Origin: Candidatus Krumholzibacteriota bacterium
GTDB taxonomy: Bacteria > Krumholzibacteriota > Krumholzibacteriia > LZORAL124-64-63
Assembly (NCBI GenBank): GCA_039714075.1
Contig: JBDLKA010000017.1
Span: forward strand, 1-50,907
Reading direction: 5' to 3'
DNA length: 50,907 bases
The notes below the pieces were generated by a model. That model was not told the DNA's origin. It worked only from the letters and a program-made list of their open reading frames with translations, and made no database searches. The translations under genes were made by a program, and so were the position numbers. Shown here piece after piece: positions 1 to 50,907 of the stretch (position 1 is the first letter of the stretch; each line of letters opens with the position of its first letter).

Positions 1-278
1 GCCTTGGTGTCCAGCCAGGCGCGCTCGCGGGCTTCCACGAAACCCATGCCCTTGATCACGCGGTTGCGGGCCGCCCGGTGGCCGACGTAGCCGGAAAAAA
101 TGATCCAGACAAAAGCCAGGAAGATATCCAGCCGCAGGATGACCTGCACGCTCCCGGCCGGGCCGAAGGATTCGAACAAAAAGCGGAGAATGATGGCCAC
201 GATCACGATGGGCGCCATCAGGACCAGGAAAATCCAGTGGTAGAGGATGTGGTTGCCGAGATAACTGAGCGCGTTCAT
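1..278 (-). CDS. Membrane protein, 3' end truncated by the window edge (not in ORF track)
   Basis: ATG at 278 with upstream AGGAGG; reads MNALSYLGNHILYHWIFLVLMAPIVIVAIILRFLF...IFLAFVWIIFSGYVG, two hydrophobic segments, open to position 1. Confidence 0.7.
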   Translation of the reverse strand, partial: MNALSYLGNHILYHWIFLVLMAPIVIVAIILRFLFESFGPAGSVQVILRLDIFLAFVWIIFSGYVGHRAARNRVIKGMGFVEARERAWLDTK

Positions 279-298
279 GGGACCCTCCTGATAAAAAA

Positions 299-532
299 CT
301 ACGGGTCGCCTGCGTAATCCATGCACATGTTGACGTTGGCGTAGGTCTTGAGCGTGACCGTGTCGCCGTAGCGGCACATCACGCCGTCCTGGTCGATCAT
401 CTCGCAGTGGCGGCAGGTCTCGCACTTCAATTCGTATTTCGGTTTGTTCACGTACCGCAAAACAAGGACCGCCGCCTTCCACAACACGACCGCCAGAATG
501 GCGAACATCAACAGGCGCAGGGCTAGCAGCAT
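299..532 (-). CDS. Small membrane-anchored Cys-rich protein (77 aa)
   Basis: GGAGGTGAG RBS; N-terminal TM helix then CETCRHC...C...C. Confidence 0.75.
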   Translation of the reverse strand: MLLALRLLMFAILAVVLWKAAVLVLRYVNKPKYELKCETCRHCEMIDQDGVMCRYGDTVTLKTYANVNMCMDYAGDP

Positions 533-662
533 GGGTCGGGCTCACCTCCGGGGGTACGTGTATGCTCAACAATATTATAGATTAACCGGCACGAAGGCGT
601 CAAACCGCCCGGAAATGCCCCCCGGGGGGGAATACTCGTGCTAATGTTTATTTCGCAGCTGG

Positions 663-872
663 TTATGGGATCTGATGTTCCTCCCTGTTGAACATCGCGA
701 TCGCCCACACCAACAGCCCTGCGGTGATGGCGGCTCCCACCCAGGAAACGGCCATGGGCACAACAAAAGCGCCGATGACCATTTGCCAACCATTAATGAT
801 TCGCAGCACATGCCCCAGGCAGATCACCCCGAAGATGAATCCGGAAATGTAGAGATAAGTTTGGGCTTTCAT
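663..872 (-). CDS. Small two-TM membrane protein (69 aa)
   Basis: True start is likely MKAQTYLYISG at 872 after GAGGGGG; two hydrophobic helices; the ORF-track extension overlaps the HD gene. Confidence 0.7.
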   Translation of the reverse strand: MKAQTYLYISGFIFGVICLGHVLRIINGWQMVIGAFVVPMAVSWVGAAITAGLLVWAIAMFNREEHQIP

Positions 873-882
873 GACACCCCCC

Positions 883-1398
883 TCAGGTTCGGAATCCCTC
901 CAGCCATTCGTCGAGAACGGCGGGACGGAACTCTTCCTTGGCGCGCCTGGTCGCCCATTCGATGAGCGCCCGGTCACGCGCCGGCTCCGTACACAATTTA
1001 CCAGGATCGGGGATGATCCACACCCTGCCGAGGTCCAGCCGGTCGGCGTCCCAGCAGGTTTGCACGGTGATGTCGGCATCGGTTTCGCCAGCGGTGTGGT
1101 GGGCGCAGGCTTCGTAAAGCAGGTCGAAACGGTCGTCGTCGAGGTGGATGTGCGAGCCGCGCAACGTCCGCGCGAAGTCGGCGGCTTCCTGCCCGTGTTC
1201 GTAGCACTCGCCCTCGTTGGTGCGGCGGCTGTCGTGCAGGACGGCGAACAGCTGGACGATTTCCAGGTCGGCGCCGGTCAGTTCGGCCAGATGGGCGCCG
1301 TTTTCCAGCACGCGGGCCCAATGGCCGGGGCCGTGGGGGCCGGAAACCGGTAGGGGATAGGAAGATAGGATGGTCTTAATAAGTCCGTCGCCGTGCAT
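883..1398 (-). CDS. HD-superfamily phosphohydrolase
   Basis: HGPGHWARV, FAVLHDSRR, HH and CWDADRLDLGRV motifs. Confidence 0.9.
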   Translation of the reverse strand: MHGDGLIKTILSSYPLPVSGPHGPGHWARVLENGAHLAELTGADLEIVQLFAVLHDSRRTNEGECYEHGQEAADFARTLRGSHIHLDDDRFDLLYEACAHHTAGETDADITVQTCWDADRLDLGRVWIIPDPGKLCTEPARDRALIEWATRRAKEEFRPAVLDEWLEGFRT

Positions 1399-1539
1399 GT
1401 GCCGCCTTCCAGGACCCCCGGGGGGCCTTCCCGAACTTAAGGGAGCCGATTTGTCCCTTTTCGATTATGATATCCAGAATCTATGAGTCCGGAATGAGCC
1501 AACAATGTAACCCAATTTCGCCCAAATCAGGAGTCCCCG

Positions 1540-4179
1540 ATGACGACCCCCCGCTCGTTCGCGCACTACAACGTGACCGAAAAGATCGGCGCCGGCGGCA
1601 TGGGTGAGGTTTTCCGCGCCACCGACAGCAAGCTGAACCGCGACGTAGCGCTGAAGATGCTGCCCGATACGGTCGCCCAGGACCCCGAACGGCTGGCCCG
1701 CTTCCGCCGCGAGGCCCAGGTGCTGGCGGCGCTGAACCATCACGGGATCGCGGGGATTTACGGGCTGGAATCCGAGGGTGAGAGGCACGCGCTGGCGATG
1801 GAACTGGTCACGGGGCCGGATCTTTCCGAACGGTTGGCCGCCGGGCCTTTATCCGTTGAAGAGGGAATGCGCGTGGCGCTGGAACTGGCCGAAGCCATCG
1901 AAGCCGCGCACGAGAAGGGCATCGTCCACCGCGATCTGAAACCGGCCAACATCAAGATCAACGACCAGGGCCACGTGAAGGTTCTGGACTTCGGGCTGGC
2001 CAAGGCGCTGGCGGACGATCCGGCCGGCGGCAGCTCCATCGACCCCGCCATGTCCCCCACGTTGACGGCGAACATGACCATGGGCAACGTCATTCTGGGC
2101 ACCGCGGCGTACATGAGCCCCGAACAGGCGCGCGGCACCGAGGTGGACAAGCGGGCCGACATCTGGGCCTTCGGGGTGGTCGTGGTCGAGATGCTTGGCG
2201 GGCGCAAACTGTTCGCGGGTGAAACGGTGAGCGACACACTGGCTTCAGTGCTGCAGGCGCAGATAGATCTGGATGATCTGCCGGACAACCTGCCCCGCCC
2301 GGTCAAACAACTGCTCCGCCGCTGCCTGCAGCGGGACCCGAAGCAGCGTCTGCGCGATATCGGCGACGCGCGCATCATCCTGCAGGATGTGATCTCCGGG
2401 GAAATCGAAGAGGCCCCGGAAACCGCCTCCAAGGGCAGCTCCCGGGTACATTGGGCTTTGACCTGCGCCCTGGTCGTCGCCGTTGCCGCCGCGGTCTTCG
2501 GTTTCATGCGCCCCAGCGACCATCAACCGCTGCCCCTGCGCAAATTCAGCATCCCGATGGATTCCAAGGACCCCTCGACCAATGTCGCCTTCGCGCCGCA
2601 AATCTCTCCTAATGGTCAGTACCTGGTCTACCTCAGCGAGGAGCAGATCTGGGTCCGCGACCTGGCCTCCATGGTTTCACGCCCCTTGTCCGGGACCGAG
2701 GGGGCGCACTATCCCTTCTGGTCGCCCGACAGCGAGTGGATCGGTTTTTCCACCAGCTCCGAGTTGAAGAAGATCGACCGCAGCGGCGGCCAGTCCACCA
2801 TCCTGGCCAAGATGAGCGGTAGCCAGACCATGAGCAGCGCATCTTCCGCCACCTGGAACCCCGACGGCTCCATCTACTACACAACCGGCAACACCGGTAT
2901 GTTGAAGTCGTCGTCCCAGGCCGGCGAGGTGACCATGCACCACGCGCAGCAGGAAGGTGAAATCGATTTCCACGAGGTATGTGCGCTACCCGCCGGCCGC
3001 GGCTGGGTTTTCGTGGTTCACACCAAGAAAGACTACGGATCGCTGAGCGTGTTGACCCCCGACGGCAAGGCCAAACAGGTTGTCGCCTACCCCGGGGATT
3101 CGATCAACAATCCGGTGTGGTCTCCGTCGGGCCATATCCTTTTCGAAAGGAACCAGGTCGCCGACGGCATCTGGGCCATTCCCTTCTCCCTGGACAAACT
3201 GGAAGTAAGCGGCGAGCCCTTCCTGGTCGCCGCAGGCGGGAGCAGCCCCACGGTTTCGGTGGATGGGACCCTGGTCTACACCGCCGGAGTCCATCAATTT
3301 CAGGTCCAGCTGGCCTGGTACGATCGGCAGGGAAACTTCATCGAGTCCATCGCCGATGTGTCCACCAGTCGGCCGTTCCCCACCCTGTCCCCGGACGATA
3401 CCCAAATCCTGCTGTCATGTACCACCGACGACGGGCGGGAAATCTGGCTGTTCGATACCACCAACCGCAACGAGCGCCGGGTGACCTTTGACGGCCTCCG
3501 CTGGGGAGAAGCGTCCTGGCATCCCGACGGAAAACGGATTATTTCCAATGTCGATTCCGACTTCAAGGCCTTCCTCTTTACGCTGGACGGCTCCGAACCC
3601 CGCCGCGACCTGGGCCTGGGAGCCCTGTTGCGCTTCTCCCGGGACGGAGAAACTATTTTTTATTCCAAGCCCATGATGGATGGCGGCTTCAACTTCGACA
3701 TCTACTCACGCCCGTTGGACGCTCCGGAAGAAGAAGGTCGCAAACTTGTGGCTTCGCCCGCTATCGAATGGCTGCCGCTCCCATCTCCGGATGGTCGACA
3801 TCTGCTCTACGTCTCGGAGGAATCAGGCGACCAGGAAATCTACGCCACCACCTACCCCGACCTGACGGGCAGATGGCAGGTATCGCGCGGCGGAGGCGGT
3901 TGGGCGCAGTGGCGGGCCGACGGCAAGGAAATCTACTACACCACGCATAAGGAGATGTTCGTGGTGTCGGTGGATGACGAGAACGGGTTCATGCTGGGGC
4001 GGCCGCGGAAGTTGTTTGACCGGCCGAGCACGGATTGGTCCGCGAGCTGGCCGGATGGGTTCGATGTCACCGCCGGTGGGGAAAGGTTTGTGATGCTAAG
4101 GCCAGCGCCGACGGAAGAGCACGTGCAGCCCATGTTGATGGTGGTGCAGAACTGGTTTCGGGAGTTTGGGGGGGAGTAG
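1540..4179 (+). CDS. Hanks-type Ser/Thr protein kinase with TM helix and TolB/PD40-like beta-propeller
   Basis: GAGGMGEV, VALK, HRDLKPAN, DFGLAK and GTAAYMSPEQ motifs; TM segment; repeated P-x-(W/L)SPDG units. Confidence 0.95.
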   Translation: MTTPRSFAHYNVTEKIGAGGMGEVFRATDSKLNRDVALKMLPDTVAQDPERLARFRREAQVLAALNHHGIAGIYGLESEGERHALAMELVTGPDLSERLAAGPLSVEEGMRVALELAEAIEAAHEKGIVHRDLKPANIKINDQGHVKVLDFGLAKALADDPAGGSSIDPAMSPTLTANMTMGNVILGTAAYMSPEQARGTEVDKRADIWAFGVVVVEMLGGRKLFAGETVSDTLASVLQAQIDLDDLPDNLPRPVKQLLRRCLQRDPKQRLRDIGDARIILQDVISGEIEEAPETASKGSSRVHWALTCALVVAVAAAVFGFMRPSDHQPLPLRKFSIPMDSKDPSTNVAFAPQISPNGQYLVYLSEEQIWVRDLASMVSRPLSGTEGAHYPFWSPDSEWIGFSTSSELKKIDRSGGQSTILAKMSGSQTMSSASSATWNPDGSIYYTTGNTGMLKSSSQAGEVTMHHAQQEGEIDFHEVCALPAGRGWVFVVHTKKDYGSLSVLTPDGKAKQVVAYPGDSINNPVWSPSGHILFERNQVADGIWAIPFSLDKLEVSGEPFLVAAGGSSPTVSVDGTLVYTAGVHQFQVQLAWYDRQGNFIESIADVSTSRPFPTLSPDDTQILLSCTTDDGREIWLFDTTNRNERRVTFDGLRWGEASWHPDGKRIISNVDSDFKAFLFTLDGSEPRRDLGLGALLRFSRDGETIFYSKPMMDGGFNFDIYSRPLDAPEEEGRKLVASPAIEWLPLPSPDGRHLLYVSEESGDQEIYATTYPDLTGRWQVSRGGGGWAQWRADGKEIYYTTHKEMFVVSVDDENGFMLGRPRKLFDRPSTDWSASWPDGFDVTAGGERFVMLRPAPTEEHVQPMLMVVQNWFREFGGE

Positions 4180-4181
4180 AC

Positions 4182-4721
4182 CTACGCGTCGGCCCACACC
4201 TTGATTCCCCGGCGTTCCCTTTCCTGAAGGCCACATTTGCGGAGAATTTCACCCAGCAATTCAAGGTCGGGAATCGCCTTGAGGGACACATCCGGAACAT
4301 TCCGGTCGCTTGATTTCAGAACCAATTCCGAGTGGCCGACCAATCTCATTCCCAGCGGCTTGTATATTTCGTAGTCGTCGATCCGGAACAGTTCAATGTT
4401 GTTCAGCGACTTCGAAAAAATACCCTTCTCGATTTGTATCCGCTGTGACGAGATCTTGTAGTTGATCGAGATCCTGCGCAACCAGAAGAAGATCGCCGCC
4501 ACTCCCAGCGTTATGACCGACAGGGCGTACTCGCCCAGTGTGAAAATTGTCGCCGGCCGGCCACTGAAAAGCTCTCTTTCCTCCTCCTCATTGCGTTTGG
4601 AGACAAAAGCCTCGATGTCTTCACTGCAGAACCGACACTTTATCGCGGCGGCCTTGATTGGCTCCCCACATACGGGACAGGCCTTGGTTTGGGCCCTGTT
4701 TTCCACGGTTTGTTCAGTCAT
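4182..4721 (-). CDS. Zinc-ribbon plus bacterial PH-domain (bPH_2/YdbT-like) membrane protein
   Basis: CPVCGE...KCRFC, one TM helix, YKISSQRIQIEKGIFSK...ELFRI. Confidence 0.8.
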   Translation of the reverse strand: MTEQTVENRAQTKACPVCGEPIKAAAIKCRFCSEDIEAFVSKRNEEEERELFSGRPATIFTLGEYALSVITLGVAAIFFWLRRISINYKISSQRIQIEKGIFSKSLNNIELFRIDDYEIYKPLGMRLVGHSELVLKSSDRNVPDVSLKAIPDLELLGEILRKCGLQERERRGIKVWADA

Positions 4722-4967
4722 TTCGTCCTCCCAGGATTATTTTTCAACGAGACAATGCGATAAACACTGCATTTTGCCCGGTTTGCACCCTGGTTGTGGT
4801 ACATGGTTTCCCCTTGGGGATAGCCTGCATATCGGGTACCACTTTGGCTCTGACTTCAGCGGGGTAGATTTTTCCGACAGGATTTTCTTCAGGTATCATA
4901 TGAATTGATGGCCAACCGACCAATGCCCGGCGGCGGGTCATGAGCGCGGGTCACGGCACCACGCCCG

Positions 4968-5771
4968 TTACGGTTTGGTCCCTGTAACGATGAGTGCCGC
5001 CAGCTCGAATGTTGCATCTTGCCGCTCTCCGACGTACGGGCTTAAAACCTGTTCAGCCTCTCCCAGGATTTGCTGGATTTGCTCCTCGGGCAATACAACT
5101 CCCATTACCGGTAGCCAACCCCTGAGGTCTGCTTCAACCATGATCCGAATACCTGGAAAACTGGCCGTGCCGAGGCAGGTTTTGACTTCAACGGAGGCCG
5201 CACCGGCATCCACGAACAAGGCCACCAGTTCGTCCCGGTCTCCAAGCACAAAAGGGGCACGGAGGGCATCAGCCGCTTGCGGACCCGCAAACCTCTCGAA
5301 CAGTTCCACCTCCGCTGCGTATGCCGGAATGTTTTCCAGGGAGTCAAAGACCGCAACGGCCAGACGACCCCCAGGGACCATTACCCGTAGCATCTCAGCG
5401 ATTGCTTGGGGGCGATCAGGGAAAAACATGAGTCCGAACTGACTTACGACCGCGTCAAAAGATCGGTCTTCGAAGGGCAGCAACTCTGCCGTTCCTTCCT
5501 TCCACTCCACCGATGGCGCCAGCTGTTTGGCAACCGCCAACATTCCGGGAGCCGGATCAAGTCCAGCCGTGAATCCGTTTGATCCGACTCGTGAGGCAAC
5601 TTCCCTCGCAAGTACTCCCGTACCGCAAGCAACATCCAGCACTCGTTGGCCAGGCTGGACCCTTGCTGCGTCCGCGACAATGGGGGCCCACTGCCCGAAG
5701 AGCGACGGCACGAACAACCCTTCATATGATTGGGCTGCTTCAATCTGGGATTGCATTGTCGGTTCTGTCAT
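4968..5771 (-). CDS. Class I SAM-dependent methyltransferase (UbiE-like)
   Basis: VLDVACGTG, LPFEDRSFDAVVSQFGLMFF, RVMVPGGRL. Confidence 0.92.
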   Translation of the reverse strand: MTEPTMQSQIEAAQSYEGLFVPSLFGQWAPIVADAARVQPGQRVLDVACGTGVLAREVASRVGSNGFTAGLDPAPGMLAVAKQLAPSVEWKEGTAELLPFEDRSFDAVVSQFGLMFFPDRPQAIAEMLRVMVPGGRLAVAVFDSLENIPAYAAEVELFERFAGPQAADALRAPFVLGDRDELVALFVDAGAASVEVKTCLGTASFPGIRIMVEADLRGWLPVMGVVLPEEQIQQILGEAEQVLSPYVGERQDATFELAALIVTGTKP

Positions 5772-5847
5772 ATCAGGTCCTCCTGAAGATCAATCCGTCA
5801 GAGGTATCCGCCAGCCGGACATCCACCAATCCGGAGTCCAGAAGCCC

Positions 5848-8820
5848 CTACCGCCCGAACTTCCCCACAATCTCCTGTGCCCCCAAAACCCTTGTATGGC
5901 CGGCCGGCAACCTCCGCTCCAAAACCCCCAAACCTCCCTTGGCCAGCTTGAATGCCTCTTCCCTTCGGCCATTCTCCAGCAGCAGTTCTCCCAATTGCAC
6001 TTCCGACCACGCCGTCAGCGGATTCTCCGCCCCCAACCGATCCCTCCGGATCCCCACCGCCTGCCGCATCAACCGCTCGGCGTCCATCAAATTCCCCCGC
6101 TCCTTCTGAATAACCCCCACCACCTGCAACCCGGACGCGGTTCGCGGACTGTCCGCCTCGGCCACCTTCCGGATATTCTCCAAAGCGGATGAAGCCGTCA
6201 CGAAAGCCTCGTCCACCCTTCCCATCTTCAGGAACACCTGCGCCAACCCCAGCTCCGCCGTCGAGGTGAACCGGTTCTCCACCCCGAACTCCGCCCGCCC
6301 GATCTCCACCGCCGCTTGCTGCGCCTCCAAAGCCGCCTCCAGATCCCCCAACCCTTGATACGCCCTCGCCATGTGCATATTTGTGATCCCAACCACCTTG
6401 TGCCCGGGCCCGACCAACTCCAGCTTGATCCCCATCGCCTCGCGATGCAGAACCAGCGCCTCTTCATCCCGCCCCAGGTCATGTAGCAGCCACCCGAGGT
6501 CATCCAGCCGCCCCGCCGTAATGCGATGCGCCCCCAGATGCTCGCGACTCAAAGCCACCGCCTCGCGCAGCAGCGGCTCGGCCTCCGCGTAATGCCCGGC
6601 CCGGCTCCTGGTCAACCCCACCGTGCCCAGGTTCTTGATCAGATCCGGATGCCCCGGCGCCAGCGTCGCGCGGCGAATCTCCAGCGCCTCGGCAAACACG
6701 CGTTCGGCTTCGTCGTATTGGCCGTTTTCACTCAGCGTGCTGCCCAGGGCCATCAGGCTGTGGGCCACGTTGGGATGGTTGTCGTCGTAATGCTGACGAT
6801 CCAGCGCCAGCACCTGCCGCTGGATGGGCGCGGCCGCCTTGTAATCGCCCCGGTCCTTCAGCAGCAGCGCCAGGTTGAACAGGGTGTTCGCCACTTCGGG
6901 ATGATCTTCGCCCAGCTCCCGCCTCTGGATATCCAGCGCCTTGCGGAACATGGGTTCGGCCTGGTCACCCTTGCCCCAATCCAGCAGCATCATGGCATAA
7001 TCGTTCAGGCAAATGCCGTAATCGGCGTCCTGCAGGGCGGGATCGGATTCGTAGATGTCCGAGGCCTCGCGGTAGTAGACCAGCGATTCCTCGTACCTAT
7101 CCTGGTAGGCCGCCAGCAGCGCGAGGCTTTGCAGGTCCGAGGCCACCAGCGGGTCCAGCGAACCCAGCTCGGCCCGATGGACCTCCAGCGCCGCGGTCAA
7201 CAACGACTCGGCCACGGCGTAATTTCCAGACTCCACTTCCAGCAGGCCCAATGCCGACGCGGTCGAGGCCACTTCGAGATGCCGGTCGCCATGCAGCGAC
7301 CGCTTGATGTCCAGCGACCGGGTCAGCAGGTCACGGCTTTCGTCGTACATGCCCAGTCCCCGGTGCACGCCGCCCAGCACATCGAGCATCTCACCCTGGA
7401 CGGCCGGCTGATCGGCCAGGCCCGTGTCCACGTTCTCCGCGCCGCGTGTCAGGATTTCCCGCGCGGTGATGTCGGCGCCGCGGCTCTGGTCGGGGTCGGC
7501 CAGCGCGAACATGTCGGTCAAAAACGCCGCCACCTGTTCGGCCTTGGCTTCGCCCTGGCGGGCGAGATCGCGTTCGTGGGCCAACTGCGCGGTGTAGAAG
7601 CTGACCAGACCCACCGTCACAACCAGGACGGCGGCCACGGCGGTGAACGCCAGCCGGTAGCGGGAAATCAGTTTTCCGGTGCGGTATTGAAGCGTTGCCG
7701 GCCGGGCGAACACCGGCTCGGCCGCCAGATGGCGCCCCAGGTCGTCGGCCAAACGGCCCGGCGAATTGTAGCGGCGTTCGGGTTCCCGCCGCAGCGCCAT
7801 CAGGACGATGTTGTCCAGGTCGCCGGCCAGCCGACGCGCGGCGATCTCCCCGCCGGCCACCTTCCGGCTGGGCGGATCGGGATCCCGTTCGCAGGTCTCG
7901 GTGGCGATCTCGCGGGCGGTGGCCTCGGATCCCCCGAAAGGCCGCGTACCAGTGAGCACCTGATACAGAACCAGGCCCAGACCGAACACGTCGGTGGCCG
8001 TGGTGATGGGATCGCCGTTGATCTGCTCGGGTGCGGCGTACCCCGGAGTCAACACCTGCAGGCCGGGTATGGTCCGGGGCGCGTCGCCGACCACCCCGTC
8101 GTCTTCCAGCAGTTTGGCGATGCCGAAATCCATCAGTTTCACGGTGCCGTCGGCCGTGACCAGGATGTTGCTCGGCTTCAGGTCGCGATGCACCACCAGG
8201 TTGTTGTGGGCGTGCTGCACCGTGGCGCACACGGTTCGCATCAGTTCCACGCGGGCGGTCAGGCCCAAACCCTCGTCGCGGCAGTACTCGTCGATCGGCC
8301 GCCCCTCCACGTATTCCATGACGAGGTAGGGCCGCCCGTCGGGCGTGATGCCGCCGTCCAATAGATTGGCGATGTTGGGGTGTCGCAAGCGGGCAAGGAT
8401 CTGCCGCTCGACCAGGAACCGGGCGGTGATCTGCTCGGAGTCCATGCCCCGCCGGATGACCTTGAGGGCCACTTGTTCGTCATAGGTGCCGTCGCTGCGG
8501 CGTGCGAGATAAACCGTCCCCATGCCGCCGCGGGCCACTTCGCGTTCGATGGTGTAGCGATCGAGCCGTGTGCCGACCAGGGCGTCGGCAATCTCCGAAC
8601 CGGGTTCGCAGACCAAACCCCCGAGGTCCGCCGCCAAGGCGTCCAGATAGCCGGGATCTTCGGCGTCGGACGCCAGCAGGCTCAAGACTTCCATGGCCAG
8701 TTCGGCGTCGGAATTACAGTGCGCGGCCACGAAAGCCCGCCGTTCGGCGGGCGCCACCTCCAGAGCCGCGGTAAACAGCTCCTGCACCTTCTCCCAGCGG
8801 CCGGCGTCGGGCACTGTCAT
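5848..8820 (-). CDS. Ser/Thr protein kinase with TM helix and C-terminal TPR repeats
   Basis: RGGMGTVY, HRDLKPSN, DFGIAK, TPGYAAPEQ; many TPR-like repeats (HPEVANTLFNLA, HPNVAHSLMALG); overlaps the upstream ECF gene by 4 nt. Confidence 0.95.
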   Translation of the reverse strand: MTVPDAGRWEKVQELFTAALEVAPAERRAFVAAHCNSDAELAMEVLSLLASDAEDPGYLDALAADLGGLVCEPGSEIADALVGTRLDRYTIEREVARGGMGTVYLARRSDGTYDEQVALKVIRRGMDSEQITARFLVERQILARLRHPNIANLLDGGITPDGRPYLVMEYVEGRPIDEYCRDEGLGLTARVELMRTVCATVQHAHNNLVVHRDLKPSNILVTADGTVKLMDFGIAKLLEDDGVVGDAPRTIPGLQVLTPGYAAPEQINGDPITTATDVFGLGLVLYQVLTGTRPFGGSEATAREIATETCERDPDPPSRKVAGGEIAARRLAGDLDNIVLMALRREPERRYNSPGRLADDLGRHLAAEPVFARPATLQYRTGKLISRYRLAFTAVAAVLVVTVGLVSFYTAQLAHERDLARQGEAKAEQVAAFLTDMFALADPDQSRGADITAREILTRGAENVDTGLADQPAVQGEMLDVLGGVHRGLGMYDESRDLLTRSLDIKRSLHGDRHLEVASTASALGLLEVESGNYAVAESLLTAALEVHRAELGSLDPLVASDLQSLALLAAYQDRYEESLVYYREASDIYESDPALQDADYGICLNDYAMMLLDWGKGDQAEPMFRKALDIQRRELGEDHPEVANTLFNLALLLKDRGDYKAAAPIQRQVLALDRQHYDDNHPNVAHSLMALGSTLSENGQYDEAERVFAEALEIRRATLAPGHPDLIKNLGTVGLTRSRAGHYAEAEPLLREAVALSREHLGAHRITAGRLDDLGWLLHDLGRDEEALVLHREAMGIKLELVGPGHKVVGITNMHMARAYQGLGDLEAALEAQQAAVEIGRAEFGVENRFTSTAELGLAQVFLKMGRVDEAFVTASSALENIRKVAEADSPRTASGLQVVGVIQKERGNLMDAERLMRQAVGIRRDRLGAENPLTAWSEVQLGELLLENGRREEAFKLAKGGLGVLERRLPAGHTRVLGAQEIVGKFGR

Positions 8821-9407
8821 CCCGTCATCTCCCGCTTGAGCCAGGCCTGGGCCAGACGCCAGTCGCGGCGCACCGTCGGCACAGAGACTTCAAGCACCGA
8901 CGCCACCTCTTCGTGGGTCATCCCGCCGAAAAAACGCATCTCGACGACCTGGCGCTGGCGGGTGCTCAAGGCATCCAGTCGGTCCAGGGCGCCGTCCAGT
9001 TCGATGACCGCTTCCGGCGTGGCCACCGGCATCGCGACCTTCGAATCCAGGGTCATGAACACCTGCCCGCCTCCGCGCTTTTCCGCCAACCGCTTGCGCG
9101 CGTGATCGATCAGCACTCGCCGCATGACCCGCGCGGCGATGCAGTAGAAATGGGCGCGGTCCTGCCACGCGACCTGCTCCTGGTCCACGAGTCGCAGATA
9201 AGCTTCGTGGACCAGAGCCGTGGGCGTCAGCGTGTGGCCGCCGCGCTCACTGGCCATGTGCTTGTTGGCCATGCGGCGCAGGGTGGCGTAGACGTGGTCG
9301 ACCAGTTGATCGACGGCGTCACGGTCCTGGCGGGCGGCGTCCAGGCACAGCCGGGTCACGTTTTCGCGGGAAAGGCTCAAGGGCGCTCCGTTCGAATGGT
9401 TCTGCAT
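8817..9407 (-). CDS. ECF sigma factor, kinase-associated type
   Basis: HTLTPTALVHEAYLRL, MRRVLIDHARKR, TVRRDWRLAQAWL; translationally coupled to the kinase. Confidence 0.93.
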   Translation of the reverse strand: MQNHSNGAPLSLSRENVTRLCLDAARQDRDAVDQLVDHVYATLRRMANKHMASERGGHTLTPTALVHEAYLRLVDQEQVAWQDRAHFYCIAARVMRRVLIDHARKRLAEKRGGGQVFMTLDSKVAMPVATPEAVIELDGALDRLDALSTRQRQVVEMRFFGGMTHEEVASVLEVSVPTVRRDWRLAQAWLKREMTG

Positions 9408-9498
9408 CTGGAATCACCGCCCTTCAATTTAAGAATGATATTCATTCTCGACCACCGGCCGGGCCACCACCGGCCGGCGATGCGCTCCTGCTCCGGAA

Positions 9499-10089
9499 TT
9501 ACTCCAGAATCAGGTCCTGATAGAATTTCCCCGACATGACCACATAGCACGTGGCGGGGTCGCGGCCCTCCAGGGTCAGGGAATGGTAATCCGGGCTGCC
9601 GAAGGTCATGCCGCCTTCGTCGTCTTCACTTTCCCAGCGTTCCGTAACCGAGCTGTAGGTGTAATGGAAACCGTTGCCGATGGAGACCTGCGGACCGTCC
9701 GGGTCGAGTTCATAAATGCTCATCCGCAGCAGAAGGCGGGTTCCGTCCTTCAGGGGCAGCTCGCTTTTCAGGAAGATGTTCATTTGATCGGACTGCACAG
9801 TGGTTCCCGAGTTCGCCTTGATGATCACATTTGTCTTTTCGGCCAGCAACAATTCGTCCTCGCCGGTCACGTCGCTGAGTTTGAAACTGATGTGGAAATC
9901 GCCCTCGGCCCTGGCCGCCGAGGAATCGCAATCCTGGTAGACCCTCAGGAAATTCGCCTGCCAGGTCACCTCGACCATGGGCAGGGGCTTGGGCGGCGCG
10001 GTGGGCGATTCGTCGTCGCTGCAGCCCTGCAGCGGGACCAGAAACAACGCTACCATCATCAACATCAAAGAGTTACGGATCGATTTCAT
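9499..10089 (-). CDS. Lipoprotein of unknown function
   Basis: Signal peptide ending in lipobox LQGC, then SDDESPTAP; GGAGG RBS. Confidence 0.8.
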   Translation of the reverse strand: MKSIRNSLMLMMVALFLVPLQGCSDDESPTAPPKPLPMVEVTWQANFLRVYQDCDSSAARAEGDFHISFKLSDVTGEDELLLAEKTNVIIKANSGTTVQSDQMNIFLKSELPLKDGTRLLLRMSIYELDPDGPQVSIGNGFHYTYSSVTERWESEDDEGGMTFGSPDYHSLTLEGRDPATCYVVMSGKFYQDLILE

Positions 10090-10138
10090 GTCGTCATCCT
10101 CCCGTGGATGGAACAGGGCATAGTGGTTTTCACGGGAA

Positions 10139-10167
10139 GACGCGCAGAATCGCGAGAAAAGTGATCA
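10139..10167 (-). promoter_or_regulatory. Possible ECF-dependent promoter (TGATCA ... GCGCGTC) upstream of the lipoprotein-ECF-kinase cluster
   Basis: Minus strand reads TGATCActtttctcgcgattctGCGCGTC about 50 nt upstream of the ATG; assignment to this ECF is inference. Confidence 0.3.
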
Positions 10168-10203
10168 GGTTTTTTTTGAAGAAAAAAGAGAGCCCGGGGA
10201 ATC

Positions 10204-10419
10204 CTACGAAACCAGCTGGATCCCCGCCGAAACGATCCACAGCACCCAGCCGGACAGATGCAGCACGTAACCGGCCGGTGAATACCAGGACCGCACCTGC
10301 CAGGGCCACCTGAAGGGGCCGTTGCCCAGGGCGGGCGCGCTGGGGGTTCTCATGAAGGCGGAAGTGAGAAAGACAAGCGACACACCGATGATGAAAAGAA
10401 CCGCCGCCAGGGAATCCAT
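10204..10419 (-). CDS. Small two-TM membrane protein
   Basis: GGAG RBS, two hydrophobic segments in 71 aa. Confidence 0.6.
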   Translation of the reverse strand: MDSLAAVLFIIGVSLVFLTSAFMRTPSAPALGNGPFRWPWQVRSWYSPAGYVLHLSGWVLWIVSAGIQLVS

Positions 10420-10574
10420 ATATGCTCCAATTCAGGACTGGTAAAGGAATTGAAATCTGCTGGAAGTCCAAGGAAATTCGACAAATACCGCCGATATAAT
10501 CGTAAAACCAGCAATCAATTAACTTGGGGAAAATGTATGAGAAGTTTCCCCTCCAAGTCAACACCTGATCTCCA

Positions 10575-10611
10575 ATAAAAATGGCCCGGAGCCATTCAGC
10601 CCCGGGCCGTC
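10575..10611 (-). terminator. Rho-independent terminator of the 10634-11446 gene
   Basis: Minus strand ACGGCCCGGGGC-tgaatg-GCTCCGGGCCAT then TTTTATT. Confidence 0.75.
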
Positions 10612-10633
10612 ATACATATCCAATTGTTGCCTG

Positions 10634-11446
10634 CTACCGATACAGACTTTTCACATCTCCCCAGGACCTGCTCTCGGTCGCCACCGGATCGTAGTCGGCG
10701 TAATACACGTCCTTGACGTCGATCACGGTTCCTGACGACACCCAATAGGGCGAGCCCGAGGCCGGCCACGGATCGTAGATCAGATAGAGATCGTCACCCG
10801 TGACCGCGGTGTCGTTGTCGTTGTAGCCCGCGATGATCTTGGCGTGACCGTTGTAGTCGTTCGTCTCTTCATCCGGCGGTGGGAAGATTTCCTGCGGCCA
10901 GCCGAAATGGTCGCACCACAGCACCGGAATGTTGTCGTCGATGCACATGTTCAGGAACGCCCCGTTCAGGGTCGGGAATCCCGCGCTGGCCGGACCCCAC
11001 TTGTAGGGTGTGCCGATGGCCCAGGTGAAGGCGGCGGCCACCTCGTCGGCCGGACCGTCGGGTGGAGCCATGTCAAACATCCCGACCGCATGGGTCTGCA
11101 GGACGCCGTCACCGAGGGTTTCACCCACGGTGGACTTGCCGTTGTCGTAGATCTGGTCCTGCTGGATTTTCACGCCGCCTATACCCCGGTACATGGCGAA
11201 CATGCTGATCGAGGCCGGCGCGCAATAGTAGCCGCAGTGCCCACAGCCCGGCGGCGGGTTGACGGCATGGTCCCAGGTGTGGGGAACCGCGGATGCACCG
11301 GGCAGACACAACATGTTCGTGTCCTTGTGCTGCCACTGCTGGGTCATGGGTAGGGTCTTCACCACCGCCGAGGCGGTGGCGGCTGTCAGGACAAGGAAAA
11401 CGAGGGCCAAAAAGAGAAGAAGAAATCGATGACTGAAAATTTTCAT
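10634..11446 (-). CDS. Secreted papain-fold (C39-like) cysteine peptidase with C-terminal WGxxKxLYR tail
   Basis: Signal peptide (ATASA); YCAPASISM, GHAKIIAGY and IYDPW give a Cys/His/Asp order; ends VATESRSWGDVKSLYR. Confidence 0.75.
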   Translation of the reverse strand: MKIFSHRFLLLFLALVFLVLTAATASAVVKTLPMTQQWQHKDTNMLCLPGASAVPHTWDHAVNPPPGCGHCGYYCAPASISMFAMYRGIGGVKIQQDQIYDNGKSTVGETLGDGVLQTHAVGMFDMAPPDGPADEVAAAFTWAIGTPYKWGPASAGFPTLNGAFLNMCIDDNIPVLWCDHFGWPQEIFPPPDEETNDYNGHAKIIAGYNDNDTAVTGDDLYLIYDPWPASGSPYWVSSGTVIDVKDVYYADYDPVATESRSWGDVKSLYR

Positions 11447-11718
11447 GGCGTCACCTCCGCGTGGAGCCCTCCGATGCCGGGAGAGTCGATCTCACCGGCG
11501 CGAATTGCGACGGTATCGGATCTACGGTTGTGACTCTATTCGGGCAGACAATTCAGGAATCCGTGGAATCCGAATCGTCGCAAAATCCAAAGGTCGGCCG
11601 GGTGAGAGCAGCCTGTTTCCACCCACTGTTTTTCGGACAAAATGTATACATGATGTCCGAAACAGACCACCGATTAGACCATGGTTATTTACTTAGATTC
11701 AGCCCTTATCGCCACATT

Positions 11719-11752
11719 TAAACGACCCGGAGCCATCAAGCCCCGGGCCGTC
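11719..11752 (-). terminator. Terminator-like hairpin downstream of sat, near-identical to that at 10585
   Basis: Minus strand ACGGCCCGGGGC-ttgatg-GCTCCGGGTCGT then TTAAA. Confidence 0.65.
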
Positions 11753-11778
11753 CAACATGCCCCGCGAAATTAGCGGAA

Positions 11779-13008
11779 TTACTTCGCGTTCTTGTCCCCC
11801 GTAGCCGCGTTGTGCAGCTTCACTTCCACATTGTCCTCGTCGCTCAGCCCGGCGTAGTACTCGCGCAGGATCTCCAGGATCTCGGGCCTTGAAAACTCGG
11901 CCGGGATTTCCTCGCCCTCGCTCAGCGCCTTCCGCAGCGCCGTGCCGCTGACGAACAACCGGTCCTCCTTGCCGTGCGGGCAGGTCTTCATGCTGATCAT
12001 GCCGCCGCACTTGTAGCACCAGAAGGTCCAGTCGATGGGCAGCATCCGGATCTCCAAAGCACCCTCGGGAATTTCGCTCCAGATATTCTGAGCATCAAAA
12101 GGACCGTAGTAATTGCCCACGCCGGCGTGGTCGCGGCCGATGATCATGTGCGTGCAGCCGAAATTCTGGCGAAACACGCCGTGCAACAGGCCTTCGCGCG
12201 GACCGGCGTAACGCATGTCCAGCGGGTAGCCGCCCTGCAGGACGCGGTCCTTGATGAAGTAGTTGTCCACCAGGGCCTCGATGCACTTGACGCGCACGTC
12301 GGCGGGAATGTCGCCGGGCTTCAGCCCGCCCACCAGCTGGTGGATGTATAGCCCGTCGCCCACTTCGATGGCGATCTTGGCCAGGTACTCGTGGCTGCGG
12401 TGCATCGGGTTGCGAAGCTGCAGCGCCGAGATGGTCTTCCAGCCCCGCTTGGCGAATTCCGCGCGGCTTTCGGCCGGACGCTGGTACAGGCCGGCGAACT
12501 CGGTGGGGAAAGAACCTTCGCTCAGCACCGTCACCGGGCCACCCAGGTTCACGGCCTTCTGGTCCATGACCATCTTGACGCCGGGGTGCTCGCCGTCGGT
12601 GGTCCGGAACACGTTTTCGCACTCGAATTCGCGGTCGATGGTGTACTTCTCTTCCACCTTCATGGTGGCCATCACTTCGCCGTCCGCAGCGACCAGGGCC
12701 ACTTCTTCGCCGTCGGCGACGGCCTCGGCCACGTCGGCGTCGACGCTCAGGGTGATGGGAATCGGCCAGAACACGCCGCTGCTCAGCTTCATGTCCCTGC
12801 AGACGCCCTCCCAGTCGGCCTGGCCCATGAATCCGGTCAAAGGCGTGAAGCCGCCGATACCGAGCATGATCAGGTCGCCGGTCTCGCGGCTGGAGATGGT
12901 CACCTTGCGCAGGGATTCCGCGCGCTCGAGTTCGGCCTGCCGGGCATCGCCCTCCAGAAGAAGGGGCATCAGATTGTCGCTGCCGTGGGGCTTGATGAGG
13001 TCGGCCAC
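11779..13008 (-). CDS. sat: Sulfate adenylyltransferase (ATP sulfurylase)
   Basis: [20 protein letters not shown] and GRDHAG motifs; C-terminal CYKC...CPH zinc site; GTG start after AAGGA. Confidence 0.96.
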
Positions 13009-13085
13009 GAGTGGTTCCTTTCAGTTCCATCCCTTAAAAAATCGGGTCATGAAGCCAAATCAGGCCTCCGGCGGGTCTGATGTCC

Positions 13086-13121
13086 AATAAAAACCACCGG
13101 CAGCGCGAGCTCCCGGTGGTT
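13086..13121 (-). terminator. Rho-independent terminator
   Basis: AACCACCGG...CCGGTGGTT stem with a T-tract on the minus strand, downstream of the 13152 gene. Confidence 0.7.
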
Positions 13122-13151
13122 CCTTATTGTTCCCTATCGTGCCGCATATTC

Positions 13152-14396
13152 CTAGATTCCGGCCACCTTCATGTAGATGACCTCCATGGGCTCGGGCTCT
13201 TCCTCATCCTCGTCTTCCGCAGTCGCGCCCCGGCTTTGCAACGCTTCCACGGCCTCGGTGAAGCCGGTCACCATCACCGCGTTGCCGTCGGGGGTCCAGA
13301 TGAGGATGTCGTTCTCGCCGTCACCCTCGCACTTGGCGCTCACCGTCTTGAGATAATGCCCGTCCGGCGTGAAGACGTCCCAGGTGGTCAGAATGCCCTC
13401 GGGCTGCTCGAACCCGCTGCGGCTGTTCGTGACCCACAGGTTGCCGTCGGTCCCGAACACCAGGCTGTTGATGTCGGGCTGGGTCGTGGAAGGGATGATC
13501 TTGGCGTTGGGAATCTGGGCCAGGGCCGCTTCCATGGTGGTCTTGACCCGGTTGAACTCGTCGTCGTCACGGTCCCGGTGGACGTATTCACGCTCGATCA
13601 CACGCTCCAGCGTGCCGTCCGCGGTGTAGACGTTGATCAGGTAGTCGTCCCGCTCGGGCGCCACGTAGACGCGCCCGTCCTTGCCGGTGGCCACCTTGCG
13701 GAAATCGATCCGGTTCTGCCCGGATTCATCGAAGGTGAAATTGGTGAAGTCCCAGTGGTAGGAGTTTTCGTAGAAGCGGACCGTTTCATTGCCTTCGGTA
13801 TCGAAGGCGGCCACGAAATTGACCCGGGTCTGTTCGGTCTGCACCTCTCCGGGATTGATTCCTTCGGCCGTCACGATCACCTGTTTCCCGTCGGACACGC
13901 AATCGAACATCTGCAGGAAACCGCCCTTGGAGGCGTCACCGATTTCCACCACGCCGGCCGGCGTGCCGTCGGTTCCGATCTTGGTGATCTTCCCGGGAAA
14001 GACCTGCACCAGGCCCAGGTTGCCGTCCGGCATGAACAGCAGGCCCGAGGGAATGCGGGTCTCGCCCGGCCCGTCGCCCTCGCGGCTCAGGGTGGTCAGG
14101 CGCTCACCGTCGGGCGAGTACACCGGCACTTCGCTCATCCGCGTATCCAGCAGGTAGATGGTGCCGTCGTCCCCCACCACGCACTGGCTGATCATCCCGA
14201 AAAATTCCTCGTCGTCCTCGCCGCCGTGGCGCCAGACCTCGTCAAATTCCACGGTCACGTTGCCGCCGCTGGGCTCGGCGCCGTTCATGACGTGCAGGAC
14301 GCCGTCCTTGTCCATTTCCTCGCCGGCCCAGGCGGGGGCCGCAAGTGTCACCATCACCAGGACGGCCAGGGCCGCCCGGAATCCCATCTTACTCAT
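13152..14396 (-). CDS. Secreted beta-propeller (NHL/6-bladed-like) protein
   Basis: Signal peptide (PAWA); repeated DG-x-(I/V)Y and GDGPGE blade motifs. Confidence 0.8.
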   Translation of the reverse strand: MSKMGFRAALAVLVMVTLAAPAWAGEEMDKDGVLHVMNGAEPSGGNVTVEFDEVWRHGGEDDEEFFGMISQCVVGDDGTIYLLDTRMSEVPVYSPDGERLTTLSREGDGPGETRIPSGLLFMPDGNLGLVQVFPGKITKIGTDGTPAGVVEIGDASKGGFLQMFDCVSDGKQVIVTAEGINPGEVQTEQTRVNFVAAFDTEGNETVRFYENSYHWDFTNFTFDESGQNRIDFRKVATGKDGRVYVAPERDDYLINVYTADGTLERVIEREYVHRDRDDDEFNRVKTTMEAALAQIPNAKIIPSTTQPDINSLVFGTDGNLWVTNSRSGFEQPEGILTTWDVFTPDGHYLKTVSAKCEGDGENDILIWTPDGNAVMVTGFTEAVEALQSRGATAEDEDEEEPEPMEVIYMKVAGI

Positions 14397-14491
14397 CTTG
14401 AAGGCCTTTCATTGTTGCCGCCCGGTAAAGGAGTGGACGGCCTGCTCTCCCGTTTCCGGGCTATCTACGGATGGTCAGGCCAGTGGGTTGC

Positions 14492-14524
14492 AAAAAGGAG
14501 CCACGCCCGGGGGCGCGGCTCCTG
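14492..14524 (-). terminator. Rho-independent terminator after the octaheme cytochrome
   Basis: AGGAGCC-...-GGCTCCT stem with TTTTT on the minus strand. Confidence 0.7.
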
Positions 14525-14547
14525 GTATGACCCGGTCGAGGCGAGGA

Positions 14548-15780
14548 CTAGCGTCCGGCCAGGGTCGGAGGCTGGGGATGCATCGGACCGTTGCCGTCGG
14601 CGCCGGTCACGAAGTCGGACAGCTCCTGCAGGGTCTTGATCGACCCGCCGCCGCCGACACCGTCGGGATCGTTGTGGCAGCCGTAGCAGGCGAAGTCCAG
14701 GGTCACGGCGGCCTGACCCACTTCGTCCATCCTGACGAATTTGCCGTCCTCGGTGAACATTTCGTCCTTGCCGACCGCCGCGCTGTTGATGCTGAAGATG
14801 TGCGTCTTGATGTCACCCTGGTAAGCGGTCACGGCGATTGCGGACTTGGAGGCCTTGGGCATGTGACAGGACGTGCACGTGACGAATCCGTTGAACTCCC
14901 CGTGCTTAAGATTTGCGCCGGCGTACGTGGTGTGGCAATCGGTGCAGGACATGGCGGTCCCGTCGCCCGGCATCACGTCGTCGAGTTTGACCGAGCTGTG
15001 GGGATCATGGCAGGTGTTGCAGCCGATGGCGCTGTTGTGCGGCGAGTGCAGCCACTCGTCGTATTGCTCGTGATGCTTGATGTACCCGCCGCTGCCTGCT
15101 ATCCGGTTTTCGGGGTCGCGCGTGTGGCACTGGCCGCAAAGCGCGGATGATGAGTCCTTGGTCATCGCGAAATCCTGGGGCGCGGCCACGTGCCGGCTGC
15201 CCATGCCGTGGCATTGCTCGCAATGAATGCCGCCGGCGAAGAAGGTACCGACCAGACCTTCGAGGCCGTCCTGGTTGTTGGTGGCATCACCGTCGTCGGA
15301 ATCGACCCAGCCGGTGGTGTGGCACTTGCCGCAGTTGTACTTCTTGGTGCCGATGGGATCGCTGGTGTAGGCGACCCGGGTCTGGTTCTCGAAGTTGTAC
15401 TGGGTGTCGTCGTTCAGGGTGATGATATAGCCGTTCTCGTCAATCCAGCGCATCTTCCAGCCGAAGCCGCCGATGGTGTAGGAGATGTCGGCCCAGGTGT
15501 AACCCGCAGGCGGAACGACGGGATCATTGGGGAACATCGATTCCGCGGGGAAAAGAAGGTCCGGGCTCTCGCCCTCGATCTTGGTCAGCTTGAAGGGATG
15601 ACCCGATTTGACCCATCTGTCGTAATGATCCTGATGGCAGGCCATGCACTTGTCCGAACCGGCGTAATCCAGATCCGGAATCGTAACCGGTGGCGTGGCG
15701 GTGTCACAGTCGTCGGAACAACCCGTGAAGACCACAGCACTGGTCAGTAAAACCAGCAGAATGATCAGGAATCTAATCAT
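14548..15780 (-). CDS. Lipoprotein octaheme cytochrome c
   Basis: Start MIRFLII at 15780 after AAGGAGAGGG; lipobox FTGC; 8 CxxCH motifs (CMACH, CGKCH, CEQCH, CGQCH, CNTCH, CTDCH, CTSCH, CYGCH). Confidence 0.92.
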   Translation of the reverse strand: MIRFLIILLVLLTSAVVFTGCSDDCDTATPPVTIPDLDYAGSDKCMACHQDHYDRWVKSGHPFKLTKIEGESPDLLFPAESMFPNDPVVPPAGYTWADISYTIGGFGWKMRWIDENGYIITLNDDTQYNFENQTRVAYTSDPIGTKKYNCGKCHTTGWVDSDDGDATNNQDGLEGLVGTFFAGGIHCEQCHGMGSRHVAAPQDFAMTKDSSSALCGQCHTRDPENRIAGSGGYIKHHEQYDEWLHSPHNSAIGCNTCHDPHSSVKLDDVMPGDGTAMSCTDCHTTYAGANLKHGEFNGFVTCTSCHMPKASKSAIAVTAYQGDIKTHIFSINSAAVGKDEMFTEDGKFVRMDEVGQAAVTLDFACYGCHNDPDGVGGGGSIKTLQELSDFVTGADGNGPMHPQPPTLAGR

Positions 15781-16147
15781 GTCCCTCTCCTTTGAAGTGT
15801 GGTTAAACACTCGACCCGTTAACCGATTAACATTGTTCCTGATCCCATAGATATTATCTAGACTTTTGTTAAAAAAATGGCAGTCAATCCCAGCACCCTC
15901 CATAACCTACTCAAACCAAACAATTTGGACTTTATTGTCCGATTTATTAAGGTTTGTAATATCACATAGTTATGGTAGTGATTGTGTCATTTTCTTGTCA
16001 TGGATTTTTGGGACTGAGGGAATTTTTCATTAAAACCTGTTAAAAAAAATTCACACAGATGGAACTCCGGACCCTCCCGGAAGGTTGCCTCGGACATCCC
16101 TCCGGTCCCGGTCTGGACATTCCCCAAGCTGTGGTTACCTTCGTGCC

Positions 16148-17428
16148 ATGACCAACCCCGTGCGCATGACCGAGTTGTTCCGTTTCTGGGCGCCCCTGCA
16201 GGCCACCTGGCTGATGATGTCCCTCGAGGGCCCTTTCCTCGCAGCGGTCATCGCACGCCTGGCCGAACCCAAGCACAACCTGGCGGCCTACGGGGTGGCT
16301 TTCGCCCTGGCCATTCTGGTCGAAGCCCCTGTCATCATGATGATGAGCGCCTCGACCGCCCTGGTCGACTCGGCCGGCATCTACCGCCGCCTGCGCAATT
16401 TCATGTGGATGCTGAACCTGGGCATCACCGCGGTCATGCTGATCCTGCTGTTCACGCCATTATGGAGCTTGCTGACCGACACCTGGATGGGCCTCGACGA
16501 CGAAGTGGCCCGCCTGACCCGTGTCTCCTTGTACATCCTGCTGCCGTGGCCCGCAGCCATCGGCTACCGGCGTTTCTATCAGGGATTGTTGATCCGCAGC
16601 GGCCTGACCCGCCGGGTGGCCTGGGGCACGGTGATCCGCCTGGTTTCCATGATCGTGACCGCCCTGGTCAGCCGCGCCGCGGGCCTGTCCGGCGCCTGGG
16701 TGGGCGCCGCCGCCCTGACCGGCGGGGTTTGCACCGAAGCGGTCGCCAGCCGTTTGATGGCCGCAGCCACGGTGCGGGATTACCTGAACAAACCATCCGA
16801 CGAAGTGCTCAGTCATGCCGGCATCATCCGGTTCTACCTGCCGCTGGCCCTGACTTCGACCATCGCCCTGGCCGTGCAGCCGATGGTCACCTTTTTCATG
16901 GGCCAGGCCCGTTTCTCTTTGGAATCCCTGGCCGTACTGCCGGTGATCAATTCTCTGGTTTTCATTTTCCGCTCGCCGGGCCTCAGTTACCAGGAAGCCG
17001 CCATCACCATGCTGGGGCGCAGCTGGGACAACTACCGGGCCGTGCGCAACTTCGCGATCCTTCTGGGACTGGGCGCGGCGGTCGGCCTGGCCCTGATCGG
17101 CTGGACCCCGCTGGCCGCGGTCTGGCTCCGCACCGTTTCCGGTCTGACGGCGGAACTGGCCGACTTCGCCCTGGGCCCCATCCGCATCCTGACCCTGATG
17201 CCCATGCTCTCGGTGCTGCTCTCGTTCCAGCGCTCGCTGCTGGTGGCCCGCCGTCACACCAGTCCGGTCACCTGGGCTTCGGCGATCGAGGTTGCCGGTA
17301 TCCTGGCCGTGCTTTACATCACCATCCGCATGGGCGACTGGGTCGGGGCCACCGCCGCGGCGACGGCCTTCATGATCGGCCGGTTGATGAGCAACATCCT
17401 CCTGATCGGACAAGCCCGTAAACCATAG
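16148..17428 (+). CDS. MATE-superfamily/ANKH-like multi-pass membrane transporter
   Basis: About 12 hydrophobic segments in two similar halves (FWAPL.../FYLPL...); NLAAYGVAFAL motif. Confidence 0.75.
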   Translation: MTNPVRMTELFRFWAPLQATWLMMSLEGPFLAAVIARLAEPKHNLAAYGVAFALAILVEAPVIMMMSASTALVDSAGIYRRLRNFMWMLNLGITAVMLILLFTPLWSLLTDTWMGLDDEVARLTRVSLYILLPWPAAIGYRRFYQGLLIRSGLTRRVAWGTVIRLVSMIVTALVSRAAGLSGAWVGAAALTGGVCTEAVASRLMAAATVRDYLNKPSDEVLSHAGIIRFYLPLALTSTIALAVQPMVTFFMGQARFSLESLAVLPVINSLVFIFRSPGLSYQEAAITMLGRSWDNYRAVRNFAILLGLGAAVGLALIGWTPLAAVWLRTVSGLTAELADFALGPIRILTLMPMLSVLLSFQRSLLVARRHTSPVTWASAIEVAGILAVLYITIRMGDWVGATAAATAFMIGRLMSNILLIGQARKP

Positions 17429-17513
17429 TGTTTCAGTGGGTTGACCCCTTATTCAAGGGGATCCATACTTGCTCCCGAAGATCTTCAAAAGTTGAAGGGG
17501 GAAGCCAAGGAGC

Positions 17514-19613
17514 ATGACGGTGATGTATACCCGGACCCCGCTGATGGTGATTCTGTCCATCATGATGACCACCACGGTCCCGGCTGCAACTCCCCCGGAT
17601 ACCACGACCACCCGGCTCGACGACCTGATCGTGACCGCCCCGGGCATTCCCTGGGGCGACGGACCCGTTTCCGCGGAAACACTGCGCGGGCGCGGCGGCG
17701 CCAACCTGGCCGAAGCCCTCGAACACCTCCCGGGCGTGGCCGCCGTGCGCCGGGCCCCCAGCGCGGCCGAGCCGGTGATTCGCGGCCTGGGCTGGGAGCG
17801 GGTGCAGACCATCCTGGGCGCGGTGCCCCTGTACGGTGCCTGTCCCGGCCGCATGGATCCACCGGCCACCTATCTGACCCCGCTGGCCACTTCCGAGGTC
17901 TCGATCTTCCGTGGCGGCGGCAACTCGGCCTTCGGTCCGGGCGCGACCGGAGGATCCATCCAGGCGAATCCCGATTTCGAACGCCCGGCTGACACGCCCG
18001 CGGACGTGACGCCCTTCATGGAGGCCGGTTACGAATCGGCCCGTGAAGGCTTCCGCACCGAGGGCGGATTGTTCGGGGGCACACGCGCCATCGACTACAA
18101 GGTTGGACTCGGCCACCGGAAGTATGGGGATTACACCGCCCCGGACGGAACCGTGGTTCCGGCGGGCCTGAAGTCCACCACCGCCAACGCCTCGCTCGGC
18201 TGGCGGCCCGCCGAGGGCCGGCGCCTGTGGAACGCTGTGACCTACACGAAGGAACAGGACGTCGATTTCCCCGCCATGCCCATGGACAACATCGACACCG
18301 ACTTCCTGGTGTACAACGCCGGCTGGCGATCCGAATACGACGGCGGAACCGTCACCCGGTTCGAAGTCACCGGCGGTGTGTCATGGGTCGACCATTTCAT
18401 GGACAACAGCAACAAGCCCAACCGCGGGGTGATGGAAGCCGGTACCGACGCGATGACCCGCAGTTGGGCCGCGCATGCCCATCTGGACCTCGACCCCGGC
18501 CGGTCCCTGATCCTGAAAACCGGTCTGGACTTGACCAACCTGACCCGTGACGCCACACGAACCAGGCGTATGGTCGCCAGCGGCGCGGTTTTTCATGACC
18601 GCCTGTGGCCCGACGCCGTTCAGTTGTCCGGCGGTGGGTTCGCCGCCCTCGAAATTCCCCTGACCGACGTCACACTTCTAACGGTCGACGGCCGCCTGGA
18701 CGCCGTGGACAGCAGGGCCCGCGCGGCCGACGCCGCCAGCCTGGGCGGAAGGACCATACGCGAGCAGTACGTCCGCTTCTACGGCCCGGAGGCCGCCGAA
18801 ACCGACCGCACCGAAACCCTCGGCCTGGCGGGCCTGCGTCTGGACGGCCGCTTCGCCCCCCGGCGACTATGGTATCTGCGCGGCGGAGTCAGTTCGCGCT
18901 CGGCCGGCGTGACCGAGAGCTATTACGCCTTCGGCCCCGCCCCGGGTGGATTCCAGGTGGGCAACCCCACCCTGGCCGCCGAAAAGAAATGGGAAGCCGA
19001 AGCGGGTGTGACCCTGACCGGCGAAAAACTGTCGGTGGCCGTCAGCGGTTTTCACGCGCGGATCGGAGACTACATCCTGCCCACCGTGATCGCGGTCATG
19101 GATGTCAATGGTGACGGCAACGACGATATCGTCAAAGGTTTCCAAAACATCGATGCAGCCCTGTCCGGAGGGGAGCTCGGCCTGGAGTACCGGCCCACCG
19201 ATTCCCTTTACCTGCCCTTGACCCTGTCCTTCGTGGGGGGCCGCAACACCACTGACGACCGGGATCTTCCCGAGATCCCACCCTTGTCGGGAACCGCGGA
19301 AATCCGATGGCAGGCCCACGGCGACACCGACACCTGGTTGCGCGGCGGCGCCTATTTCGCCGCCGACCAGGACAGGATCGACAACGCCTTCGGTGAAAAC
19401 CGCACCGGGGGATTCTCCGTCTGGCGTTTGGGTTTCGAAACGAACCCCATGCCGGGCCTGGACCTGGGCCTGTGGGTCGACAACCTGTTCGACAAACTCT
19501 ACAACGAGCACCTCACCCGCGAAGCGCTGCTGCCGACGGGCGGCCTGGCCGCGGGACAGGAGATCCCTGCTCCCGGCCGCAGTTTCAACGTGTCTGCACG
19601 TATGGAATTCTGA
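17514..19613 (+). CDS. TonB-dependent receptor, OprC/NosA-like copper receptor type
   Basis: Signal peptide, plug motif EPVIRGLG, GACPGRMDPP (CxxxM), HFMDN, GNPTL, C-terminal PGRSFNVSARMEF. Confidence 0.88.
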   Translation: MTVMYTRTPLMVILSIMMTTTVPAATPPDTTTTRLDDLIVTAPGIPWGDGPVSAETLRGRGGANLAEALEHLPGVAAVRRAPSAAEPVIRGLGWERVQTILGAVPLYGACPGRMDPPATYLTPLATSEVSIFRGGGNSAFGPGATGGSIQANPDFERPADTPADVTPFMEAGYESAREGFRTEGGLFGGTRAIDYKVGLGHRKYGDYTAPDGTVVPAGLKSTTANASLGWRPAEGRRLWNAVTYTKEQDVDFPAMPMDNIDTDFLVYNAGWRSEYDGGTVTRFEVTGGVSWVDHFMDNSNKPNRGVMEAGTDAMTRSWAAHAHLDLDPGRSLILKTGLDLTNLTRDATRTRRMVASGAVFHDRLWPDAVQLSGGGFAALEIPLTDVTLLTVDGRLDAVDSRARAADAASLGGRTIREQYVRFYGPEAAETDRTETLGLAGLRLDGRFAPRRLWYLRGGVSSRSAGVTESYYAFGPAPGGFQVGNPTLAAEKKWEAEAGVTLTGEKLSVAVSGFHARIGDYILPTVIAVMDVNGDGNDDIVKGFQNIDAALSGGELGLEYRPTDSLYLPLTLSFVGGRNTTDDRDLPEIPPLSGTAEIRWQAHGDTDTWLRGGAYFAADQDRIDNAFGENRTGGFSVWRLGFETNPMPGLDLGLWVDNLFDKLYNEHLTREALLPTGGLAAGQEIPAPGRSFNVSARMEF

Positions 19614-19616
19614 CCC

Positions 19617-20057
19617 TCAGTCTGAGCCGTCGTACTTTTTGCCGCGGCCCTTCTTGGTCTGCGATTTCCGGCGCTTGTCGTCCAGCCGCTTTTCCTTCGA
19701 GGCGCGGGTGGGCCTGGTCTTCTTGCGGGGTTTGGGCGGGATAAGGGCTTCACGCACCAGGCCGGCCAGGCGCTGCGTCACCTCTTCACGATTGCGGCGC
19801 TGGCTGCGATGGGTATCACTGGCCAGGATCAGGTCGCCCGCCTCGGTCAGCCGCGAGGCCAGGGTCTTCAGGACAAGAGCCCGTTCGGCCTCGTTCAGCG
19901 CGGCCGATTCCTTCACGTTCCAACGGACCTGGATCCGGGTGTCGGACGTGTTGACGTGCTGGCCCCCGGGCCCGGACGACCGGCTGGCCGTATAGACCAG
20001 CTCGCCCAGCGGAATCTTCACCCTGTCGTTGATGACCAGTTCAATCGGCACGACCAT
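19617..20057 (-). CDS. arfB: Alternative ribosome rescue peptidyl-tRNA hydrolase
   Basis: SRSSGPGGQHVN, RSQRRNRE and basic tail RKKTRPTRASKEKRL. Confidence 0.95.
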   Translation of the reverse strand: MVVPIELVINDRVKIPLGELVYTASRSSGPGGQHVNTSDTRIQVRWNVKESAALNEAERALVLKTLASRLTEAGDLILASDTHRSQRRNREEVTQRLAGLVREALIPPKPRKKTRPTRASKEKRLDDKRRKSQTKKGRGKKYDGSD

Positions 20058-20135
20058 TCCTTTCCCGGCATGCGTTTCCTGCTTGGGGCCCTTATCATAT
20101 CAGACTCGAGTCGAAATCCCCCAAGGAGGAATCAT

Positions 20136-20483
20136 TTGATCATCCGCAAACTTGACGACGTCGCCAAGACCCCGGTGGACCTGGAGGGCGTCAAGGGCAT
20201 CACCAAGCAGCTCGTGATCGGCAGCGGCGACGGGGTGCCCAACTTCTCGTTCCGGGTCTTCACCCTGGAGCCGGGCGGCCATTCGCCCCATCACAACCAC
20301 GAGGTGGAGCATCTCAATTTCGTCCTGTCGGGCCGGGGCGCGCTGATGGACGGCGACGGCAACGCCAACCCCCTCGAATCCGGCGAATTCGCCTTCGTGC
20401 CGCCCTACGAGACTCATCAATTCCGCAATACCGGCGACGAGCCTTTCGTGTTCATCTGCGCGGTGCCGAAGGAATACGAATAA
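20136..20483 (+). CDS. Cupin-domain protein
   Basis: TTG start after AAGGAGG; HSPHHNHEVEH and FVPPYETHQF cupin motifs. Confidence 0.9.
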   Translation: MIIRKLDDVAKTPVDLEGVKGITKQLVIGSGDGVPNFSFRVFTLEPGGHSPHHNHEVEHLNFVLSGRGALMDGDGNANPLESGEFAFVPPYETHQFRNTGDEPFVFICAVPKEYE

Positions 20484-21528
20484 CCCCCGGCGGCAGGCCC
20501 CCGCGCTCGTGCCACAACCGGTGGCACGCCGAACAAAGCGTGATCAGGTTGTCCGGATCGTTGCCCCCGCCCCGGGACCGCGCTTTGATGTGATGCACTT
20601 CGAGAAAGCGGGTGTTCGCACAGCCCGGCGCGCGGCAACGATGGCCGTCCCGACCGAGCACTTCGCCGCGCCGGCCTGGCGGAATCAGGGAACGATTCCT
20701 TTTGCCGGGCTCCTTCACCCGGGCGTCGCAGGCCAGCCTATCGCGTTCGGCCCGGCTCAATTCGAGATCCCCCCGGCTGGTCGCGATCGTCGCGCGGCGG
20801 CAATCGGGACAGCTGTGGACATGGACCTGGACCGATGCCCCCCGGGGGGCAACACCCGGAGAATCCCCTGTCGCCCTTTCAATTACCCGACCCGATGTTC
20901 CCCGCTGTTCCACCAGCAGGGCCAGCCCCTGCAGCATGGTTTCCACCTTGTCGCCCATCGCGCCCAGCTTGTGCAGCTTCTCGACCAGGGCTTCGTAGCG
21001 CGCGAACTGGGCCGGCGTCATTTCCAGATTGACCCGTACCGGAACTTCGGCGGCCAGGGCCCCGACCTGCGGCTCCGGCAAAAGCTCGCCTTGCCCGGCA
21101 CTGCGCCGCCGCGCCTTTTCCTTCACCCGCTTGACCTTCCGCGCCAGCTCCTGCCGGGTCGATGATTTCGCCTCCTCGACCCACCCCTTCTCGGTCCGGG
21201 GCGTGGCGACCTTGATGAGCTCGCGGGCCTTGGTGTAGCCCAACTCGCCCCTGCTGACCGATTCCCGGACCACCGGCAGCTCTGCCAGTTTGCGGGCGAG
21301 CCGGATGAAATCGCCCGTCCGGGTCCGGGACCACTTCAGTTCGGCTTGCGCATACTGGTAGATGGACGAGTAGCCCAATTCGCGGAACAGACCCCTGCGC
21401 AGGATCTCGCCAAACCAGGTGACGGCGGAATGCTCCGCTTTCTCCAGCGCCGCTACCGCCTGTTTCAGGGCCCGGTCGGCCTGGATGGCCGTACTCATTT
21501 TTTGAAGATCGGGAATGGGGGATTTCAT
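20452..21528 (-). CDS. HNH endonuclease with DUF222-like N-terminal region
   Basis: RDGHRCRAPGC...LEVHH...GGGNDPDNLITLCSACHRLWH; N-terminal LFRELGYSSIYQYA; GGAGGTG RBS. Confidence 0.88.
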   Translation of the reverse strand: MKSPIPDLQKMSTAIQADRALKQAVAALEKAEHSAVTWFGEILRRGLFRELGYSSIYQYAQAELKWSRTRTGDFIRLARKLAELPVVRESVSRGELGYTKARELIKVATPRTEKGWVEEAKSSTRQELARKVKRVKEKARRRSAGQGELLPEPQVGALAAEVPVRVNLEMTPAQFARYEALVEKLHKLGAMGDKVETMLQGLALLVEQRGTSGRVIERATGDSPGVAPRGASVQVHVHSCPDCRRATIATSRGDLELSRAERDRLACDARVKEPGKRNRSLIPPGRRGEVLGRDGHRCRAPGCANTRFLEVHHIKARSRGGGNDPDNLITLCSACHRLWHERGGLPPGVIRIPSAPRR

Positions 21529-21579
21529 GGCACACCTCCGCGGAAAAAGGATTGGGAGGAGGTCTCCAATATACGAAAA

Positions 21580-21641
21580 TTTGGCGAAAATGCCAGATAA
21601 ATCCCTACCCTTTTACACATTAATTCCGGTTTGGCGAAAAT
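21580..21641 (+). repeat. 12-bp direct repeat TTTGGCGAAAAT x2, 50 bp apart, in the divergent HNH/ECF intergenic region
   Basis: Copies at 21580-21591 and 21630-21641. Confidence 0.7.
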
Positions 21642-21767
21642 TGGCCCGACTTCAATTAACGAGGTCGAGCCATTTATGGTATCCTTTAATCAAGGCTGGA
21701 TGTCTGAAATCCGTGAAAAAAACCGGCTTAGGGTGTAACCAAAATGTCTCCTCGTGACCTTTATTCC

Positions 21768-22514
21768 ATGGACGACGGTGACGATTCCTCTCTCACGAGA
21801 CCCGAATCGAAAACCGGCGAGTTTCCCGAGTTTCCAGACGGGGATCACGGTCCTGATGGGGAGAAGGACATTTCCGATCTCGAAATCGAAAAAAAGTTTC
21901 TTCAACTCACCAGGATCGACACCGAGCAGTTCAAATTCTTCTACGAGAAGTATCACGATGTGATCTTCAATTACGTCTACTTGAAGACCGAGGACTACGA
22001 ACTGACGGGTGATCTGACGGGCGATGTTTTTCTGGAGGCCCTGGACAAGCTGGACAAGTTCACCTGGCAGGGTTATTCGTTCGGCGCGTGGTTGTTCCAC
22101 ATCGCCAGGCGGAAGGTGGCCCGGCATTATCGCCGGAAGTCGCACCCCGCGGAAAAGGTTTTCCAGTCCGAGATCCGGAGAACCAACCAGCCCGCCAGAC
22201 CCGACCAGGACGCCGTCCGCAACCAGGATCTGGAACTGGTGCGGGAATGCATGCGAAGTCTGGGGCCCGACAAGCACGACGCCCTGGTGCTTCATTACTG
22301 GCTCGATTTGACGGTGCGGGAAATCGCGCTGATCATGAAAACGAGCGAAAGCAACGTGAAGAAGCATTTGGTACGCGGCCGACGGCAGATGCTCAAGTGG
22401 TTCCGGGACAACGGATTGGATTGGGGCTTGTCGGAAATCGGCCAAAAGGTAATGCGGGAGGCAGGTGCCCACGAATCGGGATGGCATCTGGTGGATGATC
22501 TGACTGGAAAATGA
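21768..22514 (+). CDS. ECF RNA polymerase sigma factor (start could be 21744)
   Basis: DLTGDVFLEAL, FGAWLFHIARR (region 2); LTVREIALIMKTSESNVKKHLVRGR (region 4). Confidence 0.9.
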   Translation: MDDGDDSSLTRPESKTGEFPEFPDGDHGPDGEKDISDLEIEKKFLQLTRIDTEQFKFFYEKYHDVIFNYVYLKTEDYELTGDLTGDVFLEALDKLDKFTWQGYSFGAWLFHIARRKVARHYRRKSHPAEKVFQSEIRRTNQPARPDQDAVRNQDLELVRECMRSLGPDKHDALVLHYWLDLTVREIALIMKTSESNVKKHLVRGRRQMLKWFRDNGLDWGLSEIGQKVMREAGAHESGWHLVDDLTGK

Positions 22515-22551
22515 TATCTGGAACTTGGAGTTCGGGGGATCGGAGAAAATC

Positions 22552-23232
22552 ATGAAGGACCATCTGGATAAATACATACACGACTCGAAGGTGATACTGC
22601 CCGACACGGGCGAGTACCGCCGGTTGAATCGTGCCCTGCTCAAGGAGCGGATGAATAAAGTCGCCCCCGACCGCGCCCGGCATCACAAACTGCTGGTGAT
22701 CGCCCTCAGCCTGGTGCTGGTCATGGGGCTGTCCGGGCAGGTCAGCCAGCTTGGGAGTGACGACTTCGATGCCGTCCCTGAAGACTTGTTGATGATCACG
22801 GGGAAAACCGTTTCCACCATGAAGAACGAATTCCGGAACACTAGATTTTCCGTTCCCCAGGATTATTCCCAGGAGGATCTTGAAGAACTCAACCGGTCAA
22901 TTGCCGCCGATGATGGAAAACTACTGGGGGTCACGGGAATCTCCTACGGTGGCAAGACGAAATGGTTGAAAGATGTCCAAATGGTCGTCAACGGAAAAAT
23001 CCTTGAAACCGGGATGAATTTGACAGACCGTCCCCACGAGAGACCCGACAACTTTGATGATTTCTTATTGGCCCATAACAAGGAAATTCATCTGTTGACC
23101 CGGTCCGAGCCGTTCCAAAGGGAAACCGTCATGACATTCGACGGCGTCGCGTGCAGGGTTCGTATTTGGGAGTTCCACTTCCCCGGATTCGGTCAGGTCA
23201 CCCGCTACGTGGGCACCCCCGTCCAGGAATGA
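22552..23232 (+). CDS. Single-TM protein, putative anti-sigma factor
   Basis: Directly follows the ECF gene; short N-terminal domain, TM LLVIALSLVLVMGL, then a soluble domain; GGAG RBS. Confidence 0.6.
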   Translation: MKDHLDKYIHDSKVILPDTGEYRRLNRALLKERMNKVAPDRARHHKLLVIALSLVLVMGLSGQVSQLGSDDFDAVPEDLLMITGKTVSTMKNEFRNTRFSVPQDYSQEDLEELNRSIAADDGKLLGVTGISYGGKTKWLKDVQMVVNGKILETGMNLTDRPHERPDNFDDFLLAHNKEIHLLTRSEPFQRETVMTFDGVACRVRIWEFHFPGFGQVTRYVGTPVQE

Positions 23233-23255
23233 CTTGAACGCTGATTCCGGTACTA

Positions 23256-23438
23256 TTAATCCGGTACTGTATCCACCTGAATCTGATTGGTCGAAAAGTT
23301 CCTGGCGACGATAACGCCGTCGGGTTCTTCAGGAACTTCCGTCGCCGAATTGCAGACGCACTGGCAATCGTCCTGGCGGATGGTTTCCGTTTTTTCCTTC
23401 TCCGGGACCTTGGTTTCGGTATCGAGCTTGATATACAT
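23256..23438 (-). CDS. Putative RiPP precursor peptide with CxCxC core (60 aa)
   Basis: AGGGGG RBS; MYIKLDTETKVPEKEKTETIRQDD-CQCVC-NSATEVPEEPDG...; 49 nt downstream of the rSAM gene on the same strand. Confidence 0.75.
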   Translation of the reverse strand: MYIKLDTETKVPEKEKTETIRQDDCQCVCNSATEVPEEPDGVIVARNFSTNQIQVDTVPD

Positions 23439-23487
23439 TCCCGTCCCCCTTTTTTATGGTTGAGTGAAACCCATCGTGGTCATCCTA

Positions 23488-24984
23488 TCACGCCACGATC
23501 GTATCATCAAGGAACGCTTTGGCTTCACTCGGCATCGACAAGATGGCGGCCATCATCCTGAGCGTCCTGTCCAAGCGCCTTCTTACGCCTTCGCACATCG
23601 CTTCGGGAACGGGAAAATCCCCGGTTGCATGGTCTGCGCTTTCCGCCTGGGCCGCAAAACAGACACCGCACATCCGCAGGGCGAAACAGGAGCCGCAGCG
23701 GTCGTTGACCTCCGCGAAAAATCCCTCCTGCAGGCCGCGCACCGCCTCGGGCCTGATTCCCGATTCGAGATCCCCCAGGTTCAGCAGATCACCCGTGCGC
23801 TCGCAGGGCTGCAGGCGGCCGTTCACGGTCACGTGCAGTTTGCGGCGTCCGGGCCGGCAATTTCCGCCTGGAGTATAACGATCGCCCAAGGGCCCCCGGG
23901 ACCGGTGGTGGAATCGGATGAGGTCCGGTTCGAACAGCGCGCGGATGACCGGGCTCAACCGCAATCGCCGCCCGTCCCTGACCGCGGCCAGGTATTCATC
24001 CTGCACCCTTTCCATCTGAACAGGGGCCGGTTCCCCGGCGGCCGGCCAATCCTGGCCGCGCAGGTTGGCGAAATTCACCGTGACCTCGGGCTGGACCTTG
24101 ATTCCGTGGCGGACATACGGGGGGAAATCCGCGAAAAACTCCGCCACCGCTTCCAGATCAACCGGCGGCGCCAGGGTGGTGACGAAGATCAGTCGCCGGG
24201 CCGCCGCGGGATCCCGCACCAACAACCGGTCGACACCCTCCATGATCAGGTCGAAAGTCGCTGCCCCGCCAGTGTCGATACGGCAACGGTCATGAATCTC
24301 CCGGGGCCCGTCCAGACTGATTTGCAGGTGCATCTTCTCCCGCAGAATCAGGTCGACGGCCCGATCGTCCAGCAGCACGCCGTTGGTGTCGACCGCGAAT
24401 CTGAGGTCATCCCCCCGGGCATGAGCCCGACTCACCGCCACGATATCTTCGATCAACCCGATCTCGAGCAACGGTTCGCCCCCGTAGAACGAAATCACCG
24501 GTGGCTGGTCGGGGTCGCTGCGGTCCAGGAAGTAGTTCACCGCCCTGGTCGAGGCGGCCAGGCTCATCGAACCCGAACCATGGTCCCGCACCCAATCCAG
24601 GTCGGCCCCGTGCAGGCAGTAGCGGCAGCGGAGATTGCACTTTTCGGTCAGGGAGAGCACCAGATGGCCCAGGCGGGTATCACAAACCCCCGGCTCGGAA
24701 AGCCGGGGGTCGGGGCGAACAAGAAGGGACTGCAGGGCGAGAAACAGTCCCTCCTCGATTTGAGCGGATTTTATTGTAGCACAGGCTTCTTTGATTTTCG
24801 ACAATAAAAAATCACTTTTCAGGATATGTTTTATCTCATTTTCGGAGTGCTTTCCGTACAAAGGCAGCACGGCCGCCAGCTCCGGCTCGACCGCCAGCAA
24901 CTCGTTCGACCCCACGTCGTAAACAAAATTGCCCCTTTCCGCCTCAAATAGGTGGCAATTGGGGACGTCTTTCTGTTCCTTCAT
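23488..24984 (-). CDS. Radical SAM/SPASM peptide maturase (CcpM-like)
   Basis: True start MKEQKD at 24984; N-terminal HLFE...FVYDVGSN domain; CNLRCRYC; FYGGEPLL; QISLDGP; SPASM region GGNCRPG...PCE...CGSC..RMCGVC...C. Confidence 0.9.
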   Translation of the reverse strand: MKEQKDVPNCHLFEAERGNFVYDVGSNELLAVEPELAAVLPLYGKHSENEIKHILKSDFLLSKIKEACATIKSAQIEEGLFLALQSLLVRPDPRLSEPGVCDTRLGHLVLSLTEKCNLRCRYCLHGADLDWVRDHGSGSMSLAASTRAVNYFLDRSDPDQPPVISFYGGEPLLEIGLIEDIVAVSRAHARGDDLRFAVDTNGVLLDDRAVDLILREKMHLQISLDGPREIHDRCRIDTGGAATFDLIMEGVDRLLVRDPAAARRLIFVTTLAPPVDLEAVAEFFADFPPYVRHGIKVQPEVTVNFANLRGQDWPAAGEPAPVQMERVQDEYLAAVRDGRRLRLSPVIRALFEPDLIRFHHRSRGPLGDRYTPGGNCRPGRRKLHVTVNGRLQPCERTGDLLNLGDLESGIRPEAVRGLQEGFFAEVNDRCGSCFALRMCGVCFAAQAESADHATGDFPVPEAMCEGVRRRLDRTLRMMAAILSMPSEAKAFLDDTIVA

Positions 24985-25159
24985 GAATAGGCATCCTTCC
25001 GTGGCGGCTCGATCGGGACTATGCGCTACATCATTGGACTCCACCACTTTGTCTTTTCCCCCTCGATTCGGCACACACCTTGCGGAGGCTTCGAGCCCGG
25101 ACGTCAAGTGTAACACGTCCGCGGGCAACCGACATAGCAGGTCCAAACGGGGGTCGATC

Positions 25160-27220
25160 ATGGCTGCAGTCAAGAAAAACACGCTGAACAACCACTTGCT
25201 GGCGCTGAAAAACGACGAATTGGTGTTCGAGAACGCTTTCCAGGGAATCAGTCGGATGATCCTGGACAGCGAGATCGAAAAAGTCGTCGTCAACGGCAAA
25301 ACCACCTACGATTTCAAGATTTTCCGTACGGGCAAGAAACATATCGTCGGCCTGTATGATGAAATCAACAGCTTCGTTTCCTACGTGAAGGACGCCGCCG
25401 AGGGCGGATCCTCGGCCGAAATGGCCTATGTCCTTGTGGGCGAACCGGGTAACGGCAAAACCTACTTCGTGGAGTACGTCAGCCGCCTGTACCGCGAATT
25501 CCTGGCTGAAAAACGGAACCGGAAATACAGTTTCCGCTTTACCGGACTGGATAATATCGGGTCATACGGCAAGATAACATCCATCGAAAGTCAGACTTAC
25601 GAGGATCCGGCCATCCTGGCGATGAATCTCTTCGAGACCCCCGGCGAGAATCGCGACTTCCTGGCCGCCAAAATCGGGCTGAGCGACGACCAGGTCGAAA
25701 ACCTGTTCGAGAACTACCGCCCCCTCGGCGCCTGCACCAGCTACATCTGGCACGACATCCGCACCGCCTGCGACGGCAACCTGACCAACATGCTGAACCA
25801 CGTGGAGATCATACCCGTGCCGCTGACTGAAAGCCTGGGCACGGTGACGGGCAAGTACCCCGCGAAGGACAAAATCACCTCCAGCGCCGTGGACCTGCTG
25901 GGCGAGGAGTCGATCCAGCGGCTGCTGCACATCACCGACACCAACAACCCCTACCGTTTCGATCTGCGGCGCGGCGCCCTGGCCCGCGTGGCCGGCGGCG
26001 GCATCCATTTCTCGGACGAGCTCTTCAAGAACAAGAAGGATCTCGTGCAAGTCTACCTGGGCGTGATCCAGAACCGGACCATCGAGATCGACGGTTTCAA
26101 GTGGCCGATCGACACCCTGATCGTCGCCACCAGCAACAACAGCGAGTTCAACCGCTTCCTGGCCGAGAAGGAAGAGGCGCCCATCGTGGACCGCTGCCGG
26201 ATCAGCTACATCTCCCACAACACGAACTACCTGCTGCAGGAGCAGCTCACGCAATACGCCATCGGCAGCGAAACCAAGACCACCCTGACCCGCGAGGACC
26301 TGCACCAGGATCCTAACCTGAACTACGCGGCCAGCGTGGCGGTGATCCTGTCCCGTCTGCCCCGCAGCGAGAAGCTGACCCCCATCGAAACGATGAAGCT
26401 GGCGGCCGGAGAGGTGGCGGGCGAAAAGAGCATCAAGGCCCTGGCCGAGGTGATCGACGCGCTGAGCCAGGACACCGACATCACCAACCGCTTCGGACAG
26501 AAGGGGCTGGGCCAGCGGAACCTAGGCCGGGCCATCCAGCTGCTGGTCGAAAGCAGCGAGACCAACGAGGGCAGCTGCATGTTCGCCAACCAGGTGTTCG
26601 ACACCGTCGAGCGCATCATCCTGGACTACGTGACGGACAACAACGACCGCGCCAAGTACCTCGAGGATCTGAAGACCGCGCGCGGCCTGTACCGCGAACG
26701 CATCATGACCGAGATGTTCAACGCCTACATGGACGAGCCCCAGGCCATCCGCAAGGACGTGATGAACTACGTGAACATGATCATCGGCATCGACGCCGAG
26801 CACCTCGGAGCCGACAAGATGTGGAAGTACAAGGATCCCCAGACGGGCGAACTGAAGGCCCTGAAGGTGGACGAGCGGTTCATCAAGAGCATCGAGGAGC
26901 GCCTGCAGCTGAAGACCGAGGAGCAGCGCGAGACCTTCCGCACGGCGATCCGCAAGATCTACGGGCAGAAGATCAGCCTGGACCCGAACTACGACTTCAT
27001 GGACAACCTCGAACTGGTCAAGGCCGTCACGGACGTGCGTCTGAAAAGCGACATCGCCGGCGCGGGCAGCCTGATCGGCGCCCTGGCCAACCGCACCAAC
27101 GAGGAGAACCAGAAACTGTACGACCGGATGATCGACACCATGCTGAACAAGCTGGGTTACTGCCGGACCTGCGCGCAGAAGACCATCGAGTACTTCTGCA
27201 CCCAGGAAGACGAAAACTAG
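25160..27220 (+). CDS. prkA: PrkA/YeaG-family AAA+ serine protein kinase, copy 1
   Basis: Walker A GEPGNGKT, FSDELFK, IVATSN, DRC; first gene of the yeaH/spoVR operon. Confidence 0.9.
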   Translation: MAAVKKNTLNNHLLALKNDELVFENAFQGISRMILDSEIEKVVVNGKTTYDFKIFRTGKKHIVGLYDEINSFVSYVKDAAEGGSSAEMAYVLVGEPGNGKTYFVEYVSRLYREFLAEKRNRKYSFRFTGLDNIGSYGKITSIESQTYEDPAILAMNLFETPGENRDFLAAKIGLSDDQVENLFENYRPLGACTSYIWHDIRTACDGNLTNMLNHVEIIPVPLTESLGTVTGKYPAKDKITSSAVDLLGEESIQRLLHITDTNNPYRFDLRRGALARVAGGGIHFSDELFKNKKDLVQVYLGVIQNRTIEIDGFKWPIDTLIVATSNNSEFNRFLAEKEEAPIVDRCRISYISHNTNYLLQEQLTQYAIGSETKTTLTREDLHQDPNLNYAASVAVILSRLPRSEKLTPIETMKLAAGEVAGEKSIKALAEVIDALSQDTDITNRFGQKGLGQRNLGRAIQLLVESSETNEGSCMFANQVFDTVERIILDYVTDNNDRAKYLEDLKTARGLYRERIMTEMFNAYMDEPQAIRKDVMNYVNMIIGIDAEHLGADKMWKYKDPQTGELKALKVDERFIKSIEERLQLKTEEQRETFRTAIRKIYGQKISLDPNYDFMDNLELVKAVTDVRLKSDIAGAGSLIGALANRTNEENQKLYDRMIDTMLNKLGYCRTCAQKTIEYFCTQEDEN

Positions 27221-27224
27221 AACC

Positions 27225-28631
27225 ATGGACGCCAAGGTAAAGGCACTCCTGGAACAACTCAGGGCCGCCGGATTTCCACCCGGCCGGGAAGCACTCCTGC
27301 GCCGTGAACTGGAAACCGGCGGTGACCATTCCCTGCCCGAGGCCCCGCCCGAGCCGGATTACACGCCCGGCATCGAGATCATCGAACGGGTTTTCAACAA
27401 CGTCTACCGCTACGGCGACCTGACCTTCGTCCAGGCCATGAGCACGCCCCGGGGCAGCTATACGGCGCGGATCGGCTCGCTGGACGACCTGATGGATCGC
27501 GACAGCAAGCGCGAAGAAGATGGTTTCCCCCGCAAGATCCGCATCGGCAAGCTGGTCAAGCCCGGCAAGAGCGGCCAGCAGAAGGTCGTCGTGGTGCCGA
27601 CCACGGTGGAGGAGAAATTCGTCCACGATTCCAATTTCCGCGAGGAGGCCGAAGGCGGCGGCGGGGCCGGCGGCAGCGGCGAGGGCGAAGAGGGCCAGGT
27701 CATCGGCGAACAGCCCGTCCGACCCCAGGAGGGCGAGGGCGAAGGCGCCGGACCCGGACAGGGCGAAAGCGGCCCCCACGAGATGGAGTCGAACGCCTAC
27801 GACCTGGGCAAGATCCTCACCGAACAGTTCCAGCTGCCCAACCTGAAGAAAAAGGGCAAGAAGCGGTCGCTGACCAAATTCACCTGGGACCTGACCGACC
27901 GGCACCGGGGCTTCGGCCAGCTGCTGGACAAGAAGGCCACCCTCAGGCAGATCGTCGAGACGAACATCAGCCTGGAGCGCATCGATCCCAGCGAACCGAT
28001 CGACACCAGCGACCTGCTGGTCTCCCCCCGGGACCGCGTCTACCGAATCCTGTCCAAGGAAAAGGACTTCGAGTCGCAGGCCATGATCTTCTTCCTGCGC
28101 GACTACTCCGGCTCGATGAGCGGCAAGCCCACCGAGGTCGTCGTCAGCCAGCACGTGATGATCTACAGCTGGATCCTGTACCAGTACGCGGGGCAGGTCG
28201 AGTCGAGGTTCATCCTGCACGACACCGAGGCCAAGGAAGTTCCGGACTTCTACACCTACTACAACAGCAAGGTGGCCGGCGGGACCAAGGTCGCCTCGTC
28301 GTTCCGGCTGGTGAACGAGATCGTGGCGAAAGAGAGCCTGGCCCGGGACTACAACATCTACGTTTTCCACGGCACCGACGGGGACGACTGGGACAGCGAA
28401 GGCAAGGAGTCGCTTCCCGAGATCGAGAAGATGATGGAATACGCCAACCGGATCGGCGTGACCATCGCCGAGAACTCGTACGGCACGCCGGGCGAATCCG
28501 AAGTCGAGAAATACCTGAAGGGATCGGGCCTGCTGGAAAAGAGGAAGGACCTGATCCGTCTGGACGTCATGTCCGAAAGCGCGGAGGAGCCGCGCATCAT
28601 CGAGGGCATCAAGAAACTGATCAGCGAATAG
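27225..28631 (+). CDS. yeaH: YeaH/YhbH (DUF444) vWA-like protein
   Basis: Gly/Glu-rich linker, LPNLKKKG, MIDAS-like DYSGSM...GGT...DGDDW. Confidence 0.9.
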   Translation: MDAKVKALLEQLRAAGFPPGREALLRRELETGGDHSLPEAPPEPDYTPGIEIIERVFNNVYRYGDLTFVQAMSTPRGSYTARIGSLDDLMDRDSKREEDGFPRKIRIGKLVKPGKSGQQKVVVVPTTVEEKFVHDSNFREEAEGGGGAGGSGEGEEGQVIGEQPVRPQEGEGEGAGPGQGESGPHEMESNAYDLGKILTEQFQLPNLKKKGKKRSLTKFTWDLTDRHRGFGQLLDKKATLRQIVETNISLERIDPSEPIDTSDLLVSPRDRVYRILSKEKDFESQAMIFFLRDYSGSMSGKPTEVVVSQHVMIYSWILYQYAGQVESRFILHDTEAKEVPDFYTYYNSKVAGGTKVASSFRLVNEIVAKESLARDYNIYVFHGTDGDDWDSEGKESLPEIEKMMEYANRIGVTIAENSYGTPGESEVEKYLKGSGLLEKRKDLIRLDVMSESAEEPRIIEGIKKLISE

Positions 28632-28644
28632 GGGATTTGACGAC

Positions 28645-30297
28645 ATGCAGCTGATCGACCAGCACACCAAGGCCATCATGGAGGGATGCAAGGAGCGCGC
28701 CCGCGACGCCGGGTTGCGTTTCGACGACGAATCCCTCGAGTACGTGGTGACCAACCGCGACCTGCTGGAGCTGTCGCCCAAGATCATGATCCCCACCATG
28801 TACGACTACTGGGTGCACGACGTCGAGGTGCTGCAGGGCAAGGGCCGGTACGAACTGTACCCCAGCAACCCCTTCGAGACGGTGATCAACACGCGGCCGG
28901 CGATCAGCTTCTACAACGACAACAATCCCGACTGGCTGAACGTGATGATCTTCTATCACGTTTTGGGTCACATCGACTTCTTCCAGAACAACCTGTTCTA
29001 CAAACACACCTGGGACGACGACTTCGCCGGCCTGGCCCTGGCCGACAAGCGCGCCATCGCCAAGCTGCGCAGCGAAAAGGGCCGCTGGGTCGACTACGTC
29101 ATCGAGTTCGCGCGCTCCATCGACAACATGGTGGATTTCCACGGGGTTCTCGCGGACCAGCACCGTCCCGACACGGACGGCCGTTCGCGAAAACTGGACT
29201 ACTACTTCGACGTGTTCCTGCAGGACGAAAAAAAGGTGCGCGTGAACGAATACGTGAAGGAGATCGAGCGCTACAACAAGGTCGTCAAGAAGCACGGCGC
29301 CGAGGGCGAGGACGAGTTCTTCAAGCGGGTCCACCGGTTGCATCCCGAATTCGAGGCGATGTTCGAGAAGGCCAATGGTTTCGACCGCGAGAACCGGCGT
29401 GACCTGCTGTTGTTCCTGCTGGACCACTCCGAGTTCCTGAACCGCGAGGAAAACCGCTGGATGAAGACCGTCCTGCAGATCGTCCGCAAGACCTCGCTGT
29501 ACTTCCAGCCCCAGATCCGCACCAAGATCATGAACGAGGGCTGGGCCAGCTACTGGCACGAAACGCTGTTCATGCGCGACGACCGCATCGCCGGCCACGA
29601 GGTGGATTTCGCCCGGGTCAACGCCCATGTCACCTCCATGCCGCGGGTCGGCCTGAATCCCTACGCCCTGGGCATGCGGCTGTTCTACTTCATCGAGGAA
29701 GCGGCCGACAAGGGGCGCTACAGCCAGGAGTTCCTGGCCCTGCTCGACGCCGACCAGAGGCGCAAATTCGATAAGGGAACCGGCACCGGACAGGACTACA
29801 TCTTCCAGGTGCGCGAAAACATGAACGACTTCCTGTTCGTCAACACCTTCATCGAGCAGGACTTCGTCACCCGCAACAAGCTGTTCGTCGCCGACAAGGT
29901 GCTCGACGAGCAGCGCATGGTCTGGCAGTGGTACGTCAAGAGCCGCAACGCCGGCGAATACAAGGAGATGGTCAAGGAGTCGCTGTACCATCCGCCGCAC
30001 ATCACCATCGACCTCGAAAACACGAGCGAGGACAACCTCCGGCTCAACCACACGTTCGAGGACAAGCCGCTGGTCCGGGAGTTCATCAACAACACCATGC
30101 TCGGCCTGGAATTCCTGTGGGGCGGCAAGGTGACCCTGGAGACCACCGAGGTCAAATCGATCAAGAAGCCCGACCAGCAGCCCACCCTGCCGGGCATGGG
30201 CACGCCGGTCGATGAAGAGGAAACCCGGGCCAAGGTCGAGTGGCAGAGGGTCCGCTACACAATGAAGGACCGCAAAATAAGCAAGGGACTGGTCTAG
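28645..30297 (+). CDS. spoVR: SpoVR/YcgB family protein
   Basis: FETVIN, HVLGHIDFF, YFQPQIRTKIMNEGWASYWH, LNPYALG. Confidence 0.95.
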   Translation: MQLIDQHTKAIMEGCKERARDAGLRFDDESLEYVVTNRDLLELSPKIMIPTMYDYWVHDVEVLQGKGRYELYPSNPFETVINTRPAISFYNDNNPDWLNVMIFYHVLGHIDFFQNNLFYKHTWDDDFAGLALADKRAIAKLRSEKGRWVDYVIEFARSIDNMVDFHGVLADQHRPDTDGRSRKLDYYFDVFLQDEKKVRVNEYVKEIERYNKVVKKHGAEGEDEFFKRVHRLHPEFEAMFEKANGFDRENRRDLLLFLLDHSEFLNREENRWMKTVLQIVRKTSLYFQPQIRTKIMNEGWASYWHETLFMRDDRIAGHEVDFARVNAHVTSMPRVGLNPYALGMRLFYFIEEAADKGRYSQEFLALLDADQRRKFDKGTGTGQDYIFQVRENMNDFLFVNTFIEQDFVTRNKLFVADKVLDEQRMVWQWYVKSRNAGEYKEMVKESLYHPPHITIDLENTSEDNLRLNHTFEDKPLVREFINNTMLGLEFLWGGKVTLETTEVKSIKKPDQQPTLPGMGTPVDEEETRAKVEWQRVRYTMKDRKISKGLV

Positions 30298-30299
30298 GC

Positions 30300-32585
30300 A
30301 TGGAACACATCCGTAGCGCCATGCAGAACCTCGAAGAGAGCCAGCGCGGGCTGGACCGGGCGCAGACCGTCAATTTCGAGCAGTTCCTGATCGTATTGCG
30401 GGCGCGTCCGGAAACCCTGATCCGCAACGTCCACCAGGTGTTCCACGACATGGTGCAGGCCTCAGTGGGCAACGGGCAGGACGAGTATCCCGAGGATCCC
30501 GAATCGATCAACTTCGTGGCCTACGACACCAAGGAGCTGTTCGAGACCGGCACCGACAACCCGTTCTTCGCCGACCGCATCTTCGCCAACCGGCTGATGG
30601 GCATGATCGACGGTTTCCGCGGCGGCACCCAGCAGAACAAGATCTACATCTTCGACGGACCGCCGGGCTGCGGCAAATCCATCTTCCTGAACAACCTGCT
30701 GCGCAAGTTCCAGGAATACGCCAACAGCGAGGACGGCTGCCGGTACGAAACCGTCTGGCACCTGGACCGCTCGGTGCTGGGTGAATTCTCGGACCTGGAC
30801 GGCCAGCCCGTCATGGACAAGCTGGTCCAGCTGCTGGATGTTTCGGGCCGCGCGCTGTCCGAAGCCGGCGATGCGGTCCAGCCGCGGATGCGCCCCGGAT
30901 TCGTGGAAGTGCCCTGCCCCAGCCACGACAACCCGTTGCTGATGATCCCCAAGGAGCAGCGTTCCGAATTCCTGGACCACCTCTTCGCCAACGACGAGTT
31001 CAAATGGAACCTGTCCTACGGCAAGGAATACGACTGGGTGTTCAAGGACAACCCCTGCACCATCTGCACGACCCTGTATCAGGCCCTGCTGCACAAGCTG
31101 GGCGACCCGACCGAGGTCTTCAAGATGCTGCACGCCCGGCCCTACGTGATCAACCGGCGGCTGGGCGAAGGCGCCTCGGTGTTCAACCCCGGCGACCGCA
31201 GTTCGCGCCTGCAGGTTCTGACCAATCCCGAAATCCAGAAGCGCATCAGCTCCCTGTTGCAGGACAGCAACGCCGTTCGCTACGTCTTCTCGCGCTACGC
31301 CCGCACCAACAACGGGATCTACGCGCTGATGGACATCAAGGGACACAACAAGGAACGGCTGATGGAGCTGCACAACATCATCAGCGACGGCGTGCACAAG
31401 GTCGAGGAGATCGAGGAAAACGTGAACTCGCTGTTCCTGGGCGTGATGAACCCCGAGGACAACAAGAACATCCGCGGGTTCCAGTCGCTGACCGACCGCA
31501 TCGAGTTCATCAACATTTCCTACGTGCTGGACTCGGCGACCGAAGTGAAGATCTACGAGAACACCTTCGGCCGGCACATCGGCGAGAGTTTCCTGCCGCG
31601 CGTGATGGAGAACTTCGCCCGGGTCATCATCTCCAGCCGCATGAACGAGAAGTCGCCGGCCCTGCTCGACTGGATCGGCGACCCCAAGAAATACAAGATG
31701 TACTGCGACGAGAACCTGCATCTCTTGAAGATGGCCATCTTCACCGGGTTGATCCCCGCCTGGCTGGACGAAGAGGATCGCAAGAACTTCACCGCCAAGC
31801 GAAGGCGAATGATCATCGCCGAGGCCGAAACCGAGGGCAACAAGGGGTTCAGCGGACGCGACTCCATCGATATCTTCCAGGACCTCTACTCGACCTACGC
31901 CAACGAAGACCAGATGATCACCATGGACACCTTGTGCCGGTTCTTCACCAAGGCCCGGCCCGAGCTGAACAAGCAGCTGCCCAACGGATTCCTGGATTCG
32001 CTGCGCCGCATGTACAACTTCCAGATCCTGCAGGAAGTGAAGGAATCGCTCTACTACTACAACGAGGAACAGATCGCCCGCGACATCAAGAACTACCTGT
32101 TCGCCCTGAACTACGAACTGGGCACCACCGCGGTGTGCACCTACACCGGCGAACGCCTGGAAATCACCGAGACCTTCCTGGTGGGTATCGAGGACCACCT
32201 GCTCGGCCCGGATGTCCGCGAAGGCCGCCGCACCGAATTCCGCGAGGACACCCAGCGCGAATACACGTCCCAGGCCCTGACCCAGGAAATCATGGTCGAA
32301 GGCCTGGACATCGAAGACACCGAACTGTTCGCCGAGATGCACAAGCGTTACGTCTTCAACCTGAAGGACGAAGTACTCGAGCCCTTCCTGAAGAACGCCA
32401 ACTTCCGCCGCGGCCTCAAAGACTACGGCACCGACGAGTTCCGGACCTACGACAAGAAGATCCGCGACGATATCGCATATCTGCTGGGCAACCTTGTCGA
32501 TCGGTACGGCTATAATGAACAAGCCGCTCGTGAGGTCTGCATCTATGTGGTGGACAATGAGCTGGCGGAGGAGTTTGAAGAGTAG
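30300..32585 (+). CDS. prkA: PrkA/YeaG-family AAA+ protein, copy 2
   Basis: Walker A GPPGCGKS, PCPSHDNPL, DRIE, GFSGRD; C-terminus GYNEQAAREVC. Confidence 0.88.
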   Translation: MEHIRSAMQNLEESQRGLDRAQTVNFEQFLIVLRARPETLIRNVHQVFHDMVQASVGNGQDEYPEDPESINFVAYDTKELFETGTDNPFFADRIFANRLMGMIDGFRGGTQQNKIYIFDGPPGCGKSIFLNNLLRKFQEYANSEDGCRYETVWHLDRSVLGEFSDLDGQPVMDKLVQLLDVSGRALSEAGDAVQPRMRPGFVEVPCPSHDNPLLMIPKEQRSEFLDHLFANDEFKWNLSYGKEYDWVFKDNPCTICTTLYQALLHKLGDPTEVFKMLHARPYVINRRLGEGASVFNPGDRSSRLQVLTNPEIQKRISSLLQDSNAVRYVFSRYARTNNGIYALMDIKGHNKERLMELHNIISDGVHKVEEIEENVNSLFLGVMNPEDNKNIRGFQSLTDRIEFINISYVLDSATEVKIYENTFGRHIGESFLPRVMENFARVIISSRMNEKSPALLDWIGDPKKYKMYCDENLHLLKMAIFTGLIPAWLDEEDRKNFTAKRRRMIIAEAETEGNKGFSGRDSIDIFQDLYSTYANEDQMITMDTLCRFFTKARPELNKQLPNGFLDSLRRMYNFQILQEVKESLYYYNEEQIARDIKNYLFALNYELGTTAVCTYTGERLEITETFLVGIEDHLLGPDVREGRRTEFREDTQREYTSQALTQEIMVEGLDIEDTELFAEMHKRYVFNLKDEVLEPFLKNANFRRGLKDYGTDEFRTYDKKIRDDIAYLLGNLVDRYGYNEQAAREVCIYVVDNELAEEFEE

Positions 32586-32675
32586 AAGCCCTGTGGGGGG
32601 TTGATTCAGGATGTCCTCGTCGCTTCGCTCCTGCGGATTACCTGAATCAACCCCCCACAGGGCTTCTACTCTTCA
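32576..32675. repeat. Long hairpin element 1: perfect 35-bp inverted arms around a 30-nt conserved core
   Basis: Arm TGAAGAGTAGAAGCCCTGTGGGGGGTTGATTCAGG (32576-32610) is exactly complemented by 32641-32675; the left arm contains the prkA stop codon. Confidence 0.95.
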
Positions 32676-32731
32676 CGCCCCCTGCCAGATCATTTACCAG
32701 ACTTAAACCAGACCCCTAACCACAAGATAAT

Positions 32732-33202
32732 TTAGCGGTACAAGGCCTTGATTGTTCCCCAGGCTTTGTATTCCACATCGACGGACCCCGATTCGACGAT
32801 GACCAGATGGGCGATGTAGTCGGCCGGATTTATTGGGGGTTCGCCGAGGATCGGAAATGGTTCGACCCACAAAAGGGTGACCCGGTAGGGGCCCATGTCG
32901 CAGGACTGGGAAAACATCGCAGCGGTGTGCAGGACACAGTTGATCTGGATCTCGCCCGGCAGGTCCCCCACGACGGCGGCCTCGGCGTCGCCCTCCCAAG
33001 CGCAGATCGCGCCCTGGGGGCAGCGGGAATCGGACAGGATGCCGGTGAAGACGAAGTACAGGGTCTCGCCGAGCACCTCGGCGGACTGGCCGGGGCCCAG
33101 GGCGAAAGGCACGCCCAGGTTTACCGGGATCGGAGCAGCGGACAGCAGGACCGGAAGGGATAGGATTGCCAGGATAAGGGTAGGCGTGATCATTCGATTC
33201 AT
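32732..33202 (-). CDS. Secreted protein with DSRCP..C.WEG motif and C-terminal WGxxKxLYR tail
   Basis: Start MNRMITP after GGGAGG; signal peptide; DSRCPQGAICAWEG; ends SVDVEYKAWGTIKALYR. Confidence 0.8.
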   Translation of the reverse strand: MNRMITPTLILAILSLPVLLSAAPIPVNLGVPFALGPGQSAEVLGETLYFVFTGILSDSRCPQGAICAWEGDAEAAVVGDLPGEIQINCVLHTAAMFSQSCDMGPYRVTLLWVEPFPILGEPPINPADYIAHLVIVESGSVDVEYKAWGTIKALYR

Positions 33203-33324
33203 GGGCGACCTCCCTTGAAGGGTTCCTGCACATGATATCACCATTTTCAAAAACATGCCCCCCGGGGGGCATATCTGATGGAAAACATTTAATTCTTGAT
33301 GGTTACGGGTTCGAATGTTCCCCG

Positions 33325-33810
33325 TTATCCGAAAATTTTCTGCCAGTACCCCACGTCGACCCAGCGGTCGAACTTCCAGCCGACCTCCTTCAGGTGCCCC
33401 ACTTTGACAAAACCCAGCTTTTCGTGGAGCGCGACACTGGCGGGGTTGGGCAGGGCGATCCCGCCCAGGGCGCTGTGATGGCCCGCGGCGTTCACGCGGT
33501 CCAGCAGATCCCCGTACAAGCGGGTGCCGACGCCCCGGCCGGCGGCCCCGGGGTCGAGATAGATGGTGGTCTCGACCGAGTACCGGTAGGCGCAGCGGGA
33601 TTTCCACTCGCTGGCCACGGCATAACCCCACACGCGCCCCTCTTCCTCCCAGACCACCCAGGGGAACTTGGCGGAGGCGGCCTCGATCAAGGCGATCATC
33701 TCGGATTCGGGAACGGGATCGGTGCCGAAGGTCACCGCTGTATGGGCGACATAATGGTTGTAGATTCTGCAGATCGCTTCCACGTCTTGGGGCCTGGGTT
33801 CGCGGATCAT
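33325..33810 (-). CDS. GNAT N-acetyltransferase (YncA/Pat-like)
   Basis: IYNHYV...[41 protein letters not shown]; overlaps the galE stop. Confidence 0.92.
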
Positions 33811-34826
33811 TCCCGGAATCCCCGCGGGTTTTCCGACTGCCACTTCCAGTGGTCGGCGCACATTTCTTCGATGCCGCGCCCGGCCTGCCAGCCCAACAGG
33901 GACGCGGCCAGGGACGGGTCCGCGTAGCAGGTGGCGATATCGCCGGGCCGGCGCGGGGTGACCCGGTAGGCAATACTCCGGCCCGAGGCTTTTTCCGCGG
34001 CCGCCACCATTTCCAGGACGGAATAACCCCTTCCGGTGCCCAGGTTGATGGGAACACATCCGTCGAAGGCGTTCATTTTGCCGATGGCCGCAACGTGGCC
34101 CAGCGCCAGGTCCACCACGTGGATGTAGTCGCGCACCCCGGTGCCGTCGGGCGTGTCGTAGTCGTCGCCGAAAACACCCAGTTCATCCCGCATGCCCACG
34201 GCCACCTGCATGACGAACGGCATCAGGTTGTTGGGAATGTCCTGGGGATCTTCGCCGATGCGCCCGCTCGAATGCGCGCCGATGGGGTTGAAATACCGCA
34301 GCAACACGCACCGCCAGCGGTCGTCCGCCGTGCACACGTCGCGCATGATCTCCTCGATGAAAAGCTTGGTCCGGCCATAGGGGTTGGTCGTCGTCAGCGG
34401 AAAATCCTCGGTGATCGGCACGGTGGCCGGATCGCCGTACACCGTGGCCGAGGAACTGAACACCAGGTTGAAGCACTCGTGCTCCTGCATCACCTTCAGC
34501 AGCTCCACGGTGCCGAAAATGTTGTTTTCGTAATAGCGCAGGGGAATTTCACAACTCTCGCCGACGGCCTTGAGCCCGGCGAAGTGGATCACCGCGTCGA
34601 ACCGGTGGGCGTCAAAGACTTCCAACAGCGCCGCACGGTCACAAATATCGACCTGATGGAATTCTAGGTCCCGGCCGGTCAATTCCCGGACCCGGCGCAG
34701 GCTTTCCTCGCTGGAATTGTCCAGATTATCCACGACCACGACCTCGAAACCGGTGTTCAGCAGTTCGAGGCAGGTGTGGCTGCCGATGTAGCCGGCCCCG
34801 CCGGTCACCAGGATCTTTTGCGACAT
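33807..34826 (-). CDS. galE: UDP-glucose 4-epimerase
   Basis: [50 protein letters not shown]. Confidence 0.97.
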
Positions 34827-34921
34827 GGACGATCTCCCCGGGTTTGATTGTTCGCCTGATTCATAACCGCACGCCGTTCTTTTCGCAACTACTTCGAAAC
34901 CGGCATGTGACGTTGCGCGGA

Positions 34922-35046
34922 CCTGAGACCTTGGCAAAGAAACAGTCCTCCTCATGAAGGAAAAATCCGGGCAATCCGCAGCGAAGTGAGGACCGTCCCG
35001 GATTTTTTCTTCATGAGGAGGACTGTTTCTTTACCAAGGCCTCAGG
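34922..35046. repeat. Long hairpin element 2: 50-bp inverted arms (3 mismatches) around a 25-nt conserved core
   Basis: Arms at 34922-34971 and 34997-35046; the right arm contains the maeB stop codon; the ORF track shows MRRTVSLPR on both strands as a consequence. Confidence 0.95.
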
Positions 35047-37294
35047 CCCGCCCAACCTCATACGCCGAAAGCGCCGCCATGTTGACGATCTCCGCCACCG
35101 AGGACTGGGTCGACACCACGTTGATGGGCTGCTTGAGCCCGACCAGCAGCGGTCCGATCACTTCCCGCTCGCCCAGGTAGCCCACCAGTTTGTAGGCGAT
35201 GTTCCCGCTCTGCATGTCCGGGAAAACCAGCACGTTGGCCTGCCCCATGACCTTGCAGTCGGGCACCGACTGTTCGCATTCGCCCGGCAGGACGGCCACG
35301 TCGGCGTGCATCTCGCCGTCGACGACCAGTTCGGGATGTTCCTGATTGAGGATGCGCACCGCTTCGCGGACCTTGCGGCTCTCGGGCCGGTCGTTGTCCC
35401 CGAAGTTCGAGAACGAAAGCATCCCCACCACCGGCTCCAGGTTGAAGTGGCGCGCCACCGAGGCGGCCATCAGCGCGATCTCCGCCAGCAGGCGGCTGTC
35501 CGGATTGAAGTTCACCGTCGTGTCGGCGAAGATGTAGACCTTGTCCTCCACCAGCAGCACGTGCATGCCCACCACGCGGCTGACGCCCTGCCGCATTTCG
35601 GCCAGCGTCAGTACCCAGCGCAGCGTATCGACGTAGGAACGGTTGGCTCCGCAGACCATGCCCTCGGCCTCGCCCGAGCGCAGCATCATCACCCCGTGAT
35701 GGATGGGACGCTGCACCATGCGCCAGGCCTTCCGGTAATTGTAGCCCTTGCGCGCCCGCTCCTGGAACAGCATCTGCGCCATGGACTCGAGGTTGGGACA
35801 ACTGGCTGGGTTCTTGAGGGTCACACCCTTCAGGTTGAAGCCGATCTCTTCGGCCTTGGCCCGGATGATCTCCTCGTCGCCCAGCAGGACGGGCCGGCAA
35901 TAGCCTTCGTCCGTGGCGATGCGGCAGGCCTCCAGCACGCGGTCGTTCTCCCCTTCGGCGAAAACGATCTTCCGCGGCTGCGCCTTGGCCTTGGAGCGGA
36001 TGGTGTGCATGACCATCAGGCTCTTGTTGTGCATCCCCTCCAGGGTTTGGCGGTAGGCGTCCCAATCGGTGATGGGATCGCCGGCCACCCCGGTATCACA
36101 ACCGGCTTTCGCCACCGCCGCGGCCACGATGCCCAGCACCCGGCTGTCGAACGGCTTGGGAATGATGTACTCGGGCCCGAACTCGAACAGCTCGCCGCCG
36201 TAGGCCGCCGCCACCTCGGCGGTCACCGGCTGCCGGGCCAGTTCGGCCAGGGCGTGCGCGGCCGCGATCTTCATCTCCTCGTTGATGGCGGTGGCCTTGA
36301 TGTCCAGGGCGCCGCGGAAAATGAAGGGGAACCCCAGCACGTTGTTGACCTGGTTGGGGTAATCACTGCGGCCGGTGGCCATGATCACGTCCGCGCGGGC
36401 GTCGAGCGCGTCTTCGTAGGTGATCTCGGGATCGGGATTGGCCATGGCGAACACGATGGGCTTGTCGGCCATCGACCGGACCATGTCCTTGTTCACCAGG
36501 CCCGCCACCGAACACCCCAGGAACAGATCCGCACCTTCCATGGCGTCGGCCAAGGTCCGCTTGTCGGTCTCGTTGGCGAAATACTCCTTGTACTCGTTCA
36601 TGCCCTTGGTGCGCCCCTTGTAACAGACGCCCTTGCTGTCGGCGAGCAGGAAGTTACCCCGCGGCACGCCCATGGACTCGATGAGTTTGGCGCAGGCGAT
36701 GGCCGCGGCGCCCGCCCCCGACACCACAACCTTCATCTTCGTGATGTCCTTGCCCTGCAACTGGGCCGCGTTGATCAACCCGGCCGCCGCGATGATGGCC
36801 GTCCCATGCTGGTCGTCGTGGAACACGGGGATGTTCATGGTCTCGCGCAGTTTCTTTTCCACGACGAAACATTCGGGTGCCTTGATGTCCTCGAGGTTGA
36901 TGCCGCCCACGGTGGGTTCGAGCAGCTGGCAGAACTTGACGATCTCGTCGGGATCATCGGTATCGATCTCGATGTCGAACACGTCCACATGGCCGAACTT
37001 CTTGAACAGGACGCCCTTGCCCTCCATGACGGGCTTGCCCGCCAGGGCGCCGATGTTGCCCAGCCCCAGGACGGCGCTGCCGTTGGAAACCACCGCCACC
37101 AGGTTGCCCTTGTTGGTGTAGTTGTAGGCGTCGGCGGGATTCGCCTCGATGGCCTTGCACGGAATGGCCACGCCCGGGGAATAGGCAAGCGACAGATCAC
37201 GCGCCGTAATACAAGGTTTGGTCGGCACCACTTCGGTCTTGCCGGGTCTTCCCTGGCGGTGGTAATCCAGTGCGTCCTGATCCCTGAAAGCCAT
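35042..37294 (-). CDS. maeB: NADP-dependent malic enzyme with phosphotransacetylase-like domain
   Basis: LSLAYSPGVA, KPVMEGK, NLEDI, FHDDQHGTA, GAGAAA, GRSDYPNQVNNVLGFP; C-terminal PTA-like domain. Confidence 0.97.
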   Translation of the reverse strand: MAFRDQDALDYHRQGRPGKTEVVPTKPCITARDLSLAYSPGVAIPCKAIEANPADAYNYTNKGNLVAVVSNGSAVLGLGNIGALAGKPVMEGKGVLFKKFGHVDVFDIEIDTDDPDEIVKFCQLLEPTVGGINLEDIKAPECFVVEKKLRETMNIPVFHDDQHGTAIIAAAGLINAAQLQGKDITKMKVVVSGAGAAAIACAKLIESMGVPRGNFLLADSKGVCYKGRTKGMNEYKEYFANETDKRTLADAMEGADLFLGCSVAGLVNKDMVRSMADKPIVFAMANPDPEITYEDALDARADVIMATGRSDYPNQVNNVLGFPFIFRGALDIKATAINEEMKIAAAHALAELARQPVTAEVAAAYGGELFEFGPEYIIPKPFDSRVLGIVAAAVAKAGCDTGVAGDPITDWDAYRQTLEGMHNKSLMVMHTIRSKAKAQPRKIVFAEGENDRVLEACRIATDEGYCRPVLLGDEEIIRAKAEEIGFNLKGVTLKNPASCPNLESMAQMLFQERARKGYNYRKAWRMVQRPIHHGVMMLRSGEAEGMVCGANRSYVDTLRWVLTLAEMRQGVSRVVGMHVLLVEDKVYIFADTTVNFNPDSRLLAEIALMAASVARHFNLEPVVGMLSFSNFGDNDRPESRKVREAVRILNQEHPELVVDGEMHADVAVLPGECEQSVPDCKVMGQANVLVFPDMQSGNIAYKLVGYLGEREVIGPLLVGLKQPINVVSTQSSVAEIVNMAALSAYEVGRA

Positions 37295-37414
37295 GATATC
37301 GATCCTTTCAATTGATCCCGATTCGGAATATCCTCCACCCGTCAAAGGTCGAACAGTCGACCGTGATTGTCCAGTGGACATAAGTGCGAAACTCCATCAT
37401 TCCGGAGGGGGATT

Positions 37415-38491
37415 ATGGACCACCTGTTGACCCTGTTCGGCAATCTGAAATCCGTCATCATGGGCACGGCCCTGGTCGTGGCGGTCGTCATCGTCCTGGG
37501 AATATTGAACCGGGGCCTGCAGCGCAACGCCGCCAAGGTCGTCGGACGGCGGTTTCGCAACCAGCTGATCATGACCGGCGCCGGTTTCTGCGGCCTGCTG
37601 ATCATTATCCTGGGATTGCCCATCGATTCCACTACGCGCGGCCAGTTGCTGAGCCTGATCGGAATCATCATCTCCGCGGCCATCGCCCTGAGTTCGTCCA
37701 CCATCCTGGGCAACGCCATGGCCGGCATCATGCTCAAGACCGTGCGCAATTTCCACTCGGGCGATTTCATCCAGGCCGAAAACTATCTCGGGCGCGTCAC
37801 GGAGCGGGGTCTGTTCCATACCGAGATCCAGACCGCGGACCGCGACCTGGTCACCCTGCCCAACATGTACCTGGCCACCACCCCGGTGACGGTGGTGCGG
37901 TCGTCCGGAACGATAGTCTCGGCCACGGTATCGTTGGGTTACGACATCCCCCACACCAGGATCGAGGAGCTTCTCCTGAAAGCCGCCACCGGCATCGGCC
38001 TCAAGGACTCCTTCGTGCAGGTGCTCGATCTGGGGGACTTCTCGGTCAACTACCGGGTGGCGGGGTTGCTGGAGGAATCGAAACAGCTGCTCGCCTACCG
38101 TTCCCGCCTGCGGGCCGCCATCCTGGACACCCTCCATAAGGGAGGGGTGGAAATCGTCTCACCCAATTTCCAGAACCTGCGCAACTACGATCCCCAAAAG
38201 AACTTCATCCCCGCAAAAGTGCGCGGCAGGAAGGAACAGATTATCGATGCCGCCCCGGTGGAAGTGGCGTTCGACAAGGCCGAGGTGGCCGAATCCATAT
38301 CCGCCCTGTCCAAGGAACAATCCGAACTCGAGGAGCAGCTGAAGGAAGCCCGGCAGGCGGTTAAAGACGCCAAGGAGGACGGGGAAAAGGAAAAAGCCGA
38401 AAAACAGGTGACCCTGCTCGAGGGCCAACTGGAAGAACACGCCCAGACCATGGATGAAGCCCGCGACAAGGAAAAGGAACACGACACCTGA
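37415..38491 (+). CDS. mscS: Small-conductance mechanosensitive channel with C-terminal coiled coil
   Basis: Three TM segments, GNAMAGIML, GDFI...GRVTERGLFHTEI...VTLPN, charged helical tail. Confidence 0.85.
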   Translation: MDHLLTLFGNLKSVIMGTALVVAVVIVLGILNRGLQRNAAKVVGRRFRNQLIMTGAGFCGLLIIILGLPIDSTTRGQLLSLIGIIISAAIALSSSTILGNAMAGIMLKTVRNFHSGDFIQAENYLGRVTERGLFHTEIQTADRDLVTLPNMYLATTPVTVVRSSGTIVSATVSLGYDIPHTRIEELLLKAATGIGLKDSFVQVLDLGDFSVNYRVAGLLEESKQLLAYRSRLRAAILDTLHKGGVEIVSPNFQNLRNYDPQKNFIPAKVRGRKEQIIDAAPVEVAFDKAEVAESISALSKEQSELEEQLKEARQAVKDAKEDGEKEKAEKQVTLLEGQLEEHAQTMDEARDKEKEHDT

Positions 38492-38494
38492 TCG

Positions 38495-38935
38495 TCAATA
38501 ACCCTCCCGGGCCCACTCCAGAAGGATGTCGCGGTCCCGGTCCGAGAGGCGGGCTTCCCGGTGTCCCAGGACATAACCGCGCAGAGGCATGGTGCCGTCC
38601 ACAAGCTGCTTTTCGATGTCGCGCAGCAGATGGCCCCGGGCCTCAAGGTCGAACAGGGGCCACTGGGAGAAATTCAGGTCCGCCCGCCCTTCTTCCACAT
38701 GCCCGGCCAGCCACCAGGAGACCGGAGCCAGGCGGCTGTACCAGGGCCAGCGTGTTTCGTGGGAATGGCAGTCATAGCAACTGCGCCGCAGGATCTCCTT
38801 CACCCGGTCCGGGGCCACCAGATCCGCTCCCACCGGAGGATTGCTCCGGTCCGCGGGCACGAACTGGATCGCCAGAAACAGCGCCGCGAATAACGCGGCG
38901 CCGAGGAACATCTTTCGCGGGACGGACCGTGGCAT
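38495..38935 (-). CDS. Monoheme cytochrome c, heme-binding domain family
   Basis: SCYDCHS, WPWYS..APVSW, LNFSQW, MPLRGY. Confidence 0.88.
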   Translation of the reverse strand: MPRSVPRKMFLGAALFAALFLAIQFVPADRSNPPVGADLVAPDRVKEILRRSCYDCHSHETRWPWYSRLAPVSWWLAGHVEEGRADLNFSQWPLFDLEARGHLLRDIEKQLVDGTMPLRGYVLGHREARLSDRDRDILLEWAREGY

Positions 38936-38950
38936 GGGATCCCCGCATTC

Positions 38951-39697
38951 CTAGTTCTTGACCTGTTCGAGGAGCTTGGCGGCCAATTGGTTGCCGGGAT
39001 CGAGTCTGAGGGCCTCCTGCGCACTGGCCCGGGCGCCCTCTTTGTCTCCTTCAAGGATCAGGATCTGGCACCGCATCAGATGGGTGGGCACATCCTCCGG
39101 ATTCATTTCGGCTCCCATATCCAATACCTTCACCGCGCCGTCCATGTCGCCGCGCACCTGGGCCAGGTTCTCGGCGACCCGGGTCAGGGTGGCGGGGCTG
39201 AAATCGTAGGACCCCGACCCGAAGTATTCCTCTCTCAGTTCACGGTATCTGGCGATCCCGACGTCGGCACCGTTCTTCTCGATGGTGTCCAGCATGACCA
39301 CGTCCAGGGTCCGGGGGTCCTCCAGTCCTCGATGGCACGTTATGCACTTGACCTTGGCTCCCTGCTTACCCGTGGCGTTCGGCAAAAGCTCGCTGTTGAT
39401 GTTCCGGACCATGGTCATCATGCCCCGCGCCGCCTCCTTGTGCTCGAGGTCATCGCTCACCCAGTCGATGCTGTCGAAATCACCAGGGGTTTTTTGAACA
39501 TGGCAATAGGTGCAACGTACGCCCAGGGACATGGAAAAATCCCGCATCGCGCCCATGAGCTGCCGTTTCCCGATGTCCTTGGGAAAAACCTTCAGGTTGG
39601 TGAACGTATCGGGAACCTCGGCCCGTGCCGATCCGGTGGCCAGAGCGGCCAGCAATAATCCGACTACGGCCGCACTGGTGGAAAGCTTGATCTTCAT
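38951..39697 (-). CDS. Diheme c-type cytochrome (reaction-centre cytochrome c-like) with C-terminal TPR-like helices
   Basis: Start at 39697 after GGAGGAG; signal peptide; NLKVFP, LGVRCTYCH, KCITCHRG; helical repeat tail. Confidence 0.85.
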   Translation of the reverse strand: MKIKLSTSAAVVGLLLAALATGSARAEVPDTFTNLKVFPKDIGKRQLMGAMRDFSMSLGVRCTYCHVQKTPGDFDSIDWVSDDLEHKEAARGMMTMVRNINSELLPNATGKQGAKVKCITCHRGLEDPRTLDVVMLDTIEKNGADVGIARYRELREEYFGSGSYDFSPATLTRVAENLAQVRGDMDGAVKVLDMGAEMNPEDVPTHLMRCQILILEGDKEGARASAQEALRLDPGNQLAAKLLEQVKN

Positions 39698-39876
39698 GAC
39701 TCCTCCGTATGGTCTGGTAGGGTTGGGGCGGTTTTTCGTAGACAATATCAATACTCGAATTATCCGCCAGGTCAAGGCAGCGTGCCTGATACAGATTGCG
39801 GGAGTGGAAAATTCCAATTCATGCTAGCATGGCCCCTGGTCGAAAATCGACATTCCGGATTTCGTGGAGGGTGCTG

Positions 39877-40494
39877 ATGATTGATCGCGAGGGACGGCCT
39901 TTTTTGGGACTGGGGTTTTTGACGAGAAGCCTTTTGGCGGCAGCCTTTATGGCGGTCATTCTTGTTCCGGCCGCCGGGGCCCAGGAGGAGCCCGAACCCC
40001 AGGACCCGCCAACGGTTTCCCAAACGGCCCCTCAACCCGCCCCTTCGCCCCGGCCTGGTCCCGACCCGGGGCCCTTCGGCAAAGGCAGGGTCCGCATCGG
40101 CTTCTATGGCGGCGCGGGCAGCGCCGGGGGCCAATCCTACGTTATCCTGGGCGGCGGTGCCGGTTATTACCTGGTCAACGGGCTCGAAGCCGGCGTCGAC
40201 CTGGAGGGCTGGGTCTTCCAGAGCCCCTCCATCTGGAAAGTGACCCCCCAGCTTCGTTACATCCTGTGGCAGATGCAACCCATCCACCCCTATGCGGGGG
40301 TTTTCTGGCGCAAGACCTACGTCGGCGGCAACTGGCCCGACTACGATTCCTGGGGTGCCCGCGGCGGCATCGCCTACCGCAAAGGCGGCAACTACCTGGC
40401 CGTGGGCCTCGTGTACGAAAAATTCGAAAACAACCTGTTCGACCAGGACAACTACACCATCTATCCCGAAATCGCTTTCTGGATTTCCTTCTAG
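39877..40494 (+). CDS. Small outer-membrane beta-barrel protein
   Basis: Signal peptide, Pro-rich linker, alternating aromatic/Gly strands, C-terminal Phe. Confidence 0.75.
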   Translation: MIDREGRPFLGLGFLTRSLLAAAFMAVILVPAAGAQEEPEPQDPPTVSQTAPQPAPSPRPGPDPGPFGKGRVRIGFYGGAGSAGGQSYVILGGGAGYYLVNGLEAGVDLEGWVFQSPSIWKVTPQLRYILWQMQPIHPYAGVFWRKTYVGGNWPDYDSWGARGGIAYRKGGNYLAVGLVYEKFENNLFDQDNYTIYPEIAFWISF

Positions 40495-40507
40495 GAGGGT
40501 GACCGCC

Positions 40508-40882
40508 ATGCCCGGGGACCGCCGCAACGCCGCCATCAGGGTGCTCATGATGCCCCGGGACACCAACCATCACGGGACCATTTTCGGCGGGGTGATCCTC
40601 AGCTACATCGATCAGGCCGGCGCGGTGGGCGCCATCCGGCACGGCTGCCGCCAGGTGGTCACCGTCGCCATGGACCGGATCGTCTTCCACCAGCCGGTGC
40701 AGGTGGGCGACCTGGTCAGTTTCTACGCCGAAATTATCAAGGTGGGCCGCACCTCGCTCGAGGTGCTGGTGACCGTGGAAGCCACCCGCCGCTCGGACGG
40801 TGAAATCGTGGCCGTGACCCAGGCCGAGGTCACGTATGTGCACGTCGACGACAAAGGCAAACCGGTCCCGGTTCCCGACTGA
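40508..40882 (+). CDS. Acyl-CoA thioesterase (hotdog fold, YciA-like)
   Basis: MPRDTNHHGTIFGG, VVTVAMD, GRTSLEV, YVHVD. Confidence 0.93.
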   Translation: MPGDRRNAAIRVLMMPRDTNHHGTIFGGVILSYIDQAGAVGAIRHGCRQVVTVAMDRIVFHQPVQVGDLVSFYAEIIKVGRTSLEVLVTVEATRRSDGEIVAVTQAEVTYVHVDDKGKPVPVPD

Positions 40883-41046
40883 TTCCGAACCTTGAATTGC
40901 GTCTTTTCTGCTCAATCATTTCGAATTCAACCCCCTGATATTTTTTTGACATCTCATAGTGAACAACTAGTAATTCGTTGTCTTTAAACTATTTATGTTG
41001 ATTTTTCTTGAAATTACCCTTGCATTCCCCCGGCGTTGTCCAATAT

Positions 41047-41059
41047 TTAACTTAGTTAA
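41047..41059. promoter_or_regulatory. Palindrome TTAACT-T-AGTTAA, candidate MarR operator
   Basis: Perfect inverted repeat 18 nt upstream of the MarR ATG, downstream of a TTGCAT -35-like hexamer at 41020. Confidence 0.5.
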
Positions 41060-41077
41060 CTTTAAATGAGGTTAAAC

Positions 41078-41632
41078 ATGAAAAAAATAGACCGGGAACT
41101 CAGCGAAAACATCCGGATCATGGCTTTGGTCATCGCCGACATCTGCCACCGCAGCACACTGCAGAAAGCCAGCTCCGTCCACCTGACCCGCAACCAATTC
41201 ACCATCCTGAAGGTCCTGTCCACCCAGGGTGACTTTCAGATCAGCGATCTGGCCAGACTGTTGGACATCAGCAATGCCGCCATCAGCAAAAACATCGACC
41301 GGCTCGAACAACTGGGACTGGTGGCCAGGCAAACCAAACCCGATGACCGTCGCAGTCTGGATCTCGTTCTTCTCAATGAAGGGTATGTGATCCTCGACGA
41401 ATACGACCGGATCCTCGGTGATAAGCAGAAACACCTGATGGAGCAGTTCTCCGGCCGGGAGAAGAAAGCCCTCCTGGATATGGTGAAGAAGGTCATCACG
41501 TTCACCCTCGCCGAGGAACAGGACACCGAGGTGATCTGCCTGCAATGCGGGGGCAACTGCGGAGACAGTTGCGTGATCGAAACCTGCCAGGGTCTTTGCA
41601 CCCTGCCGGCAAGGAAAAAAGCCTCCCGGTAA
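41078..41632 (+). CDS. MarR-family regulator with C-terminal six-Cys extension
   Basis: LTRNQFTIL, ISKNIDRLEQLGLV, DDRR; tail CLQCGGNCGDSCVIETCQGLC. Confidence 0.9.
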   Translation: MKKIDRELSENIRIMALVIADICHRSTLQKASSVHLTRNQFTILKVLSTQGDFQISDLARLLDISNAAISKNIDRLEQLGLVARQTKPDDRRSLDLVLLNEGYVILDEYDRILGDKQKHLMEQFSGREKKALLDMVKKVITFTLAEEQDTEVICLQCGGNCGDSCVIETCQGLCTLPARKKASR

Positions 41633-41699
41633 TCCGCCGGGGCGAAACAAGGGGGTCCGGACAGGGGTCCGGGCGTGAAGGGAAGAGGAGGACAACATC

Positions 41700-42599
41700 A
41701 TGGTCAGTCGTCGGGATTTTCTCAAAATCACGGGGACGGCGGCGGGTACCGCGGCCTTGACGGCGGTCGGAGCCGAAGCATCCGCGCCGCATCCCAAACT
41801 GGATCCGGACAGGTTGGGCGTCCTGACCGACACGACCCTCTGCATCGGCTGCCGCCGCTGCGAATGGGCCTGCGCCGAACAGAACGATCTTCCCCACGGG
41901 GATCTGGAATCCTTCGGCGACACCAGCGTGTTCGATGAGATGAGGCGGCCGCACCGCGATTCGTACACCGTGGTCAACCGGTACTCTCCCGCTCCCGGCT
42001 CCGACAAGCCCCTCGACGTCAAGGTCCAGTGCCTGCACTGCGAGCACCCGGCCTGCGTGTCGGCCTGCATCGTGGCCGCCCTCGAGAAATCCCCCCGGGG
42101 ACCGGTTGTCTATGACGCCTGGAAATGCATCGGCTGCCGCTACTGCATGATCGCCTGCCCGTTCCAGATTCCGGCGTATGAATACCAGGACCCGCTCACT
42201 CCAAGGGTCATGAAGTGCACCATGTGCGCCGAACGGACCCTGGATGAAGGGCGCCCTCCCGCCTGCGTGGAGATGTGCCCACCCGAAGCCCTGGTCTTCG
42301 GCCGCAGGTCCGAACTCCTGGAACTCGCCCACCGGCGAATCGCCGAAAATCCCGGCCGGTATCATCCGGAAGTCCTCGGGGAAAAAATCACCGGGGGGAC
42401 GTCCTGGCTGATGCTCACCGACCGGCCGCCGGCCGAGATCGACATTCCCGATCTTCCCGACGAAAGTCCGGCGGTGATCACCGAAACCATCCAGCACGGA
42501 ATATTCAAGGGTTTTACGGGCCCGCTGATGATGTTCGGGATCCTGAGCATCCTGATGAAATCATCCAGCGACAAGCGGAAGGAGGACGACAATGGCTGA
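41700..42599 (+). CDS. Tat-exported multi-[4Fe-4S] subunit (HmcB/HybA-like)
   Basis: SRRDFLK Tat motif; CIGCRRCEWAC, CLHCEHPACVSAC, CIGCRYCMIACP, KCTMC; C-terminal TM. Confidence 0.92.
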   Translation: MVSRRDFLKITGTAAGTAALTAVGAEASAPHPKLDPDRLGVLTDTTLCIGCRRCEWACAEQNDLPHGDLESFGDTSVFDEMRRPHRDSYTVVNRYSPAPGSDKPLDVKVQCLHCEHPACVSACIVAALEKSPRGPVVYDAWKCIGCRYCMIACPFQIPAYEYQDPLTPRVMKCTMCAERTLDEGRPPACVEMCPPEALVFGRRSELLELAHRRIAENPGRYHPEVLGEKITGGTSWLMLTDRPPAEIDIPDLPDESPAVITETIQHGIFKGFTGPLMMFGILSILMKSSSDKRKEDDNG

Positions 42600-43905
42600 C
42601 TCCATGCAACATGACAGGGCGGCAATCCTGGACAAGGAAGCCCCCATCGCCATTTCCATCTCCGTGGACGACCCGTCCCTGGACCACCACGAGGCCCTTC
42701 CCCTGGCCGGCCGTTCCGCGGTCCCCTTCTTCACCCCCGGGGTGATCGTGCTGTCGATCCTGGCCGCGGCCGGACTGGCCGTCCTGGCGGCCCGGCTGTT
42801 CTTCGGTCTGGAGGCCGTGACCAATTTCAACGACCAGTATCCCTGGGGCATCTGGATCGGCATCGACGTGGCCTCGGGCGTCGCCCTGGCCGCCGGCGGT
42901 TTCACCATGGCCTTCATTGCCCACGTGATGAATAACGAGAAGTACCACGTCCTGGTCCGGCCCGCGCTGCTGACCGCGGCCATCGGCTACACCTTCGTGG
43001 GTCTCGGCGTCGCCATCGACCTGGGCCGCTACTACAACATCTGGCACGTGATGGTGCCCTCGATGTGGCAGGGCAACTCCGCCCTCTTCGAGGTCGGCAT
43101 GTGCGTCATGATCTATCTGACGGTGCTATACATCGAGTTTTTGCCCATCGTGTGCGAACGTTTCATCGGCCGGGTGAACCTGCCGGGTGTGCTGGGCAGG
43201 CTGAACGGTTTTCTGGATGGGCTGCTGCGCATCCTGGACAAGACCCTGGCCAGGGTGATGACCTTCTTCATCATCGCCGGGGTTGTCCTGTCCTGCGCCC
43301 ACCAGTCCTCCCTCGGGACGCTGATGGCCATCGCCCCGAGCAAGCTTCACCCCCTGTGGCACACTCCGGTGCTGCCCCTGCTCTTCCTGCTGTCGGCCTT
43401 CGCGGTGGGCCTGGCCATGGCCATCTTCGAATCGGTCCTGGCCTCGCGGTCGTTCAAGCGGCCCATCGAGATGCACGTGCTCAGCCCGCTGGCCCGCATG
43501 GTCCCCCTGCTGCTGACGGTCTACTTCGCGGCCAAGGTCATCGACCTGGTCAACCGGGACGCCTGGCGCTTCCTGTTCGAGGCGAACTTCCGCGCGTTGA
43601 TGTTCTGGATCGAGGTCGGCGTGGGCGTGGTCATTCCGACCTTCCTGTTCCTGAGCCACCGGCTCCGGCGGCATCCCGTCTGGCTCTTCACCTCGGCGGC
43701 CATGATCGTGTTCGGGGTCGTGCTCAACCGGTTCAACGTCTTCGTCACCGGCTACACCCCACCCTACGGCGAAGGCAGGTATTTTCCCGCCTGGACGGAA
43801 GTCATGCTGACCGTGGGGATGATTTCCCTGATCGTCGTGCTCTACCGGATCTGGGTTTTCGTCTTCCCCGTCCTGCCCGCCGAGGAGGAGGTCGAACATG
43901 CGTGA
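42592..43905 (+). CDS. NrfD/PsrC-family integral membrane subunit (HmcC/HybB-like)
   Basis: YPWGIWIGIDVASGVALAAGGF, DLGRYYN, HQSSLG, LNRFN. Confidence 0.92.
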   Translation: MADSMQHDRAAILDKEAPIAISISVDDPSLDHHEALPLAGRSAVPFFTPGVIVLSILAAAGLAVLAARLFFGLEAVTNFNDQYPWGIWIGIDVASGVALAAGGFTMAFIAHVMNNEKYHVLVRPALLTAAIGYTFVGLGVAIDLGRYYNIWHVMVPSMWQGNSALFEVGMCVMIYLTVLYIEFLPIVCERFIGRVNLPGVLGRLNGFLDGLLRILDKTLARVMTFFIIAGVVLSCAHQSSLGTLMAIAPSKLHPLWHTPVLPLLFLLSAFAVGLAMAIFESVLASRSFKRPIEMHVLSPLARMVPLLLTVYFAAKVIDLVNRDAWRFLFEANFRALMFWIEVGVGVVIPTFLFLSHRLRRHPVWLFTSAAMIVFGVVLNRFNVFVTGYTPPYGEGRYFPAWTEVMLTVGMISLIVVLYRIWVFVFPVLPAEEEVEHA

Positions 43906-45046
43906 ATCATCGATTTTCCAGTGGCTGCTTCCCGGGTTGATCCTGCTGGCGGTCCCGACCTGGGCCGGGGCCCAGATCGTGGAACCCTCCCACCCCGAAG
44001 ACCACCTTCACAAGGCGAAGCCCGACCGGGTGACCGCCTGTGCGGTCTGCCACACCTGCCAGCACCCGACACCGGATGATCCCTGCCTGGCCGATTGTCC
44101 CCGTCACGGTGGACATTTCTACGGCCACCACGAGGCGACCGAAGGACCGGAGATCGTCATCATCGACCAGCTGGCGGATCTTTACCGGCCCGTCGTTTTC
44201 GCCCATCGTCTCCACGCGGACATGTCAAACATGACGGGCGGCTGCGAGAACTGCCATCACTACTCCGAACAGACGGGGGTCATCCCTCCCTGCCGGGAGT
44301 GCCACGACGAGACCAAGGGCCCGGTCAGCCTGAACCAGCCCGCGCTGAAGGGCGCCTATCACCGGCAATGCATGAACTGCCACATGGACTGGAGTCACGA
44401 AAGCGCCTGCGGGTTCTGTCACGAACAGGTCCACGAGGGCATGGGCTCGGCGATTCCCGACACCACCGACATCGTGGGCATCCCCCATCCCAAGATCGAA
44501 GCGGTGCCGACCTACACCTACGAAACCGGCTACGACAAGGGGGAACTGGTCACCTTCCATCACAACGACCACGTGGACATGTTCGGGCTCAAATGCGTCG
44601 ACTGCCACCGGGGCGACAGCTGCAGCCGGTGTCACGACGAGGGCCAGGCCCGGTCCGGACGGCTGGATCACGTGACCACCTGCTGCGCCTGTCACGGGGA
44701 ACGGGATTGCGGATTCTGCCATTCCGAGGTCGCCAAACCGATGTTCGAACATACCAGGACCGCGGGCTGGGCCCTGAACCCCCATCACACCGATGTGGCC
44801 TGCAACACCTGCCACGGATCACCCCGGGATTTCCGCACGCCGTCGAACAAGTGCACTTCCTGCCACATCCACTGGCAGGTGGGTGACTTCGATCATCGCG
44901 TCACCGGTCTGATCCTGAACGAGGAACACATGGACCTGGATTGCAGCGACTGCCATCTGGAGATGGACTTCAGCGTCCGCCCCAGCTGCGAGGATTGCCA
45001 CGACGAGCCCATGCTTCCGGAAAAATTACCGGGAACCAGGATGTAA
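43898..45046 (+). CDS. Periplasmic 13-heme cytochrome c (cytochrome c3/HmcA-like)
   Basis: Signal peptide; 13 CxxCH motifs counted; PVVFAHRLH and LKGAYHRQC c3 motifs. Confidence 0.92.
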   Translation: MRESSIFQWLLPGLILLAVPTWAGAQIVEPSHPEDHLHKAKPDRVTACAVCHTCQHPTPDDPCLADCPRHGGHFYGHHEATEGPEIVIIDQLADLYRPVVFAHRLHADMSNMTGGCENCHHYSEQTGVIPPCRECHDETKGPVSLNQPALKGAYHRQCMNCHMDWSHESACGFCHEQVHEGMGSAIPDTTDIVGIPHPKIEAVPTYTYETGYDKGELVTFHHNDHVDMFGLKCVDCHRGDSCSRCHDEGQARSGRLDHVTTCCACHGERDCGFCHSEVAKPMFEHTRTAGWALNPHHTDVACNTCHGSPRDFRTPSNKCTSCHIHWQVGDFDHRVTGLILNEEHMDLDCSDCHLEMDFSVRPSCEDCHDEPMLPEKLPGTRM

Positions 45047-45053
45047 CCGGAGG

Positions 45054-45087
45054 AAAAAAAAGGGGCGGCCGACCGGCCGCCCCTTTT
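45054..45087. terminator. Bidirectional rho-independent terminator between the convergent cytochrome operons
   Basis: AAAAAAAAGGGGCGGCC-gacc-GGCCGCCCCTTTT. Confidence 0.85.
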
Positions 45088-45116
45088 CTATTTCCGGGTC
45101 AATACCCGGGCAGGGA

Positions 45117-46286
45117 TCATTCGATCCCCGGACCGAAGCTGCCGTGCCGGACCCAACGGCGACCGTCGTCGTGGCATTCGTCGCACGTGGACGGCTTCCC
45201 CAGCCCCCTGACATGGCAGTCCGTGCAATCGATCTCCAGGTGGACCTCGTCCAGAACCACCCCGGTGACCCCGTGGTTGAAGTGTTCTTCGTCCCAACCG
45301 TCGAAGTGGCAGGTATGGCAACGGGGATCGTTGGCGGTGTACTTGCCGCGCGTGTGGTGACAGTCATTGCACTGCAGCACCTTGTGGTAGGGCTGCAGCT
45401 CCCAGCCGACCTCGGTGTGGTCGAACAGGTCATTCCTGTTGCGGCCGTGACACTGCTCGCACCCCTTGTCCTCGTCATGGCACTTGTAACAGGTGTCGTG
45501 AAGATCGACGTCGCTGATCAGGCCCAGGGGATGGGATTCCGTGCCGTGCACATGGCAACTGGCGCAGGTCTCGTTCTCGTGACAGACACTGCAGTCCCTG
45601 TCGTAGAGATTCACGTGGTTGGCGTGGTGGAAGGGAACCTTGTCACCGTCATCATAATCCGTCTCGAAAACGATCAGGTCCTTGACCGCGAGCGGCGGCT
45701 TATGATCCATGAACGGCATTTTCGCCATCTGGGCATCGGTCATCCCGCCCACCTTCTTGCGGTGGCAGAACTCGCAATGGGTTTCGGTGTCCCACTCCGT
45801 GTGACAGGCCATGCACTGGCGGTGGTAGGCCGCCTTCAGACCGGGCTCGATCTTGCTGTGCAGGTTTCCGGATTCGTGGCACTCCTTGCAGGCGGGATGA
45901 CCGGCCGAAGGAGGCATGAAGTGATGGCATTCCACGCAGCCGTTGGACATCTCACCCATCTGGGCGTGTTTCTCATGATTGAAATACACCGGGTCGTAGA
46001 CCTTTTCCAGTTCGTCCATGACCATGATTTCCTGGCCCGGGAGCCCCCCTTTGCCGTGAGCCCCTTTGGACCTCATGCAGAAATCCTTGCTGAGACAGAG
46101 ATCCTCGCCGGTGGGAAACTCACAGGTGTGGCACAGGGAACAGACGGTGCCCGAATTGGCGTGGGGCACATAGTCTTCAACTGCCCGGGCCGGCGAACCG
46201 CCGAGCGCCAGACCCAATCCCAACGCGAAGGCCAGGGCCCACAGCAGCCGGGTTGCGGCAGGTTCCGGTTTGTGGAGAATCCGCAT
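45117..46286 (-). CDS. Periplasmic 13-heme cytochrome c, paralogue of 43898-45046
   Basis: Signal peptide; 13 CxxCH motifs; PVYFNHEKH and LKAAYHRQC. Confidence 0.92.
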   Translation of the reverse strand: MRILHKPEPAATRLLWALAFALGLGLALGGSPARAVEDYVPHANSGTVCSLCHTCEFPTGEDLCLSKDFCMRSKGAHGKGGLPGQEIMVMDELEKVYDPVYFNHEKHAQMGEMSNGCVECHHFMPPSAGHPACKECHESGNLHSKIEPGLKAAYHRQCMACHTEWDTETHCEFCHRKKVGGMTDAQMAKMPFMDHKPPLAVKDLIVFETDYDDGDKVPFHHANHVNLYDRDCSVCHENETCASCHVHGTESHPLGLISDVDLHDTCYKCHDEDKGCEQCHGRNRNDLFDHTEVGWELQPYHKVLQCNDCHHTRGKYTANDPRCHTCHFDGWDEEHFNHGVTGVVLDEVHLEIDCTDCHVRGLGKPSTCDECHDDGRRWVRHGSFGPGIE

Positions 46287-46288
46287 AT

Positions 46289-46435
46289 CTAATCCTTTCG
46301 GGCTGTTTTCTTGCCGGTTTTTTTGGGAGCTTCCAGGTTTTTGGTAAAAATCACGAACAACACGAAGTAGAGCAGGACCACCAGGTACTCCAGACCCTTG
46401 GTGGCGAAGATGTCGACGAAAGTGTACTCAGCCAT
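46289..46435 (-). CDS. 48-aa single-TM protein (HmcD-like), not in the ORF track
   Basis: MAEYTFVDIFATKGLEYLVVLLYFVLFVIFTKNLEAPKKTGKKTARKD; AAAGG RBS; its stop lies 2 nt before the cytochrome ATG. Confidence 0.75.
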   Translation of the reverse strand: MAEYTFVDIFATKGLEYLVVLLYFVLFVIFTKNLEAPKKTGKKTARKD

Positions 46436-46491
46436 GATGGCGCCTTTCGGTGGGAGCGACCCCGCGCATCAGGTCGTTCCGCGTCAGTTTC

Positions 46492-47772
46492 CTAATGGTC
46501 CATGTCCCGCGCCCAGGCCGGCGGGTCTCCCAGCACCGGCATCCGGTTGACGATCCAGCGCAGGGCCCAGATCTCCATGCAGATGATGGTCGCGGTGACC
46601 CAGAATTCCGCCCAATGGGGAACGTAGGGATTTTCCGCGAACCAGTTGAAAGCGATGACCGAGATGTTGAGCCGGTTCAGGATGACGCCGACCAGGGTCA
46701 GGGCGGCGGCCACCTTGACCAACTTGACGTTCTCCACCCTGACGGCCCGGTAGAACAGGTTCAGGGGCACCAGCACGAAACCGACGGTTTCGACCAGGAA
46801 CCAGGCACCCCATCCGGTCAGCAGCAGGTCCCACTGCTGGCCGTGAATTACCACCAGCACCTTGAGGAAGAAATAGACGAACATGGCCCCGGCGCAGATC
46901 TTGCCCAGCCCGATCGTGATATCGTTGTGCCGGTGATGAAGATCCTTGCTCACCCGGGAAGCGAAAACCTTGTGGCTGATGGAACCTTCGACGATCACCA
47001 TCGAAAGGCCGGCGAAGACGCTGGACACCAGGAAAAGCACCGGGATGAATTCCGTGTACCACAGGGGGTGGATCTTGCTTTCGGCCATCAGGAACAGGGC
47101 ACCCAACCCCGACTGATGCAGGGTCGACAGGGTGATGCCGAAAATCACCGAGGCGATGGTCAGGCCGCCGAGAACCTTCCGCAGCCTTTTCATGCCCAGC
47201 CATTCGGCCACCGCGGGCGAGAACTCGATGAATTCCGCGGCCATGTAGAGCATGAAGTGCCAGGCCACCAGGAACAGTACCGAACTGACGCCGAAGTTGT
47301 TGCCGATGATGGGATTGATGATGTTCCAGGGCCTTCCGAGATCGAGCATCAGGGCGCCGGCGTAGAACAGGTAGGCCAGAAAACCGTTCAGGACCACCGA
47401 CCGGACAATGGCGTGATAACGCTGCCGGCCCAGGATGTAGACGATGAAGGTCATGACGTACGCCCCGCCCGCCAGGGCGACGCCCGTGACCACATCGAAC
47501 CCGATCCAGATGCCCCAGGGCGTTTCCTGGTCCAGGTTGGTGATCGAACCGATGCCGTAGATGAAACGGATCGCGATCAGGACCAGGCCCACCGACACGA
47601 TGATCAGTGAAATCACGTTGAAGGGCGTAACCACTTTCCCCTTGGGTTTCATTTCGCTCAGCAGGAAACGCAGAAAATCCCCGATGCTGCCGATCCGGGG
47701 CGAAGCGGGTTCCACCGGTTCGGTCTCCAGAGGAATGATCGGCGGAGGGCTGGATGCCTGGAATTCACTCAT
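46492..47772 (-). CDS. NrfD/PsrC-family membrane subunit, second copy
   Basis: PWGIWIGFDVVTGVALAGG, DLGRPWN, LSTLHQSGLG, LNRLN. Confidence 0.92.
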   Translation of the reverse strand: MSEFQASSPPPIIPLETEPVEPASPRIGSIGDFLRFLLSEMKPKGKVVTPFNVISLIIVSVGLVLIAIRFIYGIGSITNLDQETPWGIWIGFDVVTGVALAGGAYVMTFIVYILGRQRYHAIVRSVVLNGFLAYLFYAGALMLDLGRPWNIINPIIGNNFGVSSVLFLVAWHFMLYMAAEFIEFSPAVAEWLGMKRLRKVLGGLTIASVIFGITLSTLHQSGLGALFLMAESKIHPLWYTEFIPVLFLVSSVFAGLSMVIVEGSISHKVFASRVSKDLHHRHNDITIGLGKICAGAMFVYFFLKVLVVIHGQQWDLLLTGWGAWFLVETVGFVLVPLNLFYRAVRVENVKLVKVAAALTLVGVILNRLNISVIAFNWFAENPYVPHWAEFWVTATIICMEIWALRWIVNRMPVLGDPPAWARDMDH

Positions 47773-48656
47773 GATTCATCTCCAGGGTTGTAGATTTCCG
47801 CAATCTGCGCTTCCTCTTCCTCTTCGGTCTTGATGTAGCGCATGCCGTTCAGGAAGGCGGGCCACAACAGGAACACCACCGGGACCGCGTAGAGGAAATT
47901 CTGGGTCAGGGCGGGAACCGGTTCGTGGCTCAGGTCATCCCGGAACCCGATCTCATCGAAAGGCACCGAAGAAAGGTAGAGCCAGGCGGTGCCCCCCACT
48001 TCGTCCTCGCCGTAGATGTGGTCTTCGTACAGGTCGGGATAGGCGGCCACCCGGTTCTGGGCTATCCGCACCATTTCGCGCCGGGTCCCGAACTGGAGCG
48101 CGTCCACCGGGCACGACTCGACGCAGGCGGGGACGCCGCCGTCCTCGAGGCGCTCATGGCACAGGATGCACTTCTGGATCTTGGGATTCGCGCTGTGGTA
48201 TTCGAACTTGGGCACCACGAAGGGGCACGACACCATGCAGAAACGGCAGCCCATGCATTTGGAAGCCCGCCAGATGACCGGGCCGTCCTGCGTCTTGTAC
48301 ATGGCCTGCGTCAGGCAGGCCGTCGAACAGGCCGCCTGGTTGCAGTGCATGCACTGCTTCTTCACGAAGATCTCGCCGTCCTCGGTGTCGAAACGGTTGA
48401 CGACCGTCCACTGATCCGGCGTCATTTCCCGCAGGCTGTCGAAAACCGATTTGTCCTGGTTGTCCGGGACCGGCAGACCGTTTTCGGTGGCGCAGGCCAC
48501 CTCGCAGTTGCGGCAGCCGATGCAACGGGTCGTATCGACGAGGACCGACACGAACTCCTTTTTTTCGGAAGCAGCTTCGGCTTCGCCCGCCGCGGCCACT
48601 CCCACGGCCGAGGCTCCGGCGATGCACAGGTTTTTGAGGAAATCCCTACGTTCCAT
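47769..48656 (-). CDS. Tat-exported multi-[4Fe-4S] subunit, second copy
   Basis: Start MERRDFLK at 48656; CIGCRNCEVAC, CMHCNQAACSTAC, CMGCRFCMVSCP, KCILC. Confidence 0.92.
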   Translation of the reverse strand: MERRDFLKNLCIAGASAVGVAAAGEAEAASEKKEFVSVLVDTTRCIGCRNCEVACATENGLPVPDNQDKSVFDSLREMTPDQWTVVNRFDTEDGEIFVKKQCMHCNQAACSTACLTQAMYKTQDGPVIWRASKCMGCRFCMVSCPFVVPKFEYHSANPKIQKCILCHERLEDGGVPACVESCPVDALQFGTRREMVRIAQNRVAAYPDLYEDHIYGEDEVGGTAWLYLSSVPFDEIGFRDDLSHEPVPALTQNFLYAVPVVFLLWPAFLNGMRYIKTEEEEEAQIAEIYNPGDES

Positions 48657-48667
48657 GAGACGCCTCT

Positions 48668-49021
48668 CTAGTCGTCGACGATGATTTCGTCGGGGTTGAT
48701 TTCCATGGCGATTTCGCCTCGTTTCTTCATGCCGTCGATCAATACGGTCCGGATAAGGCAGCAGGCTTCGACGATCCGGTTGTCCGCGGGCTTGTAGAAG
48801 ACCTTGTGCCCCTCCTTGCGGGCCAGGACGATATGCTTGCCCTTCAGGGCGCCCAGGTGGCGGCTGACGGTCGACAGGGGCGCGCCGAGCACCTCTGCGA
48901 GTTCGCCCACGCTGAGTTCCTCCTTGTCCAGGCAGGCCATGATCGCCAGCCGCAGGGGATTGGCCAGCACCCGGCAATACGACGCGTGGATCTCAAAGAT
49001 TTCATGATTCCGGACTTTCAT
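48668..49021 (-). CDS. ArsR/SmtB-family transcriptional regulator
   Basis: LANPLRLAIM, ELSVGELA, STVSRHL, RKEGHKVFY; four Cys residues. Confidence 0.92.
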   Translation of the reverse strand: MKVRNHEIFEIHASYCRVLANPLRLAIMACLDKEELSVGELAEVLGAPLSTVSRHLGALKGKHIVLARKEGHKVFYKPADNRIVEACCLIRTVLIDGMKKRGEIAMEINPDEIIVDD

Positions 49022-49027
49022 AATCAC

Positions 49028-49057
49028 AAGATAGTGGGAACTTGAAATAAACGTCAA
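49028..49057 (-). promoter_or_regulatory. Sigma70-like promoter TTGACG-N18-TATCTT for the ArsR operon
   Basis: -35 at 49057-49052 and -10 at 49033-49028; the predicted start site falls at about the ATG (49021). Confidence 0.5.
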
Positions 49058-49086
49058 ATAAAAAACAGATTTGCGTAATTTATTAA

Positions 49087-49108
49087 CATATCATACAACT
49101 ATGATATG
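49087..49108. promoter_or_regulatory. Perfect 9-4-9 inverted repeat CATATCATA-caac-TATGATATG, candidate operator
   Basis: AT-rich palindrome upstream of the arsR promoter. Confidence 0.55.
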
Positions 49109-49173
49109 GATAAGGGAGGTCCATTACCTCCCCTATCGCCTTGATTTTAAATCATATAAAGGGGTAACCTGAA

Positions 49174-49782
49174 TCAGGGACCGTATTTGACGCTGCAACC
49201 GTAGGCCTGGGTTTCCGCCGTTTCGACGGCCTTACCTTCCCGCAGGGCTGCCAAAGCGGACGCCACAAAGTTCGTTTCCCCCAATTTCGCGGGGGACCGG
49301 TCGTCGTCGATGGCGCCATTGTAGACCACCAGGCCCTCGGCCGTGATGATGAACATGTGGGGTGTCGTCTTGGCCCCGTAGGCGCGGCCCACTTCTCCCG
49401 ATTCGTCGATCAGCACCGGGAAGGACATTTCGTAATCCTTGACGGCCTTCCGGTTTCTTTCCAGACCGTGGCCCTGCTTGCCTTTGGCGTTCGAGTTGAT
49501 TGCCAGCCACACCACGCCGCTTTCCTTCACCGCGGCAAAGGTCTCGTCCATGGTCTTGTGGTTCAGATGGTGCTTCTTGATGAAGGGGCAGTCGGGATTG
49601 AACCACTCGAGCACCACCGTCTTGCCGTCATCCAGGTAGACCTGCAGGGTGTGCTCGGTCCCCTCGGTATCGGTGAGGGTGAAGCCGGGGGCCTCGGCTC
49701 CCGGTTCCAGGCCGGCCAGGGAGGCGGTCGCGATCAGGAGAATCGTGCCCAGGAATATTGTAGCCAGCTTCGTGCGGATCAT
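49174..49782 (-). CDS. Secreted thioredoxin-like/AhpC-TSA redoxin
   Basis: Signal peptide, APGFTL, VVLEWFNPDCPF, YGAKTTPHMF, YGCSVKY. Confidence 0.9.
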   Translation of the reverse strand: MIRTKLATIFLGTILLIATASLAGLEPGAEAPGFTLTDTEGTEHTLQVYLDDGKTVVLEWFNPDCPFIKKHHLNHKTMDETFAAVKESGVVWLAINSNAKGKQGHGLERNRKAVKDYEMSFPVLIDESGEVGRAYGAKTTPHMFIITAEGLVVYNGAIDDDRSPAKLGETNFVASALAALREGKAVETAETQAYGCSVKYGP

Positions 49783-49783
49783 A

Positions 49784-50635
49784 TCAACCTCCGGATGGTT
49801 CGCCCGGGAAAACCGCCGCGGGAAAACCGATGGTGTAGGTGCGGGCATCCCCGCCTTCGACTTCGATGGTGACCAGCCCCCGCACCGGACCGACAGTATC
49901 GCCCCTGGGCTTGAAACGCAGGGCCAGCCGGTCTCCCCGGCCGTCATTCAACAGATCGACCAACGGGCCGCAGTCATCCGTCGGCATGAAGGTCAGGCGC
50001 CGGGCCCGCGGGTGGTGGATATGGAATGTCGCTCCCTCCCACGCAGTCTCCAGGGTCCTGTCGGGCAATGGTTTCGGCAGACGGGCGGCGGCTTCCGAGG
50101 CAAGGTTGGGTTCCTCCGTATCGGCATGATTTCCGACGGGAACCCGCACCGACAGGCTGGTCCGGCCCGGAACACACATGTCCCTGCAGGCCAACCACTG
50201 GATGTCGGCTTTGATATCGACCTTGCCGCCGACCTCCGCGTCGTCGGGCGCCCCGAGTTTCTGGATGAGGACCAGTTCCCCGAAATAGACATGGTCCAGG
50301 ATGTCCCCGGCCGATACGTGGCGTTCGGGGGCAGGCCACTGCAGACCGCCCGCCAGCCAACCCGGGGGAAGTTCCAGATCGATCCGGGGCGGAAACCCAG
50401 AATCGTTCCTGCCGGCCCAGTACAGGTGCCAGTCCTCGGCCAGGTCGAATCGCCAGACCAGGGTCACCGACTCGCCGGGGACTGCTGCCGCGGGCACGAC
50501 CTGAACGGTGACCAACACCGGATTGCTGTCGGTGGGCTGCTGCGTTTTTTCGGTTGAGCAACCCAAGCAAAAAACCGCAGTACCGAAAAAGAGGGCTGCC
50601 ATCGCGAGCAGTGGTTTGGAGAGGGTATTGGACAT
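49784..50635 (-). CDS. DsbD N-terminal-like (disulfide corrector) domain protein, probable lipoprotein
   Basis: Start MSNTLSK; LGC lipobox-like; WHLYW...DSG.PP, WPAPER, WLACRDMCVP. Confidence 0.82.
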   Translation of the reverse strand: MSNTLSKPLLAMAALFFGTAVFCLGCSTEKTQQPTDSNPVLVTVQVVPAAAVPGESVTLVWRFDLAEDWHLYWAGRNDSGFPPRIDLELPPGWLAGGLQWPAPERHVSAGDILDHVYFGELVLIQKLGAPDDAEVGGKVDIKADIQWLACRDMCVPGRTSLSVRVPVGNHADTEEPNLASEAAARLPKPLPDRTLETAWEGATFHIHHPRARRLTFMPTDDCGPLVDLLNDGRGDRLALRFKPRGDTVGPVRGLVTIEVEGGDARTYTIGFPAAVFPGEPSGG

Positions 50636-50869
50636 GGCAATCAGGATAGGGCGAGGTGGATGAAGCCGCCACACGAGGCTGTTGTACATGCTTGGTTTCC
50701 GGGTTCGCTGAACCTTCCGGGAGACCCATTTCGGCAATTTTTCCGGCTGAAGGTTGAAATCCATAACCAATTGAAAATATTGGTGATTATATGGTTTTTT
50801 TCTTGTAGTTTTCGTCATTTGTTCGTATATTGATTACACCTCCCATGCACCCAACCCTGGAGGTATATC

Positions 50870-50907
50870 ATGTCCGCTGTTTCCTATGTTTCCGGTCAAC
50901 CCGCCGC
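50870..50907 (+). CDS. Start of a gene truncated by the window end
   Basis: GGAGGT RBS then ATG TCC GCT GTT..., open to the end. Confidence 0.5.
   Translation, partial: MSAVSYVSGQPA

Follow-up and report, generated by a model that had tools for sequence, protein, structure and literature searches.

The window analysed here is a stretch of 50,907 nt from a Candidatus Krumholzibacteriota bacterium (contig JBDLKA010000017.1, assembly GCA_039714075.1), in which a PrkA-type kinase gene and a MaeB-like gene each end inside a long hairpin, element 1 and element 2 (Table 1). Genes were called with our own ORF and codon-score scripts and not with a gene finder. The core of element 1, which reads TAATCCGCAGGAGCGAAGCGACGAGGACAT on the minus strand, is the centre of a palindrome with perfect arms, and the PrkA-like TAG (32583-32585, + strand) lies inside the left arm. 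The core of element 2, which reads CAATCCGCAGCGAAGTGAGGACCGT on the plus strand, is the centre of a palindrome paired over ∼34919-35048 with few mismatches; its right arm holds the MaeB-like stop codon and its outermost left arm is an imperfect inverted copy of the end of that gene. When folded as DNA, the two elements gave z-scores of -12.6 to -15.3, and 0 of 200 shuffles folded equally well. An earlier note on this DNA had quoted both cores, which were exact on re-reading, and had taken the GAA strand to be the template strand of the gene ending there, as the stop codons inside the arms confirm for both elements. A check for RNA runs containing the window listed none. In two DNA contig sets compared with the window, both hairpins coincide with contig breaks; two minor variants affect the mini-hairpin at the tip of element 1, and none of the joints over the window carried a flipped core.

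Table 1. Genes and hairpin parts in the window; positions are those of the whole stretch
Feature	Position	Strand	Description
PrkA-type kinase gene	30240..32585	+	3' end inside element 1; Pfam PF06798, E = 2.1e-49
Element 1, arm adjoining the PrkA-like gene	32576..32610		35 bp, perfect pairing; holds the last three codons of the gene and TAG
Element 1, apex (F1 core)	32611..32640	-	TAA / TCC / GCA / G-GA-GC-GAA-GC-GA-C / GA / GGA / CAT
Element 1, distal arm	32641..32675		inverted copy of the proximal arm, including the PrkA-like stop and last codons
Element 2, outer left arm	34919..34959		locus-specific; perfect 24-bp stretch at 34936-34959
Element 2, inner terminator-like module, left half	34960..34971		GAAAAA + TCCGGG, A-tract and GC stem
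Element 2, apex	34972..34996	+	F1 core variant CAATCC...GGACCGT; minimal C-GAA-G mini-hairpin
Element 2, inner module, right half	34997..35008		CCCGGA + TTTTTT, GC stem and T-tract
Element 2, outer right arm	35009..35048		reaches the MaeB-like TGA (35042-35044, minus) and last codons
MaeB-like gene (malic enzyme / phosphate acetyltransferase fusion)	35042..37381	-	3' end inside element 2; PF01515, PF00390, PF03949

Both hairpins belong to one family, F1, of which this genome (G000) holds 26–28 copies. A covariance model of the family (R1) recovered 26 of them and scored the apex of element 1 at 63.5 bits (E = 3.8e-13) and that of element 2 at 36.5 bits (E = 1.1e-5). The strict pattern proposed in the earlier note matched three times in the genome compared with 0 for its reversed control, and TAATCCGCAG-N(3-30)-GAGGACAT matched 23 times, again with 0 for the reversed control. 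Moreover, exact-core matches were present in all seven of the seven congeners of G000, with 11–19 in each and 0 for the reversed control. The variant apex of element 2 is retained in G001, G003, G004 and G005, and its inner module is kept in five species. The supposition that the two elements stand for a multi-copy family, whose core is strand-specific and structurally conserved, whose inverted arms differ from locus to locus and whose orientation to genes is fixed, was borne out.

From the inside outwards, an F1 element is built of a fixed apex, a module resembling a two-way terminator and an outer extension of unique sequence. The apex has the form (Y)AATCCGCAG-mini-hairpin-(Y)GAGGACA(R), and the 9 + 7 nt that lie outside the mini-hairpin do not vary between species, genera or phyla. 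In the sense complementary to the mRNA, the apex begins with a closing pair (U·U, C-G or U-A), an AA/CA loop and a UCC/GGA helix, and continues with a GCA/GA purine loop, a G-Y pair and, in most copies, a C-GNA-G mini-hairpin. The most frequent loops at the tip are C-GAA-G (36), C-GCA-G (12), C-AAA-G (7) and C-GTA-G (3), and GNRA tetraloops occur twice. The arms are long, locus-specific and near-perfect, with a median of 30 bp of perfect pairing, and the outer extension brings them to 30–46 perfect bp and often enters the stop codon and the last codons of the gene. In 50 aligned copies, 96.8% of cells were paired compared with 59.8% in shuffles (0 of 500 shuffles reached the observed value), and of 20 pairs examined, 16 vary on both strands of the helix. 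The arms and the apical helix are supported by this covariation; the UCC/GGA helix has no support of this kind because it is invariant in the 50 copies, and covariation is neutral on it. The symmetric 3 + 3-nt insertion that separates the two cores is real but not special, being part of an ordinary variation in the length of the apical helix from 0 to ∼10 bp across the family.

F1 copies are dispersed, one per gene end, and stand where housekeeping genes of unrelated kinds have their stop codons; Pfam matched 20 of the neighbouring genes, and these share no common function (rpoC, secDF, ackA, RNase E/G, NiFe hydrogenase, maeB, ispG and others). In this genome a gene on the opposite strand adjoins the 3' arm in 24 of 27 tabulated rows. 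Of 26 copies, 14 have the stop codon within the extended arm; in most copies it is no more than ∼25 nt from the edge of the arm, and at tandem sites the following gene begins 43–317 nt further on. The inner module has the order of an intrinsic bidirectional terminator, namely A-tract, GC stem (∼9 bp), apex, GC stem and T-tract. Counted from the apex, positions 10–18 of the 5' arm are 32–50% A, and positions 10–14 are 37–50% A and only 2–7% T, so that the 3' arm is T-rich there. In Bacillota copies, runs of A4-6 and T3-6 flank stems of ∼22 bp. Like an intrinsic terminator, F1 immediately follows the stop codon where a transcription unit ends, and ordinary terminators take the orthologous site in other genera, where MaeB-like genes have ordinary hairpins of ∼10–15 bp (judged by eye) at the same place, several with flanking A- or T-runs. 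Unlike in intrinsic terminators, however, the 'loop' of F1 is a conserved three-helix module of 22–46 nt, pairing runs 15–35 bp past the A/T tracts, and the complete hairpin is not followed by a T-run (a mean of 1.8–1.9 T in the next 10 nt in either direction, 95 copies).

The gene that ends at the hairpin lies opposite the strand with the conserved apex. At non-convergent sites of G000 the gene was on the opposite strand only in 12 cases and on the same strand only in two; the corresponding numbers were 45 and three for 82 copies of other Krumholzibacteriia (both, eight; unassigned, 26) and 10 and one for 25 copies of other phyla (both, five; unassigned, nine), and all of these counts overstate their statistical weight because copies within a genus, and the related copies of Bacillota, are not independent. 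The rule extends to convergent gene pairs in which each gene has its own F1 copy. Several features set the two strands apart. The pair at columns 22-35 is GC in 34, GU in 16 and anything else in 0 of the 50 aligned copies, and arm mismatches are G·T in 19 cases compared with A·C in eight, or 41 compared with eight in other phyla; the statistical weight of these wobble counts is likewise overstated by related copies. DNA energy parameters favour the GAA strand in 76 of 94 copies, and RNA energy parameters favour neither strand (48 compared with 45 copies). The tolerance of G·T, the G-Y pair and the C-GNA-G loops point to the template-sense strand as the folded one, and the earlier suggestion of a folded single strand agrees with these features, which, together with the DNA parameters, are more DNA-like than RNA-like. 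If F1 simply terminates the adjacent gene, these signals sit on the wrong strand. The integron site attC is comparable in that it lies at the 3' end of genes, keeps structure over sequence and is recognised in the folded form of its single bottom strand, the template strand of the cassette gene; however, attC has conserved boxes at the base of the stem and a variable apex, F1 has the reverse arrangement with a unique stem base, and F1 is without cassette arrays.

Between species, F1 arms at orthologous sites are 22–78% identical, with 38–45 of 45 positions paired within each species, and TAATCCGCAG and GAGGACAT are invariant at these sites while the arms differ. Arms present themselves as sequences that change at about the rate of neutral DNA and yet stay paired around a fixed apex. 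The far arms carry inverted copies of the last codons of the gene, and in the orthologues of element 1 in G001, G004 and G005 such copies take in up to ∼40 nt of the gene end. At one convergent site G001 and G005 have the core in the orientation opposite to that in G000, G002 and G004. Locus-specific core variants are conserved across species, and in one decayed copy (G003) a core mutation and arm decay occur together. Arm length is also peculiar to these hairpins: among 38 inverted repeats of G000 with perfect arms of at least 18 bp, 27 are F1, eight belong to F2, which has a second core, and three to neither; ordinary hairpins stop at 18 bp, and arms of at least 20 bp are found almost exclusively on hairpins with an F1 or F2 core. 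Ordinary hairpins of this genome share neither loop nor arm length with F1, as the earlier note had expected of terminators. Copying of the arms from elsewhere in the genome was ruled out by blastn of 32 F1/F2 arms, which found their own partners only; the sole recurring arm, C26/C29, is one locus split by assembly. The available text of three reports (PMC8794818, PMC5941160, PMC8604942) describes template switching as a process that homogenises arms, extends stems and inverts spacers. Arm turnover with kept pairing and the absorbed copies of gene ends fit homogenisation of this kind, and template-switch (quasipalindrome) mutation explains the perfect arms of F1 as well as its multi-base compensatory changes, stem extension and spacer inversion. 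It is, however, a general process, and it leaves the conservation of the apex and the restriction of long arms to core-bearing hairpins in this genome unexplained.

F1 was present in 32 of 60 genomes of one Krumholzibacteriota family and in Bacillota, Clostridia and Coriobacteriaceae MAGs. It is patchy among the genera of that family and occurs in 12 of 69 sampled genera of the phylum. Rfam 15 gave only generic long-hairpin microRNA models for the window region, all below gathering scores, and for six loci of other phyla nothing relevant, with sub-threshold matches of the same microRNA type. A full-text literature search with F1 core strings, whose scope was literature other than subscription journals, returned only primers and unrelated sequences among the matches listed. 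Plasmid and phage collections gave only partial chance matches with E of 1 or more.

We consider it unlikely that, as the earlier note proposed, F1 is a non-autonomous mobile element, in our terms of the REP/REPIN or MITE kind, the apex being the recognition hairpin of an enzyme that acts in trans on single-stranded DNA structure and the element having spread into terminator loops or gene ends. Copy number (5–25 per genome) and patchy occurrence are what such an element would show, and the same core in distant phyla, with 22 copies of interrelated arms in one Bacillota MAG, resembles a young repeat family; within the genus, however, copies are fixed at orthologous sites with conserved core variants, and their arm sequences recur nowhere else in the genome. 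REP sequences are recognised as folded single-stranded DNA with tolerance of G·T mismatches, and the C-GNA-G loops, G·T tolerance and DNA parameters of F1 are hallmarks of the same sort. Like F1, the REP, BIME and REPIN elements are short multi-copy palindromes of extragenic DNA near the ends of genes, REPIN doublets forming long hairpins, but REP stems are conserved and those of F1 are unique by blastn, and F1 is without a flanking tetranucleotide of the GTAG type. The earlier note had named an HUH/RAYT-like nuclease as one possible mobilising enzyme. This part of its interpretation was not supported: PF01797 (Y1/RAYT), with which mobilised REP/REPIN are associated, was found in only nine of 61 genomes of the family and in three of 27 F1-positive genomes common to both samples, and was absent from the F1 carriers G003, G006, G007, G008, G051, G069 and G123 and from the 22-copy Bacillota MAG. 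A link of Y1/RAYT to F1 was therefore rejected, as presence of PF01797 does not track F1; the terminal repeats of one RAYT-like gene (contig C256) are unrelated to F1. The outer arms, in MITE terms, are unique and not conserved terminal inverted repeats, and no related split element exists in G000, where a search for split halves 60–8000 bp apart with flanking complementarity found 0 pairs and hence no cargo-bearing parent. The 29 exact-pattern matches on viral contigs lie in seemingly coding contexts, with clear flanking arms in none on inspection; three identical ones among them have weak partial complementarity. At the C27 and C140 loci, rearrangements and assembly breaks stood in the way of comparing filled with empty sites, and the search there gave no clean empty site. 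Because of the fixed orthologous sites, single-copy arms, conserved variants and lack of a split version in G000, F1 elements behave as old, selected residents of gene ends and not as currently mobile DNA.

That the functional molecule is the mRNA seems to us quite improbable. A 3' UTR hairpin with AUGUCCUC...CUGCGGAUUA would then stabilise the transcript, be a site for RNase III or dock an RNA-binding protein, and the orientation rule would follow. Orientation does track the upstream gene, including convergent pairs with their own copies, and the T-runs of Bacillota copies are, in our own reading, slightly longer in the mRNA direction. Perfect duplexes of at least 30 bp are classical substrates of RNase III, and F1 arms match this length; the excess arm mismatches, however, turn into A·C in the mRNA sense. 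Similarly, the invariant A/C positions would make a strictly conserved G·U pair in that sense and lengthen the small helix to GUCC/GGAU, but the G-Y pair turns into C-G in some copies and into an A·C mismatch in 16 of 50, and the internal loops become pyrimidine-rich. The apical loops would be UUC, UGC or UAC triloops, for which we know of no special stability, and loops of the GNRA and UUCG types, which are common in RNA hairpins, hardly occur.

It is very improbable that F1 is functionless and that its palindromes are a mutational by-product of repeated template switching seeded by a hyperstable mini-hairpin in a terminator loop: such switching is a mutational mechanism documented in the available text of the reports cited above, long arms do occur almost only on core-bearing hairpins and far arms do copy the near flanks with coding sequence included, but the 9 + 7-nt sequence is invariant across phyla beside arms that change almost neutrally, core mutation and arm decay coincide in the decayed G003 copy, and the orientation bias of ∼15 to 1 needs selection because the arms let the core flip.

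Among described repeats, SPRITE is close to F1. As described in the available text of PMC3049150, it has ∼30 copies per genome, a stem far longer than that of normal terminators with flanking A/T runs, and a position near the 3' ends of coding sequences with enrichment between convergent genes; that text names no known matching transposase and proposes SPRITE as a co-opted terminator. F1 resembles this description in copy number, long stem with A/T runs, gene-end site, lack of a known transposase and the terminator idea. However, so far as that description extends, SPRITE copies share their whole sequence and F1 copies only the apex, with arms particular to each locus; F1 is further set apart by a fixed gene orientation, a strand-asymmetric structured apex, arms perfect over 30–46 bp and into coding sequence, and occurrence in several phyla. 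Resemblances of the apex to other motifs were rejected. In a kink-turn comparison (alignment A1, by inspection), the second-A position is G or C and the preceding G belongs to a covarying G-C/G-U pair; the 11-nt tetraloop receptor, the sarcin-ricin loop and 16S helix 45, as well as a DnaA box for F1 and a parS half-site for F2, matched in part by eye and were dropped as unsupported.

Our preferred reading, which we hold with roughly even confidence, is that F1 elements are terminator-like palindromic repeats that sit where genes end and carry a previously unrecognised apex module. F1 would mark the end of the transcription unit as a bidirectional terminator or insulator; we infer termination from position and architecture only. 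The arms would be kept perfect, lengthened and at times flipped by intra-palindrome template switching during replication, and a putative trans-acting factor would recognise the apex in its folded single-stranded form. The structured sense runs antisense to the adjacent gene and for that reason would have one of two polar roles: it may block transcription coming into the gene from the 3' side, or it may act as a DNA hairpin of the template strand. A bolder version, which we think quite improbable, makes the apex (AATCCGCAG...GAGGACA with C-GNA-G) the dock of an undescribed reader of template-strand hairpins, which would set a polar boundary and trigger the fold-back copying that keeps the 30–46-bp arms perfect and growing. 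F2 would be a parallel case, and both would be genome punctuation in the form of a 'self-maintaining palindrome' that spreads from phylum to phylum without a transposase.

In SPRITE and REP the conserved part is the stem, whereas in F1 the stem is particular to each locus and a small asymmetric apex is constant across genera and also found in unrelated phyla. F1 thus offers a naturally occurring case for measuring how the arms of palindromes homogenise each other, with a fixed marker inside each copy for comparison. Its apex is a compact structured motif without an Rfam entry, for which a binding partner can be sought, and the family provides a concrete test case of whether or not polar boundary elements exist at bacterial gene ends. 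If the apex does act as a DNA hairpin of the template strand, this would be an unusual mode of marking the end of a gene.

Both core sequences quoted in the earlier note are found exactly in the window DNA, and each, as had been claimed, is centred in a long palindrome; folded as DNA, these palindromes gave z values of -12.6 to -15.3, and none of 200 shuffles equalled them. Two stop codons fall within the arms, the TAG of the PrkA-type gene in the left arm of element 1 and the TGA of the MaeB-type gene in the right one of element 2, and in both hairpins alike the strand with the GAA loop (the core strand) is the template strand of the gene ending there, again in agreement with the note. Public contigs break off at both hairpins (window 32605-32646 and 34844-35003).

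Coordinates of the window hairpins, of F2 copies outside the window (contigs of G000) and of individual loci mentioned in the text
Feature	Location	Remark
Element 1, arms	window 32576-32610 + 32641-32675	35 bp each, pairing perfect
Element 2, paired span	window about 34919-35048	a few mismatches
F2 copy	C98:8237-8337	
F2 copies	C115:548-636, 2174-2254, 2327-2417	
F2 copies	C129:1245-1335, 1389-1472	
F2 copy	C37:7410-7511	
F2 copy	C84:11872-12004	
Coreless long repeat	G000:C116:4124-4276	
Dispersed repeat	G000:C140 about 4300-4545	L212 about 1200-1445
Decaying F1 copy	G003:C43 about 2875-3010	L227
Triple F1 locus	G084:C3, locus 1003-1800	L275
Triple F1 locus	G081:C1	L276

The strict core pattern proposed as the mark of a family had three matches in this genome (G000) against none for the reversed control, and with a relaxed gap ~27 copies of the family, F1, were obtained, of which one fewer are distinct loci because contigs C26 and C29 begin in opposite halves of one copy. 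Since assemblies break inside the palindromes, F1 counts in draft MAGs are probably too low. All of the ~27 copies are flanked by inverted arms whose sequences are unrelated between loci, as the note had expected, and the covariance model that it suggested, built from 50 aligned copies that each included 12 nt of both arms, recovered 26 copies in the genome at E <=0.01. The structure assigned to the alignment is an arm helix, a 3-nt/3-nt loop, a TCC/GGA helix, a GCA/GA loop and a G-Y pair with the apical helix. In this structure 96.8% of alignment cells are paired compared with 59.8% in shuffles, the observed value being reached by none of 500, and pairing fell to <=54% once the 3' partners were slid; these and other counts over copies take in orthologous or related copies, which are not independent. 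Two-sided changes were seen in 12 of 12 arm pairs and 4 of 5 apical pairs, the three pairs of the TCC/GGA helix are invariant and thus give covariation evidence neither for nor against, and the outermost core position covaries in copies from other genera (U·U, C-G, U-A or A-U). The invariant part of the apex is AATCCGCAG...GAGGACA. Among known systems, SPRITE and bidirectional intrinsic terminators are closest to F1 in workings, and REP elements have their ecology in common with it; F1 failed the defining tests of REP/REPIN, MITE, attC and kink-turn, and those of all Rfam families likewise, several motif comparisons being by eye.

Exact-core matches numbered 23 in this genome, 11-19 in each of 7 other genomes of the genus and 1-4 in three other genera, while the reversed core had none in any of 41 genomes. 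At E <=1e-6 the model matched 33 of 151 genomes sampled from the phylum. All belong to one family, in which 32 of 60 genomes other than this one had matches, typically with 5-25 copies each; 0 of 90 genomes from other families were matched. Outside the phylum, MAGs with the same core between hairpin arms were one from Bacillota, where the model had 22 hits, a pair from Clostridia with 1-2 hits, and a pair from Coriobacteriaceae with a single hit apiece, of which one is a closed chromosome. In the public genome collection 56 of 125 exact-pattern matches had flanking arms of at least 15 bp by an ungapped measure, and the remainder look like chance occurrences with long gaps. The viral contigs, plasmids and phages searched contained nothing comparable to F1 (viral and plasmid checks by eye). 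We regard a mobile single-stranded-DNA element, served by a putative enzyme, as a rather unlikely explanation.

In core-strand coordinates the right-hand neighbour lies on the opposite strand in 24 of the 27 rows of this genome (12 convergent, 8 tandem and 4 at contig ends); two others are arranged the opposite way, and the remaining row is the duplicated contig end. This orientation rule extends further. Elsewhere in the Krumholzibacteriia, 82 copies had an opposite-strand gene end only in 45 cases, a same-strand one only in 3 and both in 8, with 26 unassigned; for 25 copies of other phyla, read from ORFs of at least 170 aa ending <=60 nt away, the corresponding numbers were 10, 1, 5 and 9. 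Gene calls came from our own ORF and codon-score scripts and are crude. The extended arm contains the stop codon in 14 of 26 copies, and recurrent (-,+) pairs 150-330 bp apart represent convergent genes with one copy each. The 22 adjacent genes scanned with Pfam are unrelated in function (2 without a match), and F1-adjacent genes include rpoC, secDF, ackA, maeB, ispG, mazG and those for RNase E/G, the NiFe hydrogenase large subunit and an ABC-F ATPase. Loci L275 and L276, from two genomes of another genus, keep an arrangement of three copies in 800 bp, following a peroxiredoxin-like gene (by eye), a 103-aa ORF and a 318-aa ORF, all conforming to the rule.

We consider an element of the 3'-UTR working in the mRNA sense unlikely. 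All strand-discriminating signals favour the core strand and point to this template-sense strand as the one predicted to fold. The apical helix is closed by G-C in 34 copies and by G-U in 16, with no other pair occurring; isolated arm mismatches were G·T in 19 and A·C in 8 cases among 87 copies, and 41 versus 8 among 22 copies of other phyla, whose arms are mutually related. C-to-T change on the non-template strand is the expected mutational bias, and it would produce the asymmetry opposite to the one observed. Moreover, internal loops are purine-rich in the core-strand sense only, and DNA folding parameters favoured the core strand in 76 of 94 copies, with RNA parameters splitting the strands 48 to 45. 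Folding of the core strand is in conflict with the orientation rule if F1 only terminates the adjacent gene. The loop type is a further signal for the core strand: apical loops in 94 distinct copies included C-GAA-G (36), C-GCA-G (12), C-AAA-G (7) and C-GTA-G (3), with two GNRA tetraloops, and C-GNA-G loops are known from Hirao and colleagues to be exceptionally stable in DNA. That F1 is a functionless by-product of a hyperstable mini-hairpin is very improbable.

Comparison of five species at the element 1 site gave arm identities of 22-78% from one species to another, yet 38-45 of 45 positions are paired within each, and all five have the same TAATCCGCAG/GAGGACAT; F1 arms evolve at about the neutral DNA rate yet keep pairing, and the apex is constant. 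Five species also share, without change, the locus-specific variant core ATCCGCAGCGAAGTGAGGACCG of element 2, which is evidence against homogenisation between loci and in favour of purifying selection acting locus by locus. Up to ~40 nt of the gene 3' end recur in inverted form on the far arm in G001, G004 and G005, and because the MaeB-like C-terminus is ancestral, copying ran from gene to far arm. At one convergent site G001 and G005 have the core in the opposite orientation to that of G000, G002 and G004. These three behaviours, namely arm homogenisation, stem extension and spacer inversion, are among the outcomes of replication template switching described in three papers (PMC8794818, PMC5941160, PMC8604942). 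The sole decaying copy seen, L227, orthologous to the copy on C27, has its core mutated to GAGAAC and many arm mismatches, and adjoins a 14-kb separation of its two flanking genes.

Among 38 inverted repeats of this genome with perfect arms of at least 18 bp and spacers <=70 nt, 27 had the F1 core, 8 a second core, F2, and 3 neither. Read on the template strand, the F2 core is GCAT-[GTGAAAC or C-GAA-G mini-hairpin]-CTAA; its perfect arms of 30-43 bp lie at gene ends, and the 5 copies scored for orientation all agree with F1. Only a few genomes of the genus have F2, the minimal core occurring in 3 of 61 family genomes, G000 included. A wider census (perfect arms of at least 12 bp, 154 repeats) bore out the remark that ordinary hairpins differ, as 122 coreless ones have arms <=18 bp and short, non-recurrent loops, the lone exception being C84, where an F2-like copy has arms of 39 bp. 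Long arms track the two cores, so template switching alone is insufficient to explain arm length: either the cores favour arm growth or the function of the element requires long arms. The C116 repeat is the sole one with arms of at least 20 bp and neither core; its perfect arms are 45 bp and its 63-nt spacer has a small GC hairpin of its own. On C140 a dispersed repeat of ~180-240 nt adjoins an F1 copy, and a query made up of this repeat plus an F1 hairpin matched G000 41 times and G001, G003, G004 and G005 18-25 times. Y1/IS200-like (RAYT-like) proteins are encoded on C247 and C256 of this genome, the latter a whole 1081-bp contig bounded on both sides by a 28-nt terminal inverted repeat that has no relation to F1 or F2.

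Judged from its sequence, the inner part of F1 looks like a two-way intrinsic terminator. In copies with arms of at least 25 bp, positions 1-3 from the apex are rich in G with some A, positions 4-6 are C/T, and positions 10-14 of the 5' arm have 37-50% A and only 2-7% T, leaving the 3' arm T-rich there. Element 2 is a clear case of this layout, GAAAAATCCGGG-apex-CCCGGATTTTTT, kept in five species whose outer arms differ, and Bacillota copies have stems of ~22 bp between A4-6 and T3-6 runs. In other genera an ordinary hairpin, roughly 10-15 bp long by eye, comes after the MaeB-like orthologue, and several of these hairpins have A- or T-runs beside them. After the full-length hairpin a T-run is absent in both directions (1.8-1.9 T per 10 nt, 95 copies). 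The likeliest reading, to which we give about an even chance, is that F1 is a palindromic repeat resembling a terminator and marking where transcription units end; template switching would maintain and lengthen the arms, and the apex, as a folded single strand, would be read in trans. The polarity of the apex may then protect the gene from transcription that comes in at its 3' side, whether from convergent genes or from divergent promoter activity, or may reflect a hairpin in the template-strand DNA.
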